Part shown: positions 1 through 64,000 of the stretch, in pieces
How the letters are laid out: each line of letters starts with the position of its first letter
How positions within the stretch are numbered: position 1 is the first letter of the stretch
NCBI GenBank assembly: GCA_963833225.1
Contig: CAWHXD010000019.1
Span: forward strand, 256,001-320,000
Source of the DNA: an uncultured Chloroflexia bacterium
GTDB taxonomy: Bacteria; Chloroflexota; Limnocylindria; Limnocylindrales; CSP1-4
Direction: 5' to 3'
DNA: 64,000 nucleotides
Translations under genes and position numbers: made by a program
The notes under the pieces: generated by a model
What the model was told of the DNA's origin: nothing
Seen by the model: the letters and a program-made list of their open reading frames with translations, nothing else
Database searches by the model: none

Positions 1-1052
1 TGGCCGGTCATCGACTTGGTTGCGCTGATCGCCAGGCTTCGGCGGCGGGCGGCCGCCCGGTCGCCGAACGCGGTCCAGATCGCCTCCGCCTCGCGCTTGT
101 CACCGACCGGGGTGGAGGTGCCGTGCGGGTTGATCACGTCCACCTCGTCCGCCGCGACGCCGCGGCGCTCGAGGGCGATCTTCATCGCCCGTGCCGAGCC
201 GGAGCCGTGCTCGACGGGCTGGATCATGTCGAACCCGTCCGCCGCGGAGCCGTAGCCCACGACCTCGGCGTAGATGCGGGCGCCGCGGGCCATCGCCATC
301 TCGAGGTCCTCGAGGATCAGCCCGGCGCCCCCCTCGCCCAGGACGAAGCCGTCGCGCGTCCGGTCGAACGGCCGCGACACATCGGCCAGCGGCATCCCTT
401 CGCGCGGTGAGCCGAGACCGCGCATGTTCCCGAAGCCCGCGTGGGCCACCTCGAGCAGGGGCATCTCGGAGGAACCCGCGATCACGGTGTGGACGTCGCC
501 GCGACGGATGAGCTCCGCCGCCTCGCCGACGCAGTTGGTGCCCGTCGAGCACGCGGTGACGACGCACATGTTGTGGCCCAACGCCCCCGTCTCGATCGCG
601 ATCATGCCGCTCGTCGAGTCCACGAGGCCGTTGGCGATGAACGTGGGCGCGACGCGGTTGGGCCCCTTCTCGCTGAGGGTGACCCAGTTGTCCATCATCA
701 GCGTCTGGCCGCCGGCTCCCGTCCCGAACACGACGCCGACGTCCTCGCGGTTGGCGTCCGTGATCTCCAGGCCCGCGTCGGCGATTGCCTGCTTCGCGGC
801 GGCCACGCCGTACCACATCGCCGGCTCGCTCCGGCGGACCGCCTTGGGGTCCATCCAGGCCGTTGCGTCGAAGTCCACGACCTCGCCGGCCGCCTTGTGG
901 CTGTACCGCGACGTGTCGAACTTGGTGATCTCCTTGAGACCGGACACGCCGTTGAGGAGGTTGCTCCAGGCGGTGTCCTTGTCGTTGCCCACCGGGCTGA
1001 TGACGCCCAGCCCGGTGACGACGACGCGGCGGGTGTAGTCGGGTTGACGCAA
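1..1052 (-). CDS. fabF: 3-oxoacyl-ACP synthase II (KAS II), 3' end outside window
   Basis: Manual translation from TTG at 1052 (GAGAGG RBS upstream): MRQPDYTRRVVVTGLGVISPVG...VVTACSTG (catalytic Cys)...SRPFDRTRDGFVLGEGG...INPHGTSTPVGD. Absent from the ORF track because it runs off the window edge. Confidence 0.93.
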   Translation of the reverse strand, partial: MRQPDYTRRVVVTGLGVISPVGNDKDTAWSNLLNGVSGLKEITKFDTSRYSHKAAGEVVDFDATAWMDPKAVRRSEPAMWYGVAAAKQAIADAGLEITDANREDVGVVFGTGAGGQTLMMDNWVTLSEKGPNRVAPTFIANGLVDSTSGMIAIETGALGHNMCVVTACSTGTNCVGEAAELIRRGDVHTVIAGSSEMPLLEVAHAGFGNMRGLGSPREGMPLADVSRPFDRTRDGFVLGEGGAGLILEDLEMAMARGARIYAEVVGYGSAADGFDMIQPVEHGSGSARAMKIALERRGVAADEVDVINPHGTSTPVGDKREAEAIWTAFGDRAAARRRSLAISATKSMTG

Positions 1053-1107
1053 GGGTGGTTCCTCTCGGATCGTGGCGACGACGGCGGTCCGTCGATCACC
1101 GGCGGGT

Positions 1108-2085
1108 CTAGCCGGTGCGGGCGGCGCTCTCGGCAAAGGGGATGGCGAGGCGATCGGGCGCGGCCCGGTCGTCGAGGGCAAGGGCAAGGGCGTCGGGGGC
1201 GATCCGCCTGATGAGCCCGGTCAGGACCTGTCCCGGCCCGATCTCGATGAACGTGTCGACCCCGGCCCCGCGCATCGCCTGCACGGCACCCACCCAGTCG
1301 ACGCCGGTGGTCAGGTGGTCCACGAGCTCGGTCCGACAGCCGCCGGCGGTCGTGATCACGTGAGCGTCGGCATTGGCGAGCAGTGGGGGGTCGGGATCGT
1401 GGAAGCGGATGCCGGCGAGGACGCCGCGCATGCCCTCGGCCGCATCGGCCATCAGGGGTGAGTGGGCGGCGACCGAGACCGGCAGCTCGATCGCCCGTTT
1501 CGCGCCGAGCTCCCTGGCAATGGCGAGGCCCGCCTCCACGGCCGCGCGCTCACCGCTGACGACGACCTGCCCGGGCGAGTTGCGGTTGGCGACGCCAAAG
1601 ATCCCGTGCGCCGAGGCCCGCTCCACGAGCGCCGGGAGGCTGGCATCGTCGAGGCCGATGATGGCGGCCATCCGGCCCTCCCTGCCCGCCCCGCTCGACT
1701 GCATCTGCTGGCCACGGATCCGGACCAGGCGCAGGGCATCGGCAAGGTCGAGGGCCCCGGCGGCCACGAGGGCGGTGTACTGGCCCATCGAGTGACCGGC
1801 CGCGAAGGAGGGCTCGGGGATGTCCACGTCAAGCTCGTACCAGCGTTCCTTCACCGCCTCGAGATAGGCGATCGAGGCGGCAAGGAGCGCCGGCTGGCTG
1901 TTCTCGGTCCTGTTGAGCTCGTCCTCCGGACCGTCCCACGCGAGGCGCGTGAGCGGTTCCGCCAGGGCGGCGTCGGCGGCGGCGAAGACGGCCGCAGCCG
2001 CGGGCGAGGACTCGGCGAGCGCACGGCCCATGCCGACCGACTGGCTGCCCTGGCCCGGGAAGACGAACGCGATCTGACTCATCAC
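1108..2085 (-). CDS. fabD: Malonyl-CoA:ACP transacylase
   Basis: FVFPGQGSQ, AGHSMG (GHSxG), ANRNSPGQVVVSG, LPVSVAAHSPLM, FIEIGPGQVL; adjacent to fabF. Confidence 0.95.
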   Translation of the reverse strand: MMSQIAFVFPGQGSQSVGMGRALAESSPAAAAVFAAADAALAEPLTRLAWDGPEDELNRTENSQPALLAASIAYLEAVKERWYELDVDIPEPSFAAGHSMGQYTALVAAGALDLADALRLVRIRGQQMQSSGAGREGRMAAIIGLDDASLPALVERASAHGIFGVANRNSPGQVVVSGERAAVEAGLAIARELGAKRAIELPVSVAAHSPLMADAAEGMRGVLAGIRFHDPDPPLLANADAHVITTAGGCRTELVDHLTTGVDWVGAVQAMRGAGVDTFIEIGPGQVLTGLIRRIAPDALALALDDRAAPDRLAIPFAESAARTG

Positions 2086-2185
2086 TCGTCAGGGTAGGCG
2101 GAAGCCGGTCTGATTCCGCGTAAGTCCGTGCAGGCTTGCAGGAATCCGGGGCGTGGCCCTACGCTCAGGTCGTGAGGATCCTTGC

Positions 2186-2938
2186 GTGACCGACCTGCTT
2201 GACCCCGTCGATGTGGAGAACGACCCGGCGGCCCCCGAACCCGGCCCCGCGGACGCCGCACCTGCCGCTTCGTCCCCGGCCCAGTCCCCGGCCCAGTCTT
2301 CGACGACCATCGTCCGGCGGCCGCGCCGTCACCGCATTCCCGCGTCGGACCCGGCCGCCGGGCCCGCGCTCCCCGAGGCGCTCGTCAGGACCCGCCGAAG
2401 GGGCGTCCCCTCGCGGGTGATCGCGCGCGTGTTCGAGGCGGACCTGTCCGCGCCGGTCGTCGCGGCCGGGACGCGGATCCAGAACGTCCGCCAGATCACC
2501 GAGCGCGTGGCCATGGGTCGAGCCCTGTGGCGCGAGCTGGTGGTGGGGTTCGCCTCCCAGCTCGGTGAGCTCAACCTGGGCTTCACGCAGCTTGCCGCGC
2601 TCTACGTTCTCGCGGAGGGGGCCACGACCACCATCGCCGACCTGGCCGACGCGATCGGCCGGTCACCCTCGGCGACATCACGGCTCGTTGACGGGCTGGT
2701 CCGGCGACGGCTGGCCGAGCGCCGCCGCGAGGAGGACGACGCCCGTCAGCGCTCCGTGTGGCTGACCGCCCGGGGGCGCGCCGTCCTGCGCATGGTGGAC
2801 CGGGCGCGCGCGGAGCAGTTCCTGTCCGCGGTCCGGCCGCTGCCTCGCAGCGAACGGGCGCTCATCGCGATGGGCGTCGCAGCGCTCGCCACGCACGGGA
2901 TCAGCCGTCGCGGCCGGCTGGTCCGCACCGAGGGCTGA
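2186..2938 (+). CDS. MarR-family transcriptional regulator with long N-terminal extension
   Basis: C-terminal winged HTH (TIADLADAIGRSPSATSRLVDGLVRRRLAERRREEDDARQRSVWLTARG). Start uncertain (GTG 2153 or 2186). Divergent from fabD. Confidence 0.8.
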   Translation: MTDLLDPVDVENDPAAPEPGPADAAPAASSPAQSPAQSSTTIVRRPRRHRIPASDPAAGPALPEALVRTRRRGVPSRVIARVFEADLSAPVVAAGTRIQNVRQITERVAMGRALWRELVVGFASQLGELNLGFTQLAALYVLAEGATTTIADLADAIGRSPSATSRLVDGLVRRRLAERRREEDDARQRSVWLTARGRAVLRMVDRARAEQFLSAVRPLPRSERALIAMGVAALATHGISRRGRLVRTEG

Positions 2939-3089
2939 GCGCGTCGGAACGACGCACTCGTGGAGGCCGGCTTCGTGCCGTTGGATCCCTGCCTGGGCCA
3001 CCGGTGGCGCCTGGCGCCCAGGCGGGCCATTTGGGACCCCTTGCGCGGTGCGCGACAATCGGCCGACCACGCAGAGGAGATGATGGCTC

Positions 3090-3308
3090 ATGGATCAGGG
3101 CAGGATGTTCGAGGCGACGTACCGGCTGCAGCATCGCCACAAGGACGGGTCGTGGGCCGACATGCCCGAGGTCAACGCGCACGCGAGTTCGGCCGGCGTT
3201 GACACCGAGCGCGGATGGGCGAGCGGCCGCCTGTTCAAGTGCGCCACCTGTGAGGAGGGGGTCGAGCTGGTTCCCCTCAGCGCGGAACGGCTGCGCATGC
3301 TGGGCTGA
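3090..3308 (+). CDS. Small hypothetical protein, possible Zn-binding (HxH...CxxC)
   Basis: 72-aa ORF with AGAGGAG RBS-like sequence upstream; QHRHKDGSW...FKCATCEE. Confidence 0.6.
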   Translation: MDQGRMFEATYRLQHRHKDGSWADMPEVNAHASSAGVDTERGWASGRLFKCATCEEGVELVPLSAERLRMLG

Positions 3309-3391
3309 CGGCCAGCCCGCCGCCGCGACCGGCGCGGTTTGATCCAGGCCCGGCGGAGGTCGCCGCCGGGCAGCGGAGGAGCGTCTCGGGA

Positions 3392-4819
3392 TCAGCCGCA
3401 GAACGCGGCGACCACGTCGTACAGGACCGGCAGCCCGAAGCGAAGCGCGTCGAGGCCAACTCGCTCGTCGACGCCGTGGAAGCGCTCGAGGAAGCGCTCA
3501 TCGGGCTCGAGGCGGAGCGGCGCGAACCCGTAGGTCGGGACGCCGAGGATGACGCTGGTCGACTTCGCATCCGTGGCAAAGGGGGCCATCACCGGGACCG
3601 GGATCCCGTCCGGGTCGTGGGCGCGGATCGTGGCTGCCATCAGGTCATAGAGCTCGCCCTCGGCGGGGGCGGTGACGGGCGGCCGGCCGATGACATGCTC
3701 CAGCTCGCAGTGCGGGGCCAGGTCGCCAAGCCGTGCCAGGACCTCCTCTCGCACATCCTCGGGCGTCGTGCCCGGCAGGGTGCGGACGTCGATCTCGATG
3801 ACGCCCTCGCCCGGGATCACGTTGTACTTGACGCCCGCGTGGATCACGTCGGGACTGATCGAATCGCGCAGCAGGGCTCCGAGGGCGCGGGCATACATCG
3901 GGTCGCACAGGGCACGGATCGCGGCCTCGCTCCGCCGCGGATCGTCACCGCCGATGGCCGCCACCAGCTTCGCCTGGTCGGGCGGGAGGGCGTCGCGAAC
4001 GGCATCGAGGAATGCGCGCATCACGTTGGTGAGCCGCGGCTCACCCGGGACGGCCATCCGGCGGACAACCTCCGCGGCCATCACCGCCGCATTGTCGTCA
4101 CGCGGCATGGACCCGTGCCCCCACGTCCCGTGGACGTGGATCTTGAACACCTCGAAGCCCTTCTCGGCAACCTGGATCGGGTAGAACCGGCGCCCCCCGA
4201 GGTCCATCGAGACCCCACCACACTCGTTGAGGGCGCCCGCCGCCCGGAGGGTCTCCGGCCGGTTGTCCGCGAGCCACCTGGCGCCCTCCCGGCCGCCAGC
4301 CTCCTCGTCAGCGGTGCAGGCGAACAGGACGTCGCGGCGGAGGCCAGGGATGGGGGCGCGGGCCGGGTCAAGCCCGGCGGCACGGGCCCGCCGCGCGAGC
4401 AGCGCGATGACCACGATCTCGAGCGCGACCATCTGCTTCATGTCGACCGCGCCGCGGCCCCAGACATAGCCGTCCGCCACGTCGGCCGCAAAGGGATCGT
4501 GGGTCCAGCCATCCTCGGCATGCGCCGTGACGACGTCGAGGTGGCTCAGCAGGAGCAGCGGGTCGCCGCCGGTTCCATCACCGCGGAGCCGCGCGACCAC
4601 GTCGCCGCGGCCGGGGAAGGGCTCCAGGACCTCCGGATCCAGGCCCTCCGCGCGGAGGCGGTCCGCGATGAACACGGCGGCGTCAAGCTCCGGGCCGGGC
4701 GGGTCGGGCGGATTGACCGACGGGATCCGGATCAGGTCCCGGAGGAGCGCCACGAGCTCCTCGTGGGCGGCGGCCCAGGCCGTCGGGTCGATGGCGGCGG
4801 ACGGCAGCGGCGTGGTCAT
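3392..4819 (-). CDS. M20/M25/M40 family metallopeptidase
   Basis: LLLSHLDVV, WGRGAVDMK, ADEEAGG, GHGSMP, FATDAK and FHGVDER motifs. Confidence 0.9.
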   Translation of the reverse strand: MTTPLPSAAIDPTAWAAAHEELVALLRDLIRIPSVNPPDPPGPELDAAVFIADRLRAEGLDPEVLEPFPGRGDVVARLRGDGTGGDPLLLLSHLDVVTAHAEDGWTHDPFAADVADGYVWGRGAVDMKQMVALEIVVIALLARRARAAGLDPARAPIPGLRRDVLFACTADEEAGGREGARWLADNRPETLRAAGALNECGGVSMDLGGRRFYPIQVAEKGFEVFKIHVHGTWGHGSMPRDDNAAVMAAEVVRRMAVPGEPRLTNVMRAFLDAVRDALPPDQAKLVAAIGGDDPRRSEAAIRALCDPMYARALGALLRDSISPDVIHAGVKYNVIPGEGVIEIDVRTLPGTTPEDVREEVLARLGDLAPHCELEHVIGRPPVTAPAEGELYDLMAATIRAHDPDGIPVPVMAPFATDAKSTSVILGVPTYGFAPLRLEPDERFLERFHGVDERVGLDALRFGLPVLYDVVAAFCG

Positions 4820-4838
4820 CGGGCGTTGGCGCGCCGGT

Positions 4839-5087
4839 TCATACCCGGGGGTTGCCCAGGATCGCGGTGAGGAAGCCGAGGAAGAACCCGAGGAAGATGA
4901 TCAGGGCAACCATGCCGACCAGGATCCGGACATACGGGCGCTCCCGGGCCAGGGCCTCGTCCAGGTCAGGGTCTTCGCCACCGGCGATGTACGGGGCATT
5001 GAGGCCGCGACGCCGGGCGTGCTCGTTGCGGACGGCGTCGTACTTGGCGGGATCGGGCGGAAGGGGCTCGGAGGTGCTGTCGCTCAC
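4839..5087 (-). CDS. Small membrane protein (single C-terminal TM helix)
   Basis: 3' part of ORF 4839-5372 from GTG 5087: ...YIAGGEDPD...RILVGMVALIIFLGFFLGFLTAILG; precedes the M20 gene. Confidence 0.6.
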   Translation of the reverse strand: MSDSTSEPLPPDPAKYDAVRNEHARRRGLNAPYIAGGEDPDLDEALARERPYVRILVGMVALIIFLGFFLGFLTAILGNPRV

Positions 5088-5176
5088 GGTGCCATGATGC
5101 CGCAGGTGATCGCGCGGCGCCCGCGGCGGCTGGCGATTCTTGAACCTTCCATTGGGGCCCGGTCGTCTGGACGGGC

Positions 5177-5754
5177 ATGAGCGAGAGGGGGATGGCCATC
5201 GACGAGAGGGAAGCCGGGCTGAGCGCGGTCGAGCTCCCGGGGGACGAGCGGGCGACGGCGTTCGCGTCGCTCGCGGACCGGCATCTATCCCGGGCGTACC
5301 GCCTCGCCGTGGTCGTGCTGGGCAGCGAGCTCGAGGCGCAGGACGCCGTTCAGGATGCGGCCGTGGCGGCATGGGATCGGTTCGTCGACTTGCGCGATCA
5401 CTCGCGGTTCGACGCCTGGTTCGACCGGATCCTGGTCAACGGCTGTCGCGACCGGCTGCGTCGGCGGGGCCGCGTGCGGCTCGTCGATCTCGGCGGGATG
5501 CCAGAGCCCTCTTGGCCGACGGGAGCGGCACCGTGGCTGAGCGTGATGCCCTGCGCCGGGCGCTTGGTCGGCTCTCCGCCGAGCAGCGTGTCGCCGTGGT
5601 GCTTCGCTACTACGGTGATCTGTCACTTGAGGAGATCTCGGCGCGGACCGGCGAGCCTCTCGGCACCGTGAAATCCCGCCTGCACTATGGCCTGAACGCC
5701 CTGCGCGCCGCGTACGAAGCGGCCTCGCGCCTTCCCGGGGAGGCATCCCGATGA
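5177..5754 (+). CDS. ECF RNA polymerase sigma factor (frameshift near 5505-5515)
   Basis: Region 2 (AYRLAVVVLGSELEAQDAVQDA...FDAWFDRILVNGCRDRLRR) in ORF 5177-5671; region 4 (LGRLSAEQRVAVVLRYYGDLSLEEISARTGEPLGTVKSRLHYGL) in the frame ending 5754; ATGA overlap with the next gene. Confidence 0.88.
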
Positions 5755-6647
5755 CCGACGACACCCTGGATGCGCGCTTCGAGCGCGACCTTCGAGCCAT
5801 CCTTGCGGAGGCCGAACCGGCCGACGCCCCGGCCACGCTCTATGCCGCTGTGGCGGCGGTCCCGTCCTCGCGCCCACGGCACCGGTGGGGGTCGCCGTTG
5901 ATCCGCGTGGCAGGGGCGCTCGCGGTCGCCGCGGCCGTGGTCATTGCCGCCGCGGCGCTGGTGACGGCGCTCCAGCCGCGGGGCGACCATCCGGTAGTTG
6001 GGACCCAGCCGACCCCCACCGCGTCGATGGCGGGCGGGCTGCGGCTGGAATACCGGGTCCTGCCGTCCGAAGGGAACGTGGCTACCAAGGCGGACGTCGA
6101 AGGGCTGATCGACATCCTGCGGGCGCGGATCGCGGCCACGGGTGTCGCGACCTTCGTCATCTCGGCGGGGGACACGATCGTGATCGACCTGCCGGTTGAC
6201 CCGGCGGACGAATCCCTGGTGACTCAGCTCCGGGCCCTGATCGGGGCGACCGGGCGGGTGGCGTTCGTGGGTCTCGGTCAGACGCCGCTGACAGAAGGGG
6301 ACCTGATCGGTCCCACCGAGCACCCGCCGCTGTTCACCGGGGACCACATCGCGGCGGCGTCGATCGGGCAGGACCAGAACGGATCTCCTACGATCGACCT
6401 CACCCTCGACGCGGAGGCCACGGCCCTGTTCGCGGAGCACACCGCGACCCACATCGGCGACTATCTCGCCATCACGCTCGACGGGGTCGTGATCTCAGCG
6501 CCCGTCATCCAGAGCCCGATCTCGAACGGCGACGTGCAGATCTCCTTGGGCGGCTCGCCAGGGTACTCACTGACGGAGGCACAGCGGCTGGTGACGATCA
6601 TCATGAGCGGCACGCTGCCGTTCCCCATCGAGGAGGTGACGGGGTAG
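5751..6647 (+). CDS. Putative anti-sigma factor: short cytoplasmic N-terminus, one TM helix, SecD P1-like extracytoplasmic domain
   Basis: Coupled to ECF sigma; TM VAGALAVAAAVVIAAAALVTAL; SecD-like segments GGLRLEYR, ILRARI..GV, IVIDLP, LIGATGRVAF, LFTGDHI, LAITLDGVVISAPVIQSPI, EAQRLVTIIMSGTLP. Confidence 0.7.
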   Translation: MTDDTLDARFERDLRAILAEAEPADAPATLYAAVAAVPSSRPRHRWGSPLIRVAGALAVAAAVVIAAAALVTALQPRGDHPVVGTQPTPTASMAGGLRLEYRVLPSEGNVATKADVEGLIDILRARIAATGVATFVISAGDTIVIDLPVDPADESLVTQLRALIGATGRVAFVGLGQTPLTEGDLIGPTEHPPLFTGDHIAAASIGQDQNGSPTIDLTLDAEATALFAEHTATHIGDYLAITLDGVVISAPVIQSPISNGDVQISLGGSPGYSLTEAQRLVTIIMSGTLPFPIEEVTG

Positions 6648-6690
6648 ACGTCGGGCTGACCGGCCGCTCCGTCGAGCTCGGTCGAGCCGC

Positions 6691-7694
6691 TCAGCCCTCG
6701 GCGAACAGCGCCTGGAGCTCCTCGCGGGTGGCGATCCCGGCGGCGAGCGCCAGGCGGATGAGGATGCGGGCCTTCCACGGCGACACGTCGCCGGCGGCGA
6801 CCCATCCCCGGGCGATCAGCGATCCCCCGCGGGCACGCGACCGGCCCCGACCCGCGTGGACTGGACGACGACCACGCCGCCGGCGCTCGCGCGCTCCAGC
6901 GCCTCGACCTCTGCGGGCGTGGGATAGCCGGCCCCGGTGCCGGCGCTCACGATCGCTCGCGAGCCGGCTTCGACGAGGGCGTCGATCGCCACGCCGTCCG
7001 CGCCCTGGTAGCTGGCGACCACGTCCACGCGGGGCAGCGTCCGCAGGTCCACGCCGGCGAACCGGCCACGGAGCGGAGAGCCGCGCATGGGCGCGTGGTT
7101 GAGCGCCACGACGCCATCGCCGTCGACCCAGCCCAGGGGCCCCGAGGCGCCGTCCCGGAACGCCGACACGCGCATCGTGTCCGACTTGGTCACGTCGCGG
7201 GCGCCGTGGATCGTGTCGTCGAGGAGGACGAGGGCGCCCAGGCCGCGGGCGGCGGGAGAGGCAGCGACGCGGACGGCGTTGACCAGGTTCAGGGGCCCGT
7301 CGCCGGACAGCGCGGACGCTGGTCGCATGGATCCGGTCAGCACCACCGGCGCATCGTCGTTGATGACGAGGTGGAGCAGCCAGGCCGTCTCCTCGAGGGT
7401 GTTGGTCCCGTGGGTGACCACGATGCCGTCGGCCTCGTCCCGCTCCAGTGGGCCGCGGACCACCTCGACCAGGTCGGCCAGGTCCGTGTCGGTGAGCGCG
7501 TGGGCTCGCACCCGTCGGAAGGGCTCCTCGCGGGCGTCGGCGATGGTCGCCAGCTCCCCGGCCACGGACCCGATGAGCGCGCCCGGTTCCAGGCGAACGC
7601 CCGTCTCGAGGTACGCGGCGAGGTCCAGGCGATCGGCCCCGACGGAATCGATGGTCCCGCCGGTGGTGACGATCGCGATCCGGGGTCGGGTCAT
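6691..7694 (-). CDS. L-asparaginase (frameshift near 6825-6830)
   Basis: IVTTGGTI, VVTHGTNTLEETA, VLTGSMRP..DGPLNL, GTGAG, STRVGAG; C-terminus (GWVAAGDVSPWKARILIRLAL...LQALFAEG*) continues in another frame to the stop at 6691. Confidence 0.85.
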
Positions 7695-8740
7695 GACGCA
7701 GGAACCGGGTCCGGCTCGAGGACCGGGTCCGGCTCGAGGACCGGGTCTGGCGCGGGATCCCAGTGCGGCGCCGCGGCAGGCGGCGTGTACCCCGCGACGC
7801 GATCGATCAGCCGCCGGATGCGGAGCCCCTCGAACGGGCCGAGCACGTACAACGGCATCGGCTTGAGCCACACGGCCGACCCCAGTGAGACGGCGTCGGC
7901 GCCCGCCCAGAAATACTCGCGGCAGTCGTCGAAGTCCGCGATCCCGCCGTTGGCGATGATCGGGAGGCGGAACCCGGCGTCCCGCAGCTCCGCCACGACC
8001 CGCAGGCCGATGGGCTTGATGGCCCGGCCGCTCACCGCTCCGTAGCGGTTCTTGAGGTATGGCTCGCCGGTATCGGGATCCAGGCGAAGCCCCTTGACGG
8101 TGTTGATCGCGGTGATCGCGGCGCAGCCATGGGTGGCGGCGAGGTTCGCCTGCCAGCGGTAGTCCTCGTCCGGGCTGACCTTGAGGATGACGGGATGACG
8201 GCTCTTCGGGACGGCGCGGCGGAGCGCCTCCTCGAGGATCGTTCCGAACGGGAAGTTGACGTTGTGGCAGCTCGCGTTGAGCTCGACCGCCGCGATCTCA
8301 CCGGGCTTCGCGCGCTCGTTGCAGGTCTCGATCAGCTGCTCGATCTCGTCGGCGCTGAAGCCGCCCACGGACACGATCCGGTTGAGCTTCGACGTCCGAG
8401 GGAAGTACTCGTCGAAGTAGCGCTCGATGCCGATGTTCGACCAGCCGAACGCGTTGAGCCAGCCTCCGTCGACCCGGTGCAGCGCCCGGCCGTAGAGCCG
8501 CAGCATCTCCGGGAAGTCGCGAAGGGACCAGTCCTCCCGGAGCGTGAAGTGGCCCTCGCGCGGCTGGAGCGTCACGGTCCGGGTCGTCACCGCGCCGAAG
8601 CGCTCCAGCGGCACCCACTGCGCGATCGGCGACAGGCCGTACAGGATGAGCCGGCTCTTGCCGGCTCCGTAGCCCAGGAGGCTGGCGCTGGTCAGCAGCC
8701 GGTTCCGGAGCCGGATCCCGTTGAGGTCGATGGTCGCCAC
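7691..8740 (-). CDS. Dihydroorotate dehydrogenase-like FMN TIM-barrel protein
   Basis: GIRLRNRLLTSAS, NAFGWSNIG, VELNASCHN, VILKVSP, AINT, GAVSGRAIKP, IIANGGI, GADAVSLGSA. Probable GTG start at 8740. Confidence 0.75.
   Translation of the reverse strand: MATIDLNGIRLRNRLLTSASLLGYGAGKSRLILYGLSPIAQWVPLERFGAVTTRTVTLQPREGHFTLREDWSLRDFPEMLRLYGRALHRVDGGWLNAFGWSNIGIERYFDEYFPRTSKLNRIVSVGGFSADEIEQLIETCNERAKPGEIAAVELNASCHNVNFPFGTILEEALRRAVPKSRHPVILKVSPDEDYRWQANLAATHGCAAITAINTVKGLRLDPDTGEPYLKNRYGAVSGRAIKPIGLRVVAELRDAGFRLPIIANGGIADFDDCREYFWAGADAVSLGSAVWLKPMPLYVLGPFEGLRIRRLIDRVAGYTPPAAAPHWDPAPDPVLEPDPVLEPDPVPAS
7704..7748. repeat. 18-bp tandem repeat (~2.5 copies) encoding PDPVLE
   Basis: accgggtccggctcgagg x2 plus a partial copy at the 3' end of the DHODH-like gene. 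Confidence 0.85.
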
Positions 8741-9029
8741 GGGCGAAGTATGCCGGTGTTGGCGGTGCAGGCGGCGGCCAGCGGCCACTCGCGGCTGCTC
8801 GGGAGGGATCGCGACGGCTCGGCACGGCCTTCCGCGCGAGCCTTCCGCGCGAGCCCGCGACGGACAGTCAGGGTTTCCGGCCGCAATGGCTCGCGCGGGG
8901 CGCGCAGCGGCCGGGAACGCGACCCAGGGTCACGTTCGGTTGCCGACGCGGCGCCCGAGCGGGGGTTCGGTCCAGGAACCTTGACGGGGAGTCAGGCTTC
9001 TCGAGATCCGCGCTGCTGGTGGCCCCGGC

Positions 9030-10001
9030 TCAGCGCTCCGGTGCGAGCGGTCCCCGGAGGCCGACCCAGTCTGGCAACGGCCGGTAGCCGAGCGCCATGT
9101 TCACCGCCCGCATCGGGGCGTTGTGCTCGTCATTGCCGGTGTCGAGCGCCTCGAGCCCGTGCTCCACGGCCCAGGCGATGGTGGCTCGCTTGAGCGCGGC
9201 GGCGATCCCGCGACCCCGGTACGCGCGCCGGACGGCGGTCATGTCGTGGTAGGCGATGGTCGTGCTCCCGGCCGCGTAGATCAGGCTCGCGTACCCCACG
9301 ACCTCGCCGGAGGCTTCGTCGAGGGCGATGAAGAACGCATCCCGGGGGATCCCGACACGATCCACGTCGCGCGCCGCGAACGCCTCGAGCGTCCCGACGT
9401 CGACCGGATCGTCGTCCGACGGGATGTCGGGGAACGCCTCCAGGGCCGTGGCGTGGACCCCGGGCACGAGGTCGGGGTGCGCCGCGAGGCTCTCGATGCG
9501 AACCCCTGCGGGCGCCCGGACCTCGGGCGGCGTGAGCCCGGCGAGGTCGAGCCGGACCATCTTGGCGCGGTCGGTCTCCGCGAAGCCGCGGTTGGCGAGG
9601 AACCGGTGCCCCGTCTCGTGGACCACCGAGAGCTCGGTGTCGAAGCCGGTCTTGCCGGCGGCCCTGGCCACGTCGCTGATCGTCGCATACAGCGCGGATC
9701 CCGTCCCTCGGTTGCGTGCCTCCGGCAGCACCCAGATCCCAAGCCAGAAGCGGGGGTAGACACGTTCGTGCATCCAGATCCGGCCCGTGCTCGCGGTCCC
9801 GACCGGCGTGCCGTCCGCTGCCTCCGCCAGGAAGTGGCTGATCTCGCCAGGGTAGGTCGCGATCTCCCAGCGCACGTTGTCGAGCGAATCAGTGTTCTCG
9901 GGGTCGACGGCGTTCCGGATCCGGACATAGGCCGCCAGGGATTCGTCATCTTCCGAGTCGATGGGCCGCACGACGGCCGCTCCGGCATCGAGTGATGACA
10001 T
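9030..10001 (-). CDS. Tandem-domain GNAT N-acetyltransferase
   Basis: Two acetyl-CoA motifs (VLPEARNRGTGSALY; VRRAYRGRGIAAALK) and NDEHNAPMRAVNMALGY; ATG at 10001. Confidence 0.85.
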   Translation of the reverse strand: MSSLDAGAAVVRPIDSEDDESLAAYVRIRNAVDPENTDSLDNVRWEIATYPGEISHFLAEAADGTPVGTASTGRIWMHERVYPRFWLGIWVLPEARNRGTGSALYATISDVARAAGKTGFDTELSVVHETGHRFLANRGFAETDRAKMVRLDLAGLTPPEVRAPAGVRIESLAAHPDLVPGVHATALEAFPDIPSDDDPVDVGTLEAFAARDVDRVGIPRDAFFIALDEASGEVVGYASLIYAAGSTTIAYHDMTAVRRAYRGRGIAAALKRATIAWAVEHGLEALDTGNDEHNAPMRAVNMALGYRPLPDWVGLRGPLAPER

Positions 10002-10006
10002 GGCGC

Positions 10007-10885
10007 CTACCCCAGCTCCGAGCGCAGCGGGCCGAACACGTCCCGGTGCGCATCCTCGAGACCCTGCGGCCCAAGACCGGCCGGGATCCCGACGATCATC
10101 TCGGTTGCCCCGGCGGCCGCGAGCGCGATGGCCTGGCGACGAGCGCGCACGCGATCGGCTGCATCGGGACCGGTGTGGACCTGGCCCACGATCGCGAACG
10201 TCGTCGGGTCGCGACCCGCCTCGTCCAGCGCCCGCAGGATGGCGTCGCGCTTCTCCCCGAAGTCGGCGGCGTTGCCCGCGTCGAACCCGGTCTGCAGCCA
10301 ACCGGCCGCCCGTTCCGCTGCCAGCCGGATCCCGCGTGGCTTCTGACCGCCGAGGTAGATCGGCGGACCGCCGGGGGTGAGCGGGGCGGGAGCGTTGACC
10401 GCCCCGGCAAGCGGGTAGAAGCGATCCGGGCGGGTGACACCCGGCGCGGCGGCCGCCCCGGGCGAGAACAGCGCCTGGAGCACCTCCACGGCGCTGATCA
10501 GCCGGTCGATCCGCTCGCCGATCGGCGGCAACGGGATCCCGAATGGCTCGTGCTCACCCTCGAACCAGCCGGCGCCGAGGCCAATGAGGAACCGGCCGCC
10601 GGTCGCGTGATCCAGCACGGTCGCCGCCTTGGCCAGCAGCACCGGGTGCCGGAACGTGTTCGACAGGACGCCGTGGCCCACGCGGAGGCCGGGCACGTGG
10701 TGAGCGAGCGTCGCCATCGTTGCGATCGCCTCGAGCGACGGCCCCGGAGCTTCCGGGTTCAGGTCCGTCAGGTGGTCGTTCATCCAGGCGCCGTCCCACC
10801 CGCCGAGCTCCCCGGCCAGCCGCCAGGTGGCGTCGAGCGTCGCCCAGTCGACGCGCTGGGGCGACGTCTTGAACGAGATGTGCAT
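10007..10885 (-). CDS. LLM-class (luciferase-like) flavin/F420-dependent oxidoreductase
   Basis: [48 protein letters not shown]. Confidence 0.88.
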
Positions 10886-10900
10886 CGAGCGGCGTGGCGG

Positions 10901-12660
10901 CTAGCGGTCGTCGCCGGAGCGGGCCGCCAGGGCCCGCCGCAGCGGAGCGCCGGACGTGATCGCACCCTCGGACGCGGACGACACCAGCGCCGCATACTTG
11001 GCCATCACGCCCGACGTGTAGCGCGGCGCGGGCGGGGACCAGCGCGCGCGGCGCTCGGCGAGCACGGCCTCGTCCACCTCGAGGTTGAGCTCGTGCGCGT
11101 CGACATCGACCGTGATCGATGTCGCCCTCCTCGACGAGGGCGATCGGCCCGCCCACGGCGGCCTCGGGGGCCACGTGCCCGAGCATCAGCCCATGCGTGC
11201 CGCCGGAGAAGCGGCCGTCCGTGAGCAGCGCGACGTGCTCGCCCAGCCCCTCGCCCACGAGCGCGCCGGTGACCGCAGAGCATCTCCTGCATGCCGGGGC
11301 CGCCCGACCGGTCCCTCGTAGCGGATGACGACGACGTCGCCCTGGTGACGATCTTCCGCTCGCGGACGGCGGCGAAGCACTCGACCTCGGAGTCGAAGAC
11401 GCGGGCCGGGCCGCGGTGATGGCGTCGCTCGTGGCCGGCCAGCTTCACGATCGACCCCTCCGGCGCCAGGCTGCCCTTGAGGATCGCGTGGCCGCCGCTC
11501 GCCTTGATCGGCGTCTCGATCGGGTGGACCACCTGCTGGCCGGGCGTCTCGACGACGTCGGCGGCGATCTTGCGCGATCGTGCGTCCATCGACGGTCTTC
11601 TGGTCGCCGTGGAGCAGGTCGCGCTTGAGCAGCTCGCGCATGACCAGCGCGACGCCGCCAGCCGTCGTACATGTCGGCCGCCGCGTACCGGCCGCCGGGC
11701 CGCATGTCGGCGATCAGCGGGGTCCGGTCGACGACCGCCGAGAAATCGTCGAGCGTGAAGGGGATGCCGAAGTCGGCGGCGATGGCGGGCAGGTGGAGGG
11801 CGGCGTTGGTGCTGCCGCCGGTGGCCGAGACGGAGGCGATCGCGTTCTCCAGCGACTCGCGGGTGACGATCGGACGACGGCCGGATGTCGTGGTGGACGA
11901 GCGTCATGACCAGCTCGCCCGCCCGTCGCGCCGCCGCCTCCTTCTCGGGCGCCTCGGCCGGGATCCCGTTGAGGCCGGCCGGGGACAGGCCCAGGAACTC
12001 CATCACCGTGGACATCGTGTTGGCCGTGAACTGGCCGCCGCAGGCACCGGCGCCCGGGCAGGCGCCGTTCTCCGCCTCGTACAGCTCGTCGAGCGTGATC
12101 TTGCCCGCCCGGTAGGCGCCGATCGCCTCGAACACCGTCACCACGTCGGCCGGCTTGCCCTTGTAGGTGCCGGGCATGATCGTGCCGTTGTAGAGGACGA
12201 GGCCCGGGATGTCGAGGCGGCCGAGGGCCATGGCGCCGGCCGGGATGGTCTTGTCGCAGCCGACCAGGACGACGAGGCCGTCGAACAGGTGGCCGCGGGC
12301 GACGAGCTCGATCGAGTCGGCGATCACCTCGCGGGACATGAGGCTGGCCTTCATGCCCTCGGTGCCCATCGACACGCCGTCGCTGACGGAGATCGTTCCG
12401 AACTCCATCGGCGTGCCGCCGGCCGCCCGGATCCCCTCCTTGACGAACTCCGCCAGCCGCCGCTGGTTGAGGTTGCAGGGCATCGTCTCGATCCAGGTCG
12501 TCGCGACGCCGATGATCGGCTGGGCCAGGTCCTCGTCGGTGAAGCCGACGGCCTTGAGCATCGCCCGGGCCGCGGCGCGGTCGGGGCCGTCGGTGAGCGC
12601 GTGGCTGTGGCGCTTGCCGGGGTCGGTGGGGCGCGAGTAAGGGAGCGGGCGGTCTGCCAT
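10901..12660 (-). CDS. ilvD: Dihydroxy-acid dehydratase (about 7 apparent frameshifts between ~11100 and ~11885)
   Basis: [57 protein letters not shown]. Downstream motifs ([55 protein letters not shown]) are spread over different frames. Confidence 0.9.
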
Positions 12661-12704
12661 GGGATCCTCGGAGGGCGTGACGGCGGGTCTGAATCTGCGC
12701 CCGA

Positions 12705-14390
12705 CTAGGGTACGGCGGGCAGCGCCACCCACGCTTCGACAATCGCGCGCAACGTCTGCAGGGCCACCGCGCCACTGCCCAGCACGGTGTCGTGGAACGC
12801 CCGGATGTCGAACGCGTCCCCGAGCCGCTCCCGGGCCTCGGCGCGCAGGCGGAGCAGCTCCATCTGGCCGGCCTTGTACGAGAGGGCCTGGCCCGGCAGG
12901 ACGATGTAGCGGTCCACCTCGTTGACGACGTTGTTCTCGGCCAGGACGGTGTGATCGACCATGAACTCGATCGCCTGCCGCCGGGTCCAGCCGAGCGCGT
13001 GCATCCCGGTGTCAACGACCAGCCGCGACGCGCGCCAGGCGTCGAACGAGAGGACGCCGATGCGATCCACGTCGCCGGAGTAGAGGCCCATCTCGTCGGC
13101 CAGCCGCTCGACGTACAGACCCCAGCCCTCGAAGAACGCGTTGGGTCCCAGGTGGCGGCGGAACGCCGGCAGGCCCGGCAGCTCCTGGGCGATCGCGATC
13201 TGGAGGTGGTGCCCCGGGATGGCCTCGTGGTAGGCGAGGGCCTCCGCCTCGTACCGGGGACGGGTCTCGGGATGAGCGGTGTTGATGTGGTACTGGCCCG
13301 GACGCGAGCCATCGCCGGCCGGTGACCGGTAGTACGCGATCGTGGAATGCTCCTCCTCGTGCGGTCCCATGCGGACGACCTCGCATCGCGCCTGCGGGAG
13401 CCGCCCGAACCAGTCGGGGATGGCCGCCTCGGCCCGGGCGAGCGAAGCGGCGGCCTTGGCGGCCACCTCGTCGCCGGTGGTGAAGTGCAGCGCCGGATCG
13501 CTCCGGATGGCGGCCGTCGCCTCCAGCCGGCTCTTGCTGCCGAGGACTCGCCCCGCCAGCGTCTCGATCTCGGCGTCGATCCGCTCGATCTCGGCCAGCC
13601 CCACGCGGTGGAGCTCCTCGGGCGCGGTGTCGAGCGAGGTGTGCATCCGCACGAGCCGGCGGTAGGCCGTGTCGCCGCCGGGCAGGTGGCACATGCCCGG
13701 GCGATCGTCGGGGCGGGCCGCGGGCCGGATCTCCTCCGCCAGCACGTCGTGCAGGCGAGCGAACGCCGGGCGGATCTCGTCGCGGATCGCTGCCTCGACG
13801 CCTGGCACCGGGACCATGAGCGGCCACTCGGCGTCCGGTCGCGCCAGCTGGTCCGCCAGGATGTCGATCACCCGGTCGACGGGGGAGCTGCTGGCCACGA
13901 GACCGTCCGCGAGGCTGTGCCGCAGGTTGGCGATGTGGTCGTCCACGAATGGGGCCATCGCGCGCCACCGCTGAAGCAGGGCCTCGCGGTCCGCCGGCGT
14001 CCTCAGTGGCTGGTAGTCGGCGGTGTTGAGCAGCTGGACCGGGATGCCGTCGAGCGCGTCGACGTTCCAGGCCACGACCCCGGTGTCGAGCAGCGTGAGC
14101 TGCTCCTCGATCGATTCCCGGAGCGCGGACCGGGTGATCGCGTCGCCAGCCGTGGTTCCGTCGGCAGCGGCGGAGGCGGCGCGGGTCCCGGGCAGGGCGT
14201 CGAGGCGGGCGAGGAGTCGGGCGAAGCCTGCCCGGGCGGCGCGCCGGCCGTCCGGCGAGCGATCCGGGAGCCGGCCGTCGAACCCTGGCTCGCCGAGCGC
14301 GGTGGCGTGCTGGGGCTCCGTTTCGAGATAGGCCAGCCAGAAGTCGGCGGCCAGCGAGTCAAGGGCGGTGGTGGAGTCGAGGTTCGTCAT
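12705..14390 (-). CDS. DUF885-family protein (metallopeptidase-like)
   Basis: [51 protein letters not shown]; ATG at 14390. Confidence 0.85.
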
Positions 14391-14430
14391 CAGCGCCCAT
14401 CGTAGTCGCGGCGAGCCGGTGGGCGACGGG

Positions 14431-15612
14431 TCAGCGGAGGCAGGGGCCGAGGTTGACGCCGGCCGTCCGTCCCACCGCCGGCTCGACGAGCTTCCAGACG
14501 GGGGCGGGCGCCAGCGCATAGCCCACCGTCTGGTCGGTCTTCGACTCGGCGAACACCACGCCGCCAACCGATCCGTCGGGGAGGACCAGCGGCCCGCCCG
14601 AGTCCCCGGGCTCGATGGCGGCACGGAGCTCGAGCACGTCACGAGTCACCCGGTCGGTGCCGTAGATGTCACGGCCGGTGGCGGCATAGGCGCCTGACAC
14701 GCCGGCGGCGATCACCGCGAGCGGACCGCCACCCGCGTACCCCAGGGCCGCGCCCTGCGTGCCACGGACGGGCGACTCGAGCGCGAGGTGGAGCACGGGA
14801 CCGTCGACCTGGGGGGCGAGGAGGAGGGCCACGTCGAGGACCGGGTCGAACAGGACGACGGTTGCGTCGGCGACGCCGTTGCCGGTCGAGACGCGGACCG
14901 TGCTGCCGCCGGCGACCACGTGGGCATTGGTGAGGAGGTATCCGGGCGCCACGAGGAACGCGGTGCCAGTGACCTGGCGGTCGCATGCCCGGGTCACGAC
15001 CCGGGCCGTCGCGTCCACGGCCACCCCGGCGATCTTGCGGGCCCGCGGGTCGCTCGGCGTGTCCACGGCCTGGAGCGGGATCGGCTCGAGGCCAACGAAC
15101 ACGTCGGGCAGGCCAGAGTCGTCGAGCGCCTTGGCGATATCCCCGATGACCTCGGTGGGCGCCGGCAGGACCCGGTCCAGGGTCCGGATCGCCACCGATG
15201 TCGAGGCCGTCTGGGCGAGACGCGGGAAGGGGCTCAGGATCATCAGGCCCCCGGCCAGCCAGATGATCAGCACCGCCTGGGCCGCCCCGACGACGCCACC
15301 GGCAAGCCGGTCCATGCCCGAGAGCACGCCCTCGCCAAGTCGGTCGGCCACGGCCCGGCCGATCGCGGAGCCGAGCGCCTCGCCGGCGATCACCGCCAGC
15401 AGGATCGCGCCCAGCACGGCGAGCGCCCTCGGGATGGGCTCCAGGCCCGTGGTCAGGTCGACCAGCCAGGGCGTGAGGTTGAGGATTGCGAACAGGCCGG
15501 CCACGGCTCCACCGATCCCGCCGATCTGCGGCAGCGCGCCGGTCCTGGTGCCGGCCAGGATGGCCAGGAACAGGACCAGGATGGCGATGAGGTCGAGCAG
15601 GTTGAGATCCAC
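14431..15612 (-). CDS. MarP-type membrane serine protease (CvpA-like TM domain + trypsin-like domain)
   Basis: Four N-terminal TM segments; LTNAHVV, DVALL, PGDSGGPL catalytic triad motifs. Confidence 0.87.
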   Translation of the reverse strand: MDLNLLDLIAILVLFLAILAGTRTGALPQIGGIGGAVAGLFAILNLTPWLVDLTTGLEPIPRALAVLGAILLAVIAGEALGSAIGRAVADRLGEGVLSGMDRLAGGVVGAAQAVLIIWLAGGLMILSPFPRLAQTASTSVAIRTLDRVLPAPTEVIGDIAKALDDSGLPDVFVGLEPIPLQAVDTPSDPRARKIAGVAVDATARVVTRACDRQVTGTAFLVAPGYLLTNAHVVAGGSTVRVSTGNGVADATVVLFDPVLDVALLLAPQVDGPVLHLALESPVRGTQGAALGYAGGGPLAVIAAGVSGAYAATGRDIYGTDRVTRDVLELRAAIEPGDSGGPLVLPDGSVGGVVFAESKTDQTVGYALAPAPVWKLVEPAVGRTAGVNLGPCLR

Positions 15613-15619
15613 GTGACGG

Positions 15620-16252
15620 TCAGCCCGCGAGCGCGGTCCCGAGGCGCGTGTCGACTCGAGGCTCGTGGGCGGCCTCCCACGCGCTGATCTCGGCCTCCTT
15701 GCCCATCACGTAGCCGATCTCGTCCGTGCCGGCCAGCAGCATCATCTTGTTGAACGCGTCGATCTCGAAGTCCAGCGTCGAGCCGTCCGGGAGCAGGATC
15801 CCCTGTTCGGCGAGGTCGACGCGGATCTCGGCGTCCGGGTCCGCGGCAACCATCTCGAACAACGCCGCGTGGGTCGCCGGGTCCACCACGATGGGCAGCA
15901 CGCCGTTCTTGAGCGCGTTGTTCCGGAAGATGTCCGCGAAGCCGGTCGACAGGATCGCCCCGATGCCCCAGCTGCGGAGGGCCCACGGGGCGTGCTCGCG
16001 GCTGCTCCCGGTCCCGAAGTTGTCACCCACGAGCAGGACCCGGCGGCCCTGCATCTCCGGCCGGTCGAGGATCCAGGGCGGATCCTTCTTCGTGCCGTCC
16101 TCGTTGAACCGGTAGTCGCGGAACAGCGCGTCGGCGAGGCCCTCCTTGTCGGTGACCTTGAGGTAGCGGGCGGGGACGATCTGGTCGGTGTCCACGTTTT
16201 CGGCCTGGAGCGGGATGATCCGGCTCGTGAACGCGCGGATGGGTTCGGCCAT
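15620..16252 (-). CDS. leuD: 3-isopropylmalate dehydratase small subunit
   Basis: NVDTDQIVPARYLK, NFGTGSSREHAPWAL, FADIFRNNALKNG. Confidence 0.96.
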   Translation of the reverse strand: MAEPIRAFTSRIIPLQAENVDTDQIVPARYLKVTDKEGLADALFRDYRFNEDGTKKDPPWILDRPEMQGRRVLLVGDNFGTGSSREHAPWALRSWGIGAILSTGFADIFRNNALKNGVLPIVVDPATHAALFEMVAADPDAEIRVDLAEQGILLPDGSTLDFEIDAFNKMMLLAGTDEIGYVMGKEAEISAWEAAHEPRVDTRLGTALAG

Positions 16253-16255
16253 GGC

Positions 16256-17698
16256 TCAGTACCCCCCGCCGACAGTGACCAGGTCCTCGACGCCAGGCAG
16301 CGTGCGCGGATCGGTGACGACGCCGGTGATCGCCGAGGCGGCCGCGGTCAGCGGGCTGGCGAGGAACGTCCGGCCCCCCTTGCCCTGGCGGCCCTCGAAG
16401 TTGCGGTTGGACGTGCTGACCGCGTACTGCCCGGGTGACAGCTGGTCCCCGTTCATCGCGATGCACATCGAGCAGCCGGCCTCGCGCCACTCGGCGCCGG
16501 CGGCCCGGAAGATCTCGTCGAGGCCCTCGCGCTCGGCCTGGGCCTTCACCTGCTGCGAGCCCGGCACGATCATCACCCGGGTCCCGTCGTGGACCCGGCG
16601 GTCCTTGAGCACGCTCGCGGCCAGGCGGAGATCGCTGATCCGGCTGTTGGTGCAGCTGCCGATGAACACCACGTCGACCGGCTGGCCGGCGATGGGCTGG
16701 CCCGGGGTCAGGCCCATGTATTCGAGCGCGCGCTCGAGGCCGCGACGGGCGCCCGGGTCCTCGGCATCCTCCGGACGCGGGACGCGTGCGGTCACCGGGA
16801 TGCCCATGCCCGGGTTGTTGCCGTAGGTGACCATCGGCTCGAGAGAGGACGCATCGAGCACGATCGACTTGTCGAAGGTTGCTCCGTCGTCCGTTGGCAG
16901 CGTGCGCCATCCGGCCACGGCAGCGTCCCAGGCCGCGCCCTGCGGCGCGTGGCGGCGGCCGCGGATGTACTCGAAGGTCGTGTCGTCGGGCGCGACCAGC
17001 CCGGCCCGCGCCCCGCCCTCGATGCTCATGTTGCAGATCGTCATCCGCTGTTCCATGTTCAGCGCCCGGATCGCCTCGCCCCGGAACTCGAACACGTGCC
17101 CGGTGCCACCGCCGATGCCGATCCGGGCGATGAGCGCGAGGATGATGTCCTTGGCGCTGACGCCGGGGCCCAGGGTGCCGTCCACCCGGACCTCGTACGT
17201 CTTCGGGCGGCGCTGGAGCAGGGTCTGGGTGGCGAGGACCATCTCGACCTCGCTGGTGCCGATCCCGAACGCGAGCGCCCCGAAGGCGCCGTGGGTCGCG
17301 GTGTGGGAGTCGCCGCACACGATCGTCATCCCCGGCTGGGTGAGGCCCAGCTCGGGGCCGATGACGTGGACGATGCCCTGCGTGTCGCTGCCGAAGGCGT
17401 GGATCGGGATGCCGAAGTCCGCGCAGTTGGTCTCGAGCTGCCGGATCTGCGCCGCGGCCTGCATGTCCACCATCGGCAGGTTGCGCGGGGTCGTCGGCGT
17501 GCCGTGGTCGGCGGTGGCCACCGTCCTGTCCGGCCTGCGGACCACGGCGCCGCGAGTCCGGAGTCCGGTGAACGCCTGGGGGCTGGTCACCTCGTGGACA
17601 AGGTGAAGGTCGACCGCGAGGACGGCCGGAGCGCCCGGGTCCTCGGTGACAACGTGCTCGTCCCAGATCTTCTCGACAAGGGTTCTCGGGTGGGTCAT
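16256..17698 (-). CDS. leuC: 3-isopropylmalate dehydratase large subunit
   Basis: [63 protein letters not shown]; ATG at 17698. Confidence 0.96.
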
Positions 17699-18000
17699 GA
17701 CGGCGGGCGCTCTGCTGCGGTGAAGGCGGCCACAGGGTACCAGCGGTCCGGCCGATGGCGGTCTCGTGGACCCGGCTTGGTCCGGCCGGTACTTCTGGGG
17801 CGTGGTTCCGGCCGGCACCGTTCGGGTACAAGTCGGATCAGCCAGCCGACGTCGGACCGGCCGCGTCCGGGCGATCGGAACTTGCCGTCGGGCTCCAAGG
17901 AGTCGCTTTGACCGAGCCGGGCCGGGGGTCGACCCAGTTCCGTGCGCGCGCACCCGCCGAGGGCCGCCTCGCCACGGGCGCGCTCGGGGCGCCCCTGCGC

Positions 18001-20583
18001 ATGATCATCCGCATGCCGGCCTGGCTGAGGCTGTGGTCCTTCAACGGGCTCCTGGCCGGTCTCGCCGCTCTCCTGTTCTTCGGGTTCCTGGTGGGCCAGG
18101 ATGCCTTCGGCTCGCCCGTGCACGTCCCCTGGTATGTCATGGCGGTGGCGTTCTTTGCCGCGGAGCTCAAGGTCGTCGACGTCCACTTCCGGCGCGAGAA
18201 GCACTCGTTCACGCTGAGCGAGGTTCCCGCGGTCGTCGGGTTCTTCGTCCTGACCCCCTCGGAGTACCTCCTCGCGATGCTGGTCGGGACCAGCTTCGCG
18301 CTCCTCCTCGACCGGCAGTCGCCGCCCAAGTTCGTCTTCAACCTCTCGGCGTACGCGGCGAGCGCGACGGTCGGGCTCACGGTGTTCCGCATCGTGGCAA
18401 CCCCGGGCGGTGCTCCCGATCCGTTCGACTGGGTCGCCGCGTTCGCGGCCACGTCGGCGGCCACGATCGTCATCTCCGGCTCCATCGCGACGGCCATCAC
18501 CGTGTCGGACGGTGCGCCGCAGTTCCAGAAGCTTCCGGAGATGATCCAGTTCGGGCTCCTGGTGGCCATCGCCAACACCAGCCTCGCCCTGCTGGCGGCC
18601 GCCTTCCTGTGGAGCGACCCGCGGCTGCTGTCGCTCCTGGTCGTGCCGCTGGTGGTCGTCTTCCTCGCCTACCGCGCATACGCCTCCGAGCGCGAGAAGC
18701 ACGAGCGGCTGGAGCTCCTCTACCAGTCCAGCCGGATCCTCCAGCACTCGCCCGAGCTGGACTCGGCCCTCGCCGCCCTCCTGGAGAACGCCCGCGAGAT
18801 GTTCCGGGCCGAGCGGGCCGAGATCGTGCTGTGGCCCCGTGATGGCGGCGAGGAGGGCCTGCTGACGGTGGCCCGCCATGACGCGCCACCGGAGGTGATG
18901 CAGCCGGTGATCATGTCCGCGATCGATCCCCTCCACCGGCGCATCGGCCTCGAGCGCCGGGCCTTCCTCCACGTCTCGGCGACCAGGGACCTCGATCCGA
19001 TCCGGCATGCGATGGCGGTCCCGCTGTTCGGCGAGTCGGGCCTGATCGGGTCGATCGTGATCGCCAACCGGCTCACCGAGGCCACGACCTTTGGCATCGC
19101 CGACCTCCGGCTGCTCGAGACGCTGGCCAACCAGTCCGCGGTCGCCCTCGAGAACGGCCAGCTGGAGCAGTCGCTCAGCGAGCTGTCGCGACTCAAAGAG
19201 GAGCTTCGATACCAGGCGTACCACGACTCGCTCACGGGTCTTGCCAACCGGAGCCTGTTCGTCGGCCGGGTTGACCAGGCCCTCACGGGGGCACGCCCCG
19301 GCGAGATGCCGGCGGTGCTGTTCCTCGACCTCGACAACTTCAAGGATGTGAATGACACCCTCGGCCACGCCGCCGGCGACCAGCTCCTCGTGGCCGTGGC
19401 CGAGCGAGTGCGGTCCTGCGTCCGGGCGAGCGACGTTCCGGCGCGGCTCGGCGGCGACGAATTCGCCGTCCTCGTGGATGACGCTCCGGGCCTCGCGCGC
19501 AGCCAGGCGGTGGCCAGGCGCCTGATCGAGTCGCTGGCGACCACCTTCCCCGTCGAGGGCCACGACCTGAAGATCTCGGCCAGCATCGGCATCGCCGCCG
19601 GCCAGGGCGCAGCGCAGGGGCCGGACGACCTGCTCCGCAACGCCGACGTGGCGATGTACACCGCCAAGCAGGCCGGCAAGAACCGGTTCGCGGTGTTCGA
19701 GCCCACCATGCATGCCGCGATCGTGGCCCGTCATGCGCTGTCGAGCGAGCTCTCGCGCGGAATCTCGGACGGCGAGATCGTCGTCTACTTCCAGCCCGTG
19801 ATCACCCTTGCGACGGGCACCACCTACGGCGCCGAGGCCCTCGCGCGCTGGCGGCATCCGGTCCGGGGCATCGTGGAGCCGGACGACTTCATCCCGCTCG
19901 CGGAGGAGAGTGGCGCGATCATCCCGCTCGGAAGGGCTGTCCTGTTCGAGGCCTGCCGCCAGGCGGCGGTCTGGCGAGCGGGAACCGGCGGCCCGCTGAT
20001 CCTGAGCGTCAACCTGTCCGCGGCCCAGCTGGGCCGCGAGGACTTCGTCGACGACCTCAAGGACATCCTCCGCGCGACCGGGCTGTCGGCCAACCGCCTG
20101 GTGCTGGAGATGACCGAGACCGTCATGTTCCATGACACGCAGACCACGATCGCTCGCCTCACCGCCCTCCGGGAGCTGGGGGTGCGGGTCGCGATCGACG
20201 ACTTCGGGACGGGCTACTCGTCGCTTGGCTACCTGCGCCGCTTCCCGGTCGACATCCTCAAGATCGCGAAGGAGTTCATCGTCGGGGCAGGCGGTGGTCC
20301 CGATGGGTGGGCATTCGCGCACTCCATCGTCGCGCTTGGCCGGACGCTCGGGCTTCAGATCATCGCCGAGGGGATCGAAGAGGAGGCCCAGCTGGAGCAG
20401 CTGCGTGAGCTGGGCTGCGAGCTTGGGCAGGGGTTCCTGTTCGCTCGCCCGATGCCCGGCGACGATGTCGCCCGGATCTTCGCCGGCGCGCCGTCGTCGG
20501 GTGGGGACCCGGACAAGGCCGCTTGGGTTGCCGGGTGTCCTTCGACGACAACCGCGCTGGACGTCTCGATAGTCGCGAGGTGA
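18001..20583 (+). CDS. Membrane-sensor/GAF/GGDEF/EAL bifunctional c-di-GMP turnover protein
   Basis: Multi-TM N-terminus, GAF-like segment, [10 protein letters not shown], intact RASD I-site and [34 protein letters not shown]. Start 18001 or 18013. Confidence 0.92.
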
Positions 20584-20587
20584 CCGC

Positions 20588-21169
20588 ATGTTCATGATCT
20601 ACTCGGTGCTCATCGGGCTGGTCGCGGGGGCTGCCGTCGGAGGCCGGCTGAGCGGCCTCGCGACGCTCGAGTTCCGGTGGGCACCCGCGATCATCGCCGG
20701 CCTGCTCATCCAGGTCCTGCTGTTCAGCAACCCGATCGCCGAACGGATCGGCGACCTGGGGCCCGCGGTCTACGTCGGCTCGACGCTGCTGGTGCTCGCC
20801 GCCGTCGCCCGCAATGCCGGCATCCGCGGCATGCCGGTGGTGGTGGTCGGGGCCGCGAGCAACGTCGTCGCGATCCTGGCCAACGGGGGGTTCATGCCCG
20901 CGAGCCAGGGGGCACTCGCGGCCCTCGGCAAGTCGGCGCCCGTCATCTATTCGAACAGCTCCGTGGTCGAACAGCCCGCCCTGTGGCCGCTGACGGACAT
21001 CTTCGCGCTGCCGACCTGGGTGCCCGGAGCCAACATCTTCAGCGTCGGCGACGTCCTGATCGGGATCGGGATCGGGGCCACGATCGTCATGGCGATGCGG
21101 GGCGTGGCGGCCGCCCGGACCGGGGCCGACCCTGGTGAATCGCGAATGGCCGGTGCGCCCGGGCACTGA
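20588..21169 (+). CDS. DUF5317-like membrane protein (candidate LspA-like aspartic peptidase)
   Basis: GGRLSGL, ANGGFMP, LTDIF and IFSVGDVLI motifs recognised as typical of DUF5317; 4 bp after the GGDEF-EAL stop. Confidence 0.8.
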   Translation: MFMIYSVLIGLVAGAAVGGRLSGLATLEFRWAPAIIAGLLIQVLLFSNPIAERIGDLGPAVYVGSTLLVLAAVARNAGIRGMPVVVVGAASNVVAILANGGFMPASQGALAALGKSAPVIYSNSSVVEQPALWPLTDIFALPTWVPGANIFSVGDVLIGIGIGATIVMAMRGVAAARTGADPGESRMAGAPGH

Positions 21170-21204
21170 CCCGACCGGATACCGGGGATCACCCATCCGG
21201 GTGG

Positions 21205-21233
21205 TTGGGACGGCCGGCGGGTCGCCCTATGGT
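21205..21233 (+). promoter_or_regulatory. Candidate sigma70-type promoter for the riboswitch/peptide transcript
   Basis: TTGGGA-N17-TATGGT about 30 nt upstream of the riboswitch. Confidence 0.45.
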
Positions 21234-21264
21234 CGGCGCTGAGGCAAGCACCCTCCATCGAGGA

Positions 21265-21343
21265 CTCCGTCCAGGGCAAACCCGTCGCGAGGCGGGGACG
21301 CAAAGCCAGGGATCTTCTTCGGAAGAACGCCCGGTTGCCGGGG
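21265..21343 (+). ncRNA. c-di-GMP-I (GEMM-I) riboswitch
   Basis: GGGCAAACC-cgtc-GCGA-ggcg-GGGACGCAAAGCC...GGTTGCCG matches the GEMM-I consensus; GNRA loop on P2; P1 ctccg/cgggg; G at the G20-equivalent position favours c-di-GMP over c-GAMP. Confidence 0.9.
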
Positions 21344-21379
21344 CCGAGGTGCGGACACCCTGCTACAGGGAGTGACACT

Positions 21380-21469
21380 GTGAAGGCGAACCTGGCGCGC
21401 TTCACCTGGGCCGTTGCGCTGCTGGCATCGATGGCCCTGGCCATCGGCGCAGGGATGCGGTGGTACTAG
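21380..21469 (+). CDS. 29-aa signal-peptide-like small peptide MKANLARFTWAVALLASMALAIGAGMRWY
   Basis: GTG start 7 nt after AGGGAG; directly downstream of the riboswitch; basic N-region, hydrophobic core, GAGxRW tail. Below the ORF-track cutoff. Confidence 0.75.
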   Translation: MKANLARFTWAVALLASMALAIGAGMRWY

Positions 21470-21474
21470 TCGCC

Positions 21475-21570
21475 ATGGAGCCCATGCTCAAGGCGCAAGC
21501 CTTCCGCGTGCCCATGGTCGGAACCCCTCTCATCGCCACTCTCGCTCCGGAGGCGGGACAGCGCTGGTGA
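21475..21570 (+). CDS. Second small peptide MEPMLKAQAFRVPMVGTPLIATLAPEAGQRW (possible divergent paralog)
   Basis: Begins 5 nt after the first peptide; similar length and the same AG-x-RW C-terminus; alternative ATG at 21484. Confidence 0.5.
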   Translation: MEPMLKAQAFRVPMVGTPLIATLAPEAGQRW

Positions 21571-21844
21571 TCACCGGTCGGGCTTCTGCCCGGCCATCGC
21601 GAGAGGCCGTCGGGGAACCGACGGTCTTCGCCGTTAACGAGCGGCCTCGTGCAGCCACTGCCGGGGTCTCGGCAGGCGCCCCCTATCGGACCGTTGCGGC
21701 CCCGTGGTTGCGCCCGTGAGATCGTGCGGGTATTCTTCGCGGACCCGTCACGGGACGGGATCAACGGAGTCGGGTCGCTTGGACTTCTTCCAGGGTCGCA
21801 GCCGCAGCCGCGTTGCCATCGTCGTGACGGCCGATGGTCGCCGC

Positions 21845-21997
21845 GTGAACGTGCCCCTGCGCGACCTCGAATCCCAGGACGTAACCCCCCTCGCGCTTCT
21901 TCGCTCGCTCCTTGCCGGCCTTGAGAGCCTTGTCGGCCTCCTCATTACCGGCTCCCGGCGGGAGAACGGAGGGACGCGGAGGAGCGGTCGCCACTGA
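21845..21997 (+). CDS. Leu-rich leader peptide of the ilv-leu operon attenuator
   Basis: MNVPLRDLESQDVTPLALLRSLLAGLESLVGLLITG...; clustered Leu codons, five of them CTT (rare at this GC content), followed by a terminator hairpin before ilvB. Start uncertain. Confidence 0.6.
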   Translation: MNVPLRDLESQDVTPLALLRSLLAGLESLVGLLITGSRRENGGTRRSGRH

Positions 21998-22022
21998 GGC
22001 CGCTACCACCGAGAACCAACGG

Positions 22023-22050
22023 GACCCTCGCCGGGCGGCGAGGGTCTTTA
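22023..22050 (+). terminator. Attenuator terminator hairpin upstream of ilvB
   Basis: gaccctcgcc-gggc-ggcgagggtc perfect 10-bp stem followed by TTTA. Confidence 0.7.
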
Positions 22051-22096
22051 CATGTCCGGCGGTCGCGGGGCCGCCGGAGAAGGGACCTGAGCGGAC

Positions 22097-23962
22097 ATGA
22101 CGATCACCAAGGGCGAGCCGCCGGCCACCGGGGCGACGGAGGCGCCGCCGCGTCGCAGTCACGTGCCGGGTGACGGGACGGCGGGTGCGGCGGCGGTCGA
22201 GGATGCGCGCCGGGCCATGCTCCACGAGGTCCGGGGTCGCAAGCGGACCCGGATCGGCGCGGACGCCCTTATGGAGGCACTCATCCTCCAGGGGACGGAC
22301 ACCCTGTTCAGCTACCCGGGCGGCGTCATCCTGCCGATCTACGATGTCCTGGTCGACTACCCGCAGATCCGGCACATCCTCGTCCGCCACGAGCAGGGCG
22401 GGGGGCACGCCGCCGATGGCTACGCCCGCGCAAGCGGCAAGGTCGGCGTGTGCATGGGGACGAGCGGTCCCGGGGCCACCAACCTCGTCACGGCGATCGG
22501 CACCGCCCAGCTGGACTCGGTTCCGATCGTGGCGCTCACCGGCAACGTGCCCGGCGCGCTGATCGGGAAGGACGCGTTCCAGGAGATCGACATCACCGGC
22601 ATCACCCTGCCGATGACCAAGCACAACTACCTGGTCCGGAACGCGGACGACATCCCGCGGGTCGTCGCCGAGGCCTTCTACCTCGCCCGGACCGGCCGGC
22701 CGGGCCCCGTCCACATCGACTTCACCAAGGACGCCCTGCAGCAGGAGACGCGCGCCGAGCACCCCTCCCTCGACGAGGTGATCGCCGGTCTGCCGGGCTT
22801 CCGCCCCACCTTCGAGGGTCACCCCAAGCAGCTCAAGACCGCGGCCCGGGAGATCGCCCAGGCCAAGCGGCCGCTGATCCTCGCCGGGCACGGTGTCCTC
22901 ATCGCCGAGGCTTGGGACGAGCTCAAGGCGTTTGCGGAGAAGGCCCAGATCCCCGTCGCCTGGACCCTGCTCGGCATCGGCTGCATCGACGAGGAGCACC
23001 CGCTGGCCTACGGCTACATGGGCATGCACGGCTGGAAGCACGTCAACCGCGCCATCCAGGCGGCCGACCTGCTGATCGCGATCGGGATGCGCTTTGACGA
23101 CCGGGTCACCGGCAGCGTCAAGACCTACGCCCCCTACGCGCGGATCATCCACGCGGACATCGATCCGGCCGAGATCGGCAAGAACGTCGCCGTCGAGGTC
23201 CCCATCGTGGGCGACGCGAAGAACGTCCTCGCAGGCCTCACTCGGCTGGTCCACGCGGTGGAGCCCGAGGAGCGTTCCGAGTACCTGGCCCAGCTCCGGG
23301 CCTGGCGCGAGGAATCCGAGGCCAGCTCCTGGCACGGCTCGGGCGGCTCCGACAGCGGCGTGCTCACGGCGGACTACGTGGTGGGCCGGATCGGGGACCT
23401 CACGGACCATGTCGGCACCTACGTGGCCGACGTCGGCCAGAACCAGATGTGGCTGGCGCGCTATACGCGGTTCCGGCGGCCACACAGCCACATCAGCTCG
23501 GGCGGCCTGGGCACCATGGGCTACGCCGTGCCGGCCGCGATGGGCGCCGCGCTGGGCAATCCCGCGGCCGAGACTTGGGCCGTGTGCGGTGACGGCGGCT
23601 TCCAGATGACGAGCCAGGAGCTGATGACGCTGGCCGCGGACCGCATCCCGGTCAAGATCGCGCTCCTCGACAACAAGAAGCTGGGCATGATCCGCCAGTG
23701 GCAGGAGATCTTCTACGCGGAGAACTACCACTCCTCGCACCTGCCGGGCCCGGACTTTGCCAAGCTGGCCGACGCCTACGGGATCCCCGCCTTCAAGGCA
23801 ACCCGGACCGACGAGGTGGACGATGCCATCAGGGCCGCACAGGCCGTGGACGGTCCGGCGCTCATCTGGTTCGAGATCGAGCAGGAGCAGAACGTGTACC
23901 CGATCATGCCGGCGGGCAAGGGCCTGTCCGACCTGATCGAGCATCGGGGGCCCGAGGAATGA
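22097..23962 (+). CDS. ilvB: Acetolactate synthase large subunit
   Basis: YPGGVILP, RHEQGGGHAADGYARASG, TSGPGATN, GMHG, RFDDRVTG, GDGGFQMT, GMIRQWQ. Confidence 0.96.
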   Translation: MTITKGEPPATGATEAPPRRSHVPGDGTAGAAAVEDARRAMLHEVRGRKRTRIGADALMEALILQGTDTLFSYPGGVILPIYDVLVDYPQIRHILVRHEQGGGHAADGYARASGKVGVCMGTSGPGATNLVTAIGTAQLDSVPIVALTGNVPGALIGKDAFQEIDITGITLPMTKHNYLVRNADDIPRVVAEAFYLARTGRPGPVHIDFTKDALQQETRAEHPSLDEVIAGLPGFRPTFEGHPKQLKTAAREIAQAKRPLILAGHGVLIAEAWDELKAFAEKAQIPVAWTLLGIGCIDEEHPLAYGYMGMHGWKHVNRAIQAADLLIAIGMRFDDRVTGSVKTYAPYARIIHADIDPAEIGKNVAVEVPIVGDAKNVLAGLTRLVHAVEPEERSEYLAQLRAWREESEASSWHGSGGSDSGVLTADYVVGRIGDLTDHVGTYVADVGQNQMWLARYTRFRRPHSHISSGGLGTMGYAVPAAMGAALGNPAAETWAVCGDGGFQMTSQELMTLAADRIPVKIALLDNKKLGMIRQWQEIFYAENYHSSHLPGPDFAKLADAYGIPAFKATRTDEVDDAIRAAQAVDGPALIWFEIEQEQNVYPIMPAGKGLSDLIEHRGPEE

Positions 23963-24558
23963 GCACCGACCCGGCCACCCACGACCACCCGGCCTATACC
24001 GGCGTGCAGGAGACTCCGCCACCGGATCGGGCCGTTCCCGGCTCCGGCGAAGCGGCGCGTCACGTGCTCGTCGTGCTGGTCATGGACCGCCCCGGCGTCC
24101 TCAATCGCGTCGCCAGCCTGATGCGGGCACGCAACTTCAACATCGACTCGCTCGCCGTGTCGCGCACCGACAAGCCGCACATCAGCCGGATGACGCTCAC
24201 GCTCCACGGTGACGCGGTCGCCGTGGAGCAGGCGACCAAGCAGCTCTACCGGCTGGTGGACGTGCTCAAGGTCCAGGACGTCACCCGCGACCAGCTCGTG
24301 GAGCACGAGCTGGCCTTGATCAAGGTCCGCGCCACGGACGCGAACCGGGGCGAGGTCATCAAGGTCGCCGAGATGCGCAAGGGCGCCATCGTCGACATCT
24401 CCACCGAGTCCGTGATCGTCGAGGCGCATGGCACCGAGTCGGAGATCGACGCCCTGGTGGCGCTGCTCCGCTCGTACGGAATCAAGGAACTGGTCCGCAC
24501 TGGGGCGACCGTCATGCTCCGAGGCGCGGGCTCCATCGAGGAGGCAATCCGACTGTGA
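23959..24558 (+). CDS. ilvN: Acetolactate synthase regulatory subunit
   Basis: ACT domain DRPGVLNRVASLMRARNFNIDSLAV, KQLYRLVDVLKV, GIKELVRTG; ATGA overlap with ilvB. Confidence 0.93.
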   Translation: MSTDPATHDHPAYTGVQETPPPDRAVPGSGEAARHVLVVLVMDRPGVLNRVASLMRARNFNIDSLAVSRTDKPHISRMTLTLHGDAVAVEQATKQLYRLVDVLKVQDVTRDQLVEHELALIKVRATDANRGEVIKVAEMRKGAIVDISTESVIVEAHGTESEIDALVALLRSYGIKELVRTGATVMLRGAGSIEEAIRL

Positions 24559-24630
24559 ATCCTCCTGCCGAGGGCCCGCGGGAGCTTCACCTCGGCCGTC
24601 GGAGGACCCAGCGCCGAGTCAATCGTCTGA

Positions 24631-27340
<2,710 letters not shown>

Positions 27341-27344
<4 letters not shown>

Positions 27345-28477
27345 CGGAGGGCTCGGAGCCCGCGTTCCGCTACCGGGTCGCGCTGATCCCGGGAGACGGC
27401 GTGGGGCCCGAGGTCATCGACGCGACGGTCTCGGTCCTCGAGGCCGTCGGCGAGCGGTTCGGGTTCGGGTTCGCCTGGGACACGCTCGTGGTGGGCGGGG
27501 CCGGGATCGATGCGTACGGCATCGCCTGCCGGCCCGAGGACGTGGAAACGTGCCGCGAGGCCGACGCCGTGCTCCTGGGCGCGGTCGGCGGACCGAAGTG
27601 GGACAACCCGGACGCGACCGTGCGTCCGGAGCAGGCCCTGTTCGCCCTCCGCGGCGGACTCGAGCTGTTCGCCAACCTGCGCCCGATCACCGTCCACCAC
27701 CAGCTGATCGGCGCTTCGCCGCTCAAGCCGGAGCTGCTCGAGGGCGTGGACTGCCTGATCCTGCGCGAGCTCACCAGCGGCCTCTACTTCGGCAAGCCGT
27801 CCGAGCCGCGTGACACGGCAGATGGCCGGGCCGCCATCGACACGCTGTGGTACACGGAGGGCGAGATCCGGCGGATCGTCACCCTCGCCTTCGAGCTGGC
27901 GCGGACCCGCCGGCGCAAGGTGACCCAGGTCGACAAGGCAAACGTGCTGGCCACCAGCCGGCTGTGGCGCAAGGTGACCGACGAGGTCCACGCGGACTTC
28001 CCGGACGTCGAGCTGGAGCACCGGCTGGTGGACTCGGCCGCCATGACCCTTGCCCGCTGGCCGGCGGGCTTCGATGTCCTGGTGACCGAGAACCTGTTCG
28101 GCGACATCCTGTCCGACGAGGCGGCGGTGATCGCCGGCTCGCTCGGGATGCTGCCGTCGGCGTCGATCGGGACGCGGACCACCGCGCACGGCAGGCACGG
28201 CCTCTACGAGCCGATCCACGGCTCCGCGCCGGACATCGCGGGCCAGGACCTGGCCAACCCGTTGGGGACCATCCTGTCCGCCGCGATGATGTTGCGCTGG
28301 TCGCTGGGCCAGCCCGAGGCCGCCGTGGCGATCGAGACCGCGGTCGACGCGGCCCTGGACGCCGGCTACCGGACGAAGGACCTGCTGCCCGCCGCGGGCC
28401 ACCTCGACGCGACCGCGGTCACGCTCGTCGGAACGAAGGAGATGGCCAGGATCATCGGAGAGCGGATCGCGATTTGA
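27341..28477 (+). CDS. leuB: 3-isopropylmalate dehydrogenase
   Basis: IPGDGVGPEV, LGAVGGPKWD, RELTSGLYFG, DKANVL, NLFGDILSDEA, EPIHGSAPDIAG. Confidence 0.96.
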
Positions 28478-28565
28478 CGGCCGGTGCCCGCCGGCAGGCG
28501 GCGGGTGACCGGCCACGGCCACGTCGACGATCCCTCCCCGACACGCAGACAGGACGCCTCGAGCC

Positions 28566-30224
28566 ATGACCGACAGCCCCGTCATCCTCTACGACACCAC
28601 CCTCCGCGACGGCACCCAGGGCGAGAACATCACCCTCTCGCTGGCCGACAAGCTTCGCGTCTCGCGCATGCTCGACGAGTACGGCTTCCCGTTCATCGAG
28701 GGCGGCTGGCCGGGATCCAACCCCAAGGACATCGAGTTCTTCGCGGCCGCCCGCAAGCTCACCTGGCAGACCGCGAAGCTGGCCGCCTTCGGGAGCACCC
28801 GCCACAAGGCCAACAAGCCCGGTGACGACCCCAACCTGCGCGAGCTGGTCGCGGCCGAGACCCCGGTGGTCACGATCTTTGGCAAGAGCTGGCTGCTCCA
28901 TGTGACCGAGGTGCTGGGCGCGACGCCGGCCCAGAACCTGGACATGATCGCGGACTCGATCGGCTACATCGCCGACGCCGGGCGCGAGGCCGTCTACGAC
29001 GCCGAGCACTTCTTCGACGGGTACAAGGGGGACCGCGACTACGCCCTCGCCACCCTTCGCGCGGCGCGGGACGCCGGCGCCCGGACCCTGGTCCTGTGCG
29101 ACACCAATGGCGGCACCCTGACCGATGAGCTGGTCAGGATCCTGGCCGACGTCCGGAGCTCGCTGGAGGCGGATACCGGCGCTGCGGGGGTCACCTGGGG
29201 CATCCACACCCACAACGACGCGGAGCTTGCGGTCGCGAACTCCATCGCGGCGGTGCAGGCCGGCGTCCGCCACGTGCAGGCGACGATCAACGGCTATGGC
29301 GAGCGCTGCGGCAACGCCAATATGGTCTCCATCCTGGCCAACCTCGCGCTCAAGACGGAGAACCTGCTGACGCCGCCCGGCGGTGGCGACCTCGCCGCGC
29401 TCACCGACCTTTCGCGTTCCGTGGCCGAGATCGCCAACGTCAACCCCGACGACTACCAGCCCTACGTCGGGCGCTCCGCGTTCGCCCACAAGGGCGGCGT
29501 CCATGGCGCCGCCGTGGCCAAGGTCGAGCGCAGCTACCAGCACGTGGAACCGACCGCCGTCGGCAATGCCGGCCGCCTGGTCGTGAGCGAGCTCGGCGGT
29601 CGCGCCAACACCTCCATCCGGGCGCGCCAGCTGGGCCACGAGCTCGAGGGCGTCATCGATGCACGCGAGCTGAGCAAGCTCATCAAGCGGCTCGAGAACG
29701 AGGGCCAGGCCTTCGAGGGCGCCGAGGCCTCCTTCGAGCTGCTCATCCGCCGCAACTCGCCCGGCTACCAGCCGCCGTTCCGGGTGGTGGACTACACCTG
29801 CCTCGTGGAGCAGCGGTCCGGCCACGAGCTTCTCGCGGAGGCCACCGTCAAGGTCGAGGTCGCCGGTGAGGTCCTGCACACGGCCGCCGACGGCAACGGT
29901 CCGGTCAACGCGCTCGACGGGGCCCTGCGCAAGGCGCTCGGTGCGTTCTACCCACAGCTGGACAGCGTCCACCTGGTCGACTACAAGGTACGCATCCTCG
30001 ATGGCGCGACCGCCACGGCGGCGCGAACACGCGTCATCATCGACTCGCAGGACGGCTCGCAGACCTGGAGCACGATGGGCAGCGACACCAACATCATCGC
30101 CGCATCCGCGCAGGCGCTCGCCGACTCCCTGGAGTTCGCGATCTGGAAGTCGGGCGCGTCCGTGGAGCGTCGTGGCGAGCGACATTTCACGACCGTGAAC
30201 GGGTCGTCGGGAGGTCCGCGATGA
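28566..30224 (+). CDS. cimA: Citramalate synthase
   Basis: YDTTLRDGTQGE, EGGWPGSNPKD, IFGKSW, DAEHFFDGYK, AFAHKGGVH, FEGAEASFELL, DYKVRIL signatures of bacterial CimA. Confidence 0.9.
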   Translation: MTDSPVILYDTTLRDGTQGENITLSLADKLRVSRMLDEYGFPFIEGGWPGSNPKDIEFFAAARKLTWQTAKLAAFGSTRHKANKPGDDPNLRELVAAETPVVTIFGKSWLLHVTEVLGATPAQNLDMIADSIGYIADAGREAVYDAEHFFDGYKGDRDYALATLRAARDAGARTLVLCDTNGGTLTDELVRILADVRSSLEADTGAAGVTWGIHTHNDAELAVANSIAAVQAGVRHVQATINGYGERCGNANMVSILANLALKTENLLTPPGGGDLAALTDLSRSVAEIANVNPDDYQPYVGRSAFAHKGGVHGAAVAKVERSYQHVEPTAVGNAGRLVVSELGGRANTSIRARQLGHELEGVIDARELSKLIKRLENEGQAFEGAEASFELLIRRNSPGYQPPFRVVDYTCLVEQRSGHELLAEATVKVEVAGEVLHTAADGNGPVNALDGALRKALGAFYPQLDSVHLVDYKVRILDGATATAARTRVIIDSQDGSQTWSTMGSDTNIIAASAQALADSLEFAIWKSGASVERRGERHFTTVNGSSGGPR

Positions 30225-30757
30225 GCGCCGTCCGCCTTGACCGCTGGACCGTCACGTCGGGGAGCAACGTCAACAGCCGGGCCGCGGTCGTGATCCGCGG
30301 CGCCGACCACGACTGGAAGGCGTCCGCCGAGGGCAACGGGCCGGTTGACGCGCTGTACCGGGCCGTGGACCGGGCGCTCGCCGACGTCCTGGGCGGCGAC
30401 CACCCGCAGCTGCTTGCCTACGATGTCCACGCGCTTGCGGAGGGTCCCGCCGCCGAGGGCCGGGTCACGGTGGTCATCGGGCCGCCCGCAACCGCTGCCG
30501 CCGAACGGACGGCGGGCCGCTTCACGGGCGAGGTGACCGGGACCAACACGATCGCCGCCTCCGTGGAGGCGTATCTCCAGGCGGTCAACGAGATGCTCGG
30601 ATCGGACGCGTGGTCCGGCGTGACCGAGTCCGCCGCCGAGGCGGCGGCGGCCCGCCGGGCACGGCGCCGGGGCGGTGAATCGCCAGCCGGCGACGTGGCG
30701 GCCGAGTTCGACGACGACGCCAGGCCCATCGACACGACGGAGTGGTTCAACCGGTAA
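30221..30757 (+). CDS. Stand-alone LeuA/CimA-type allosteric (regulatory) domain protein
   Basis: ASAEGNGPVDALYRAVDRAL...LLAYDVHA...GTNTIAASVEAYLQAVN parallels the C-termini of LeuA and CimA in this window; no catalytic domain. Confidence 0.8.
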   Translation: MSAVRLDRWTVTSGSNVNSRAAVVIRGADHDWKASAEGNGPVDALYRAVDRALADVLGGDHPQLLAYDVHALAEGPAAEGRVTVVIGPPATAAAERTAGRFTGEVTGTNTIAASVEAYLQAVNEMLGSDAWSGVTESAAEAAAARRARRRGGESPAGDVAAEFDDDARPIDTTEWFNR

Positions 30758-31611
30758 CGGGCGGGGACCCGATCTCGTCGGCCCCCGCCCTGGCCCCCGC
30801 CATCGACGCCGAGGCGTTCAACGCGTTCGAGGCGGCCGGCTGGGAGGAGCGCGCGGGCTCGTACGGCTTCCTGTCGCCGATGACCCGGCGGGTTGGTGGC
30901 ACCGTGCTGGCGGCGGCAATGGTCACCGAGGGCACGGAGGTCCTCGACGTCGGGTCGGGCCCTGGCGACCTGGCGGCGGAAGCGGCCGAGCTGGGCGCGG
31001 ACACCGTGGGCATCGACGTCGCGCCCTCGATGGTCCGACGGGCGGCGCTCGCCAACCCGTCGATCCCGTTCCGCGTCGGCTCATTCGAGGCGATCCCCGC
31101 CGGCGAAGGCGCCTTCGACGCGGTGGTGGGCAACTTCGTGTTCAACCACGTGGGACGGCCCGACGTGGCGCTTGGCGAGGCGCGCCGTGTCCTGCGCCCG
31201 GGTGGCTGGCTGGCGCTGTCCTCGTGGGAGGAGCCACGGCGCAACCGGCTGCTCGGGCTGCTCGTGGACGCGGCCGACACCGCCGGTGCGCCGCCCCCGG
31301 CCGGTCTGCCGCCGGGGCCGACCAACTTCCGGACGGACGACGAGCTGCGGTCGCTGTTCGAGGCCGCCGGGTTCGTCGACGTCGGCATCAGCCACATCCT
31401 GTTCGAGGCGGCCGTCCCTGACGCCGACACCCTGTGGCACGGGGTCATCGACTCCGCGGTGCGCGTGCGGCCGCTGGTGACCGGGCAGCCGCTCGACGTC
31501 CAGGCGGCCATCCGGGCCCGGTTCGATGACCTGGCCGGCGTCCATCGGCGCGCCGACGGGACGCTCGCGATCCCGGTTGCGGTCCAGGTCACGCGCGGCC
31601 GCCGCCCGTGA
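30742..31611 (+). CDS. Class I SAM-dependent methyltransferase
   Basis: VLDVGSGPG, GIDVAPSMV, FDAVVGNF, RVLRPGGWL. Confidence 0.85.
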   Translation: MVQPVTGGDPISSAPALAPAIDAEAFNAFEAAGWEERAGSYGFLSPMTRRVGGTVLAAAMVTEGTEVLDVGSGPGDLAAEAAELGADTVGIDVAPSMVRRAALANPSIPFRVGSFEAIPAGEGAFDAVVGNFVFNHVGRPDVALGEARRVLRPGGWLALSSWEEPRRNRLLGLLVDAADTAGAPPPAGLPPGPTNFRTDDELRSLFEAAGFVDVGISHILFEAAVPDADTLWHGVIDSAVRVRPLVTGQPLDVQAAIRARFDDLAGVHRRADGTLAIPVAVQVTRGRRP

Positions 31612-32493
31612 GCGATCCTGTGTCCATGCCGATGCGCGTCGCGTACACGGGGGAGCCGGGAGCCTTCGCCGAGGAGGCCGTGCTGCGGTTCTTCGCGTCG
31701 CCCGCGGCCGTGCCCCTGTCCTCGTTCCGGGCCGTGTTCGAAGCCGTGCGCTCCGGGTCCGCCGCGGCCGGGGTGGTGCCCGTCGAGTCGTCGCTGCTGG
31801 GGACCATCCGGGAGAACCTCGATCTGCTCTGGGAGTTCGACCTGCCGATCGTGGGCGAGGTCAGCGTGCCGGTCCGGCTCGCGCTGCTGGCGCGGCCCGG
31901 GGAGACGCTCGAGACCATCACCCGTGTCTACTCCATCACCGCGGCGCTCGCCCAGGCCGACGAGTTCCTGCGGTCCCGGCCGTGGACCGTCCAGACCTCG
32001 TACAACACCGCGGGCGCGGCGAAGCAGGTCGCCGAGGCGGAGGAGCGGGGCGCGGCGGCGGTCGCGTCCTCCCGCGGTCGCGTCCATCTACGGCCTCGAG
32101 ATCCTTGCCGACGACATCCAGTCCGGGACCGACAACCGGACCCGGTTCGCGGTGATCACGCGGCCCGGTGACGACGCCGCGCGCGCGGTGCTCGACGCGG
32201 CCGCCCCCTAGGCCGTTGCCGGCTCGCCCCGGACCTCGCTCGCCTTCGCCGTGCGCAACGTGCCCGGATCGCTCTATCGCTCGCTGGGCGCCTTCGCCAC
32301 CCGCGGGCTCAACCTGACCCGGCTCGAGAGCCGCCCCTGGGTCAAGGCCGGCACGCGCTGGGAGTACCTGTTCTGGGTCGACCTCGACGGGGACCCCACC
32401 GATGCCGCCTGCGCCGAGGCCCTCGAGGAGCTGCGCGGCGAGACCGAGCTGGCCCGGATCCTGGGCACCTACCCGAGGGCGCCCGAGGACTGA
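31608..32493 (+). CDS. pheA: Prephenate dehydratase (frameshift near 32075 and in-frame TAG at 32209-32211)
   Basis: VAYTGEPGAFAEEA, VVPVESS..GTI, NTAGAA, DNRTRF; ACT domain NVPGSLYRSLGAFATRGLNLTRLESRP...WEYLFWVD...LGTYP. Confidence 0.85.
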
Positions 32494-32631
32494 TCCCGGC
32501 GGCCGGCGGATCCAGCGGGGCCGGGCCGCAACGAGCGGATGCTGCGCGGCGACCATCGCGGCAGGTGCGATCATTGGGCGGACGGTCGCCAGCGAACCGG
32601 CGGCCGGGCTCGCACGCACAGGGAGGAGCAC

Positions 32632-34305
32632 GTGGACGACGCATTCCGGGCCGAGATGGCGGCGGGCTACGCGGTCAACGAGCCGGTCATCGTCTTTGGC
32701 TGTCCGATCCTCGGCGAGGAGCTCCTGGCAGACGTCCGCGTCTCCCTGCCACTGACCCGCGTCAACCGCCATGGGCTCATCGCGGGCGCCACCGGCACCG
32801 GCAAGACCACGACGCTCCAGGTGATGGCCGGCCAGCTGTCGGCCGCCGGGGTGCCCGTGTTCGCGGTCGACATCAAGGGGGACCTGTCAGGCGTCGGCGC
32901 GCCCGGGGACGCGGGCAATCCTCCGGTGGCCGCCAGGATCGAATCAATGAAGCTCGACTTCGAGGCCCGCGGGGCCCCGGTCGAGATCCTGTCGCTCTCG
33001 GGCGAGAAGGGCGCCCACGTTCGGGCCAGCGTCAGCTCCTTCGGCCCGCTGCTGCTGGGCAAGGTCCTGGACCTCAACGACACGCAGACGAGCATCCTGT
33101 CGCTGGTCTTCCGGTACTGCGACCTCGAGCACCTCCCGCTCCTCGACCTCGCGGACCTGCGGACCACGCTCAAGTTCCTGGGCTCGGATGAGGGGAAGCC
33201 GGTCCTCGACGACCTGGGCGGGATCAGCCCGGCCAGCCTGGGCGTGATGCTGCGGGCGATCGTGACCATCGAGCAGGAGGGCGCGGACGTCTTCTTCGGC
33301 GAGCCCGAGTTCGACGTCGATGACCTCCTGCGAACGACGCCCGACGGACAGGGCGTGGTCACCCTGCTCGAGGTCGCAGACGTCATGGACCGGCCAAGGC
33401 TGTACTCGACGTTCGTGCTGTGGATGCTCGCCCAGCTCTACGAGCAGCTGCCCGAGGTGGGCGACCAGCCCAAGCCCAAGCTCGCCTTCTTCTTCGACGA
33501 GGCACACCTGCTGTTCAATGACGCGTCGGACGCGCTGATGGAGCAGATCGAGCGGACCGCCCGGCTCATCCGGTCCAAGGGCGTCGGCGTGTACTTCGTC
33601 ACCCAGTCGCCCACGGACGTGCCGTCGTCGGTCCTGTCCCAGCTGGGCAACCGGGTCCAGCACGCGCTCCGGGCGTTCACGCCCGAGGACGCGGACAGCC
33701 TGCGCAAGGCTGCCCGCACCTTCCCGATGACCGACCACTACGACGTCGAGCGCACCCTGACCCGCCTGGGCATCGGCGAGGCGTTCGTGACCGTGCTCAA
33801 CCGTAAGGGCATCCCGACCCCGCTCGCCGCCACGCGCCTGGTCCCGCCCGAGTCGCGGATGGGCCCGCTGACGCCCGAGGAGATCGCGGCCAAGGTGGCC
33901 GCGTCGCCGTTCGCCGCCAAGTACAACGTGGCCATCGATCCCGAGAGCGCCCACGAGATCATCACCGCCCGCCTCAAGAACGCGAAGGCGGCCGCCGCCA
34001 CGGCTGCCGCGGAGGCCGAGATGCGCGACAAGGTCTCGCCAACCACCGCGGGCGGGCTGGGCACGATGACGCCGGCCCAGCAGAAGCGCGAGATCGCGCG
34101 CCGCGCCCGCGAGCTCGAAGCTGCGCGCAAGGCCGCCGAGCGCGAGCGCAAGGCCCGCGAGAAGGAGGCTGCCGCGCTGGCCCGCGAGCGCGAGCGGACG
34201 ATGCGCGCGACGGTGAACACGGTGGGCAAGGTCATCGGGTCGCGCGGAACCCAGACGCTCCTGCGCGGCGTGTTCGACACGATCTTCGGCGGCGGCAAGC
34301 GGTAG
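32632..34305 (+). CDS. DUF853/YjgR-like HerA-family ATPase
   Basis: NRHGLIAGATGTGKT, DIKGDLSG, FFDEAHLLF, RLIRSKGVGVYFVTQ, QLGNRVQHALRAFTP; GTG after GGGAGGAG. Confidence 0.88.
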   Translation: MDDAFRAEMAAGYAVNEPVIVFGCPILGEELLADVRVSLPLTRVNRHGLIAGATGTGKTTTLQVMAGQLSAAGVPVFAVDIKGDLSGVGAPGDAGNPPVAARIESMKLDFEARGAPVEILSLSGEKGAHVRASVSSFGPLLLGKVLDLNDTQTSILSLVFRYCDLEHLPLLDLADLRTTLKFLGSDEGKPVLDDLGGISPASLGVMLRAIVTIEQEGADVFFGEPEFDVDDLLRTTPDGQGVVTLLEVADVMDRPRLYSTFVLWMLAQLYEQLPEVGDQPKPKLAFFFDEAHLLFNDASDALMEQIERTARLIRSKGVGVYFVTQSPTDVPSSVLSQLGNRVQHALRAFTPEDADSLRKAARTFPMTDHYDVERTLTRLGIGEAFVTVLNRKGIPTPLAATRLVPPESRMGPLTPEEIAAKVAASPFAAKYNVAIDPESAHEIITARLKNAKAAAATAAAEAEMRDKVSPTTAGGLGTMTPAQQKREIARRARELEAARKAAERERKAREKEAAALARERERTMRATVNTVGKVIGSRGTQTLLRGVFDTIFGGGKR

Positions 34306-34372
34306 GCGCCGCGCCACAGGCGCCTGTGGCCGGGCGTCCCCCGACCGCACATCCACGACCGGAGGACGATCG

Positions 34373-35065
34373 ATGCGGCACCTGGCGCTCGCGTGGCTGG
34401 GGGTGGCCGGGCTGCTGGGCGGGGCGGTCCTCGCGCTCGGGGCGCCGGCGCCGGTCGCGGCCGAGGACATCTGCGGGCCGTCGGCGCCCGCCAACCCTGG
34501 CGCCATCCGGGGCCAGGCGTGGATCGGCGTCGTGGTCGACATCGAGCGGCACGAACCTCGCAACCCAGCGCGCTACGACTGGGCGGCGATCACCTTCCGC
34601 ATCGAGCAGGTCGTTCGTGACGCGCCGCGGATGGGCCCGGGCACCGTCCGGATCGGTGGTGCCGACGTCATCACCCTGCGCGTCGGCTCGTGCGATGGGC
34701 ATCGCGACCTTGGCCTGCAGCGAGGCGGGCGGTACCTCGTGAGCACTCGGGCGATCTTGGAACCCGGCGATCGGCCCGGAACGGGCTTCATCTTCGCCAG
34801 CATGACAGTGGCTTGGGAGTTGTACGGCGACGTCGCCCGACTCCAGGACGACATGTACTACCGCGATTGGCGGGACGAGCTCTGGCCCGGGTTCGCCGAG
34901 GCGGACACCCTCGCCGACGTCCTCGCGATCGTCGCCCCCAACGCGCCGGCCACGGACGCCCTCGCCGGGCCGCAGCCAGGGCCTGAGCCGCCCTGGGGCC
35001 TTGCGTTGCTGGCCGGCATCCCGGGCGCCTGGCTCGTGCTCCGCCGCACGCGCCGCCGCGCCTGA
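34373..35065 (+). CDS. Secreted protein with C-terminal sorting-signal-like tail
   Basis: Signal peptide (..APAPVAA/EDIC), two Cys, tail APATD + spacer + hydrophobic segment + RRTRRRA; GGAGG RBS. Confidence 0.7.
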   Translation: MRHLALAWLGVAGLLGGAVLALGAPAPVAAEDICGPSAPANPGAIRGQAWIGVVVDIERHEPRNPARYDWAAITFRIEQVVRDAPRMGPGTVRIGGADVITLRVGSCDGHRDLGLQRGGRYLVSTRAILEPGDRPGTGFIFASMTVAWELYGDVARLQDDMYYRDWRDELWPGFAEADTLADVLAIVAPNAPATDALAGPQPGPEPPWGLALLAGIPGAWLVLRRTRRRA

Positions 35066-35066
35066 T

Positions 35067-35477
35067 CTATCCGAGCAGCTCCACGCCGGCGCGTGCGGCG
35101 GCGTCGCGCAGCCGGCCATCGAGCGTCGCGAGCTGCAGCCCTCGCCGGCTCGCGAGGGCGACGTACGCCGCGTCGTACGCGCTGAGGTCAAGACGCCGGG
35201 CCAGGTCCGCCACGTCGCCCAGGGCATCGACCGTGCTGACGGCCTCCACGCGCACGGGGAGCGAGAGCAGCAGCGTCGACGCCTCGGAGAACTCCCCCGG
35301 CCCGAGCCGCCCCCGCCGCTCGGCGTTCCGGAGCCCGTTGGCGACCTCGAGCGGCCAGATCGCCGGGGCCACCGCGTGGCCGGAGGCGAGGCGCGACAGC
35401 CAGCCGTCCGCGAGGTCGGATCGCTCGTCCGCGAAGCACCAGGCCAGGGCGACGGACGCGTCGATCACGAACGTCAC
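35067..35477 (-). CDS. vapC: PIN-domain toxin (VapC family)
   Basis: FVIDASVALAW, WPLEVANGL, LSAYDAAYVALA, LATLD; overlaps the antitoxin stop. Confidence 0.88.
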   Translation of the reverse strand: MTFVIDASVALAWCFADERSDLADGWLSRLASGHAVAPAIWPLEVANGLRNAERRGRLGPGEFSEASTLLLSLPVRVEAVSTVDALGDVADLARRLDLSAYDAAYVALASRRGLQLATLDGRLRDAAARAGVELLG

Positions 35478-35710
35478 CGGCGGCCCTCGTCGATGAGCTC
35501 GCGGATGGTGACATCGCCCAGGGGATGGCGCGCGCGGAAGGCGCGCAGCGACGCGATGGCGTCCTCGATGGACCCGGCGCTCGGCCGGGCCGGGATGAGG
35601 ACGGCGACCGGGACCCCGTGCTTGGTGATGATGATCTCCTCGCCGGCCGCGACCTCGTCGAGCAGGCGAGGGAGGTGGGTCTTCGCTTCGTAGGCGCCGA
35701 CGGTTCTCAT
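35474..35710 (-). CDS. Phd/YefM-family antitoxin
   Basis: MRTVGAYEAKTHLPRLLDEVAAGEEIIITKHGVPVAVL. Confidence 0.9.
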   Translation of the reverse strand: MRTVGAYEAKTHLPRLLDEVAAGEEIIITKHGVPVAVLIPARPSAGSIEDAIASLRAFRARHPLGDVTIRELIDEGRR

Positions 35711-35725
35711 GACTTCGGTCCTCGC

Positions 35726-35742
35726 ACTAGTCTGAGACTAGT
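35726..35742. promoter_or_regulatory. Perfect inverted repeat, likely toxin-antitoxin operator
   Basis: ACTAGTCT-G-AGACTAGT, 15 nt upstream of the antitoxin start. Confidence 0.7.
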
Positions 35743-35796
35743 CTAACCCCGCCCCGGCTTGCGTCCACCACGGACGCGGCCGGGGTTCGGAGGGGC

Positions 35797-36310
35797 ATGG
35801 ATTCGTCTCGTCGCATGACCCCCGAGTCGCCGGGCTTCGCCACCACCCTGATCGGGGAGTCGTTCGCCGGTGAGGGACCGAACGCCGCCCACCTCAACGT
35901 GGTGATCGGGCGCAAGGGTGGCCCGGTCGAGATGGCCTGGGTCACCAGCCTGGCCACGCCGCGCTAGGGCACGTGCCCTTCCTGGTCACGCTCCGTCCGA
36001 ATTTGCCGGGCGCAAGCCGATGACGCTATTCGTCAACAAGGCGGAGGTCCGAGGCGAGGCTCACGAGGCGTTGACCTGGGGCGCGGCCCAGGCCGGGGTC
36101 GCGGGCGGCGTTGCGCGTGCCGTCCAGTACGGGTTGATCCCGGTAGATGCCACCGAGGAAATCTTCGTGATCACGGCCGTCTAGGTGGCGTGGTCGGCGG
36201 ATGATGCCGACGAGGTGTACGCGAACAACCTGGCCGCCACCTACGATGCGATCTGGGCGGCCGTGGAAGGCACACCGACGCTCGGTCGCCGGCTGATCGC
36301 CGAAGTAGGC
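35797..36310 (+). pseudogene. fae: Formaldehyde-activating-enzyme-family pseudogene
   Basis: IGESFAGEGPNAAHLNVVIGRKGGPVE, GHVPFLVTLRPNLP, KPMTLFVNKA, WGAAQAGVAGGVA, VYANNLAAT; two frameshifts (~35965, ~36010) and TAG in place of a probable TGG at 36182. End approximate. Confidence 0.75.
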
Positions 36311-36370
36311 TGTCCCGGGCACCGCGACTCGGCGCCCCAGTCCGTCGCCGCGTCCGCGAGACTGCGCGCC

Positions 36371-37543
36371 ATGGACCTGACCCTGACCCCTGCCCAGGCG
36401 GATCTGCGCGACCGGGCCCGCGCCTACGTCACCGATCACCTGCAGCCGCTCGAGGCGGAGTTCGAACGCCGGCACACCCTTGACCCGAGCACGACGGCGG
36501 AGCTCAAGCGGCTCGCGATCGAGGCCCGGCTCCACGGCGGCAACCTGCCCCGGGAGGCTGGCGGCCAGGGCTGGTCCAGCCTCGAGCAGATCCTGGTCCA
36601 CGAACAGCTCGGCCAGGCCACGGGAGGCCTGTGGTCGTACATCCCCGGCGCCTACAACGCGCTGGTCCACGCCTCCCCCGAGCAGCGTGCCCGCTACCTG
36701 GACCCATGCCTGCGGGGCGACCGCAACGGCTCCTACGCGATCACGGAGCCCGGTCAGGGTTCGGATGCCCGCACGCTGGCGGCCACCGCCGTCCGCGACC
36801 CGGCCACCGGCGAGTACATCCTCAATGGCGAGAAGTGGTTCGTGACCGGCCCGTCCGACACGGACTTCATGATCTTCCACTGCCACCTGCTCGATGGCGA
36901 CCAGCGGCTGCCGACCCTGTTCCTGGTGGACTACGACACGCCGGGGCTGGTCATGAGCCATGACCCCGACTACACGCACACGTTCGCGGACCGCCACCCG
37001 CAGTTCGTGCTGACCGATGTCCGGGTGCCGGCGGACGCGATCCTCGGCGAGATCGGCCAGGCCGATGCCATGACCAACGAGTGGTTCGTCGAGGAGCGGC
37101 TCCACATCGGCGCGCGATGCTCGGGGGCGATGGAGCGGCTGCTGGCGCTCGCCGTCGAATGGGCGACCGGCCGGATCCAGTTCGGCGAGCGGATCTACGA
37201 TTTCCAGGGCGTGTCGTTCCCGCTCGCGGACTCCGCCGCCGACGCGTCCGCCGCCCGGCTGCTCACCCGCGAGGCGGCCCTGCTGCTCGATGCGGGTGCC
37301 AACCCCAAGGTCGTGCACGCCAAGGCATCGCTGGCCAAGCTGTTCGCCTCCGAGGCGGCCTACCGGTGTGCCGACCGCGTGGTCCAGGTCTTCGGCGGCC
37401 GCGGGTACATGCGCGAGTTCCCGGCCGAGCGGTACCTGCGCGAGCTGCGGGTCGACCGCCTCTGGGAAGGAACCAGCGAGATCCAGCGGATGGTGATCGC
37501 CCGGGCCCTCGAGAAGCGCGGCGTCCGGGCCGTCGTCGGGTGA
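36371..37543 (+). CDS. Acyl-CoA dehydrogenase
   Basis: YAITEPGQGSDA, LNGEKWFVT, RIQFGERI, AKLFASE, QVFGGRGY, LWEGTSEIQR; ATG at 36371. Confidence 0.92.
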   Translation: MDLTLTPAQADLRDRARAYVTDHLQPLEAEFERRHTLDPSTTAELKRLAIEARLHGGNLPREAGGQGWSSLEQILVHEQLGQATGGLWSYIPGAYNALVHASPEQRARYLDPCLRGDRNGSYAITEPGQGSDARTLAATAVRDPATGEYILNGEKWFVTGPSDTDFMIFHCHLLDGDQRLPTLFLVDYDTPGLVMSHDPDYTHTFADRHPQFVLTDVRVPADAILGEIGQADAMTNEWFVEERLHIGARCSGAMERLLALAVEWATGRIQFGERIYDFQGVSFPLADSAADASAARLLTREAALLLDAGANPKVVHAKASLAKLFASEAAYRCADRVVQVFGGRGYMREFPAERYLRELRVDRLWEGTSEIQRMVIARALEKRGVRAVVG

Positions 37544-39795
37544 CGGACGCCGCGGCGGGCGCGTCCCCCTCGCCCGCGGAGATCGATCTCCGACCCCTGT
37601 TCGCCCCGCGGTCGATCGCCGTCGTGGGCGCGAGCCCCCGTGGCTGGGTGGGGACGACGGTTCGCGACAACCTCGCCCTGATGCACAGCGAGACACGGAT
37701 CTACTTCGTGAACCCGAAGTACGGGGAGGTTCACGGCACCCGCTGCTGGCCAGGCCTGGCGTCGCTGCCCGAGCGCCCAGACACGGTGATCCTGGCGGTG
37801 AACCCGCTCCGGGCGGCGCGCTTCACCCAGGAGGTGGCCGAGGCCGGGATCCCGTCGATCGTGATCCCTGGCGGTGGCGTCGTCGAGGGCGGAGAGGCCG
37901 CGGCGGAGATGCAGCGGGTCGTGCGCGACATCGCGATCCGGCATGGCATCGCGTTGCTCGGGCCCAACTGCATGGGCTCGGTGGACTGGACCACCAACAG
38001 TACCAACTACATCGGCGACGTGAACCCCTGGCTGCCGCGTGGTCATGTCGCCGGCCTCGCCCAGTCGGGGAGCGTCACGGACGCCTTCATCCACGGTCCC
38101 GGCAGCCGGATCGGGTACAGCCGGATCGTGTCGATCGGCACCGAGGCGGTGCTGGACCTGTGCGACTACCTCGCCTACTGCCTTGACGACCCGGAGACCC
38201 ACGCGGTCATGCTGTTCGTCGAGGGCTTCAAGCGCCCCGAGCGGTTCCTGGCGCTGGCGGATCGGGCGCTCGCGATGGGCAAGCCGATCCTGGCGGTCAA
38301 GGTGGGGCGATCGGCGCAGGCGCAGGCCGCGGCCATTGCGCATTCCGGCAGCCTTGCCGGCGAGGACCGGGTCACCGACGCCGCGCTCGAGGCCGCCGGC
38401 GTCATCCGCTGCGCGGATCTCGACGAGCTCCTCGAGCAGGCGGAGCTGATCGCGGGCGCGGGACGCCTCCACCGATCCGTGGGCGCGGGCCGGACGGGGG
38501 TCGTGACCGTATCCACTGGCGAGGCCTCGCTCGTCGCCGACCTTGCCGAGCGCACCGGTCTCGAGCTGCCGCCGGTCCCGGACAGGACGCGGGCGGCGAT
38601 CCTCGAGGGGCTGCCCACGATGGGCTACATCGGCAACCCGCTGGACCCGTGGGGCGCGGCGGATGAGGCGCACGCCTACCGCGTGGCATTCGAGGCGTTC
38701 GCCGACTCGGGCGCGTACGACGTGCTGGCCGTGGTCCACGACAGCCCGTTCCGGGACCTGCCCGGCGAGGTGGTCGTGGCCCGGACGGTGGGCACCGCCC
38801 TCGCGGACGCGACCCGCGATCACCCGGAGCTGCTCCCGGTCTACGTGTCGCTCACCGCGGGCGATATCAGCGAGCAGGTCAAGGCGACGCTCGACGCGGC
38901 CGGCGGCATGCCGATGCTTCGCGGGGCGACCGAATCGATGGTGGCCATCGCGCGGCTCGCGTGGTGGGAGCGGGTCCGGGCCGAGCGGCTGGCGTCGGGG
39001 CCGCGGCGTCCCGCGTGGGCGGCGCTGGCCGCCGGTCACGTCCCGTGGGGCGCGGATGCGACGCCCGATCCACTGTCACGCTCGATCGCAGCGCCGCCTC
39101 CGCGGGTGGCGCTCTCGGAGCGGGACAGCCTGGAGCGGCTCGCCGCTGCGGGGATCCCGGTCACGGCCTGGCGCTATGTGGCCGCCGGCGCGGCGGTCGC
39201 CTTCGGTGCCGCGGTCGCCGACGCCGTCGTGGCAGCCTGGCGCGACCTGGGCGGCGGGCCGGTTGCGCTCAAGCTGGACGCGGAGAGCCTGGTCCACAAG
39301 ACCGAGGTCGGGGGCGTCCTCGTTGGGCTGGGCGACGAGGCAGCCGTCCGCGCCGGCGTCTCCGCGCTTGCCGATGCCGCCGGCCGGTCCGGCGCGCCCC
39401 TGCGCGGGTATCTCGTGGAGCCGATGGCACCCGGCGGCGTGGAGCTGATCGTGGGTGGCCGGCATGACGCGGTCTTCGGGCCGGTCGTGCTGGTCGGGTT
39501 TGGCGGCATCCTGGCCGAGGTGCTCGACGACGTCGCGGTGCTCCTGGCTCCCGTGCCCGACACCGTGGTCCGCCGTCGCCTCGAGCGGCTGCGTGGAGCG
39601 GCGGTGCTGCGGGGAGCTCGCGGGCGGCCCGGCGTGGACTTGGACGCGCTCGCGGGGCTGGTCGGCGCGGTGGGCCGGCTGCTCGCCTCGGATCCGTCGA
39701 TCACCGAGGTCGATCTCAACCCGGTCATCGCCGGGCCGGGTGGCGCGATGGCCGTCGACGCCCTGGTGGTCGTGGAGGCGCCGGCCCGCCGTTGA
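37540..39795 (+). CDS. Acyl-CoA synthetase (ADP-forming), fused alpha/beta
   Basis: PRSIAVVGAS, LLGPNCMG, AQSGS, AHSGSLAG (phospho-His), NPLD, HKTEVGGV, DLNP ATP-grasp motifs. Confidence 0.9.
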   Translation: MTDAAAGASPSPAEIDLRPLFAPRSIAVVGASPRGWVGTTVRDNLALMHSETRIYFVNPKYGEVHGTRCWPGLASLPERPDTVILAVNPLRAARFTQEVAEAGIPSIVIPGGGVVEGGEAAAEMQRVVRDIAIRHGIALLGPNCMGSVDWTTNSTNYIGDVNPWLPRGHVAGLAQSGSVTDAFIHGPGSRIGYSRIVSIGTEAVLDLCDYLAYCLDDPETHAVMLFVEGFKRPERFLALADRALAMGKPILAVKVGRSAQAQAAAIAHSGSLAGEDRVTDAALEAAGVIRCADLDELLEQAELIAGAGRLHRSVGAGRTGVVTVSTGEASLVADLAERTGLELPPVPDRTRAAILEGLPTMGYIGNPLDPWGAADEAHAYRVAFEAFADSGAYDVLAVVHDSPFRDLPGEVVVARTVGTALADATRDHPELLPVYVSLTAGDISEQVKATLDAAGGMPMLRGATESMVAIARLAWWERVRAERLASGPRRPAWAALAAGHVPWGADATPDPLSRSIAAPPPRVALSERDSLERLAAAGIPVTAWRYVAAGAAVAFGAAVADAVVAAWRDLGGGPVALKLDAESLVHKTEVGGVLVGLGDEAAVRAGVSALADAAGRSGAPLRGYLVEPMAPGGVELIVGGRHDAVFGPVVLVGFGGILAEVLDDVAVLLAPVPDTVVRRRLERLRGAAVLRGARGRPGVDLDALAGLVGAVGRLLASDPSITEVDLNPVIAGPGGAMAVDALVVVEAPARR

Positions 39796-39848
39796 GGCGC
39801 CGAGTCCCAGCGCCGAGCTCCGGCGCCGAGGGCGCTACCCTGCAACCC

Positions 39849-40403
39849 ATGACCCCGGATCCGCTGGCTCGCATCCGCCTCGTCGAGGGTGACATCACCC
39901 GGATCACCGCGGACGCTATCGTGAACGCCGCCAACAGCGCGCTCTCGGGCGGCGGTGGCGTGGACGGCGCGATCCACCGCGCCGGTGGCCCCGGGATCCT
40001 GGATGACCTCCGTCGCCGCTACGGCGCCAACCGCAGCTGTCCCACCGGCAGCGCCGTGGTGTCGGCTCCCGGGCTGCTCGATGCGCGATGGGTCATCCAC
40101 GCCGTCGGGCCCGTGTGGTGGGGCGGCGCCGGCGGCGAATCCGCGCTCCTCGCCTCCGCGTACCTGACCAGCCTTCGCCTGGCCGATGACCTTGGGGCGC
40201 GTCACGTTGCCTTCCCGTCGATCAGCACGGGGGCCTATGGCTATCCGCTCGACCGCGCCGCGCCGGTTGCGCTGGAGGCCGTCGCGCGTGGGCTGCGGGA
40301 CGCCAGGTCCGTCCAGCGCGCGACCTTCGTGCTGTACGGGGACCAGGCTCTGGCCATCTACGAGCGATCCCTCGCGGATCTGGTGGCAGCTGCGGCCGGC
40401 TGA
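39849..40403 (+). CDS. Macrodomain O-acetyl-ADP-ribose deacetylase (YmdB-like)
   Basis: GDIT, DAIVNAAN..LSGGGGVDGAIHRAGG, VIHAVGP, AFPSISTGAYGYP. Confidence 0.92.
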   Translation: MTPDPLARIRLVEGDITRITADAIVNAANSALSGGGGVDGAIHRAGGPGILDDLRRRYGANRSCPTGSAVVSAPGLLDARWVIHAVGPVWWGGAGGESALLASAYLTSLRLADDLGARHVAFPSISTGAYGYPLDRAAPVALEAVARGLRDARSVQRATFVLYGDQALAIYERSLADLVAAAAG

Positions 40404-40554
40404 GGGCGACGGGGGCCAACCTGCGCCGGCCGTCGGCCGCCCGGTGGCGCCATCCGGATCCCTGGCCATGCGCGCAGGACAGGACTGAAGTCATGCCCTT
40501 GGGGGACACCCTGACCAGGGCCAGATCAGCCCAACTCGCGCTAGACTCCTGGCG

Positions 40555-42651
40555 ATGCGCTCTGGACTGATGACGCCTCCGGTCCCCCATTTGGACCCCG
40601 GGCAACCGATCCACGCGCCGGCCCCCCGGTTCTCGCTGCGCGGCAGACGTCGCCTGAGCACCCTGTACCGGCGGCTGCTCCTCGGCGCCCTCCTGGTGGT
40701 GCCCGTCGCGCTCCCGTGGGCGTTGCCCGTGGCCGCGTCCGGCTCCACCTACTACGTGGACTGCGCCGGATCCGATTCCCGTGCAGGAACATCGACGGAC
40801 ACGGCCTGGAAGACGCTCGGCAAGGCCAATGCCGCGCCCCTCGCGCCGGGTGACAGCCTCCTGCTCCGTCGGGGATGCTCGTGGACGGGACCCCTGAACG
40901 CATCGTGGCGCGGGACCTCCTCGGCTTCGATCACGATCGGGGCATACGGCTCGGGGGCCCAGCCGCTGATCCGCGATGCTCACGAGAATGTCGCCATCAC
41001 CGGTGCCTACCTGGTCATCCGGGACCTGGCCACCACCGCCGCGCCGACCAGCCATGACTCGAGCTGCCAGAACTGGCCACTCGGCTACCGGGTCGGCTTC
41101 CGCTTCTATTCGGGAGCCAACCATGTGACCGTTCGGGACAGCACCGCGAGCGGCCTGTACATGGGCGTCATGGTGAATGCCGGCGCGACCGACAACCGCG
41201 TATACCGCAACACCCTGCGCGACAACGACATGCGCGACCCGAACGTCGCCTCGGATGCCGGTGCCGTGGGCGTGCTGCTGGAGGGAGACCGGACCGAGGT
41301 CTCGTGGAACACGATCTCAGGCTCCGACGCCTGCTCCCCGCAGTATGGTCGCGACGGCGCGGCGGTCGAGATCTACGGCGGTCGCGACAACAAGATCCAC
41401 CACAACATCGCGACCCAGAACAACGCCTTCACCGAGCTCGGCAACTCGCGATCCGCCAACAACACGTTCGCCTACAACCGGATCACCTCGACGCTCACGG
41501 CGGCCAACGTCCTCGTCACGCGCGGTGCCAACGACTCCCACGGGCCGGTGACCGGCACGCGGTTCCACTCGAACACGGCATACCTCACGGGCTCCCAGAG
41601 CTACGCCATCCAGTGCACGGGTGGCTGTAGTTCCAGCATCCTGTCCATGCGCGACAACATCATCTGGGCGGACGATCGCGTGGGCTACGCGGACGCCTCC
41701 TTCGATGAGCGCAACAACATCTACTGGCGTGCCGGGGGCTCCCCGAAGGTGTACTTCGCGATCAGCTCCACCAGCCGCCTGGTCAACCCTGGGTTCGTGA
41801 GCAGCTCGGACCTGCACCTCAAGTCCGGGAGCCCGGCGATCGATGCCGGGAGCGGAGCGGCCCTCGCGCTGGGCTACACGACGGACCTCTCCGCGGTCGC
41901 GGTGCCCCAGGGGCAGGCCCCGGACATCGGCGCCTACGAGCGCGCAACGGGGGGTGCCACGCCCACGCCCACGCCCGGATCGACGGCGACGCCCAGACCG
42001 ACGGCGACGCCGGCTCCGGCCCCGCTCGCGGTCGACTCGTTCAGCCGGACCGTGTCGGGGGGATGGGGAGCGACCGATCCTGGTGGCGTCTACGGGCTTG
42101 CCGGCGGCAGCGAAGGCTTCGCCGTCGATGGCGCCGTCGGCGCGATGACGCTCAAGTCCGGCCGGTCGTTGGCGGCCACGCTGGTCGACGTGGCGGCGAA
42201 GAACGTCGTGGTCCGCACGAGCGTCCGGGTGAGCCGTCTTATGGGCGGATCCGGGGAGGACGCCTGGGTCGTGCTCCGCAGGACCGCGACGGGCAACGCC
42301 TATCGGCTACGGGTCCGCATCAGCTCGTCGGGTGCGGTCAAGCTACGGGCCTTCAAGCGTGTAAGGGGCCGGACCGTCGCGATCAGCCGCCAGGTGTCAG
42401 CCGGTGTCACCCTCGCTCCGGGAAAGCGGTTGTGGATCCGTGCCCGCGTCGTGGGTGCCAACCCGGCCCGGCTCAAGCTCCGTGTCTGGAAGGGTTCGCA
42501 CGAGCCTGCGCGGTGGCAGCTCGTGGTCAAGAACGGCGCCTCGGCGCTTGCGGGGCCGGGGGCGATCGGGCTGCGGGCCTCGGTGCCCTCCAGGTCCGGT
42601 GGGAAGACGGTGCGGTTCACCTTCGACGACCTTCGCGCCTGGCGGCCGTAG
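40555..42651 (+). CDS. Secreted right-handed beta-helix (pectate-lyase-like) protein with C-terminal beta-sandwich domain
   Basis: Signal peptide ending PVAA; TYYVD..GSD, AWKTL, PGDSLLLRRG, Asn-rich coils, DLHLKSGSPAIDAG...APDIGAYE, PT linker. Start uncertain. Confidence 0.78.
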   Translation: MRSGLMTPPVPHLDPGQPIHAPAPRFSLRGRRRLSTLYRRLLLGALLVVPVALPWALPVAASGSTYYVDCAGSDSRAGTSTDTAWKTLGKANAAPLAPGDSLLLRRGCSWTGPLNASWRGTSSASITIGAYGSGAQPLIRDAHENVAITGAYLVIRDLATTAAPTSHDSSCQNWPLGYRVGFRFYSGANHVTVRDSTASGLYMGVMVNAGATDNRVYRNTLRDNDMRDPNVASDAGAVGVLLEGDRTEVSWNTISGSDACSPQYGRDGAAVEIYGGRDNKIHHNIATQNNAFTELGNSRSANNTFAYNRITSTLTAANVLVTRGANDSHGPVTGTRFHSNTAYLTGSQSYAIQCTGGCSSSILSMRDNIIWADDRVGYADASFDERNNIYWRAGGSPKVYFAISSTSRLVNPGFVSSSDLHLKSGSPAIDAGSGAALALGYTTDLSAVAVPQGQAPDIGAYERATGGATPTPTPGSTATPRPTATPAPAPLAVDSFSRTVSGGWGATDPGGVYGLAGGSEGFAVDGAVGAMTLKSGRSLAATLVDVAAKNVVVRTSVRVSRLMGGSGEDAWVVLRRTATGNAYRLRVRISSSGAVKLRAFKRVRGRTVAISRQVSAGVTLAPGKRLWIRARVVGANPARLKLRVWKGSHEPARWQLVVKNGASALAGPGAIGLRASVPSRSGGKTVRFTFDDLRAWRP

Positions 42652-42790
42652 AGGCTGCGGCTCCCCGCCGATCGGCCGACGACACGGGCCAACGCCGACC
42701 CGCGACGACACGGGCCCACGCCCGCGGTCCCGGCGATTTGCCAGCCGGTGCATCGGTGCAACGGTATAGGCCAAATGGCCCGTTGTGCCC

Positions 42791-42818
42791 TTGAAACGAG
42801 GCGATCCCGTGGTACTTT
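42791..42818 (+). promoter_or_regulatory. Candidate sigma70 promoter of the GT2/surface-protein operon
   Basis: TTGAAA-N16-TACTTT with an extended -10 TG in a lower-GC intergenic region. Confidence 0.5.
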
Positions 42819-43006
42819 CGTCCTAGCCACTGAATGGCACGAGCCCAGACTTCTCCCTCCCGGCGCAGCGCGTACTCCGCTTCTAGCACTTATTCATCCT
42901 CATTCTCCGGTACTCCGTTCGGTTCCAGTGATTCGCTCGTCAGAGGGTTGGGACTCGTGGCTGTGGGTCAGCGTCCCAATCGACCGCAGAATTTGGAGCC
43001 CAGCCG

Positions 43007-43816
43007 TTGCTGATGCATGAAGTTGCCCCTGGGGCATCCTGGCCGCCCCCGGCGGACCTGGCAGAGTTGCACGACATCGACCGCCCCGCGCCGACAAAGC
43101 CCGTGGTCCGGCCGCTCTCCGTGTCCGTCGTGATTCCCACCAAGAACGAGGCCCGCAACATCGCCTGGGTCCTTGAGCGCATGGACCCGATGGTCGATGA
43201 GATCGTCATCGTCGACGGCATCTCGGTCGACAGCACGGTCTCGGTCGCCCGCATGGTCCGGCCCGACGCCGTCGTGGTGGATCACCCCGTGCCCGGCAAG
43301 GGCGAGGCCGTCCGAGCAGGCATCCATGAGGCCACGGGCGACATCGTGGTGATGATGGACGCCGACGGCTCCATGGACCCGGCCGAGATCCGCCGGTTCG
43401 TGGAAGCGGTCGCGGCCGGCGCGGACGTGGTGAAGGGAAGCCGGTTCCTGCCTGGTGGCGGCACGGCTGACATGACGCTGATCCGCCGTCTCGGCAATCA
43501 CGCCCTGGTCGCCTTCTCCAACGTGCTCCTTGGGGCCAGGCACACCGAGCTCTGCTACGGCTTCATGGCCTTCCGGAGGAGCCGGATCGACGATCTCGAG
43601 CTGCGGTCGACCGGCTTCGAGATCGAGACGGAGATCGTGGTTCGCGCCCATCGCGCCGGCCTGCTCATTACCGAGGTCCCCAGCTTCGAGTTCCCGCGAC
43701 GTCACGGCCACTCGAACCTGAACACGTTCCGGGATGGCTGGCGCGTGGTCCGCACGCTCCTGCGAGAATCCATGCTTCGCACTGGGACGACGAGCCCAGT
43801 CCGCGACGACAGCTGA
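43007..43816 (+). CDS. GT2 glycosyltransferase (DPM1/polyprenol-phosphate-sugar synthase-like)
   Basis: SVVIPTKNEA, IVDGISVD, GKGEA, MMDADGSMDP, KGSRF, GFEIETE. Confidence 0.9.
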   Translation: MLMHEVAPGASWPPPADLAELHDIDRPAPTKPVVRPLSVSVVIPTKNEARNIAWVLERMDPMVDEIVIVDGISVDSTVSVARMVRPDAVVVDHPVPGKGEAVRAGIHEATGDIVVMMDADGSMDPAEIRRFVEAVAAGADVVKGSRFLPGGGTADMTLIRRLGNHALVAFSNVLLGARHTELCYGFMAFRRSRIDDLELRSTGFEIETEIVVRAHRAGLLITEVPSFEFPRRHGHSNLNTFRDGWRVVRTLLRESMLRTGTTSPVRDDS

Positions 43817-43853
43817 TCCCCTTTCCTCCGCCGATAGCCAGGAATTCGAATAC

Positions 43854-46800
43854 ATGCGCCGATCCGTCCGTCCCGCAGCGCTGGCGATGGTCGCCGCGCT
43901 GATGATCCTCTCGCTCCCGTCCGCAGCCGCCGCGGCACGTCCCCTTGACGGTCTCCGTGTCCACGGGCAGACCGCTGCCGTGATCGGCGAGCTCGCCACC
44001 CTGACCGTGAAGCTCCCGGCGAACGTCGCGGCCTTCGACGCGCGGGTCATCACGGCACCCGGAGCGGCAGAGGTCATCGGCGTCGCGCCCGTTGGCGGTG
44101 GGACGGCTCTGCGTCCCGAGGCGTCCGGCGACGGCACGGCCGTCGCAGCTTACGGCCTGGCGTCGAGGAAGGGCGTCACGCGCGTCCTCATCGCCGTGAA
44201 TCCGCTGGTCGCGGGTCGGATCCAGGCCCGGGTCATCATTGACGCGGCTTCCGACGCTGCAGGGCACCGGGTAACGCTGCGTCGCACATCCGCGCTCGCG
44301 ACGATCACGGCCGGCGCCGGCCGGCGTCTCGTGGCGGCTCCCGCGGCGCGCATGCGGCTCGCCCCGAAGGCGAAGTCGGTCAAGCCATTCGACCTGCGCC
44401 TGGATCGCAAGTTCAATGCCCAGGACCTCGACATGGTGCGTGCGGCCTGGTCGCAGAGCCACGCGAATGTGGGGGCCATCTGTGGCGGCGCCACGGCCGG
44501 CGATGCCAATGGTGACGGCTGCGTCGACATCATCGACGTGCAGCTGCTCAAGAGCGTCAGCGGCAAGGCGGTCACCGCGAAGACCTCCTCGACCCTGCTC
44601 GCGACGGAGCCCGATCTCAGCTCCACGCGGGCGGTGCTCTCGACGACCCCGGACGTGACGTCGGTCGGCGACTTCGTGCCGCTCCGGACGTTCACGGTCA
44701 CCAGCACCGGCGACACGGCCGACGCCACACCCGGCAACGGGATCTGCGCCGACTCCAACGGGCGCTGCACCCTGCGCGCCGCGATGACCGAGGCGGACTA
44801 CATGCAGGGCGAGGACCGGATCGCCTTCAACCTGCCGGGAACCGCGCCCGTCACGATCCAGGTCTCCAGCCGGCTGCCCCTCATCACCTCCCGGTCCGGG
44901 GGAGTGTTCATCGACGGGTACAGCCAGCCCGGCGCCTCGCCCAACACCGCCCAGGTCGGCTCCAACGCCGTGCCCGGCGTCTACCTGCGTGGCAACGGCA
45001 ACGCCGCGCGGGAGTACGGCTTCTATATGACCAGCGCGAACAACATCGTCAGCGGCCTCGCGATCGGCAACTTCTGGCGCGCCCTGATGCTCGACGGGAC
45101 CGACGCCACCGGCAACCTCATCGCCGGCGACTGGCTGGGCTTCACCGGCACCGGCTCGAACAACGGCGGCTCCATCGGCATCCTGATCAACGTCGGTGCT
45201 CATGACAACACGGTCGGCACGCCCGCCCTGGCCGACCGCAACGTGATCGGCAACTTCCCGGTGGGCGTGGACGTGTACGGGCCGGGCACGGACGGCACGA
45301 CGTTCCAGAACAACCAGTTCTGCATCTCGCCGTCCGGGGCCCGCGCGACCTGCAACGTGGGGATCGACCACAACTTCGGCCCCAAGCGCAACCTGATCGG
45401 CGGCAGCGGCGCCAACGAGCGCAACGTCTTCGGGCCCACCAACTACCAGGGCATCGAGCTCTCGCACGGGTACAACCCGAGCGTCCAGCCGGACACCGAC
45501 TTCTCGCTGCCGTACCAGATCAACGACCACCAGATCATCGGCAACTGGGTCGGCTTCAGGATGGACGGCACGTACGACCCCGCCTACCGCTCGGGCCTCA
45601 ACTTCTCGAGCGCCGACAACGCCGAGGGCATCAACGTCTACGACGGCGTGTTCAACAACCTCGTCGAGGACAACTACGTCGCGTCGGTGTACGACGGGAT
45701 CATCCTCCGGTCCCCGCATGCGTCGGACAACATCCTCCGGGGCAACGTCATCGGCGTGGCCCCCAACGGCGGCGGCGCGGCGCCGCTCACGGGCTGGGGG
45801 ATCAAGATCGGCTGGAGCGCGACCCACAACCTCGTCGAGGACAACGTCATCCGCAACGCGGCCGCGGGCGGGATCGGCCTCGTCAACACCACCAACACCG
45901 GCCTGCCCCAGGCACCCGCCTACAACATCAAGCTCAGCCGGAACCTCGTGTCCGACACCAACGGACCCGCGATCGACCTGTTCGGGATCGCGGGGCCCGA
46001 TCCCAACGATCCGGGCGACGCCGACCTCGGCGCCAACGGGCTGCTCAACACCCCGATCATCACCGGCGTCACCACCACGACGGTGTCGGGGACGGGCCAG
46101 GCCGGAGCCACGGTCGAGGTCTACACGGTCAGCCGCGCCATCGGCGCCTACGGGCTGCCGCAGGCCTACCAGGGCTCCGCGGTCGTCGCGGGCAACGGCA
46201 CCTGGACCCTGGCGACAACGCTGACCGGCTCGGACGTCGTCTCGGCGATCCAGATCGCACCCGACTGGAACACCTCCGAGTTCTCGCCCAACGCCGGTTT
46301 CGGCAGCCCGTCGATCACGAGCGCGTCGAGCACGACGTTCCCCGCGGGCCAGGCCAGCTCGTTCACCGTGACCACGACCGGCAACCCGGCCCCGGCGATC
46401 AGCCGTTCCGGCGCGCTCCCGTCCGGCGTCACGTTCACCGACAACGGCAACGGCACGGCCACCCTCGCAGGCACCCCCGCGATCGGCAGTCAGGGCAACT
46501 ATCCGCTGACGATCACAGCGGCCAACGGCGCCCTGCCGAATGCCACACAGTCGTTCACGCTCACGGTGACGGCCGCCGTCGTGTCGGCGCCGGCCATCAC
46601 CAGCGCGGCGAGCACGACCTACGTCACCGGGACCGCGGGCTCATTCACCGTGACCACCACCGGCGTGCCGACACCCACCATTGGCCGGACTGGCGCCCTG
46701 CCCAGCGGCGTGACCTTCACGGACAACGGCAACGGGACGGCGACGCTTGCCGGAACGCCGGCCGCGGGCACCTCGGGCACGTACCCCCTCACGATCACGG

Positions 46801-48035
46801 CCACCAACGGCGTGAGCCCCAACGCCAGCCAGTCGTTCACCCTCACGGTCCACGCCGCCCCGGCGATCACGAGCGCCGCGAGTGTCTCGTTCTCCATCGG
46901 CTCCGCGGGCTCGTTCACCATGACCACGACCGGCACGCCCACGCCCTCCATCACGCGTGCCGGGTCGCTGCCCTCGGGCATCACCTTCACCGATCACGGC
47001 GACGGCACGGCGACCCTCGCTGGCACGCCGACCGCCGGGTCGGGCGGCACATACCCCCTGTCCATCACCGCGAGCAACGGAGTGCTCCCCAACGCCAGCC
47101 AGGCGTTCACGCTGTTCGTGACCGCTGCCCCGGCCATCACGAGCGTCGACCACGTGTCCTTCATCGCGGGCATCACCGACTCGTTCACCGTGACGACGAC
47201 GGGCACGCCCGTCCCCGGGATCGCGCGCACCGGCGCGCTGCCGGCGGGCGTCACCTTCACCGACAACGGCAACGGCACTGCGACCCTCGCCGGCACGCCC
47301 GACACGGGATCTGCAGGCACATATCCCCTGACCATCACGGCGGGCAACGGCGTCAACCCCGATGCCACCCAGTCGTTCACGCTGACCGTGACCCAGCTCA
47401 CGACGTACGCCACCGACTCGTTCGGCCGCAACGTCCGGAACAACTGGGGCACCGCGGATCTCGGCGGTGACTGGCTCGTCAGCACCGCCCGTGCGTTCAC
47501 CGTCGATGGGTCCATCGGCTCGATGGACCTCCAGAAGTCCCAGACGCGATGGGCCACGCTCGGCGACGTGTCTGCGCGGGACGTGGACCTGCAGGTGAGT
47601 CTCGGCTTCGAGGCGATCCCGGGCGCCGGAAACGCCTACGACTACCTCGTGGCGCGCCAGGTCTCGTCCGGGAACGAATACCGCGCGAAGATCCGGGTCA
47701 CCTCCACTGGCGCGGTGTATGCCCAGCTCCTGGCCGTGACCGGCGGCACCGAGGCGGGGATCTCCTCCGAGGTGCTGGTGGGTGGCGTGACGGCAACGCC
47801 AGGCGTGTCACTGCGCGCCCGGTTCGTTGTCACCGGCCTCTCGCCGACGAGCCTCCAGTTCAAGGTGTGGAACCTCGGACAGCCAGAGCCCGGGGCCTGG
47901 TCGGTGACCGCCACCGACTCGACCGCGGCGCTGCAGGCGTACGGTGCGGTCGGCGTCCGGGCATACCTCTCGAGCAACGCGTCACCGAACAAGCTGTTGT
48001 TCCTGTTCGACGACCTGGCCGCCCTCGTGCCCTGA
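43854..48035 (+). CDS. Large secreted surface protein: cohesin-like + dockerin-like + CSLREA + beta-helix + 4 Ig-like repeats + C-terminal beta-sandwich
   Basis: Signal peptide MRRSVRPAALAMV..; GDANGDGCVDIIDVQLL; FTVTSTGD..GNGICAD..CTLRAA; four repeats PAITS..FTVTTTG.P.P...GALPSGVTFTDNGNGTATLAGTP..YPLTITA.NG...Q.FTL.V. Confidence 0.82.
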   Translation: MRRSVRPAALAMVAALMILSLPSAAAAARPLDGLRVHGQTAAVIGELATLTVKLPANVAAFDARVITAPGAAEVIGVAPVGGGTALRPEASGDGTAVAAYGLASRKGVTRVLIAVNPLVAGRIQARVIIDAASDAAGHRVTLRRTSALATITAGAGRRLVAAPAARMRLAPKAKSVKPFDLRLDRKFNAQDLDMVRAAWSQSHANVGAICGGATAGDANGDGCVDIIDVQLLKSVSGKAVTAKTSSTLLATEPDLSSTRAVLSTTPDVTSVGDFVPLRTFTVTSTGDTADATPGNGICADSNGRCTLRAAMTEADYMQGEDRIAFNLPGTAPVTIQVSSRLPLITSRSGGVFIDGYSQPGASPNTAQVGSNAVPGVYLRGNGNAAREYGFYMTSANNIVSGLAIGNFWRALMLDGTDATGNLIAGDWLGFTGTGSNNGGSIGILINVGAHDNTVGTPALADRNVIGNFPVGVDVYGPGTDGTTFQNNQFCISPSGARATCNVGIDHNFGPKRNLIGGSGANERNVFGPTNYQGIELSHGYNPSVQPDTDFSLPYQINDHQIIGNWVGFRMDGTYDPAYRSGLNFSSADNAEGINVYDGVFNNLVEDNYVASVYDGIILRSPHASDNILRGNVIGVAPNGGGAAPLTGWGIKIGWSATHNLVEDNVIRNAAAGGIGLVNTTNTGLPQAPAYNIKLSRNLVSDTNGPAIDLFGIAGPDPNDPGDADLGANGLLNTPIITGVTTTTVSGTGQAGATVEVYTVSRAIGAYGLPQAYQGSAVVAGNGTWTLATTLTGSDVVSAIQIAPDWNTSEFSPNAGFGSPSITSASSTTFPAGQASSFTVTTTGNPAPAISRSGALPSGVTFTDNGNGTATLAGTPAIGSQGNYPLTITAANGALPNATQSFTLTVTAAVVSAPAITSAASTTYVTGTAGSFTVTTTGVPTPTIGRTGALPSGVTFTDNGNGTATLAGTPAAGTSGTYPLTITATNGVSPNASQSFTLTVHAAPAITSAASVSFSIGSAGSFTMTTTGTPTPSITRAGSLPSGITFTDHGDGTATLAGTPTAGSGGTYPLSITASNGVLPNASQAFTLFVTAAPAITSVDHVSFIAGITDSFTVTTTGTPVPGIARTGALPAGVTFTDNGNGTATLAGTPDTGSAGTYPLTITAGNGVNPDATQSFTLTVTQLTTYATDSFGRNVRNNWGTADLGGDWLVSTARAFTVDGSIGSMDLQKSQTRWATLGDVSARDVDLQVSLGFEAIPGAGNAYDYLVARQVSSGNEYRAKIRVTSTGAVYAQLLAVTGGTEAGISSEVLVGGVTATPGVSLRARFVVTGLSPTSLQFKVWNLGQPEPGAWSVTATDSTAALQAYGAVGVRAYLSSNASPNKLLFLFDDLAALVP
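46306..47392 (+). repeat. Four ~270-bp intragenic Ig-like domain repeats
   Basis: Recurring DNA such as (g/a)tcac(g/c)ttcac(c/g)ga..acggc.acgg.ac.gc.ac.ct.gc.gg.ac.cc near 46430, 46710, 46980 and 47250. Confidence 0.85.
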
Positions 48036-48036
48036 G

Positions 48037-49080
48037 ATGGGCGCGCAGGCCGAAGTGCCGGCCGCCGTCCATCCGGCAGCCGGGCCGCGGGGCTCCTTCC
48101 CTGCGATGGAGCGCCTCCTCGTGGTCGGCGGCAGGCAGCGGGTGCTGCGAACCGTGGCCGACACGGGACAGACCTGGTACGAGTACGACCAGGCCCTGGT
48201 GCTCGAGGTGAACCCGTCCTCGGGGGTCGCGTCCGTCGTCCACCGGTACGAGACGCCATCGGGCGCCCGTCCGGAGGTGGATCCGGCCGTGCTGTTCAAG
48301 AGCGGAACCCGCGTTGGCGACCTCCTGTATCTCTCCACGCAGACCGAGGTCATGGTCCTGCAGCTCCCCGGGTTCGAGCGCGTGGGCTACGTGTCGCTGC
48401 CGCGGTTCAACGACGTGCATCATGTGCGTCCCGGCCGGGGCGGATTGCTGCTCGTCGCGAACTCCGGTCTGGACACCGTGGTCGAGGTCGACCTCGACGG
48501 CACGGTGCACAACGAATGGAACGTCCTGGGGGAGGACACCTGGAGCCGGTTCGATCCCGCCATCGACTACCGGCGGGTGAAGACGACCAAGCCGCACCAC
48601 GCGCATCCGAACCACGTGTTCATGATCGGTGACGAGCCGTGGGCGACCCGGTTCGAACAGCGCGACGCCGTGAGCCTGCTCGACCCCGGCCGGAGGATCG
48701 ACATCGGCCTCGAGCGCGTGCACGACGGGGTCGTGTTCGAGGGGCACGTCTACTTCACGACGGTGGACGGGAAGGTGGCGATCGCCGAGACGGACACGCT
48801 CAAGGTGGTGGACGTCATCGACCTCGTGCCGATGCACCCCGCGGGAACTCGCCTTGGCTGGTGCCGCGGCATCCTGCCCGACGCGGACGGGGCGTGGATC
48901 GGGTTCTCTCGGATCCGGCCGACCAAGATCCGCGAGAACGTGGGCTGGGTGCTGCACGGCTTCAAGCGCGATCTCGGGACCCACGTGGGCCGCTACGACC
49001 TGCGGTCGCGCCGCGCCCTCGGCGACATCGTTCTCGAGGGGCAGGAGCTTGGCGCGGTGTTCAGCGTGTTCCCGGGCTGA
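48037..49080 (+). CDS. Hypothetical protein, probable beta-propeller, in polysaccharide locus
   Basis: FNDVHHV, VANSGLDTVVEV, HAHPNHVF, VHDGV, GWCRGI; starts 1 nt after the preceding stop. Confidence 0.7.
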   Translation: MGAQAEVPAAVHPAAGPRGSFPAMERLLVVGGRQRVLRTVADTGQTWYEYDQALVLEVNPSSGVASVVHRYETPSGARPEVDPAVLFKSGTRVGDLLYLSTQTEVMVLQLPGFERVGYVSLPRFNDVHHVRPGRGGLLLVANSGLDTVVEVDLDGTVHNEWNVLGEDTWSRFDPAIDYRRVKTTKPHHAHPNHVFMIGDEPWATRFEQRDAVSLLDPGRRIDIGLERVHDGVVFEGHVYFTTVDGKVAIAETDTLKVVDVIDLVPMHPAGTRLGWCRGILPDADGAWIGFSRIRPTKIRENVGWVLHGFKRDLGTHVGRYDLRSRRALGDIVLEGQELGAVFSVFPG

Positions 49081-51037
49081 CCACCGGCCGCCACACGGGA
49101 CGGAGCCACGTCGCGAGCAGGATCGCGGCAAAGCCGCCGTAGGTGATGATGACGGCGTAGCCAACGCCCTCCAGCCCTGCCCGCGGCAGCAACCACTGGA
49201 TCAGGGTCAGCAGGGTGATGGCGATCGCCCCCTGGACAAGGACGATTCGTCCGGCCTGCGTCCCGATCCTCGCGAAGGCGATGTACAGGTTGATGACCGC
49301 GAACGGGATCGCCGAGAGCGCGAGCAGGCGGAGCAGCAGCGTCTCTTCGGCATAGGACGGACCGAACAGCCCGAGGACGATCGGCGCGCCAACCACGAGC
49401 ACGGCGACGATCGGGAGCAGCACCCGCAGCATCGCCGCCAGCATCCTGCGGCCCTGCGCCCCAAACGTCGCCGGATCGCGGGCGGTGTCGACCACGAGAG
49501 AGGTCAGCATCTGGGACGGGATCAGCTGGATCGAGATCGTGATGACCCACACGATGTAGAAGCGGGCGCTGGCCTCTGCACCCGCCTGGTTGAGCACGAT
49601 GACCGGGACCAGCGAGGTGAAGGCCAGGGCGAACAAGGAGCCCGCATAGTCGCCCGCCGCGTAGCGGACGATGCGCGCGCCGGAGGGCAGGTTGACGGCC
49701 GGTCGTCGCCGGGCCAGCTGGTTGGGCAGGAGTCGCACCGCGGTGATCACGCTGATGACCGCGACGGCCGCGGCGATCGGCGCCACCCATGACGCGACGA
49801 TCGCGACCCCCCCGCCCACCGCGGCGAGCGCGAAGCCAACCGCGAGAAGGATCTTGCTCACGGAGAAGGTCGCGTTCTCGACGGCCAGCAGGACCGTCGC
49901 GCGGAACCCGATCAGGGCCCCATCCTGGAGGGCGAACTGGGTCCATAACGCGGCCGCGATGGCGAACCCCACGACGGCGAGCGGCTGCGCCCGGACCTCG
50001 AGGATGGGTCCATCGCTGATCCACAGCGGCCCGGCGGCAAGGTACCCGACGGCCAGCAGCAACGATGCCGCGGCCGCTGCCGCGTAGGCCGCAGCCAGCA
50101 ACCGTCCCGTGCGCCATCCGGCAACGGGCACGAAACGGGCGAGGACCGGCCGCAGGTTGAGCTGGGAGGCGCCGGCAACGAACGTGATCGAGGCGATGAT
50201 CGTCGCGTTGCGTCCGACCTCCGCCTGCGGGTACAGGCGGGCGACCAGCAGCCAGTAGAGGACGCCCAGCCCCGACGTGATCGCGGTGTTGGCGAGCAGG
50301 ACGTAGGCATGCCAGAACAGGGGATCGCGCACGTGGGCGAGGATCTCGCCACGGCCCCGGCGGATCGACCCGGCGAGCACGGTCCGGGAGCCGGCCGACG
50401 CGGGCGCCTCGGTTGCCGCCGCATCGGGCTGCGATCCGTTCCCTGGTCCCGTGGCGCCGTCGTCGGCAAGGCTCGCGACGAACGCCTCGACATCCGCCTC
50501 CGACCGGCAGTGGACCAGCCGTTCCGGGCTCCCGCGGAGCAGGGCCTCGAGGTCGTCGGTGCTCGAGGAACCGCCGGCGTTGCGCATGGCGACCCGCCCG
50601 GTCCTCGCCACCCGGAGCAGGGTCCGCCCCAGGTCGCCGAGATGGCGGACATAGGCCCGGAACCTGAAGACCCCTCGCCACCCTCGATGTCGCGCCTCGG
50701 ACCAGGCGCCCGAGATGAAGCGCTTCGCGATGCGCCCGGCGGCGCCACTGCGACCGACCGTGTCCAGCCAGACGACTCGATCTGCCGCCTCCAGCAGGGC
50801 CGACGTCCAGCCGGCATGCAGCCCCTCCGTGACCCAGGCCGGTGAGGCGGCGATGGCCGCGGCGATCGCGCGCAACGCCTCCGGTGGCCGTTCCAGCCCG
50901 GTCTCAGGGTCGACGGCCAGGTCGTCGAGATGATGGATGGGACCGCGCGTCAGGTCGCCGATTCGCCGGGCGAGGGTCGTCTTGCCCGCACCCTGATCAC
51001 CGATGACATGGATTCGTCGCGGTCGGTCGGCCGTCAC
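49061..51037 (-). CDS. P-loop kinase (FlaR/adenylate-kinase-like) fused to Wzx-type polysaccharide flippase
   Basis: N-terminus RIHVIGDQGAGKTTLARRI..HHLDDL..WVTEG..ADRVVWLD; C-terminus about 12 TM segments starting ANTAITSGLGVLYWLLVARLY. Confidence 0.78.
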   Translation of the reverse strand: MTADRPRRIHVIGDQGAGKTTLARRIGDLTRGPIHHLDDLAVDPETGLERPPEALRAIAAAIAASPAWVTEGLHAGWTSALLEAADRVVWLDTVGRSGAAGRIAKRFISGAWSEARHRGWRGVFRFRAYVRHLGDLGRTLLRVARTGRVAMRNAGGSSSTDDLEALLRGSPERLVHCRSEADVEAFVASLADDGATGPGNGSQPDAAATEAPASAGSRTVLAGSIRRGRGEILAHVRDPLFWHAYVLLANTAITSGLGVLYWLLVARLYPQAEVGRNATIIASITFVAGASQLNLRPVLARFVPVAGWRTGRLLAAAYAAAAAASLLLAVGYLAAGPLWISDGPILEVRAQPLAVVGFAIAAALWTQFALQDGALIGFRATVLLAVENATFSVSKILLAVGFALAAVGGGVAIVASWVAPIAAAVAVISVITAVRLLPNQLARRRPAVNLPSGARIVRYAAGDYAGSLFALAFTSLVPVIVLNQAGAEASARFYIVWVITISIQLIPSQMLTSLVVDTARDPATFGAQGRRMLAAMLRVLLPIVAVLVVGAPIVLGLFGPSYAEETLLLRLLALSAIPFAVINLYIAFARIGTQAGRIVLVQGAIAITLLTLIQWLLPRAGLEGVGYAVIITYGGFAAILLATWLRPVWRPVVSPGTR

Positions 51038-52308
51038 GCACCGCTCCCCGGCGCGAGGTCGCGGTACAGCGCCGCGAAGCGGCCCGCGACGGTGGTCGCG
51101 TCGTACCGGCGGACGTCGAGTCGGGCACGTTCGCCGAGGGCGGCTCGCAGGGCCTCATCGTCGACCAGGCGCTGCATCGCGGTCGCGAGCGCTTCGACGT
51201 CGCCGGGCGGCACGAGGAGGCCCGTCACACCGTCCTGGACCATGTCCGGGATGCCGCCCACGTCAGTTCCGATCACGGCCTTGCCGCGGCTCATCGCCTC
51301 GCGGACCACGCCCGGGAGGGGGTCCGGCCATATCGAGGGCACGACTCCGAACAGGCATTGGCTCCAGGCCGCCATCACCTCGGCATGGGGGACGTCGACG
51401 AGGACGGTGACGTCGTCCGGCAGCGGCGGCGTGTCCGGCCACCGCGTCCCGATGATGACGAGGGGCGGCGGCGATGCGAGCAGCCGGTAGGCCGCCAGGA
51501 GCGGTGACAGCCCCTTGTGCGGCTGCAGGGCGCCGACGAACAGGATGAACGGCACGCCCGGCAGCTGCCGGGGTCCGGGGCCGGCCGTGGCTGACGCTGC
51601 CTCGGGGACGATGTCCGCGATCACGGCCACCCGGCCGTCATCGTCCTGGGTGGCGGGGCTCGAAGACGGGGAGCTCGCGTGTCGTGGGCGCGAGCGGAGC
51701 ACGTCCCGACGCACCGCCGTCGCGACGTACCGGCTCACGACGTGGGCAACCCGGGTGCGCGTCGCGAGCCAGCGGCGCAGGCCGAGTACTCCGAGCACGG
51801 ACACGATGCCCTTGGCAGGCCCGTAGGTGCGAGAGGCATGGCGCAGGCACTTCCCCAGGGCCGGTCCCTCGCAGATTCGCCCGTCGATCAACAGGCTGCG
51901 TGTCGCACAGGCGTAGCCGTAGTCGCGCACGGAGAGGACCATCGGAATCCCGGTCCCGGCCAGGGCCAACGCGGCCGTGTACGCGGACCATCCGTGCACC
52001 TGGACGACATCCGGCCGGAACGAGCGGATGAGCCGTCGCAGGCCAATCGCGAGCCATGGATCCGGGAGTGGCGGCAGGTATCGACGCGTCGGCGATCCCG
52101 AGAACCAGGGGACCGAGGTGAACACGCCCGGAATGCGCGTCACGCCGATGTCGCCGTCCTGGTCCGATCTGGGCAGACCCGGCTGGCTCACCGTCGCCAC
52201 ACGCACCGAGGCGCCGCCGGCGGCCAGGGCGTGGGCGAGCGCCCTCACCTGCAGCTCGACACCGCCGACATGCGGCGGGTAGAAATCGGCGAGCAGGAGC
52301 ACCCGCAC
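51034..52308 (-). CDS. GT4 glycosyltransferase
   Basis: FYPPHVGGVE, LFVGALQPHKG, VVPSIWPDPLPGVVREAM, GGIPDMV. Confidence 0.9.
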   Translation of the reverse strand: MRVLLLADFYPPHVGGVELQVRALAHALAAGGASVRVATVSQPGLPRSDQDGDIGVTRIPGVFTSVPWFSGSPTRRYLPPLPDPWLAIGLRRLIRSFRPDVVQVHGWSAYTAALALAGTGIPMVLSVRDYGYACATRSLLIDGRICEGPALGKCLRHASRTYGPAKGIVSVLGVLGLRRWLATRTRVAHVVSRYVATAVRRDVLRSRPRHASSPSSSPATQDDDGRVAVIADIVPEAASATAGPGPRQLPGVPFILFVGALQPHKGLSPLLAAYRLLASPPPLVIIGTRWPDTPPLPDDVTVLVDVPHAEVMAAWSQCLFGVVPSIWPDPLPGVVREAMSRGKAVIGTDVGGIPDMVQDGVTGLLVPPGDVEALATAMQRLVDDEALRAALGERARLDVRRYDATTVAGRFAALYRDLAPGSGA

Positions 52309-52311
52309 CGT

Positions 52312-53046
52312 TCAGTCCGCGCCGGCCAGCCGGACCTCGCGCAGGGGCGTCCCGCGCACGGCGTCCAGGAGCGCGACATCGACCTCGCCGGCGCCGGGGG
52401 CGCGCTGCAACGTGGCCGTCCATCGCTGGCCGGGTGCCAGCGTGACCGGTTCATCAAGCACCACGCCACCGTCACCGGTGACGACGACTCGCCAGGATTC
52501 GGAGGTGGCCCCGATGTTGGCCGCCCCGACCTGCGCGTTCGTTCCGTTGGGGACGATCCACAGCTGGGCGCCGTCCGCCAGGGTCTGGACCGCGCCGGCA
52601 CGGGCGATGACCAGCGCGCCTGTCACCAGCGTGAGCCCGATCAGCAGCAGCACGGCCTCGTCGTACCCGATCGAGTACCGGTCGATCAGGCCAGCGAGCA
52701 TGCGGCCGATGGGACGCTCGCGACGTGTCTTCCAGGTGGCCCCGGCGACCCCCAGGACGGCAACCAGGATGAGGATCGGGCCGAGCCACGCCAGGCCCAG
52801 GGGCGTGCGGTCGAGCAGCAGACCGAGGCCGATCGCGACGGTGATCCCAAGGCCCGTCGCGAGCACGGCCGACGACGCGAGGCTGAGGCGATCGTCGCCC
52901 GTGAGGGCGCGGGTCACGAGGATGCCGGGACCGATCACGGCGATGACGAACACCAGCACCGAGGCCATGAGGCCCAGGCCCCCGACGACGGCGATCGTGA
53001 GGCCGATCCCGATCAGCTGGGAACCGATGACGACGGCCGCCCTCAT
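52312..53046 (-). CDS. Membrane protein (DUF1616-like)
   Basis: About five TM segments plus a small C-terminal soluble domain; ATG at 53046 overlaps the corrected stop of the upstream gene. Confidence 0.6.
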   Translation of the reverse strand: MRAAVVIGSQLIGIGLTIAVVGGLGLMASVLVFVIAVIGPGILVTRALTGDDRLSLASSAVLATGLGITVAIGLGLLLDRTPLGLAWLGPILILVAVLGVAGATWKTRRERPIGRMLAGLIDRYSIGYDEAVLLLIGLTLVTGALVIARAGAVQTLADGAQLWIVPNGTNAQVGAANIGATSESWRVVVTGDGGVVLDEPVTLAPGQRWTATLQRAPGAGEVDVALLDAVRGTPLREVRLAGAD

Positions 53047-55245
53047 CCGCCCGTCTCCCACAACCCGCGCACGTCGTAGATCCGGATCGGACCAGCGTCA
53101 AGGACCACGCTCACCCCGGGTTGAGCCGCCCATTTCGTCAGCCCGTCCAGCCGTCAGGCCCTTGTCCGCGAGGTCGGTCGGTTCGCCCGCCTCGAAGAAC
53201 GACCTGGTGAACGGATCCACGCCGACCAGTCGGAGGTCGACGACCAGGTAGTCGATGTGTCCGGCCGCAAGGATGTCCAGCGCCTTGGTGTCCACGACCG
53301 GTTCGGTGAACAGGCGCCACGTGGAGAGCCCGTCCCTGAACACGGTGACGGCGTCCTGCCGGCCATAGCTGCCCATGAGGATCCGGTTGATCCGGTCGGC
53401 GACGATCCGGTTGTCGGGGCCGAGGTGGTCGAGTGCCCACACGGCCGCCAGCTTTCCGTTGGGCTCGATCGACCGTGGGTCCGCGGAGGCAAGATAGGGC
53501 CCGGGCTGCCGGGCCCAGGCCGGCGTGCCGATGACGACGCTGCCGCCCAGCAGGACCAGGAATGCCAGCACGCCCGCGGCGTTGAGCCATCGCAGCCGCT
53601 GGGGAGACAGCGCGGCATGGATGGTCGGGGCGACACGGCGGAGCGGTGCCCGCCAGTCGGCGATGACCACGAGACCGGCGAGCAGCCCGACACCGAGGAA
53701 CACGAACTCCGGGGTGCGGGTGGCTTCCTCGGAGCCGCGCTGGCTCAGGCGGAGGAGGAGGGTCACCGGATAGGTGGCCGCCACGAGCCCGAGGGTGACC
53801 GCCAGCGGCACTCGTCGGAACGCGCGCCACAGGCGCCACAGCCCGAGTGGCAGCACTGCGAGCACGATCAGGACGCTCGCGTAGGCAAGGAACCGTTCCC
53901 AGGGGGCGGCGAGACCACTGGGCGGCCCGGCGAACAGCTCCCGCACCTGTGTCTGGCCGGTGAGCAGCCCGATCAGCTCGAGCGCGTCGGCGAAGCGGGG
54001 CCCCAGGTACGGGATCGTCTCGCTGGCGACGAAGATGATCCAGCCGGCGATGAACGCGATCATGGCCACGAACAGCGTTGCCGGCGCACGCCACGAGGAC
54101 CTGGGCATGCCGCGCATCCTGGTGATCAGGGCCCAGCCACCCAGGATCCCGGTGAGCACGTAGGCGGTCAGGTGATGGCTGACCACGACCCCGAACCCGA
54201 CGACAGCCGTGGCGATCAGGCCTCGCCAGCGCGAGCCATACGAGGATGCGAGCCCGAGCACGAGCACCGTCAGGGCGATCCCCAGCGACTCGTAGCTGAA
54301 CTGCGCGTTGAAGTAGAGGAACTGCGGGTTCGCCGCGTACACGAGCACGCCGACGCCGGCGGCCCGGTGGCTGGTCGTGAGCCGCTCGTACAGCAGGAAC
54401 AGCCCGACCACCACGATCAGGCGGGCCGCGCCGACGATCACCAGGCCGGCGTCGTACACGCTGGCCCCGGTGACGCTGGAGACGACGGACGTCAGGATCT
54501 CCAGGCCGGGGTACAGCGGGCTTGCGGGCAGGAGGGAGTTGTCCCCGAACAGGCGTCCCGTGCGCAGGATGTCCTCCGCCGTCCGCAGGTGCAGGAGCTC
54601 GTCGTAGAAGGTGAACTGCAACGGGTCGTGGATCACCTTCACGAGGTAGAACGCGATTCCCAGGATCGACACCAGCCACAGGCGCTCGCGGCGCGACGTG
54701 CCCTCGCCCAGGAGCCGGACGGCGATCGGTGCCCCGATCACCGCGAGGCCTGCCCAGAAGAGCGGCACGGCGAGGGCCCCTGACGATCGGGCCATCCCGT
54801 CTCCGAGCGCGACGAGCAGCAGCCCCAGGCCCACGAGCACCAGCACCTCGGGCGTTCTTCCGAGGGTGGGCTTCGCGATGTCGCGCCCGGTGGTCCCGGC
54901 GGTGTCGGCATCGGACTCGTACGGAGGGATGGCCACGCGATCGATGTCGTCGGAACGCCGGGTGGCGGAGGCGGCGGCGATGTCTGTGGCGGGCCCGATC
55001 CCCGGCGGCGTTGCGCCCTCGGCCCCGGTGGTCCGCGCGCGTCGCTGGCGGGGGGGCTTCGGCGTGGACGCCTCGGCGACCTCGGGGTCCGCATCTCGCC
55101 CGGCAGCGCTCGAGATCGGGCCGGGCAGCTGGCCGGCCTCAACCTGTGGGTCGCCGGACCCCTTCGCCCGGACGCGTCGCCGGGGTCTGGGGGCGGGATC
55201 GCCGGGCACGTCGGCAGGCTCGGGACCCTGGGTCGGATCGGTCAT
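53043..55245 (-). CDS. Polytopic membrane protein, GT-C/Wzy-like (frameshift near 53148)
   Basis: FYDELLH, YPGLEIL, YAANPQFLYFNAQFSYESLG and more than 10 TMs; C-terminus continues in another frame (GLTKWAAQPGVSVVLDAGPIRIYDV...) to a TGA overlapping the next ATG. Confidence 0.7.
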
Positions 55246-56411
55246 GCCGGCTCGTCATCGCGCGCGGTCGCCGGTACCATGCGGCCGCGCTTCGCCAGCA
55301 CGGCCCGGTACACGTCCAGCGTCGCACTCACCACCTCGCCCCAGCCGCGCAACCGAGGCGGCGCGAGCCGGTCCCGGCGGCGGCCGGATGCCAGGATGGC
55401 CGCGGCGATCTCGCCGGGGGCAGCGTCGACGCTCACGAGGCGCAGCCAGTCCGCAGGCAGCTCGTGCGCCTGCTCCCTGTGGGCGGGGATGTCGCTCGCC
55501 ACGACGGCAGCACCCGCTGACACCGCTTCCAGCACCGTCAGCCCGAACGCCTCCTCCCTGGACAGCGTGACGAACGCGTCGGCTCCACGGTACCAGTGCC
55601 GGAGCTCGTCGTCGGTGATCCGACCCAGGATGCGGACGCGCTGCTCGACGCCAGCGGCCACTGCCGCGGCGCGGAGCGCGTCCTCGGCCGGCCCTGACCC
55701 GAACACGATCAGCTCGTGATCGGGCAGGTGAGCCATGGTCTCGACCACCCGGTCAACCTGCTTGTAGGTCTCGAGACGCCCACCGGCCAGCACGACTGGT
55801 CGCCCGTCGCGCGGGACATCGGCGGTCCGTGCCGGGACCGACGACGCGTCGGCTGGCGGCGAGGCATCCACGCCGTGGGGAATCACCGTGATCGGCAGCT
55901 CGGACCCGAAGTGTGCCCGGAGGAGGTCCGCTTCGGCATGCGAACAGGCGATCACGGCGTCCGCGTTGCGGACCATCCACGCACCGGCGAACCGGTACGG
56001 CCGGTGCAGCAGCGACCGCGCCGGCGTGTGTCCGGTGCCGTGGTAGTGGGGCGTCAGGACCAGGGGTCGGCCGCCGAGTCGTGCCACCGCTGCAGCCATC
56101 AGCGCCAGGGGCGTGTGGTAGGAGTGCGCGTGGAACAGGTCTGCCTCGCGGGCGTGCTGCACCAGCCAGGCACCGAGGCCCGGCGACAGGAAGAACACGT
56201 CATCGTGGACCAGGGTGCCGAAGCGGTGGACCGTGACCCCGTCGTGGACGGCAACGGGCGGAAGCGTCGCCGTCGGGTCGGTGGTGGCGATCTCGAGCTG
56301 CACTCCCCGTGATCGGAGGCCGCGTGCGAGCGCCGCCACGTGCCGCTCGACGCCACCGAGGGCCGGTGCGTAGCGGGGCGTGACCATGAGGATCCGGGCG
56401 GGCCTGGTCAC
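55242..56411 (-). CDS. GT4 glycosyltransferase
   Basis: YAPALGGVE, HAHSYH, GRLETYKQV, SREEAFGLTVLEA, ASDIPAHRE. Confidence 0.9.
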   Translation of the reverse strand: MTRPARILMVTPRYAPALGGVERHVAALARGLRSRGVQLEIATTDPTATLPPVAVHDGVTVHRFGTLVHDDVFFLSPGLGAWLVQHAREADLFHAHSYHTPLALMAAAVARLGGRPLVLTPHYHGTGHTPARSLLHRPYRFAGAWMVRNADAVIACSHAEADLLRAHFGSELPITVIPHGVDASPPADASSVPARTADVPRDGRPVVLAGGRLETYKQVDRVVETMAHLPDHELIVFGSGPAEDALRAAAVAAGVEQRVRILGRITDDELRHWYRGADAFVTLSREEAFGLTVLEAVSAGAAVVASDIPAHREQAHELPADWLRLVSVDAAPGEIAAAILASGRRRDRLAPPRLRGWGEVVSATLDVYRAVLAKRGRMVPATARDDEPA

Positions 56412-57676
56412 GTGACCGGCCCTCCGCGTCCCGCGTCCCCGGGGTCGGCTGTCCGACCGCGGTCCAGCCGGTCGAACAGGGCGTCATAGGCGTCGACCGT
56501 CTGGGACCACGAGTGGGGGTGGGGATACCGTTCATCGCCACGCGTCGCCAGGTCGAGGATCGCCGCCCGCAGCGCGGGGACGTCGTCTGGCGGAACCACG
56601 ATCAGGCCGCCGTAGCCTGCCGCCCCCTCGGGGTTGCCACCGACGCTGGTGATGACGACCGGGAGACCGTACCCCATCGCCACGTGGAGCGGACCGCTGA
56701 GCGATGAGCGCTTGTACGGCAGCACGACGGCATCCGCTCCGCGCAGGTAGCCATCAAGCTCGTCGTCGTGGACGTACCGGTTGACGAAGGTGATCCGATC
56801 GCGATGGCGGCTGCGGGCGATCAGGTCGGACGGGAGCGTCCAGCCCTCCCAGGTCTCACCGACGACCGTCAGCCAGTAGCGGGAAGCCTCGTCGGGCTCG
56901 AGCGAGTCGAACGCCGCGACAAGGTCCTCGAGCCCCTTGTAGGGACGGATGATCCCGAAGAACAGCAGGTTCGTCGTGCCCTGGGGTGCCTCCCGAAGGG
57001 GTGGCGCCGAGGGCGTCGTCGCTCCCCGGGCGGCGTGATCGTAGGGCCCGTGGGGGAGGACGGCGATCGGCCGGTGGCGCCCGATGCGGTAGGTCGAGCG
57101 AACCAGGTCGCGGTCGTGGGTGGAGTGGACCGCAAACGCCGAGGCGATCCCCAGGACCAGGGGGGCGATCGCGCGCACGTAGGTCTGGGCGAGGCCGATG
57201 CGCGCTTCACCCGTGTCGAGCACCTCGTGGAACTCGATCACGACCTGTTTCCTTGCCAGGCGGGCGGCGAGCGCCAGCGCCAGGTAGGTGTGCAGCACCG
57301 TCCCGGTCCACCACTGGAGCACCACGACGTCGGGTTGCCGGCGTGCCAGGAACCAGAGGGCGCGCAGGAGGCTCGGCATCCAGTACCAGTTGACGCCGTC
57401 GAACTGATCCACCTGGGGCGAGACGCGCACGCCCGCCAGCGGCTGGCCCACCCGATCTCGTCCCGGATACAGACGCCGTGGCAACAGGTCGCGCATGGTC
57501 ACGATGCTGACCACGTGACGCTCGGCGAGGGCATTGGCAAGGTGGATCGTGTAGACGCTGATCCCACTGAGGTATCGCGTCCCGGACCCGACCACGCACA
57601 CGCGCACGGGTGCCGGCTCGCGTGTGCCGCTGTCGGACGCGGTCATGTCCGGCGCGCGGCTGGTTGACGGATTCAA
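56408..57676 (-). CDS. GT4 glycosyltransferase
   Basis: SGISVYT, LQWWT, LLFFGIIRPYKGLEDL, VVLPYKRSSLSG, VGGNPE. Start may be ATG 57646. Confidence 0.88.
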   Translation of the reverse strand: MNPSTSRAPDMTASDSGTREPAPVRVCVVGSGTRYLSGISVYTIHLANALAERHVVSIVTMRDLLPRRLYPGRDRVGQPLAGVRVSPQVDQFDGVNWYWMPSLLRALWFLARRQPDVVVLQWWTGTVLHTYLALALAARLARKQVVIEFHEVLDTGEARIGLAQTYVRAIAPLVLGIASAFAVHSTHDRDLVRSTYRIGRHRPIAVLPHGPYDHAARGATTPSAPPLREAPQGTTNLLFFGIIRPYKGLEDLVAAFDSLEPDEASRYWLTVVGETWEGWTLPSDLIARSRHRDRITFVNRYVHDDELDGYLRGADAVVLPYKRSSLSGPLHVAMGYGLPVVITSVGGNPEGAAGYGGLIVVPPDDVPALRAAILDLATRGDERYPHPHSWSQTVDAYDALFDRLDRGRTADPGDAGRGGPVT

Positions 57677-58103
57677 CGGCGTTTCACTGGCGCGTTCTCG
57701 CTCCCATCAGGTGCCGATAAGCGGGCGCTAAGCCGCAGGCAGGCGGCACCACGCATCATCGGGCATCTCGTCGGCGATCGCACTCTCATGGGCCCAAGTG
57801 GTGACCGCGGACACCGCCGTTCTTCGAGCGTCCGACACGGCCCCGGCAATTCGAGCACGGACCGCGTTTTCCGTACGGGGGACGACCGGACTATCTCGTT
57901 ACACCGCTGGTTCGTGCTCCAGGCGCAGGCTCGCTATACGAGCAGTTCCGCCCCTCACACGAGTTCGTGAGTCCCAAGTCGCCCCGCGCCAGACGCGGGC
58001 GGTCCGAGGGCCGGACGGCACACGCAACTGGAGCAACCCGGTGACCTTCACACGACGACGCACAGGTCGGCAGCCCGACCGACGAAACGGACGAACTGGC
58101 GCA

Positions 58104-60209
58104 ATGCAGCGTCGATCAGCGTGGAGCCTGCTGGTGCTCTCGCTGCTCGTCATGGCGCTCGTGGTGCCGGCAGCCGCCCTGGCGAAGTCGACACCGACGC
58201 GTAGCCGGGTCCCGGACGCCCAGCCGGCGAGGACGCCGCAGCTTGCGGTCAAGCCCGGGACGGCCGAGACCGGAAGCTCAGTCACGGTCGCGGGATCGCA
58301 ATTCCCGTTTGCCCAGGCAGGGCTGCTCGTGGTTGATGGGCGTCGGGGCCAGGCGGTGGCCTACAAGGTCAATCGCCGGGGAGCGTTCCGGGTCAAGCTC
58401 ACTATCCCCGGGTCTGCGGGCCCGGGCAAGGTGGAGGTGGTGGCCGTTGTGACCGTCGACGGCGTCGACGCTGATATCGCGGTCGTGTCCTTGATGGTCA
58501 CGCCCGGCCCGACGCCCTCACCCACGCCACGGCCGACGCCCTCACCCACGCCACGGCCAACGGCCACGCCCACGCCACGGCCAACAGCCACGCCTTCCCC
58601 GCTGCCGACGCCCCCGACCCCCCCGCCGCCGACGCCCTCGGCAACCCCCACGCCGACGCCTGCGCCAACGGCCACACCCACCCCCTCGCCCACGGCGACA
58701 CCCACGGCGACACCCACGCCCACGCCCACGGCGACGCCTTCCCCGCTGCCGACGCCCCCGACGCCGTCCGCGACGCCGTCGCCATCCCTCGCGCCGTCGC
58801 CCACGCCCTCGCCGACGGCGTCACCCTCCCCCACGCCCTCCCCCACGCCATCGCCGAGCGAAGACCCGACACCCTCGCCCAGCGCGACGCCCGTCTCGGG
58901 GGCCTACTACGTGACGACCAGCGGATCCGACTCGGCGAGCGGATCGGCTGCGGCTCCGTGGCGAACACTCCAGAAGGCCGCCGACAGCGTGCCCGCGGGC
59001 GGCACGGTGTACGTTCGCGCGGGGACCTACACGGGGTTCAGCACGTCGCGGTCTGGTGCATCGAGCAGCTCTCCGACCCGCTTCCTCGCCTACCCGGGCG
59101 ACGCCCGTCCCGTGATCGCGGGTAACGGCCGTCTCGACGTGGTCAAGTTCAACGCCAACCACGACCTGGTGATCCAGGGCTTCGTGATCCAGGGGGCGGC
59201 CGGTGGCACGGGCTCGGGCGCCGGGATCCGGACCGAGAACGGCGCCAGCCGGATCACGATCCGCGACAACGTCATCCAGGACAACCGCTCCTACGGTGTG
59301 AACCTGTGCAGCTCCTCGAGCATCACGGTCGAGGACAACGAGATCACCCGCAACGAGGAGGGCGTCCAGGTGTCCCGTGGCGGAGCGGGCATCGTGATCA
59401 CGAACAACCGGATCCACCACCAGGACAAGCTGGTCGTCAACACCGCATCGCCCACGGGCGATGACCACGGTGCCGTCGGGATCTCCCTGGTGCGGACGAC
59501 CGGAGCGGTGAGCGTCACCAACAACCTGCTGTGGGGCAACCGCGCGGCCAGCTACGACTACGGCTGGGACGGCGGGGCGTTCGAGATCTACAGCGCCAGC
59601 TACGTGACGATCGCCTACAACACGACGTGGGACAACGAGAACGTCATCGAGACCGGCGGCGACGGCACGATGGGCTGCACCGCCAACTCCTTCCACCACA
59701 ACACGAGCTATGGGGCGGTGACGCAGGGTCGGTCATTCGGCATGTTCCTGCGCTGCGGAGCCGACATGGTGATCGCCCACAACGTGCTCTACAACCTCGA
59801 TGGCTTTGCGTTCAGCGTCGACGCATCCGGGTCGGGCTACGGTGACTCGATCGCCGGGCTGCGCATCCAGGACAACGTCGCCGTGATGGCCACCGGCAAG
59901 GTCATCGGCATCGAGAGCTCCCTGCCGGCCTCCGTCATCATCGACAACAACCTGTTCTGGAACAGCTCTGGCGGCTACATCGCGAGCGTGACCGGCAAGG
60001 GCTCGACATCCAGCCTGGCGACCTTCACCTCGTGGACAGGTCGCATGGGGTCCGGGATCAGCTCGGATCCGAAGTTCATGAGCGGCTCCGGTGGCGACTT
60101 CCGCCTGCGGGCCACGTCGCCGGCGATCGACACGGGAGTCATGGTCCTGCCCGGCACGCCATACTCCGGCGCCGCGCCGGACATGGGACGGTACGAGACC
60201 ACACCCTGA
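58104..60209 (+). CDS. Secreted beta-helix protein with long Pro/Thr linker
   Basis: Signal peptide [16 protein letters not shown]; Ig-like segment; ~130-aa PT linker; [14 protein letters not shown]...PWRTLQKAA, beta-helix, [22 protein letters not shown]. Confidence 0.8.
58500..58892 (+). repeat. Low-complexity Pro/Thr/Ser linker repeat
   Basis: Repeated ccgacgccctc / cccacgccac units encoding (TP/SP/AT)n. Confidence 0.85.
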
Positions 60210-60233
60210 TCGGAGGGCCGCTGGCCCGCCCTG

Positions 60234-60962
60234 CTAGGAAACGGTATCGCCCGGTCGCCAGTCGATCACGTCCGCGGTCCCACCGCGGGCGGTGATCGCG
60301 TCCCGGAGCTGTGCCGGCGTTCCGGCGAGGATCGGGAACGTGCCCCAGTGGATCGGGAGCACGTGGCGCACGCCCAGCAGCTCCGTTGCCAGCGCCGCGC
60401 CTTCCGGGTCCATCGTGAAGTGCCCGCCGATCGGCAGCATCGCGAGATCCGGGCGGAACAGGTCGCGGATGAGCGTCATGTCGCCGAACACGGCGGTGTC
60501 GCCCGCGTGATAGATCCGGAACCCGTTCTCCAGCTCCACGACGAACCCGGCCGGCTCGCCCAGGTACAGCGTCGTTTCCCCGCCGGGGTTCCAGTCGCCC
60601 GCAGAGTGATCCGCGCCGGTCATCGAGACCCGCAGCCCCGCGGCCTCCAGGGTGCCGCCCTTGTTCATCCCGGTGACCTGGTCGGATCCGCCCGGGAGCC
60701 GCCGCGAGAGCCACAGGCTCATCTCGTGGATGCACGGCCAGGCGGGACGCAGCCGGGCGGCGAGGGCGATCGCGTCACCCATGTGATCGCCGTGCCCGTG
60801 GGTGACGAGGAGCAGGTCGCACCGGTCGACGGTGTCGGCCGATCGCGGGCTCATGGGGTTGCCCAGCCATGGATCGAACAGGATGACCTTGCCCCCCGGC
60901 GTCCGGACCTCGACGGCCGCATGGCCCAGCCAGGTGAACGAGGTGTCTCGACCGATCGCCAT
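60234..60962 (-). CDS. Metallo-beta-lactamase-fold metal-dependent hydrolase (UPF0173-like)
   Basis: WLGHAA, THGHGDH, MNKGG, ADHS, YHAGDT, LPIGGHFTM, PIHWGTF. Confidence 0.9.
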   Translation of the reverse strand: MAIGRDTSFTWLGHAAVEVRTPGGKVILFDPWLGNPMSPRSADTVDRCDLLLVTHGHGDHMGDAIALAARLRPAWPCIHEMSLWLSRRLPGGSDQVTGMNKGGTLEAAGLRVSMTGADHSAGDWNPGGETTLYLGEPAGFVVELENGFRIYHAGDTAVFGDMTLIRDLFRPDLAMLPIGGHFTMDPEGAALATELLGVRHVLPIHWGTFPILAGTPAQLRDAITARGGTADVIDWRPGDTVS

Positions 60963-61069
60963 CGAAGGATCCTCCTGCCGGCCCGCGCGCTCGCTGGAAG
61001 GGCGGGTGCTGTCCGATCAGTATGGCCCCGCACCAGGTTCCACGACGAGGTGCGGATACACTCGCGCTC

Positions 61070-61924
61070 GTGGCCGCCGAGCAGATCGCCCAGAACCTCG
61101 CGCTGATCAACTGGACGGTTGTGGCCGTGCTCGCCGTCGGCTCCTTCGCCGTGGTCGTGTTCGGCCGGCTCCGGACCGAGGCCACGAAGGGGTACCTGGC
61201 GTTCACCGCCCTGTGCGCCGCGGCGTTCGGCGTGCTGGCCTATCTCTCGGACACGGCGCTGCCGGTGCCGCCGGCGGCGCTCATGGGCACGGTCGGTTCG
61301 CCGATCGTGACCGACCCGGCGTTCGAGGTGCCGAGGCGGGCCGCGCTGCTCGCCTTCACCGCGCTCACGATCGTCACGATGGTCGTGATCGCCCGGGGGG
61401 GCCGGGCGGTGTGGCCGGGTCTCGCGGGGCTGGGCGCGGGGCTCGTGGCGCTGGGCCTGGGTGGCCTCTCCTGGGGAGGGTCCGCAGCCGGTGCGCTGCT
61501 GCTGCTCGTCCAGCTCGTGGCCCTCGCCCTGGCGACCGGCGGGGTGTTCGCCGCCATGATCCTCGGACACTGGTACCTGGTGACGCCCAAGCTGCCCGAG
61601 CGACCCCTGGTGCTCGTCTCCCGCCGCCTGATGTGGGTGGTCGCGATCCAGGTGCTCCTGTTCGCGATCTGGGTGGGCGTTGGGGTGGGGCCGGGATCGC
61701 CTGGCCCGCTCGCGGCGCTCGTGGGGCCGTACGCGCTGTTCGTGTGGCTGCGCCTGCTCGTGGGGCTCGTCTTCCCGCTGGTGGTCTCGTGGGCGGCCGT
61801 CCAGACGGCCAGGTCGCGGTCCATGGAGAGCGCCACCGGGCTTCTCTACATCAACGTCGGTACGATCGCGGCCGGCACCATCCTCGCGGCCGGGCTCTAC
61901 TTCGGCGCCGGGCTGCTGGTCTAG
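61070..61924 (+). CDS. Polytopic membrane protein of unknown function
   Basis: About 8 TMs; AMILGHWYLVTPKL and SMESATGLLY motifs. Start GTG 61070 (or ATG 61022). Confidence 0.65.
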   Translation: MAAEQIAQNLALINWTVVAVLAVGSFAVVVFGRLRTEATKGYLAFTALCAAAFGVLAYLSDTALPVPPAALMGTVGSPIVTDPAFEVPRRAALLAFTALTIVTMVVIARGGRAVWPGLAGLGAGLVALGLGGLSWGGSAAGALLLLVQLVALALATGGVFAAMILGHWYLVTPKLPERPLVLVSRRLMWVVAIQVLLFAIWVGVGVGPGSPGPLAALVGPYALFVWLRLLVGLVFPLVVSWAAVQTARSRSMESATGLLYINVGTIAAGTILAAGLYFGAGLLV

Positions 61925-61944
61925 CGAGGTACCACGGAGGTCTC

Positions 61945-62739
61945 ATGAGCGTCCTTCCCCCGCTCCGGATCCGCGTCCGCCTGTTCGCCATGCAGCGTGA
62001 GAAAGCTGGGACCAAGGAGCTTCGCCTCGAGCTGCCGCTGGGCTCGACCGTGGACGATGCGTGGGCTGCGGTTGTCGAGGTCGTCCCGGTCTTGGCCCCG
62101 GGCCGCTCATCGCTGCGGTTCGCGGTCAACGGCGACTACTCCGACCCGTCGCGGCCGCTGGCCGATGGCGACGAGATCGCGTGCATCCCCCCGGTCAGCG
62201 GCGGATCCGATGCGGCCGACGACGACGCGGCCGACGACGATGCCGATCGCGTGCTCGAGATCCGCGCGGCACCGTTTCCCGCGACCCTGGTTGCCGAGCT
62301 GTCGGACCGGCTGGCCACGGTCGAGGACGGTGGCGTCGTCGCGTTCATCGGCCGAACTCGGATCACGCCAGGCACACCGGCCCCCGGGCAGGAGGCCGAT
62401 GCCGCGACGCACGCCGGTCGTGAGGTCCGGGGTTTGGCGTACGAGGCCTTTGAGCCGATGGCCCTCCACGTGCTGGGCGAGATCGCCGACGAGATCGAGC
62501 AGCGGTTTGGCGTCCGGCGGATCGCGATCATCCACCGGACTGGCGAGGTCCCCCTGGGTGAGACGTCCGTCCTGGTCGTGGCGGCGGCACCCCACCGGGA
62601 CGCCGCCTTCGCCGCCGCCCGGTACGCGATCGACGAGACCAAGGCACGGGCACCGATCTGGAAGGCCGAACGGTTCTCCGACGGGCACGTCTGGATCGGT
62701 GAGGTGGCTCGGACGGGGCCCGCGGACGCAACCCGGTAG
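61945..62739 (+). CDS. Fused molybdopterin synthase MoaD-MoaE (MoaX-like)
   Basis: RVRLFA...FAVNGDY...DGDEIACIPPVSGG (MoaD) then GGVVAFIGRTR, LAYEAFEPMA, HRTG, HRDAAF, KARAPIWKAE (MoaE); GGAGG RBS. Confidence 0.9.
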   Translation: MSVLPPLRIRVRLFAMQREKAGTKELRLELPLGSTVDDAWAAVVEVVPVLAPGRSSLRFAVNGDYSDPSRPLADGDEIACIPPVSGGSDAADDDAADDDADRVLEIRAAPFPATLVAELSDRLATVEDGGVVAFIGRTRITPGTPAPGQEADAATHAGREVRGLAYEAFEPMALHVLGEIADEIEQRFGVRRIAIIHRTGEVPLGETSVLVVAAAPHRDAAFAAARYAIDETKARAPIWKAERFSDGHVWIGEVARTGPADATR

Positions 62740-62809
62740 CCCGACTGGCGACCAACCCGTAACCCAAGGTCGGGATCACGACCGGGCCGCAGGGCGCCAT
62801 ACTTCGGGC

Positions 62810-64000
62810 ATGCATCAGTTCGGGGACGGCACGACGATCGAGGAGCTGCGCGCGAGGGCGGCCGGGATCGCGTCGGCCTGGGGTGCTGCCGCAGCCACCT
62901 TCACCACCGTCGGCCAGGAACGAGCGATCCTGCGCCTGTTCGGCGTCACCGGCCTCGACCAGGAGGGCCGGCCGCTTGCTGCCGAGGTCGTCGACCGATA
63001 CGTGACCCCGGACCCTCGGCGGCTCGGTGGCGGAATCGCCCTGCCGTTCGCGATGGCCATGGCGGAGTACGACCTCCGCCCGCAGGAGCTGGCGCAGGAG
63101 GTGGCGGCCGGGAACGTGGACCTCGGGCTCGAGGCGGAGCTGCTCGCCGAGCCGGACCGGCGCGCCATCGCGGTCGCCAATGCGGAGGCGCTCGCGCGTG
63201 GCGCCCTGGAGAGGATCGACGCGAACCGGACGGCCCGCCACGAGCTCCTCGCGGTGCTGGGGGACCCGCGGCGGCCATGGATCGGCATGTCGCTCGCCTC
63301 ACCGGCCATCGTGGATGCCCTCGAGGAGGCTGCCCGCACGATCGGGGCCGGGGCCGAGCTGGTCCGGGTCGAGGTGCCGCCCAGCCGTGAGCTGGCGGAG
63401 CTGACGACACGGGCCGGGCATGCCGTGGAGGGGTGGCATGCCGACGCCTCGTCCCGGGGCGGTCTCGAGGCCCACGACCCGGCCGGCGCCCCCGTCCCGG
63501 CCGGTGCCCAGCGCGCGCTCTCGGTCCTGCGACGGTTCGTGGATGAGGCGGGCGCGCGCCGTCGGGGCTACGTGCGGCTGATCACCGATGCCCAGCCGCT
63601 GGCCGCGCCGGAGCAGGCGGTCGTCGCGGCCTTCGAGCGCGTCGACATCGTCGTCGCGGACCCGATGCGCGAGATCGTGACCGGTCGGGTGGACCCGGAC
63701 CGGGCCCTCGCCGATCACGTGTTCGCGCACCGGCTGCTGTGCCGGGCCGGGACGCGGGTCATCGTGCCATCCGGGCCGCTCCTCGTGGGGCCGGACCTGG
63801 CCCGTGGCCTGCCCTCCGATCCCGCGACCCGCGCAGGGCGCGCGCTGGCGATGCAGCTGCTGGCCGTCGAGCTGGCGATGCGGGACGGGATGCCCGCCGG
63901 AAGCGTGTCGCTGGGTGCGCTCCCGGGCTGGCTGGTGGAGGAGCCGGACGCTCCCGCTCGTGCCGCCGCCGAGGTCGCGGTCCGGAGGGCGCTCTTCCCC
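62810..64000 (+). CDS. Divergent lysine 5,6-aminomutase alpha-subunit-like protein (partial)
   Basis: Manual translation: TTVGQERAILRLFGVTGLDQEGRPLAAEVVD, GAELVRV, GYVRL, APEQAVVAAFERVD, VDPDRALADHVF resemble KamD segments; open to the window end. Confidence 0.62.
   Translation, partial: MHQFGDGTTIEELRARAAGIASAWGAAAATFTTVGQERAILRLFGVTGLDQEGRPLAAEVVDRYVTPDPRRLGGGIALPFAMAMAEYDLRPQELAQEVAAGNVDLGLEAELLAEPDRRAIAVANAEALARGALERIDANRTARHELLAVLGDPRRPWIGMSLASPAIVDALEEAARTIGAGAELVRVEVPPSRELAELTTRAGHAVEGWHADASSRGGLEAHDPAGAPVPAGAQRALSVLRRFVDEAGARRRGYVRLITDAQPLAAPEQAVVAAFERVDIVVADPMREIVTGRVDPDRALADHVFAHRLLCRAGTRVIVPSGPLLVGPDLARGLPSDPATRAGRALAMQLLAVELAMRDGMPAGSVSLGALPGWLVEEPDAPARAAAEVAVRRALFP

What the first reader, a model, noticed from the sequence alone, without database searches (positions are those of the whole stretch)
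20588..21169. DUF5317-like protein has signal peptidase II (LspA)-like catalytic motifs
Seen: ASNVVAILANGG...PLTDIFALPTWVPGANIFSVGDVLIGIG. Established: LspA has GNxxDR, then catalytic Asp residues in VVDF and FNxAD roughly 18-19 residues apart, before the last TM helix. Here LTDIF and FSVGD place two Asp residues 18 apart in the same topology. Inference: an A8-like intramembrane aspartic peptidase acting on a Cys-less substrate, since the adjacent peptide has LAIGA-G where a lipobox would be.
Basis: partly seen in the sequence, partly recalled or inferred. Interest (0 to 1): 0.8.

Follow-up and report, generated by a model that had tools for sequence, protein, structure and literature searches.

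The report
DUF5317 membrane partner of c-di-GMP enzymes
This gene encodes a small five-helix membrane protein of unknown function that repeatedly sits beside enzymes making or breaking the bacterial signal c-di-GMP and carries two almost invariant acidic residues on its outer face, but it could not be shown to be a relative of the lipoprotein signal peptidase LspA.

Summary
Window 20588-21169(+) encodes a 193-aa DUF5317 protein (87.4 bits) with the quoted motifs. D137 and D155 are nearly invariant (291/295 and 287/288) and lie on the outer face by the positive-inside rule.

LspA membership is not supported:
- No Pfam A8 match.
- hhalign probability is 2.6-3.6% and no better than shuffled or reversed controls.
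- LspA 6ryp gives Z 4.3, inside the noise.
- LspA's Arg, DQxxK and NxGxxF motifs are missing, and there are five helices instead of four.

A weak, directional likeness to the FNxAD/VVDF region remains.

The firmer result is the context. DUF5317 lies within 600 nt of c-di-GMP enzymes carrying a shared MASE9-like membrane domain in 23/40 and 43/79 loci. It is fused to GAF-GGDEF or MFS in some proteins. In 17 of 120 loci it is followed by tiny membrane peptides ending A-G-x-R/K-W, and 12 of those 17 have a class-I c-di-GMP riboswitch in between.

Best reading: an accessory membrane subunit of c-di-GMP signalling with an acidic outer-leaflet site. Peptide cleavage is possible but unproven.

The parts
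18001..20583 (+). Gene for a membrane-bound GAF-GGDEF-EAL protein. The open frame starts at 17755, but the likely start is ATG 18001. Domains: MASE9-like multi-helix membrane domain about 18031-18708, GAF 18754-19155, GGDEF 19216-19686, EAL 19747-20451. Its stop lies 4 nt before the DUF5317 start.
   Evidence: Pfam EAL 246.5 bits, GGDEF 156.2 bits, GAF_3 46.4 bits. The N-terminal domain matches a profile built from the N-terminal membrane domains of 19 DUF5317 neighbours at 46.1 bits, E 1.9e-16, against -6 bits for the reversed control. Coordinates. Pfam MASE9 itself does not hit this copy.
20588..21169 (+). DUF5317 gene, 193 aa. Five membrane helices, N-terminus outside and C-terminus inside. 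The near-invariant outer-leaflet polar residues include D137 (20996-20998) and D155 (21050-21052).
   Evidence: Pfam 87.4 bits. AlphaFold2 model has mean pLDDT 92.4 and pTM 0.86, with helices 2-16, 32-45, 48-74, 82-98 and 153-179. K+R counts per loop support the orientation. Conservation. A GAGGTG Shine-Dalgarno-like site lies 8 nt upstream.
21266..21343 (+). Class-I c-di-GMP riboswitch aptamer of the GGC variant (Rfam RF03167).
   Evidence: 62.8 bits against a gathering score of 59, full-length model match. The same element sits between DUF5317 and the peptide gene in L091 and in 10 of 15 further peptide-bearing loci: 6 GGC variant and 4 canonical c-di-GMP-I.
21380..21469 (+). Small ORF 1, 29 aa. 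It has a basic N-terminus, one hydrophobic helix and the end ...LAIGAG-MRWY.
   Evidence: GTG start with GGGAG upstream. It aligns with 7 other copies, with R7, L15, L20, A24 and W28 invariant. The family is found only just downstream of DUF5317.
21484..21570 (+). Small ORF 2, 28 aa from ATG 21484. The start is uncertain (GTG 21460 and ATG 21475 are also in frame). It is a second peptide type ending ...EAGQRW.
   Evidence: Tandem second peptides of the LxLEAGxRW type occur in L091, L215, L231 and L250 and as the only copy in others.

Best explanation
The gene encodes a true DUF5317 protein. It is a five-helix integral membrane protein translated directly after a membrane-bound GAF-GGDEF-EAL enzyme.

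Shown here:
- Across several phyla, DUF5317 is a recurrent operon partner of signalling proteins that share one MASE9-like membrane domain and differ in output (HD-GYP, GGDEF-EAL, histidine kinase). In some proteins it is fused to GAF-GGDEF or to an MFS transporter.
- About nine nearly invariant polar residues (Q42, Y62, S65, N92, N99, D137, N149, S152, D155) all lie in the outer half of the membrane.
- In this lineage a class-I c-di-GMP riboswitch and one or two 28-36-aa single-helix peptides ending A-G-x-R/K-W follow the gene.

Inferred:
- DUF5317 is an accessory, co-sensing subunit. Its acidic outer-leaflet pocket takes up a membrane-embedded ligand. Here that ligand is most likely the cationic-aromatic end of the co-encoded peptides.
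- This sets the activity of the neighbouring c-di-GMP enzyme through helix-helix contact with its MASE9-like domain.
- The riboswitch makes peptide supply depend on c-di-GMP, which closes a feedback loop.

Whether the ligand is only bound or also cut is open. The protein is not a demonstrable member of the LspA (peptidase A8) family.
For: Family membership.

Partnership with c-di-GMP enzymes:
- A MASE9-like, HD-GYP, GGDEF or EAL gene lies within 600 nt in 23 of 40 same-phylum loci and 43 of 79 loci from named public contigs. With at least 1.5 kb on both sides the counts are 19/31 and 16/30.
- Of 27 neighbour ORFs, 21 carry HD_5, 5 carry HisKA+HATPase_c and 3 carry MASE9.
- The neighbours' N-terminal membrane domains are mutually homologous whatever the output domain. 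The window's GGDEF-EAL protein carries the same domain.
- The genome's second DUF5317 copy (fused to MFS) also follows a MASE9-like HD-GYP gene.
- Fusions: DUF5317-GAF-GGDEF (P0159), and DUF5317-MFS in both orders.

Conserved site on the outside.

Peptide module:
- 6 of 30 riboswitch loci in the class have DUF5317 just upstream. All 6 have the A-G-x-R/K-W peptide; 0 of the other 24 do.
- 16 of 119 DUF5317 loci have such a peptide within 900 nt downstream on the same strand. The opposite strand and the upstream regions give 0, and about 1.0 Mb of distant sequence gives 3.
- The riboswitch is present in 12 of the 17 peptide loci.

Precedent: riboswitch-controlled small membrane proteins in C. 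difficile (PMC13724677; abstract and sections 7 and 14 read).
Against: - No binding or signalling was tested. The one planned complex prediction could not be run.
- About 40-45% of loci show no c-di-GMP gene within 600 nt, and only 17 of 120 have the peptide. The universal ligand must therefore be something else in most lineages.
- Near-absolute invariance of two Asp, a Ser and several Asn and Gly is more typical of a catalytic or ion-binding site than of an adaptor.
- MFS fusions are unusual for a pure sensor module.
- MASE9 likeness of the window's own domain rests on my profile. Pfam MASE9 does not hit it.
- Related genomes are not independent samples.
Confidence: 0.45

Rival explanations
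1. DUF5317 is an intramembrane aspartyl peptidase that works like LspA. D137 and D155 form a catalytic pair at the outer-leaflet boundary and cut signal-peptide-like, Cys-less micro-proteins after the small residues of A-G. This releases either a 3-7-residue x-R/K-W peptide or the helix, as a signal for the MASE9-like enzyme.
For: - Two nearly invariant Asp: one in a short strand of the last outer loop, one at the start of the last helix.
- Asn and Ser neighbours are also conserved (N123 259/305, N149 242/288, S152 283/288).
- An LspA profile scores 40 of 316 DUF5317 sequences above 5 bits, against 0 of 310 reversed decoys. Its alignments superpose both Asp motifs, and hhalign gives the same register.
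- Peptidase_A8 is the most recurrent sub-threshold Pfam family among 85 relatives, though only in 4.
- LspA 6ryp is among Foldseek's 176 listed chains. Its rmsd of 3.4 A is the lowest among the listed rows with at least 90 aligned residues.
- The peptides look like bare signal peptides with small residues before a conserved site and are encoded next door.
- In 17 of 119 loci a different small protein (Os1348 family, NHLP clan) follows DUF5317.
Against: - All similarity measures lie within noise.
- No conserved Arg like LspA R109, and no DQxxK or NxGxxF counterpart.
- Most DUF5317 loci have no peptide gene.
- Fusion of a peptidase to GAF-GGDEF would be unusual.
- Adjacency of the two carboxylates was not measured.
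- Os1348 is a folded helical dimer, not an obvious membrane substrate (PMC7726476, passages read).
Confidence: 0.25
2. DUF5317 is a true but very distant homologue, and so a divergent member, of the LspA/peptidase A8 lineage.
For: Both Asp motifs align in the same order and register in independent alignments. The active side of the membrane is the same. The weak LspA structural hit covers model residues 39-183 against chain residues 55-163.
Against: - Pfam A8 does not reach its threshold in any of 85 relatives.
- The A8 model found no DUF5317 gene at E<=0.001 in 41 genomes. Several of these, such as G001, G003, G007, G009, G012, G017, G020, G022, G025 and G026, do hold DUF5317.
- The hhalign score of 22.0 compares with 20.6 for a reversed query, and 4 of 40 block shuffles reach it.
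- Z 4.3 is in the band of unrelated helical bundles.
- Five helices with N-out, against four with N-in.
- The genome already has a canonical LspA.
Confidence: 0.07
3. DUF5317 is not peptide-directed at all. It binds or conducts an ion (H+, Na+, a divalent cation), or it modifies or binds a lipid in the outer leaflet. It couples this to transporters (MFS) and to c-di-GMP enzymes, and the peptides are a lineage-specific add-on.
For: - An invariant Asn/Asp/Ser/Gln cluster inside the membrane is typical of ion sites.
- Recurrent fusion to MFS transporters in either order, and HD-GYP/MFS/DUF5317 gene strings.
- Most loci lack peptides.
- The authors of MASE9 propose ligand binding within the membrane (bioRxiv 10.1101/2021.11.05.467447, passages read).
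Against: No likeness to any known channel, transporter or lipid enzyme above noise; the best Foldseek hit is E 1.1, to a CDP-alcohol phosphotransferase. The peptide's tight and exclusive linkage to DUF5317 where it occurs needs a separate explanation.
Confidence: 0.2

Closest known systems
Lipoprotein signal peptidase LspA (peptidase family A8; solved as 5dir, 6ryo/6ryp, 9emz, named)
   Same: Small integral membrane protein. Two acidic residues on the extracytoplasmic side, one in the last outer loop and one at the start of the last helix. The motif F-[NS]-x-[AG]-D-x-x-I-x-x-G is shared. A signal-peptide-like candidate substrate is present.
   Different: No significant sequence or fold relation. 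Five helices with N-out instead of four with N-in. No GNxxDR arginine, DQxxK or NxGxxF motifs. The candidate substrate has no lipobox cysteine. The genomic context is c-di-GMP signalling, not lipoprotein maturation.
MASE9 and other membrane-associated sensor (MASE) domains of c-di-GMP enzymes (Galperin and Chou, bioRxiv 10.1101/2021.11.05.467447; passages read)
   Same: Polytopic membrane module linked to HD-GYP, GGDEF-EAL and histidine-kinase outputs. Conserved polar residues inside the membrane. One natural protein (P0159) has DUF5317 itself in the N-terminal sensor position.
   Different: DUF5317 is mostly a separate polypeptide encoded next to a protein that already has a MASE9-like domain. 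Its residue conservation is far stricter. It is not mentioned in that paper (0 occurrences).
Small membrane proteins under class-I c-di-GMP riboswitches in Clostridioides difficile (CD1980.2 family; PMC13724677, abstract and sections 7 and 14 read)
   Same: A class-I c-di-GMP riboswitch directly upstream of very small, membrane-associated proteins, often in several copies. Partners were unknown there.
   Different: 58 aa there against 28-36 aa here. A different phylum. The C. difficile family is reported to have no homologues outside the species. Here a fixed neighbour (DUF5317 plus a c-di-GMP enzyme) suggests the partner.
Small-peptide feedback regulators of membrane sensors such as MgrB-PhoQ (recalled, not from a call)
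   Same: A tiny single-helix protein whose synthesis depends on the pathway's own output and which could act back on the membrane sensor.
   Different: Control here is by a riboswitch, not a response regulator. An extra five-helix protein is part of the module. No interaction has been shown.
GxGD-type intramembrane aspartyl proteases (presenilin/SPP, prepilin peptidase; recalled, not tested)
   Same: The second Asp sits in a near-invariant S-x-G-D motif at a helix start, resembling G-x-G-D.
   Different: Different helix number and spacing. No comparison was run here.

Membership tests
DUF5317 (Pfam PF17248) | Match to the family model above the gathering score | tested here: met
   87.4 bits against a cut-off of 25, residues 27-166 on model positions 2-150 of 151. 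All 120 listed homologues carry PF17248.
LspA / peptidase A8 (PF01252) | Match to the family model above the gathering score (25 bits) | tested here: not met
   No A8 hit for P0001 at E<=1. 4 of 85 relatives hit at best E 0.35. The genome's real LspA scores 115.3 bits.
LspA / peptidase A8 (PF01252) | Two catalytic Asp in VVDF-like and FNxAD-like motifs before and at the last helix | tested here: inconclusive
   Two near-invariant Asp are present in L-x-D-x-F and F-S-x-G-D. Alignments pair them with LspA D117 and D135. The motifs differ, catalysis is untested, and the equal spacing is uninformative because LspA varies from 14 to 26.
LspA / peptidase A8 (PF01252) | GNxxDR motif (invariant Asn and Arg) | tested here: not met
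   LspA N105 and R109 are invariant in 34 sequences. DUF5317 has N123 in 259/305 rows but no conserved Arg anywhere in the loop.
LspA / peptidase A8 (PF01252) | N-terminal DQxxK and NxGxxF(G) motifs of helix 1 and the beta-cradle | tested here: not met
   LspA D21, K25, N52, G54 and F57 are invariant. No counterparts appear among DUF5317's conserved columns; only Q42 is fixed in helix 2.
LspA / peptidase A8 (PF01252) | Four membrane helices, both termini inside | tested here: not met
   The model has five long helices. K+R counts place loop 1, loop 3 and the C-tail inside, hence the N-terminus outside. The LspA topology itself is recalled, not from a call.
LspA / peptidase A8 (PF01252) | Shared fold with solved LspA | tested here: inconclusive
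   6ryp: Z 4.3, rmsd 3.4 A, 94 residues aligned, 13% identity. It ranks 41 among the 50 rows listed from 48,161 chains and 11 of 176; the best unrelated Z is 6.3. Foldseek has no hit at E<=0.001. The cluster of 5dir and 9emz is not listed.
LspA / peptidase A8 (PF01252) | Profile-profile relation | tested here: not met
   hhalign probability is 2.6% and 3.6%. The score of 22.0 compares with 20.6 for a reversed query and 16.7 for a reversed target, and 4 of 40 block shuffles reach it.
MASE9-type membrane sensor domain (PF20972), for the neighbour gene | Match to the Pfam model | tested here: inconclusive
   3 of 27 neighbour ORFs match at E<=1e-5. 3 of 5 isolated N-terminal domains match below threshold (17.4-21.9 bits against 24.3), and the window's does not. 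The window's domain does match a profile of the neighbours' domains at 46.1 bits.
Class-I c-di-GMP riboswitch (Rfam clan CL00126) | Match above the gathering score | tested here: met
   RF03167: 62.8 bits against 59, full length. The ligand of the GGC variant was not tested. That its ligand is uncertain is recalled, not from a call.

The most novel reading that the evidence does not exclude
DUF5317 is a new family of intramembrane aspartyl peptidases, convergent with or only remotely related to LspA. It cuts riboswitch-controlled, cysteine-free 'bare signal peptide' micro-proteins at A-G|x-R/K-W. The product is read within the membrane by the MASE9-like domain of the adjacent c-di-GMP enzyme. 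The result would be a self-contained peptide/c-di-GMP feedback circuit.
Probability: 0.2. Interest if true: 0.85.

Novelty: new variant of a known kind. Interest (0 to 1): 0.6.

Why it matters
DUF5317 is widespread: 2089 representative clusters at E<=0.001, and 48 of 151 sampled genomes of this phylum. I found no paper that names it, with 0 hits for DUF5317, PF17248 and IPR035168.

Linking it to MASE9-type c-di-GMP enzymes gives a first functional handle on both the DUF and on MASE9, whose signal is unknown. The riboswitch-peptide-DUF5317 string offers a concrete partner hypothesis for riboswitch-controlled micro-proteins, a class only just described in C. difficile with no known partners.

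If the Asp pair proves catalytic, it would be a new intramembrane protease family tied to second-messenger signalling.

Tried and rejected
- Direct BLASTP of P0001 against the genome's LspA gave nothing (best E 4.4).
- A profile of 85 relatives against all PDB sequences gave only two light-harvesting chains at E 0.14-0.15 and no LspA.
- Three sub-threshold A8 hits turned up in other genomes. The two I inspected (L032, L034) are a separate family of short LspA-like ORFs, not DUF5317. L033 was fetched but not read.
- tblastn with the window's GGDEF, EAL, GAF and N-terminal parts found none of them in the 40 same-phylum loci. There the partner is HD-GYP or a kinase instead.
- I considered small ORFs 1 and 2 as branched-chain attenuator leaders of the downstream ilvB. 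I rejected this because the same peptides occur where ilvB is not downstream (L091) and they carry a conserved C-terminal motif and their own ribosome-binding sites.
- An MFE fold of 21255-21400 is no more stable than shuffles (z -0.13), so nothing could be said about the expression platform. The promoter and terminator scan of 20400-22200 found none.
- The pdb_via second look added no further LspA entry. In the wide search, the cluster holding 5dir and 9emz does not appear among the 50 listed rows.
- The complex prediction of DUF5317 (L118) with its 30-aa peptide was never run, so nothing can be said from it.
- Supplementary figures of the MASE9 preprint (domain alignments) could not be seen. 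They may show whether the window's domain falls inside MASE9.

Full report
**What is there.** Window 20588-21169(+) is an open frame of 193 codons in DNA of about 70% G+C. It matches Pfam DUF5317 at 87.4 bits against a cut-off of 25. Its start lies 4 nt after the stop of a 942-codon frame encoding GAF, GGDEF and EAL domains, with a GAGGTG site 8 nt upstream. The likely start of that upstream gene is ATG 18001. The family is large: 2089 representative clusters at E<=0.001, and 48 of 151 sampled genomes of the phylum. No paper in the library names DUF5317, PF17248 or IPR035168.

**The two aspartates.**
- In an alignment of 85 diverse relatives, and in 320 sequences aligned to the family profile, D137 is Asp in 291 of 295 rows and D155 in 287 of 288.
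- G88, N92, N99, G101, M103, P104, S152 and G154 are equally fixed. Q42, Y62, S65, N76, N123 and N149 are strongly conserved.
- The AlphaFold2 model is confident (pLDDT 92.4, pTM 0.86). It has helices 2-16, 32-45, 48-74, 82-98 and 153-179 and short strands in the 99-152 loop.
- Lys+Arg counts per loop place loop 1, loop 3 and the C-tail in the cytoplasm.
- By inference, the long loop, D137, D155 and most of the fixed polar residues therefore lie in the outer leaflet or just outside it.

**Is it LspA-like?** The genome has a canonical LspA elsewhere (115.3 bits). I built a same-phylum LspA alignment. Its invariant residues are D21, K25, N52, G54, F57, G101, N105, R109, V115, D117, N132, A134 and D135.

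Results against the LspA reading:
- BLASTP gives nothing.
- Pfam A8 does not hit this protein. It hits only 4 of 85 relatives, at best E 0.35.
- The A8 model found no DUF5317 gene at E<=0.001 in 41 genomes.
- hhalign gives probability 2.6% and 3.6%. The score of 22.0 is nearly matched by a reversed query (20.6) and reached by 4 of 40 block shuffles.
- Foldseek finds no PDB chain at E<=0.001.
- In an exhaustive alignment to 48,161 chains the best Z is 6.3, to a designed helical barrel. LspA 6ryp appears at rank 41 with Z 4.3, rmsd 3.4 A and 94 residues aligned (the identity of 6ryp is confirmed). That is within the stated noise for helical bundles.
- DUF5317 has no conserved Arg like R109 and no DQxxK or NxGxxF counterparts. 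It has five helices with the N-terminus outside.
- The Asp-Asp spacing in LspA itself varies: 14 in 18/34 and 18 in 14/34. The shared 18 is therefore weak evidence.

Results for the LspA reading:
- An LspA profile scores 40 of 316 DUF5317 sequences above 5 bits (top 10.8). None of 310 reversed decoys does (top 3.4).
- Every inspected alignment places FNvAD on F-S-x-G-D and VvDF on L-t-D-x-F.
- A8 is the most recurrent sub-threshold Pfam family.
- 6ryp is among Foldseek's 176 listed chains.

I conclude that family membership is not supported. A local, possibly convergent likeness of the acidic site remains. Whether the carboxylates touch could not be measured, because coordinates are not exposed.

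**Context, the stronger signal.**
- I fetched 40 stand-alone DUF5317 loci from the phylum. A pattern scan gave 120 loci from named public contigs, of which 79 hold DUF5317. These come from Chloroflexota, Actinomycetota, Bacillota and other phyla, by the record titles.
- A MASE9-like, HD-GYP, GGDEF or EAL gene lies within 600 nt in 23 of 40 and 43 of 79 loci. With at least 1.5 kb on both sides the counts are 19 of 31 and 16 of 30.
- Of 27 clustered neighbour ORFs, 21 carry HD_5 (HD-GYP), 5 carry HisKA+HATPase_c, 3 carry MFS and 3 carry Pfam MASE9.
- Most neighbours have a roughly 230-aa, roughly six-helix N-terminal domain. These domains are homologous across output types, with E down to 1e-30 between a kinase and HD-GYP proteins.
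- A profile of these domains hits the window's GGDEF-EAL protein at 46.1 bits, against -6 for the reversed control.
- MASE9 was defined as a membrane sensor domain of HD-GYP and GGDEF-EAL proteins, with ligand binding proposed inside the membrane (bioRxiv 10.1101/2021.11.05.467447, passages read). That paper does not mention DUF5317.
- The genome's second DUF5317 copy is fused to an MFS transporter and again follows a MASE9-like HD-GYP gene.
- Natural fusions include DUF5317-GAF-GGDEF and MFS-DUF5317.

**The peptide module.**
- Rfam finds a class-I c-di-GMP riboswitch of the GGC variant at 21266-21343 (62.8 bits). It is followed by a 29-aa ORF and a second of about 28 aa.
- In the class, 27 of 61 genomes have this riboswitch.
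- Of 30 riboswitch loci, 6 have DUF5317 directly upstream. All 6, and none of the other 24, are followed by a peptide ending A-G-x-R/K-W.
- Across 119 DUF5317 loci, 16 have such a peptide within 900 nt downstream on the same strand. The opposite strand and both upstream controls give 0, and about 1.0 Mb of distant sequence gives 3.
- With the window, 12 of 17 peptide loci have a class-I riboswitch in between: 8 GGC variant and 4 canonical.
- All eight aligned peptides have Shine-Dalgarno-like sites and invariant R7, L15, L20, A24 and W28.
- Their basic N-terminus predicts that the conserved R/K-W end lies outside, on the same side as the Asp pair. This is inference.
- Separately, 17 of 119 loci have an Os1348-family (NHLP-clan) small protein right after DUF5317. 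All 13 tested hit NF038399, 3 above the cut-off. Os1348 is a helical dimer of unclear function (PMC7726476, passages read).

**Mechanism.** I commit to an accessory, co-sensing membrane subunit of MASE9-type c-di-GMP enzymes. Its acidic outer-leaflet pocket engages a membrane-embedded ligand, here most likely the peptide's cationic-aromatic end. Riboswitch control of the peptide closes a feedback loop. My confidence is about 0.45. The partnership itself I hold at about 0.8.

The strict invariance of the polar site fits catalysis well. True A8 homology I put at about 0.07. An ion- or lipid-directed role is a further rival (about 0.2).

**Comparison and novelty.** The closest known things are these:
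- LspA, for the geometry of the acidic site only.
- MASE-type sensor modules.
- The riboswitch-controlled small membrane proteins of C. difficile (PMC13724677, abstract and sections 7 and 14 read).
- MgrB-type feedback peptides (recalled).

None of these describes this three-part string. I rate it a new variant of a known kind, with interest 0.6.

Noticed in passing
L032:851-1381(+) (G028) and L034:1082-1468(+) (G040); also G016:C163:2019-2225: Short ORFs (128-176 aa) match only the C-terminal half of the LspA model below threshold (E 1e-4 to 7e-4). They carry GN..., GYATDW and LTNVAD motifs. This looks like a possible truncated LspA-like paralogue family, in genomes that also have a full LspA.
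   Followed up: partly
G000:C8:994006-994087(-) = L108: A second c-di-GMP-I-GGC riboswitch in the same genome (69 bits). It is followed by a 31-aa hydrophobic ORF of a different type (no G-x-RW end). A close copy follows the riboswitch in L112. Small hydrophobic ORFs may be a common target of this riboswitch variant.
   Followed up: partly
window about 21700-22000(+), upstream of ilvB (22097-23962): This stretch is conserved across 8-9 loci in more than one reading frame, always just upstream of the acetolactate synthase gene. That suggests a conserved RNA or leader element. It includes a VAIVV run. There is no Rfam match at E<=0.1.
   Followed up: partly
L065:1932-4127(-) and 4165-5703(-) (G000:C5): The genome's second DUF5317 copy is the N-terminal part of a 732-aa fusion with an MFS_1/MFS_3 transporter, preceded by a MASE9-like HD-GYP gene. 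Open frames of 660-753 aa with a DUF5317 match recur in the sister family of the class. Only this one was checked for the MFS part.
   Followed up: partly
L068, L070, L072-L074, L077, L081-L083, L090, L104, L167, L188, L200, L232, L243, L251 (just downstream of DUF5317): An Os1348-family (NHLP-clan) small protein gene follows DUF5317 on the same strand in 17 of 119 loci. In at least L068, L072, L074 and L082 it lies between DUF5317 and a cytosolic PAS-(GAF)-HD-GYP gene.
   Followed up: partly
L068, L072-L074, L077, L078, L081-L083, L085 and others (upstream of DUF5317): A roughly 1100-aa AAA_16-TPR-BTAD (STAND-type) regulator gene lies upstream of DUF5317 in 16 of 41 loci of the phylum sample. 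Only one (L077) was scanned against Pfam.
   Followed up: partly
L084, L086, L089 (G017, G128, G137): HD-GYP and MFS_3 domains lie in one uninterrupted frame of 852-874 codons directly upstream of DUF5317. This may be a MASE9-like/HD-GYP/MFS fusion protein, or two genes in the same frame.
   Followed up: no

Follow-up and report, generated by a model that had tools for sequence, protein, structure and literature searches.

The window, that is, the whole 64-kb stretch of DNA that was analysed, contains a single Rfam match at the gathering score: a c-di-GMP aptamer (RF03167, 62.8 bits, E = 1.9e-12), followed by two very small open reading frames. The elements around it come in the order TAnnnT promoter, 5' stem-loop, aptamer, Shine-Dalgarno (SD) hairpin, ORF1, ORF2, two G+C-rich hairpins and then the ilvB promoter, and we read them as a self-contained transcription unit of roughly 400 nt. 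A gene for a GAF-GGDEF-EAL protein lies directly upstream of a DUF5317 gene, which in turn precedes the unit. The features are as follows.

17755..20583, + strand: gene for a membrane GAF-GGDEF-EAL protein (c-di-GMP turnover; Pfam EAL 3.1e-73, GGDEF 7.8e-46, and GAF)
20588..21169, + strand: gene for a DUF5317 membrane protein (Pfam PF17248, 1.3e-24)
21205..21233, + strand: putative promoter read from the letters (-35 TTGGGA 21205-21210, 17-nt spacer, -10 TATGGT 21228-21233)
21241..21255, + strand: putative 5'-terminal stem-loop GAGG...CCUC at the predicted transcript start (RNAalifold consensus helix, 11 orthologues)
21266..21343, + strand: c-di-GMP-I (GEMM-I) aptamer (RF03167 62.8 bits; RF01051 61.1 bits against a cut-off of 35)
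21358..21372, + strand: SD hairpin CCCUG-CUA-CAGGG (stem 21358-21370, -6.5 kcal/mol) with the Shine-Dalgarno sequence AGGGAG at 21367-21372
21380..21469, + strand: ORF1, 29 aa, MKANLARFTWAVALLASMALAIGAGMRWY (coding-type substitution pattern, family alignment A1)
21380..21405, + strand: start-codon hairpin GUGAAGGCG-AACCUGG-CGC(G)CUUCAC, identical to ORF1 nt 1-26 (-10.3 kcal/mol, compensatory changes)
21475..21570, + strand: ORF2, 31 aa, MEPMLKAQAFRVPMVGTPLIATLAPEAGQRW, without an SD of its own (hhalign and unit survey)
21576..21595, + strand: hairpin H1, GGUCGGGC-UUCU-GCCCGGCC, a sequence reading, beginning 5 nt past the ORF2 stop
21603..21628, + strand: hairpin H2, GAGGCCGUCGG-GGAA-CCGACGGUCUU, strong and G+C-rich, conserved with compensatory changes
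21708..21736, + strand: ilvB promoter (-35 TTGCGC, -10 TATTCT; GGTTGCGC and TAnnCT conserved in the genus alignment)

A sequence-only reading had described the aptamer, the hairpin at 21358-21370 overlapping AGGGAG, and a GTG-initiated frame of 29 codons. All of these were found where it had placed them, the frame starting at 21380, 7 nt behind the SD, and stopping at 21467-21469. Its statement that no larger co-oriented gene precedes the ilv leader also stood, with none found before ilvB at 22097 (a TPP enzyme by profile match). Overlapping frames of 165 and 120 aa on the minus strand and of 101 and 72 aa on the plus strand matched no Pfam family and were set aside. Further Rfam matches near the locus (SAM-IV, sR34, SorY, BjrC68, HOXA11-AS1_3) had E values of 2-7, which is chance level.

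The arrangement recurs far beyond chance. Relatives were found by DNA-pattern searches: the aptamer is joined to ORF1 at 11 of the 66 examined aptamer loci of the genus, and the unit is present in 20/70 genus genomes and in 35/401 genomes sampled from the class, chiefly in one family (32/137). Letter-for-letter copies of the first 26 nucleotides of ORF1 were found across the genome collection, in at least 119 stretches that come from MAGs mostly labelled Chloroflexota/Limnocylindrales.

A covariance-model search with the c-di-GMP-I model RF01051, the check proposed together with the initial call of a GEMM-I aptamer, bears out that call and places the element in the c-di-GMP-I class (61.1 bits against a curated gathering score of 35). 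The label left by the Rfam clan filter is c-di-GMP-I-GGC (RF03167), on which the aptamer covers model positions 1-80, the full length, and scores 62.8 bits against a cut-off of 59 (+3.8 bits). We take 'GGC' to name positions 20, 47 and 92. In the model alignment, with Vc2 numbering transferred to window positions by our own mapping, the equivalents of Vc2 G20, A47 and C92 are G 21275, A 21302 and C 21338; ligand-contacting roles are given for these three residues in the available text of PMC5888326. Across 97 units, the A47 equivalent is A in 97/97 and the G20 equivalent is G in 90/97 (A in 1/97, 6/97 not parsed), and GC is found at the C92 equivalent in 84/97. The closing loop of P1b is GCGA. 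The consensus of RF03167, GACGCGAA (GACGCGAAgCc), has G at the A47-equivalent junction after P1b, whereas the window, GACGCAAA, and all 97 units carry A, as in GACGCAAAGCC; the likeness to that variant consists of G+C-rich helices and a score above gathering, and we rejected it. The GGC variant is unmentioned in the main text of Weinberg 2017 NAR. We also rejected the GEMM-Ib assignment on the G at 21275. The c-GAMP riboswitch (GEMM-Ib) is defined by A replacing G20. By its sequence the aptamer is a canonical c-di-GMP-I (GEMM-I) riboswitch and a predicted binder of c-di-GMP.

The substitution pattern indicates that ORF1 evolves as coding sequence. Over codons 11-28, the variable sites number 10, 4 and 16 of 18 at the first, second and third codon positions (pN/pS 0.35), and over 82 sequences pN/pS is 0.47 with entropies of 15.0, 6.8 and 21.9 by codon position. 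The C-terminal G-A-G-x-[RK]-W is kept at the protein level with freely varying third codon positions, and is followed by 0 to 7 or more residues. ORF2, whose ATG begins 5 nt past the ORF1 stop, was found in 74/84 units with lengths of 9-38 codons, the in-frame ATG at the ORF1 stop being present throughout. The two products align with an hhalign probability of 94.8% (E = 5.1e-8) and both terminate in AG-x-R-W, by which comparison ORF2 is a degenerate or diverged paralogue of ORF1. In ORF2 the motif stands after V-[LI]-E, as in E-A-G-H-R-W, and forms of only 9-10 aa retain it with the hydrophobic segment absent. A membrane-anchor role for AG-x-R-W would leave these short forms unexplained. Searches of both ORFs against Pfam and NCBIfam returned 0 families each; the nearest ESM Atlas clusters, unnamed 'hypothetical proteins' of 29-30 aa with scores of 0.90-0.92, serve as a lead only.

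We therefore give almost no weight to the idea that the riboswitch controls a non-coding RNA with untranslated ORFs, which draws on the strong nucleotide-level conservation of ORF1 nt 1-26 and is opposed by the codon-periodic substitutions, by a protein-level motif with free third positions, by the in-frame ATG held at the ORF1 stop despite the changing length of ORF2, and by the SD 7 nt ahead of the GTG.

Two hairpins surround the site of initiation. The SD hairpin passed a strict test in 48/97 units versus 10.3% of shuffles, and a looser test of SD pairing gave no enrichment (59/97 units versus 51% of shuffles). The hairpin is not universal among the units; other lineages have their own, differing stems over the SD, for example GACUC-AAAG-GAGUC. 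The start-codon hairpin occupies the first 26 nt of ORF1, a 26-mer that is exact in 20/21 genus copies, with pS 0.05 there versus 0.47 downstream. In 41 class-level matches with up to 3 mismatches allowed, the changes were confined to nt 1-11 or 25-26, with zero at nt 12-24, an invariance open to ascertainment bias in that the wider-family loci were gathered by means of the 26-mer itself. Within the hairpin, pair 1-26 changes from G-C to A-U (ATG...CAT) at loci L191 and L193/L194 and to G-U at L200, and at L199 the stem re-pairs in a different register. Variants that start with ATG in place of GTG encode Ile or Met where Thr otherwise stands. A further candidate for a compensatory variant, L198 (G406, CTG...CAG), lies inside a sensor-protein gene without an upstream aptamer and was excluded.

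On this comparative evidence the start-codon hairpin appears to be the better-supported element of the expression platform. The sequence-only reading had proposed translational control by SD sequestration. Control is indeed most likely translational; the SD hairpin does not make up the whole platform, and the start-codon hairpin had been missed.

The same strand has another possible partner. ORF1 nt 12-20 can pair instead with aptamer positions 21299-21310: the aptamer core CGC-AAA-GCCAGG, comprising the A47 equivalent and the 5' strand of P2, offers a pairing partner for CCUGGCGCG, the loop plus 3' strand of the start hairpin. In 78 units the predicted pairing of nt 12-24 was about 0.4 for local partners and 0.3-0.45 for partners in the aptamer, where positions 40-45 (GCCAGG) ranked first. 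With both strands invariant, the alternative helix lacks covariation. Constrained ensembles of the two folds differed by -1.1 +/- 3.1 kcal/mol and lay within 3 kcal/mol of each other in 52/71 units. In the aptamer-invaded ensemble the start codon was unpaired with a probability of only 0.32, compared with 0.00 in the alternative ensemble; SD-zone accessibility stayed the same (0.43 versus 0.45). A different long-range helix, GUCCAGG/CCUGGGC, obtained with RNAalifold in the genus, was dropped: across the wider family codon 10 is variable, being W in a subgroup only.

We favour translational repression by c-di-GMP, a direction of switching that we infer from these parts. The expression platform would lie partly inside ORF1, whose first 26 nt would bury the GUG start codon beside the SD hairpin. 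With c-di-GMP bound, the aptamer would be locked, both hairpins would form and translation would be off; without ligand, the aptamer core would invade the start hairpin and free the start codon. Translation of ORF1 would then bring about translation of ORF2 through termination-reinitiation, and the C-terminal G-A-G-x-R/K-W of the ORF1 product would act on a partner in the membrane, possibly the DUF5317 protein. We put the probability of this reading, in which a c-di-GMP-I riboswitch switches off, when bound, the translation of ORF1 and with it of ORF2, and the product is a membrane micro-protein, at roughly 0.45. The same parts could work with the opposite logic, c-di-GMP turning translation on: the aptamer-ORF helix of the free state would block the ribosome-binding region and the bound state would leave two breathing local hairpins. 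The near equality of the two folds in energy, a start codon that opens only modestly upon invasion (0.32) and an SD zone equally accessible in both states would all suit such an on-switch. However, the start hairpin, at -10.3 kcal/mol, is fully formed only while the aptamer keeps its own strands, and a strong hairpin containing the start codon is expected to inhibit initiation strongly. We consider the on-switch somewhat unlikely, while giving it real weight.

As for the product, ORF1 has a tripartite form, with an n-region MKANLAR, a 13-residue h-region, and small residues at A19, T/S/A21 and G23-A24-G25; its best 17-residue Kyte-Doolittle mean is 1.93. The sequence-only reading had taken it for essentially only a signal sequence with a mature product of about 5 residues. 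In full, such a reading would have a Sec-type signal peptide cleaved after A-L-[TSA] or G-A-G, releasing a peptide of 4-8 residues that ends in RW and is exported as a signal, in the manner of Phr- or SHP-type pheromone precursors. The tripartite layout with small residues at -3/-1-like positions would fit, and the conserved residues fall exactly in the would-be mature part. The claim nevertheless finds no support in the C-terminal motif, which is conserved as protein and common to ORF2, because there the motif after V-[LI]-E, as in E-A-G-H-R-W, is poorly suited as a peptidase site and some copies lack the hydrophobic part, the motif persisting in 9-10-aa forms devoid of a signal sequence. Against cleavage also stand the variable residues beyond W and the neighbours of the units, which are DUF5317 and ilv or leu genes, with no exporter, receptor or oligopeptide permease linked. 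Moreover, a chain of 29 aa is finished inside the ribosome tunnel, which makes co-translational Sec targeting unlikely. A cleaved signal peptide is thus improbable, and ORF1 most likely encodes an uncleaved single-pass (N-in) membrane micro-protein, as judged from its sequence.

Small size, hydrophobicity, charged ends, and the sequestration of both SD and start codon would also be expected of a membrane-damaging peptide resembling type I toxins, held silent by the tight folding of its ribosome-binding region until c-di-GMP is low. We regard a toxin as very unlikely: 68/84 units have a DUF5317 gene upstream on the same strand, a stable vertical synteny unlike that of mobile toxin loci.

Among small single-pass regulators of larger membrane proteins, MgrB, MgtS, AcrZ, PmrR and actinobacterial SafA resemble the ORF1 product in size, in the single hydrophobic helix with a small-residue face and in the position of the gene beside a membrane-protein gene; here, the partner is suggested by synteny and by a weak complex prediction. 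The predicted complex of the DUF5317 protein with ORF1 scored 0.47 (runs 0.43, 0.47 and 0.53; best of 3 controls 0.00), with a contact agreement between runs of at least 83% and a partner pLDDT of at least 66. The mark for this score is attained by 116/157 solved complexes and 2/215 mismatched pairs, 18/157 solved complexes and both passing mismatches scoring at most 0.60 at the mark, so that predictions with values of this size are wrong more frequently than not, except where the pairing was already probable on other grounds; the calibration set holds chains of at least 30 residues, and ORF1 has 29. We thus regard the DUF5317 protein as a weakly supported candidate partner. Our literature search on DUF5317 returned nothing, and the association would provide a first functional lead for this family. 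In a bolder and rather unlikely extension of the repression model, the two AG-x-R-W micro-proteins would be dedicated c-di-GMP output effectors, produced at low c-di-GMP only, that enter the membrane, bind the DUF5317 protein beside whose gene the GGDEF-EAL enzyme is encoded, and close a feedback loop, with the RNA switching strand in the first nine codons fixing the N-terminus MKANLARFT family-wide.

The ends of the unit were read from several elements. The TAnnnT hexamer of the putative promoter occupies an identical alignment column in 11/11 genus orthologues; a scan of 20900-22300 for consensus sigma-70-like promoters and terminators returned no site. At the position of H1, relatives carry a hairpin with differing sequences. 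H2 shows compensatory changes (GCCGUCGG/CCGACGGU versus ACCGCCGG/CCGGCGGU), passes a strict automatic criterion in 49/74 units, is followed by a weak U tail (mean 2.65 U per 8 nt) and is probably the transcript end. Since the unit ends in hairpins ahead of a separate, conserved ilvB promoter, the small ORFs themselves would be the regulated products, in agreement with what had been proposed.

It is also conceivable that the ORFs are leader peptides with functionless products, the nascent AG-x-R-W stalling the ribosome at the stop and thereby setting the folding of H1/H2 and read-through into branched-chain amino-acid genes. AG-x-R-W with 0-1 codon and a stop is the one stretch of ORF2 retained without exception, down to the 9-codon forms, its Arg codon is CGC in 73/74 units, and in the window the stop lies 5 nt ahead of H1. 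Several lineages have ilvB leader-like or probable LeuC-like sequences downstream; a regular expression for the ilv leader matched downstream of only 6/84 units. Yet the downstream genes differ between lineages, some of them on the opposite strand, ilvB is equipped with a conserved promoter and leader of its own, the H2 hairpin is very strong, and the hydrophobic core of ORF1 is under purifying selection in at least 82 sequences. We hold leader peptides to be quite improbable, slightly more so than the cleaved signal peptide.

Near-identical relatives are represented in RNA libraries by contigs that span 21284-21470, 21362-21581 and 21279-21566 with 3, 6 and 9 differences, respectively. All RNA runs with matching sequence shared only a small fraction of its words. 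They are a weak sign of transcription because such libraries can contain DNA. In four RNA runs no contig covered 21100-21267 or 21604-21800, which does not bear on the transcript ends. Many RNA contigs match 21273-21315 alone and represent GEMM-I cores of other organisms.

With Vibrio cholerae Vc2 (RF01051), as far as its available description goes, the aptamer shares its architecture under the covariance model as well as the residues equivalent to G20, A47 and C92. In the present unit, the platform would extend 26 nt into the coding region, invariant across many species, and the product is a micro-peptide rather than a conventional gene product. This would make it a clean case of an expression platform within a coding sequence, in which the RNA constraint appears to override codon and even amino-acid choice.

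The closest precedent, judging by the available text of PMC13724677 (Nat Commun 2026), is the CD1980.2 family of Clostridioides difficile, in which small hydrophobic membrane-associated proteins are the sole products downstream of c-di-GMP-I riboswitches. These proteins of 58 aa occur in several paralogous copies, often unannotated, are repressed by c-di-GMP through premature transcription termination and have a role in sporulation; according to that text they lack homologues outside C. difficile. The two systems, compared by description, are alike in having small hydrophobic paralogous products alone behind a c-di-GMP-I riboswitch. They differ in length (28-31 aa here, a twofold difference), in motif (G-A-G-x-R/K-W here) and in phylum (Chloroflexota here, Firmicutes there). 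The present unit has start-codon and SD hairpins and no terminator between aptamer and ORF, in contrast to the termination described for CD1980.2, and its two paralogous ORFs would be translationally coupled within one unit.

Micro-proteins under riboswitch control were shown to carry c-di-GMP signals only recently, in the same C. difficile text of 2026. The present family adds an unrelated group of still smaller peptides governed by this riboswitch class; it comes from an uncultured phylum of soils and is conserved in more than 100 species-level genomes. Within the genus, micro-ORFs of this family and of a second, 31-aa family follow 29/66 examined c-di-GMP aptamers, which suggests that c-di-GMP commonly acts through micro-proteins, and that these are systematically missed in annotation.

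Across the whole 64 kb, an Rfam scan returned a single match above the gathering threshold, at 21266-21343 (+), in agreement with the aptamer-like stretch of the sequence-only reading. The covariance model was RF03167 (c-di-GMP-I-GGC), covered in full at 62.8 bits (cut-off 59) with E 1.9e-12, and a scan of the window's assembly gave the canonical RF01051 61.1 bits at the same place, also above its cut-off (35). Since Rfam output keeps one best model per clan, the GGC label was given on a 1.7-bit margin, and a canonical aptamer came to be reported as the variant through clan competition. In the printed alignment, the junction 3' of helix P1b reads GACGCAAAGCC, where the RF03167 consensus has GACGCGAAgCc. 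With permissive thresholds, 20900-22200 yielded, beyond the aptamer, chance-level matches alone (E 2-7).

By our own mapping, the ligand-contacting positions G20, A47 and C92 of the Vibrio cholerae GEMM-I reference riboswitch Vc2, whose roles follow PMC5888326, correspond to G21275, A21302 and C21338. Among 97 related units (promoter to terminal hairpins, as listed below), A occupies the A47-equivalent in all 97; at the G20-equivalent, 90 have G and one has A, with six unparsed by the regex. Because the three residues are G, A and C and the A is kept in 97/97 units, the aptamer is assigned to the canonical c-di-GMP-I type. The A at that position rejects the GGC variant, a name that we take to denote positions 20, 47 and 92, and G21275 rejects the c-GAMP (A20) type. 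We regard a real and canonical riboswitch as very nearly certain. RF03167 may be over-called by automated annotation in G+C-rich Chloroflexota genomes. A full-text search located 'c-di-GMP-I-GGC' in three papers, in one of which it is just an entry in a list.

The anatomy of the unit, from an alignment of 11 orthologues in the genus and stated in window coordinates, is as follows.

Features of the unit and its neighbours
17755-20583, co-oriented, upstream: membrane GAF-GGDEF-EAL protein, 942 aa
20588-21169, co-oriented, upstream: DUF5317 protein, 193 aa
21228-21233: TATGGT of a putative promoter, TTGGGA lying 17 nt upstream
21241-21255: 5' stem-loop GAGG/CCUC (RNAalifold)
21266-21343 (+): aptamer, then a variable linker
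21358-21370: SD hairpin ccctg-cta-caggg, overlapping AGGGAG (21367-21372)
21380-21469 (+): ORF1, MKANLARFTWAVALLASMALAIGAGMRWY, 29 codons; GTG at 21380, seven bases past AGGGAG; stop 21467-21469
21475-21570 (+): ORF2, second small frame
21576-21595: hairpin H1
21603-21628: hairpin H2, strong and G+C-rich
21708-21736: ilvB's own promoter, conserved GGTTGCGC...TAnnCT, then the ilvB leader
22097: ilvB (acetolactate synthase), downstream, then two co-oriented ORFs, putative ilvN and ilvC

The hairpin over the SD and the GTG-started 29-codon ORF described earlier can both be read in the sequence, and the claim that no larger gene lies between the aptamer and the ilv leader is correct. A TAnnnT hexamer occupies one alignment column in 11/11 orthologues; a consensus scan found neither promoter nor U-tract terminator. 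H2 carries compensatory changes among orthologues (GCCGUCGG/CCGACGGU versus ACCGCCGG/CCGGCGGU). H2-type hairpins are visible in nearly all units in the MFE listings, a strict automatic criterion picked out a downstream hairpin in 49/74, and the tails past them average 2.65 U per 8 nt.

The genes downstream of the unit differ among relatives. In the window, the ilvB promoter reads TTGCGC, 17 nt, TATTCT (region 21708-21997), and the leader frame from TTG 21779, which includes R-V-A-I-V-V-T-A-D-G-R-R-V-N-V, is a probable attenuator leader of the branched-chain amino-acid type. Strings like RRRVA[IV][AV][IV] also lie downstream of the unit at three other loci (L071, L082, L100). At four more (L101, L113, L124, L145), a frame beginning ...PRTIVEKIWTDHVVTQD, presumably resembling the LeuC N-terminus, stands in place of the ilvB leader; that two different branched-chain amino-acid genes are neighbours may or may not matter.

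In codons 11-28 of ORF1, 10, 4 and 16 of 18 sites vary at the first, second and third codon positions among the 11 orthologues, with a pN/pS of 0.35; 82 distinct sequences together give a pN/pS of 0.47 and summed entropies of 15.0, 6.8 and 21.9. As a family, the ORF1 peptides conform to MKANLARFT-x-A[LVI]xLLA[ST]MAL[ST][LVI]GAG[MIVL][RK]W, with a tail of 0-7 or more residues after the W. G-A-G-x-[RK]-W is selected as protein, because its third codon positions vary freely (GGC/GGT/GGA/GGG, GCG/GCC/GCA/GCT, CGG/AAG/CGC/CGT/AGG/AGA). Neither ORF1, ORF2 nor four overlapping alternative frames matched a Pfam family, and ORF1 and ORF2 matched none in NCBIfam. Contigs in RNA libraries from near-identical relatives, covering 21284-21470 (3 differences), 21362-21581 (6) and 21279-21566 (9), give a weak hint of expression. 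We put the probability that the micro-ORFs are translated products of the riboswitch at about 0.85.

At L193, L194, L187 and L190, the aptamer and the 26-nt platform are kept and the hydrophobic core and GAGxRW of ORF1 are lost; at L190 the frame continues into a hydrophobic peptide of ORF2 type. The RNA element seems to persist after the ORF1 peptide is gone.

The sequence-only reading had taken ORF1 as essentially a signal sequence, and the layout is formally apt (n-region MKANLAR, a 13-residue h-region, small residues ahead of the last four). We favour instead a single-pass micro-protein that stays uncleaved and carries a putative functional C-terminal interfacial motif, because this motif recurs in ORF2, there after V-L-E, because the tail past the W varies in length, and because a 29-aa chain is complete before it leaves the ribosome tunnel.

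ORF2 is present in 74 of the 84 units found in 80 retrieved loci (four hold tandem pairs ~500 nt apart), with a length of 9-38 aa and an in-frame start always at the ORF1 stop. It has no SD of its own; in 10/11 orthologues its ATG lies 2-5 nt past that stop or shares one base with it, and in L035 the start is an overlapping GTG. Its C-terminus is always [AS]-G-[HQRL]-R-W plus 0-2 residues. Since long forms such as MTRTLKAQAFRVVLILSALASSALVLEAGHRWN align with ORF1 end to end and hhalign gives a probability of 94.8% (E 5.1e-8, 27 columns, 41% identity, for two sequences that are both short and hydrophobic), the two appear to be tandem paralogues. The window's ORF2 retains LKAQAFRV and EAGQRW around a core interrupted by Pro and Gly, with a best 17-residue Kyte-Doolittle mean of 1.15 versus 1.93 for ORF1. 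The rival view, that the ORFs serve a nascent-peptide or leader role, draws on two features that a micro-protein leaves unexplained: short ORF2 forms keep AG-x-R-W without a hydrophobic segment, and the Arg codon of ...R-W is CGC in 73/74 units (window 21559-21567; ORF2 ends, L068-L147). The latter points to nucleotide-level constraint on CGCUGG. The Ala, Gly and His codons nearby show no such restriction, and ORF1 has CGG, AAG, CGC or CGT there.

The DUF5317 gene is co-oriented upstream in 68/84 units and opposite once. When DUF5317 (alignment A2) and ORF1 (alignment A1) were modelled as a complex, the score was 0.47 (runs 0.43, 0.47 and 0.53; best of three controls 0.00; run-to-run contact agreement at least 83%; partner pLDDT at least 66), under a calibration on chains of 30 residues or more, ORF1 having 29. 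The mark was passed by 116/157 solved complexes and 2/215 mismatched pairs, scores of 0.60 or below at the mark comprising 18 of the 157 and both passing mismatches. DUF5317 may thus be kept as a weakly supported lead for a partner of the micro-protein. A full-text literature search found no mention of DUF5317, and one pairing 'Limnocylindr' with 'riboswitch' found nothing.

The closest published case (PMC13724677) comes from Clostridioides difficile, where class I c-di-GMP riboswitches precede a family of membrane-associated proteins of 58 aa; there c-di-GMP represses by premature termination, and the proteins promote sporulation. The two systems share in outline a class I riboswitch with a small-protein output; ours differs in peptide family, size (29 vs 58 aa) and phylum (Chloroflexota), and in having two coupled ORFs and a putative translational platform inside ORF1.

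This platform is suggested by the first ten ORF1 codons, which are near-invariant even at synonymous sites (one variable site in 30 nt; pS 0.05 versus 0.47 downstream; 11 orthologues). The first 26 nt (26-mer) would fold as GUGAAGGCG-AACCUGG-CGC(G)CUUCAC (-10.3 kcal/mol), burying the start codon. Among 41 class-level matches with up to 3 mismatches (28 exact, 13 variable), changes are confined to nt 1, 4, 6, 7, 8, 10, 11, 25 and 26, with none at nt 12-24. Covariation supports this predicted hairpin because pair 1-26 changes compensatorily: G-C becomes A-U (ATG...CAT) in L191 and L193/L194, so that codon 9 encodes Ile or Met in place of Thr. In L200 the pair is G-U; L199 forms its pairs in a different register, and L192 and L197 each lose one pair. 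By the same comparison, the loop and 3' strand are under additional constraint.

In partition-function folding of 78 units, nt 12-24 pair within the local hairpin at ~0.4 and with the aptamer at 0.3-0.45. The top alternative partners are, for CCUGGC, aptamer positions 40-45 (GCCAGG, 5' strand of P2), and for GCG, positions 34-36 (CGC of GACGC). GCCAGG is particular to ORF1-class aptamers, other classes reading GCCACGG. When either helix is enforced, the two ensembles are separated by -1.1 +/- 3.1 kcal/mol, with a gap within 3 kcal/mol in 52/71 units. With c-di-GMP bound, the aptamer would be locked and the start and SD hairpins would stay closed (OFF); ligand-free, it would invade the start hairpin (ON). 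The direction of switching remains inferential, because the predicted gain in start-codon accessibility on invasion is modest (0.00 to 0.32) and the SD zone is equally accessible in both ensembles. Under a strict test, 48/97 units have a hairpin covering the SD with at least 5 bp in an unbroken stem, versus 10.3% of shuffles; a looser pairing criterion showed no enrichment (59/97 versus 51%). The hairpin sequence is lineage-specific (CCCUG/CAGGG in the window and L036; GACUC/GAGUC or GGCUC/GAGUC in others). Translational control seems likely, and, given it, repression by c-di-GMP is slightly favoured.

RF03167 matches, 67 in all, were present in 33/36 further genomes from the genus and in 0/24 of a small-genome sister genus; 66 were sorted by downstream product, and at 29/66 a micro-ORF is the sole product.

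Products downstream of 66 RF03167 loci
18: 31-aa ORF, MATARPRLDALVRVLAVAALALAGIASVRPI-like, including L001, the second aptamer of the window's genome
11: ORF1
27, plus 1 degenerate copy: ~300-800-aa proteins starting MFWDGERW...
6: ~160-aa proteins starting MSFWTGTHW..., MSFWDGQRW... or MRKDFWDG...
3: other products

Immediately after the second c-di-GMP-I aptamer of the window's genome (L001:1394-1582, minus; G000:C8 ~994006-994087; 69 and 70.9 bits) comes AGGAGG, then the GTG-started hydrophobic ORF MATARPRLDALVRVLAVAALALAGIASVRPI and hairpins. By sequence, this ORF represents a second riboswitch-micropeptide family, unrelated to ORF1. The MFWDGERW... proteins are membrane-anchored (L011, L015, L024, L030-L033, L042, L046-L066 and others). 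The N-terminal G-x-R/H-W of both longer groups is similar to the G-x-R-W at the C-termini of ORF1 and ORF2, and may also mirror an RNA platform with AUG flanked by CCCAG...CUGGG.

The 26-mer was found in 20/70 genomes of the genus (21 copies, 20 exact) and 35/401 class-sampled genomes; by family, in 32/137 of the window's own and 2/153, 0/92, 0/16 and 0/2 of the others. Exact copies occur in at least 119 stretches of a species-representative genome collection, mostly in MAGs named 'Candidatus Limnocylindrales', 'uncultured Chloroflexia' or 'Chloroflexota', with a few bins labelled otherwise. CCAGGGCAAACC lies 104-121 nt upstream of the ORF1 start in 78/84 units. One match with two nucleotide mismatches (L198, G406:C34; ...LKANLARFS...), inside a large sensor-protein gene and with no aptamer upstream, was dropped as chance or convergent; matches of this type could contaminate pattern-based counts. 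The whole unit is tandemly paired, ~500-590 nt apart, at L094, L095, L119 and L130 and in genomes G186, G304, G331 and G453, and G026 carries two copies on separate contigs.
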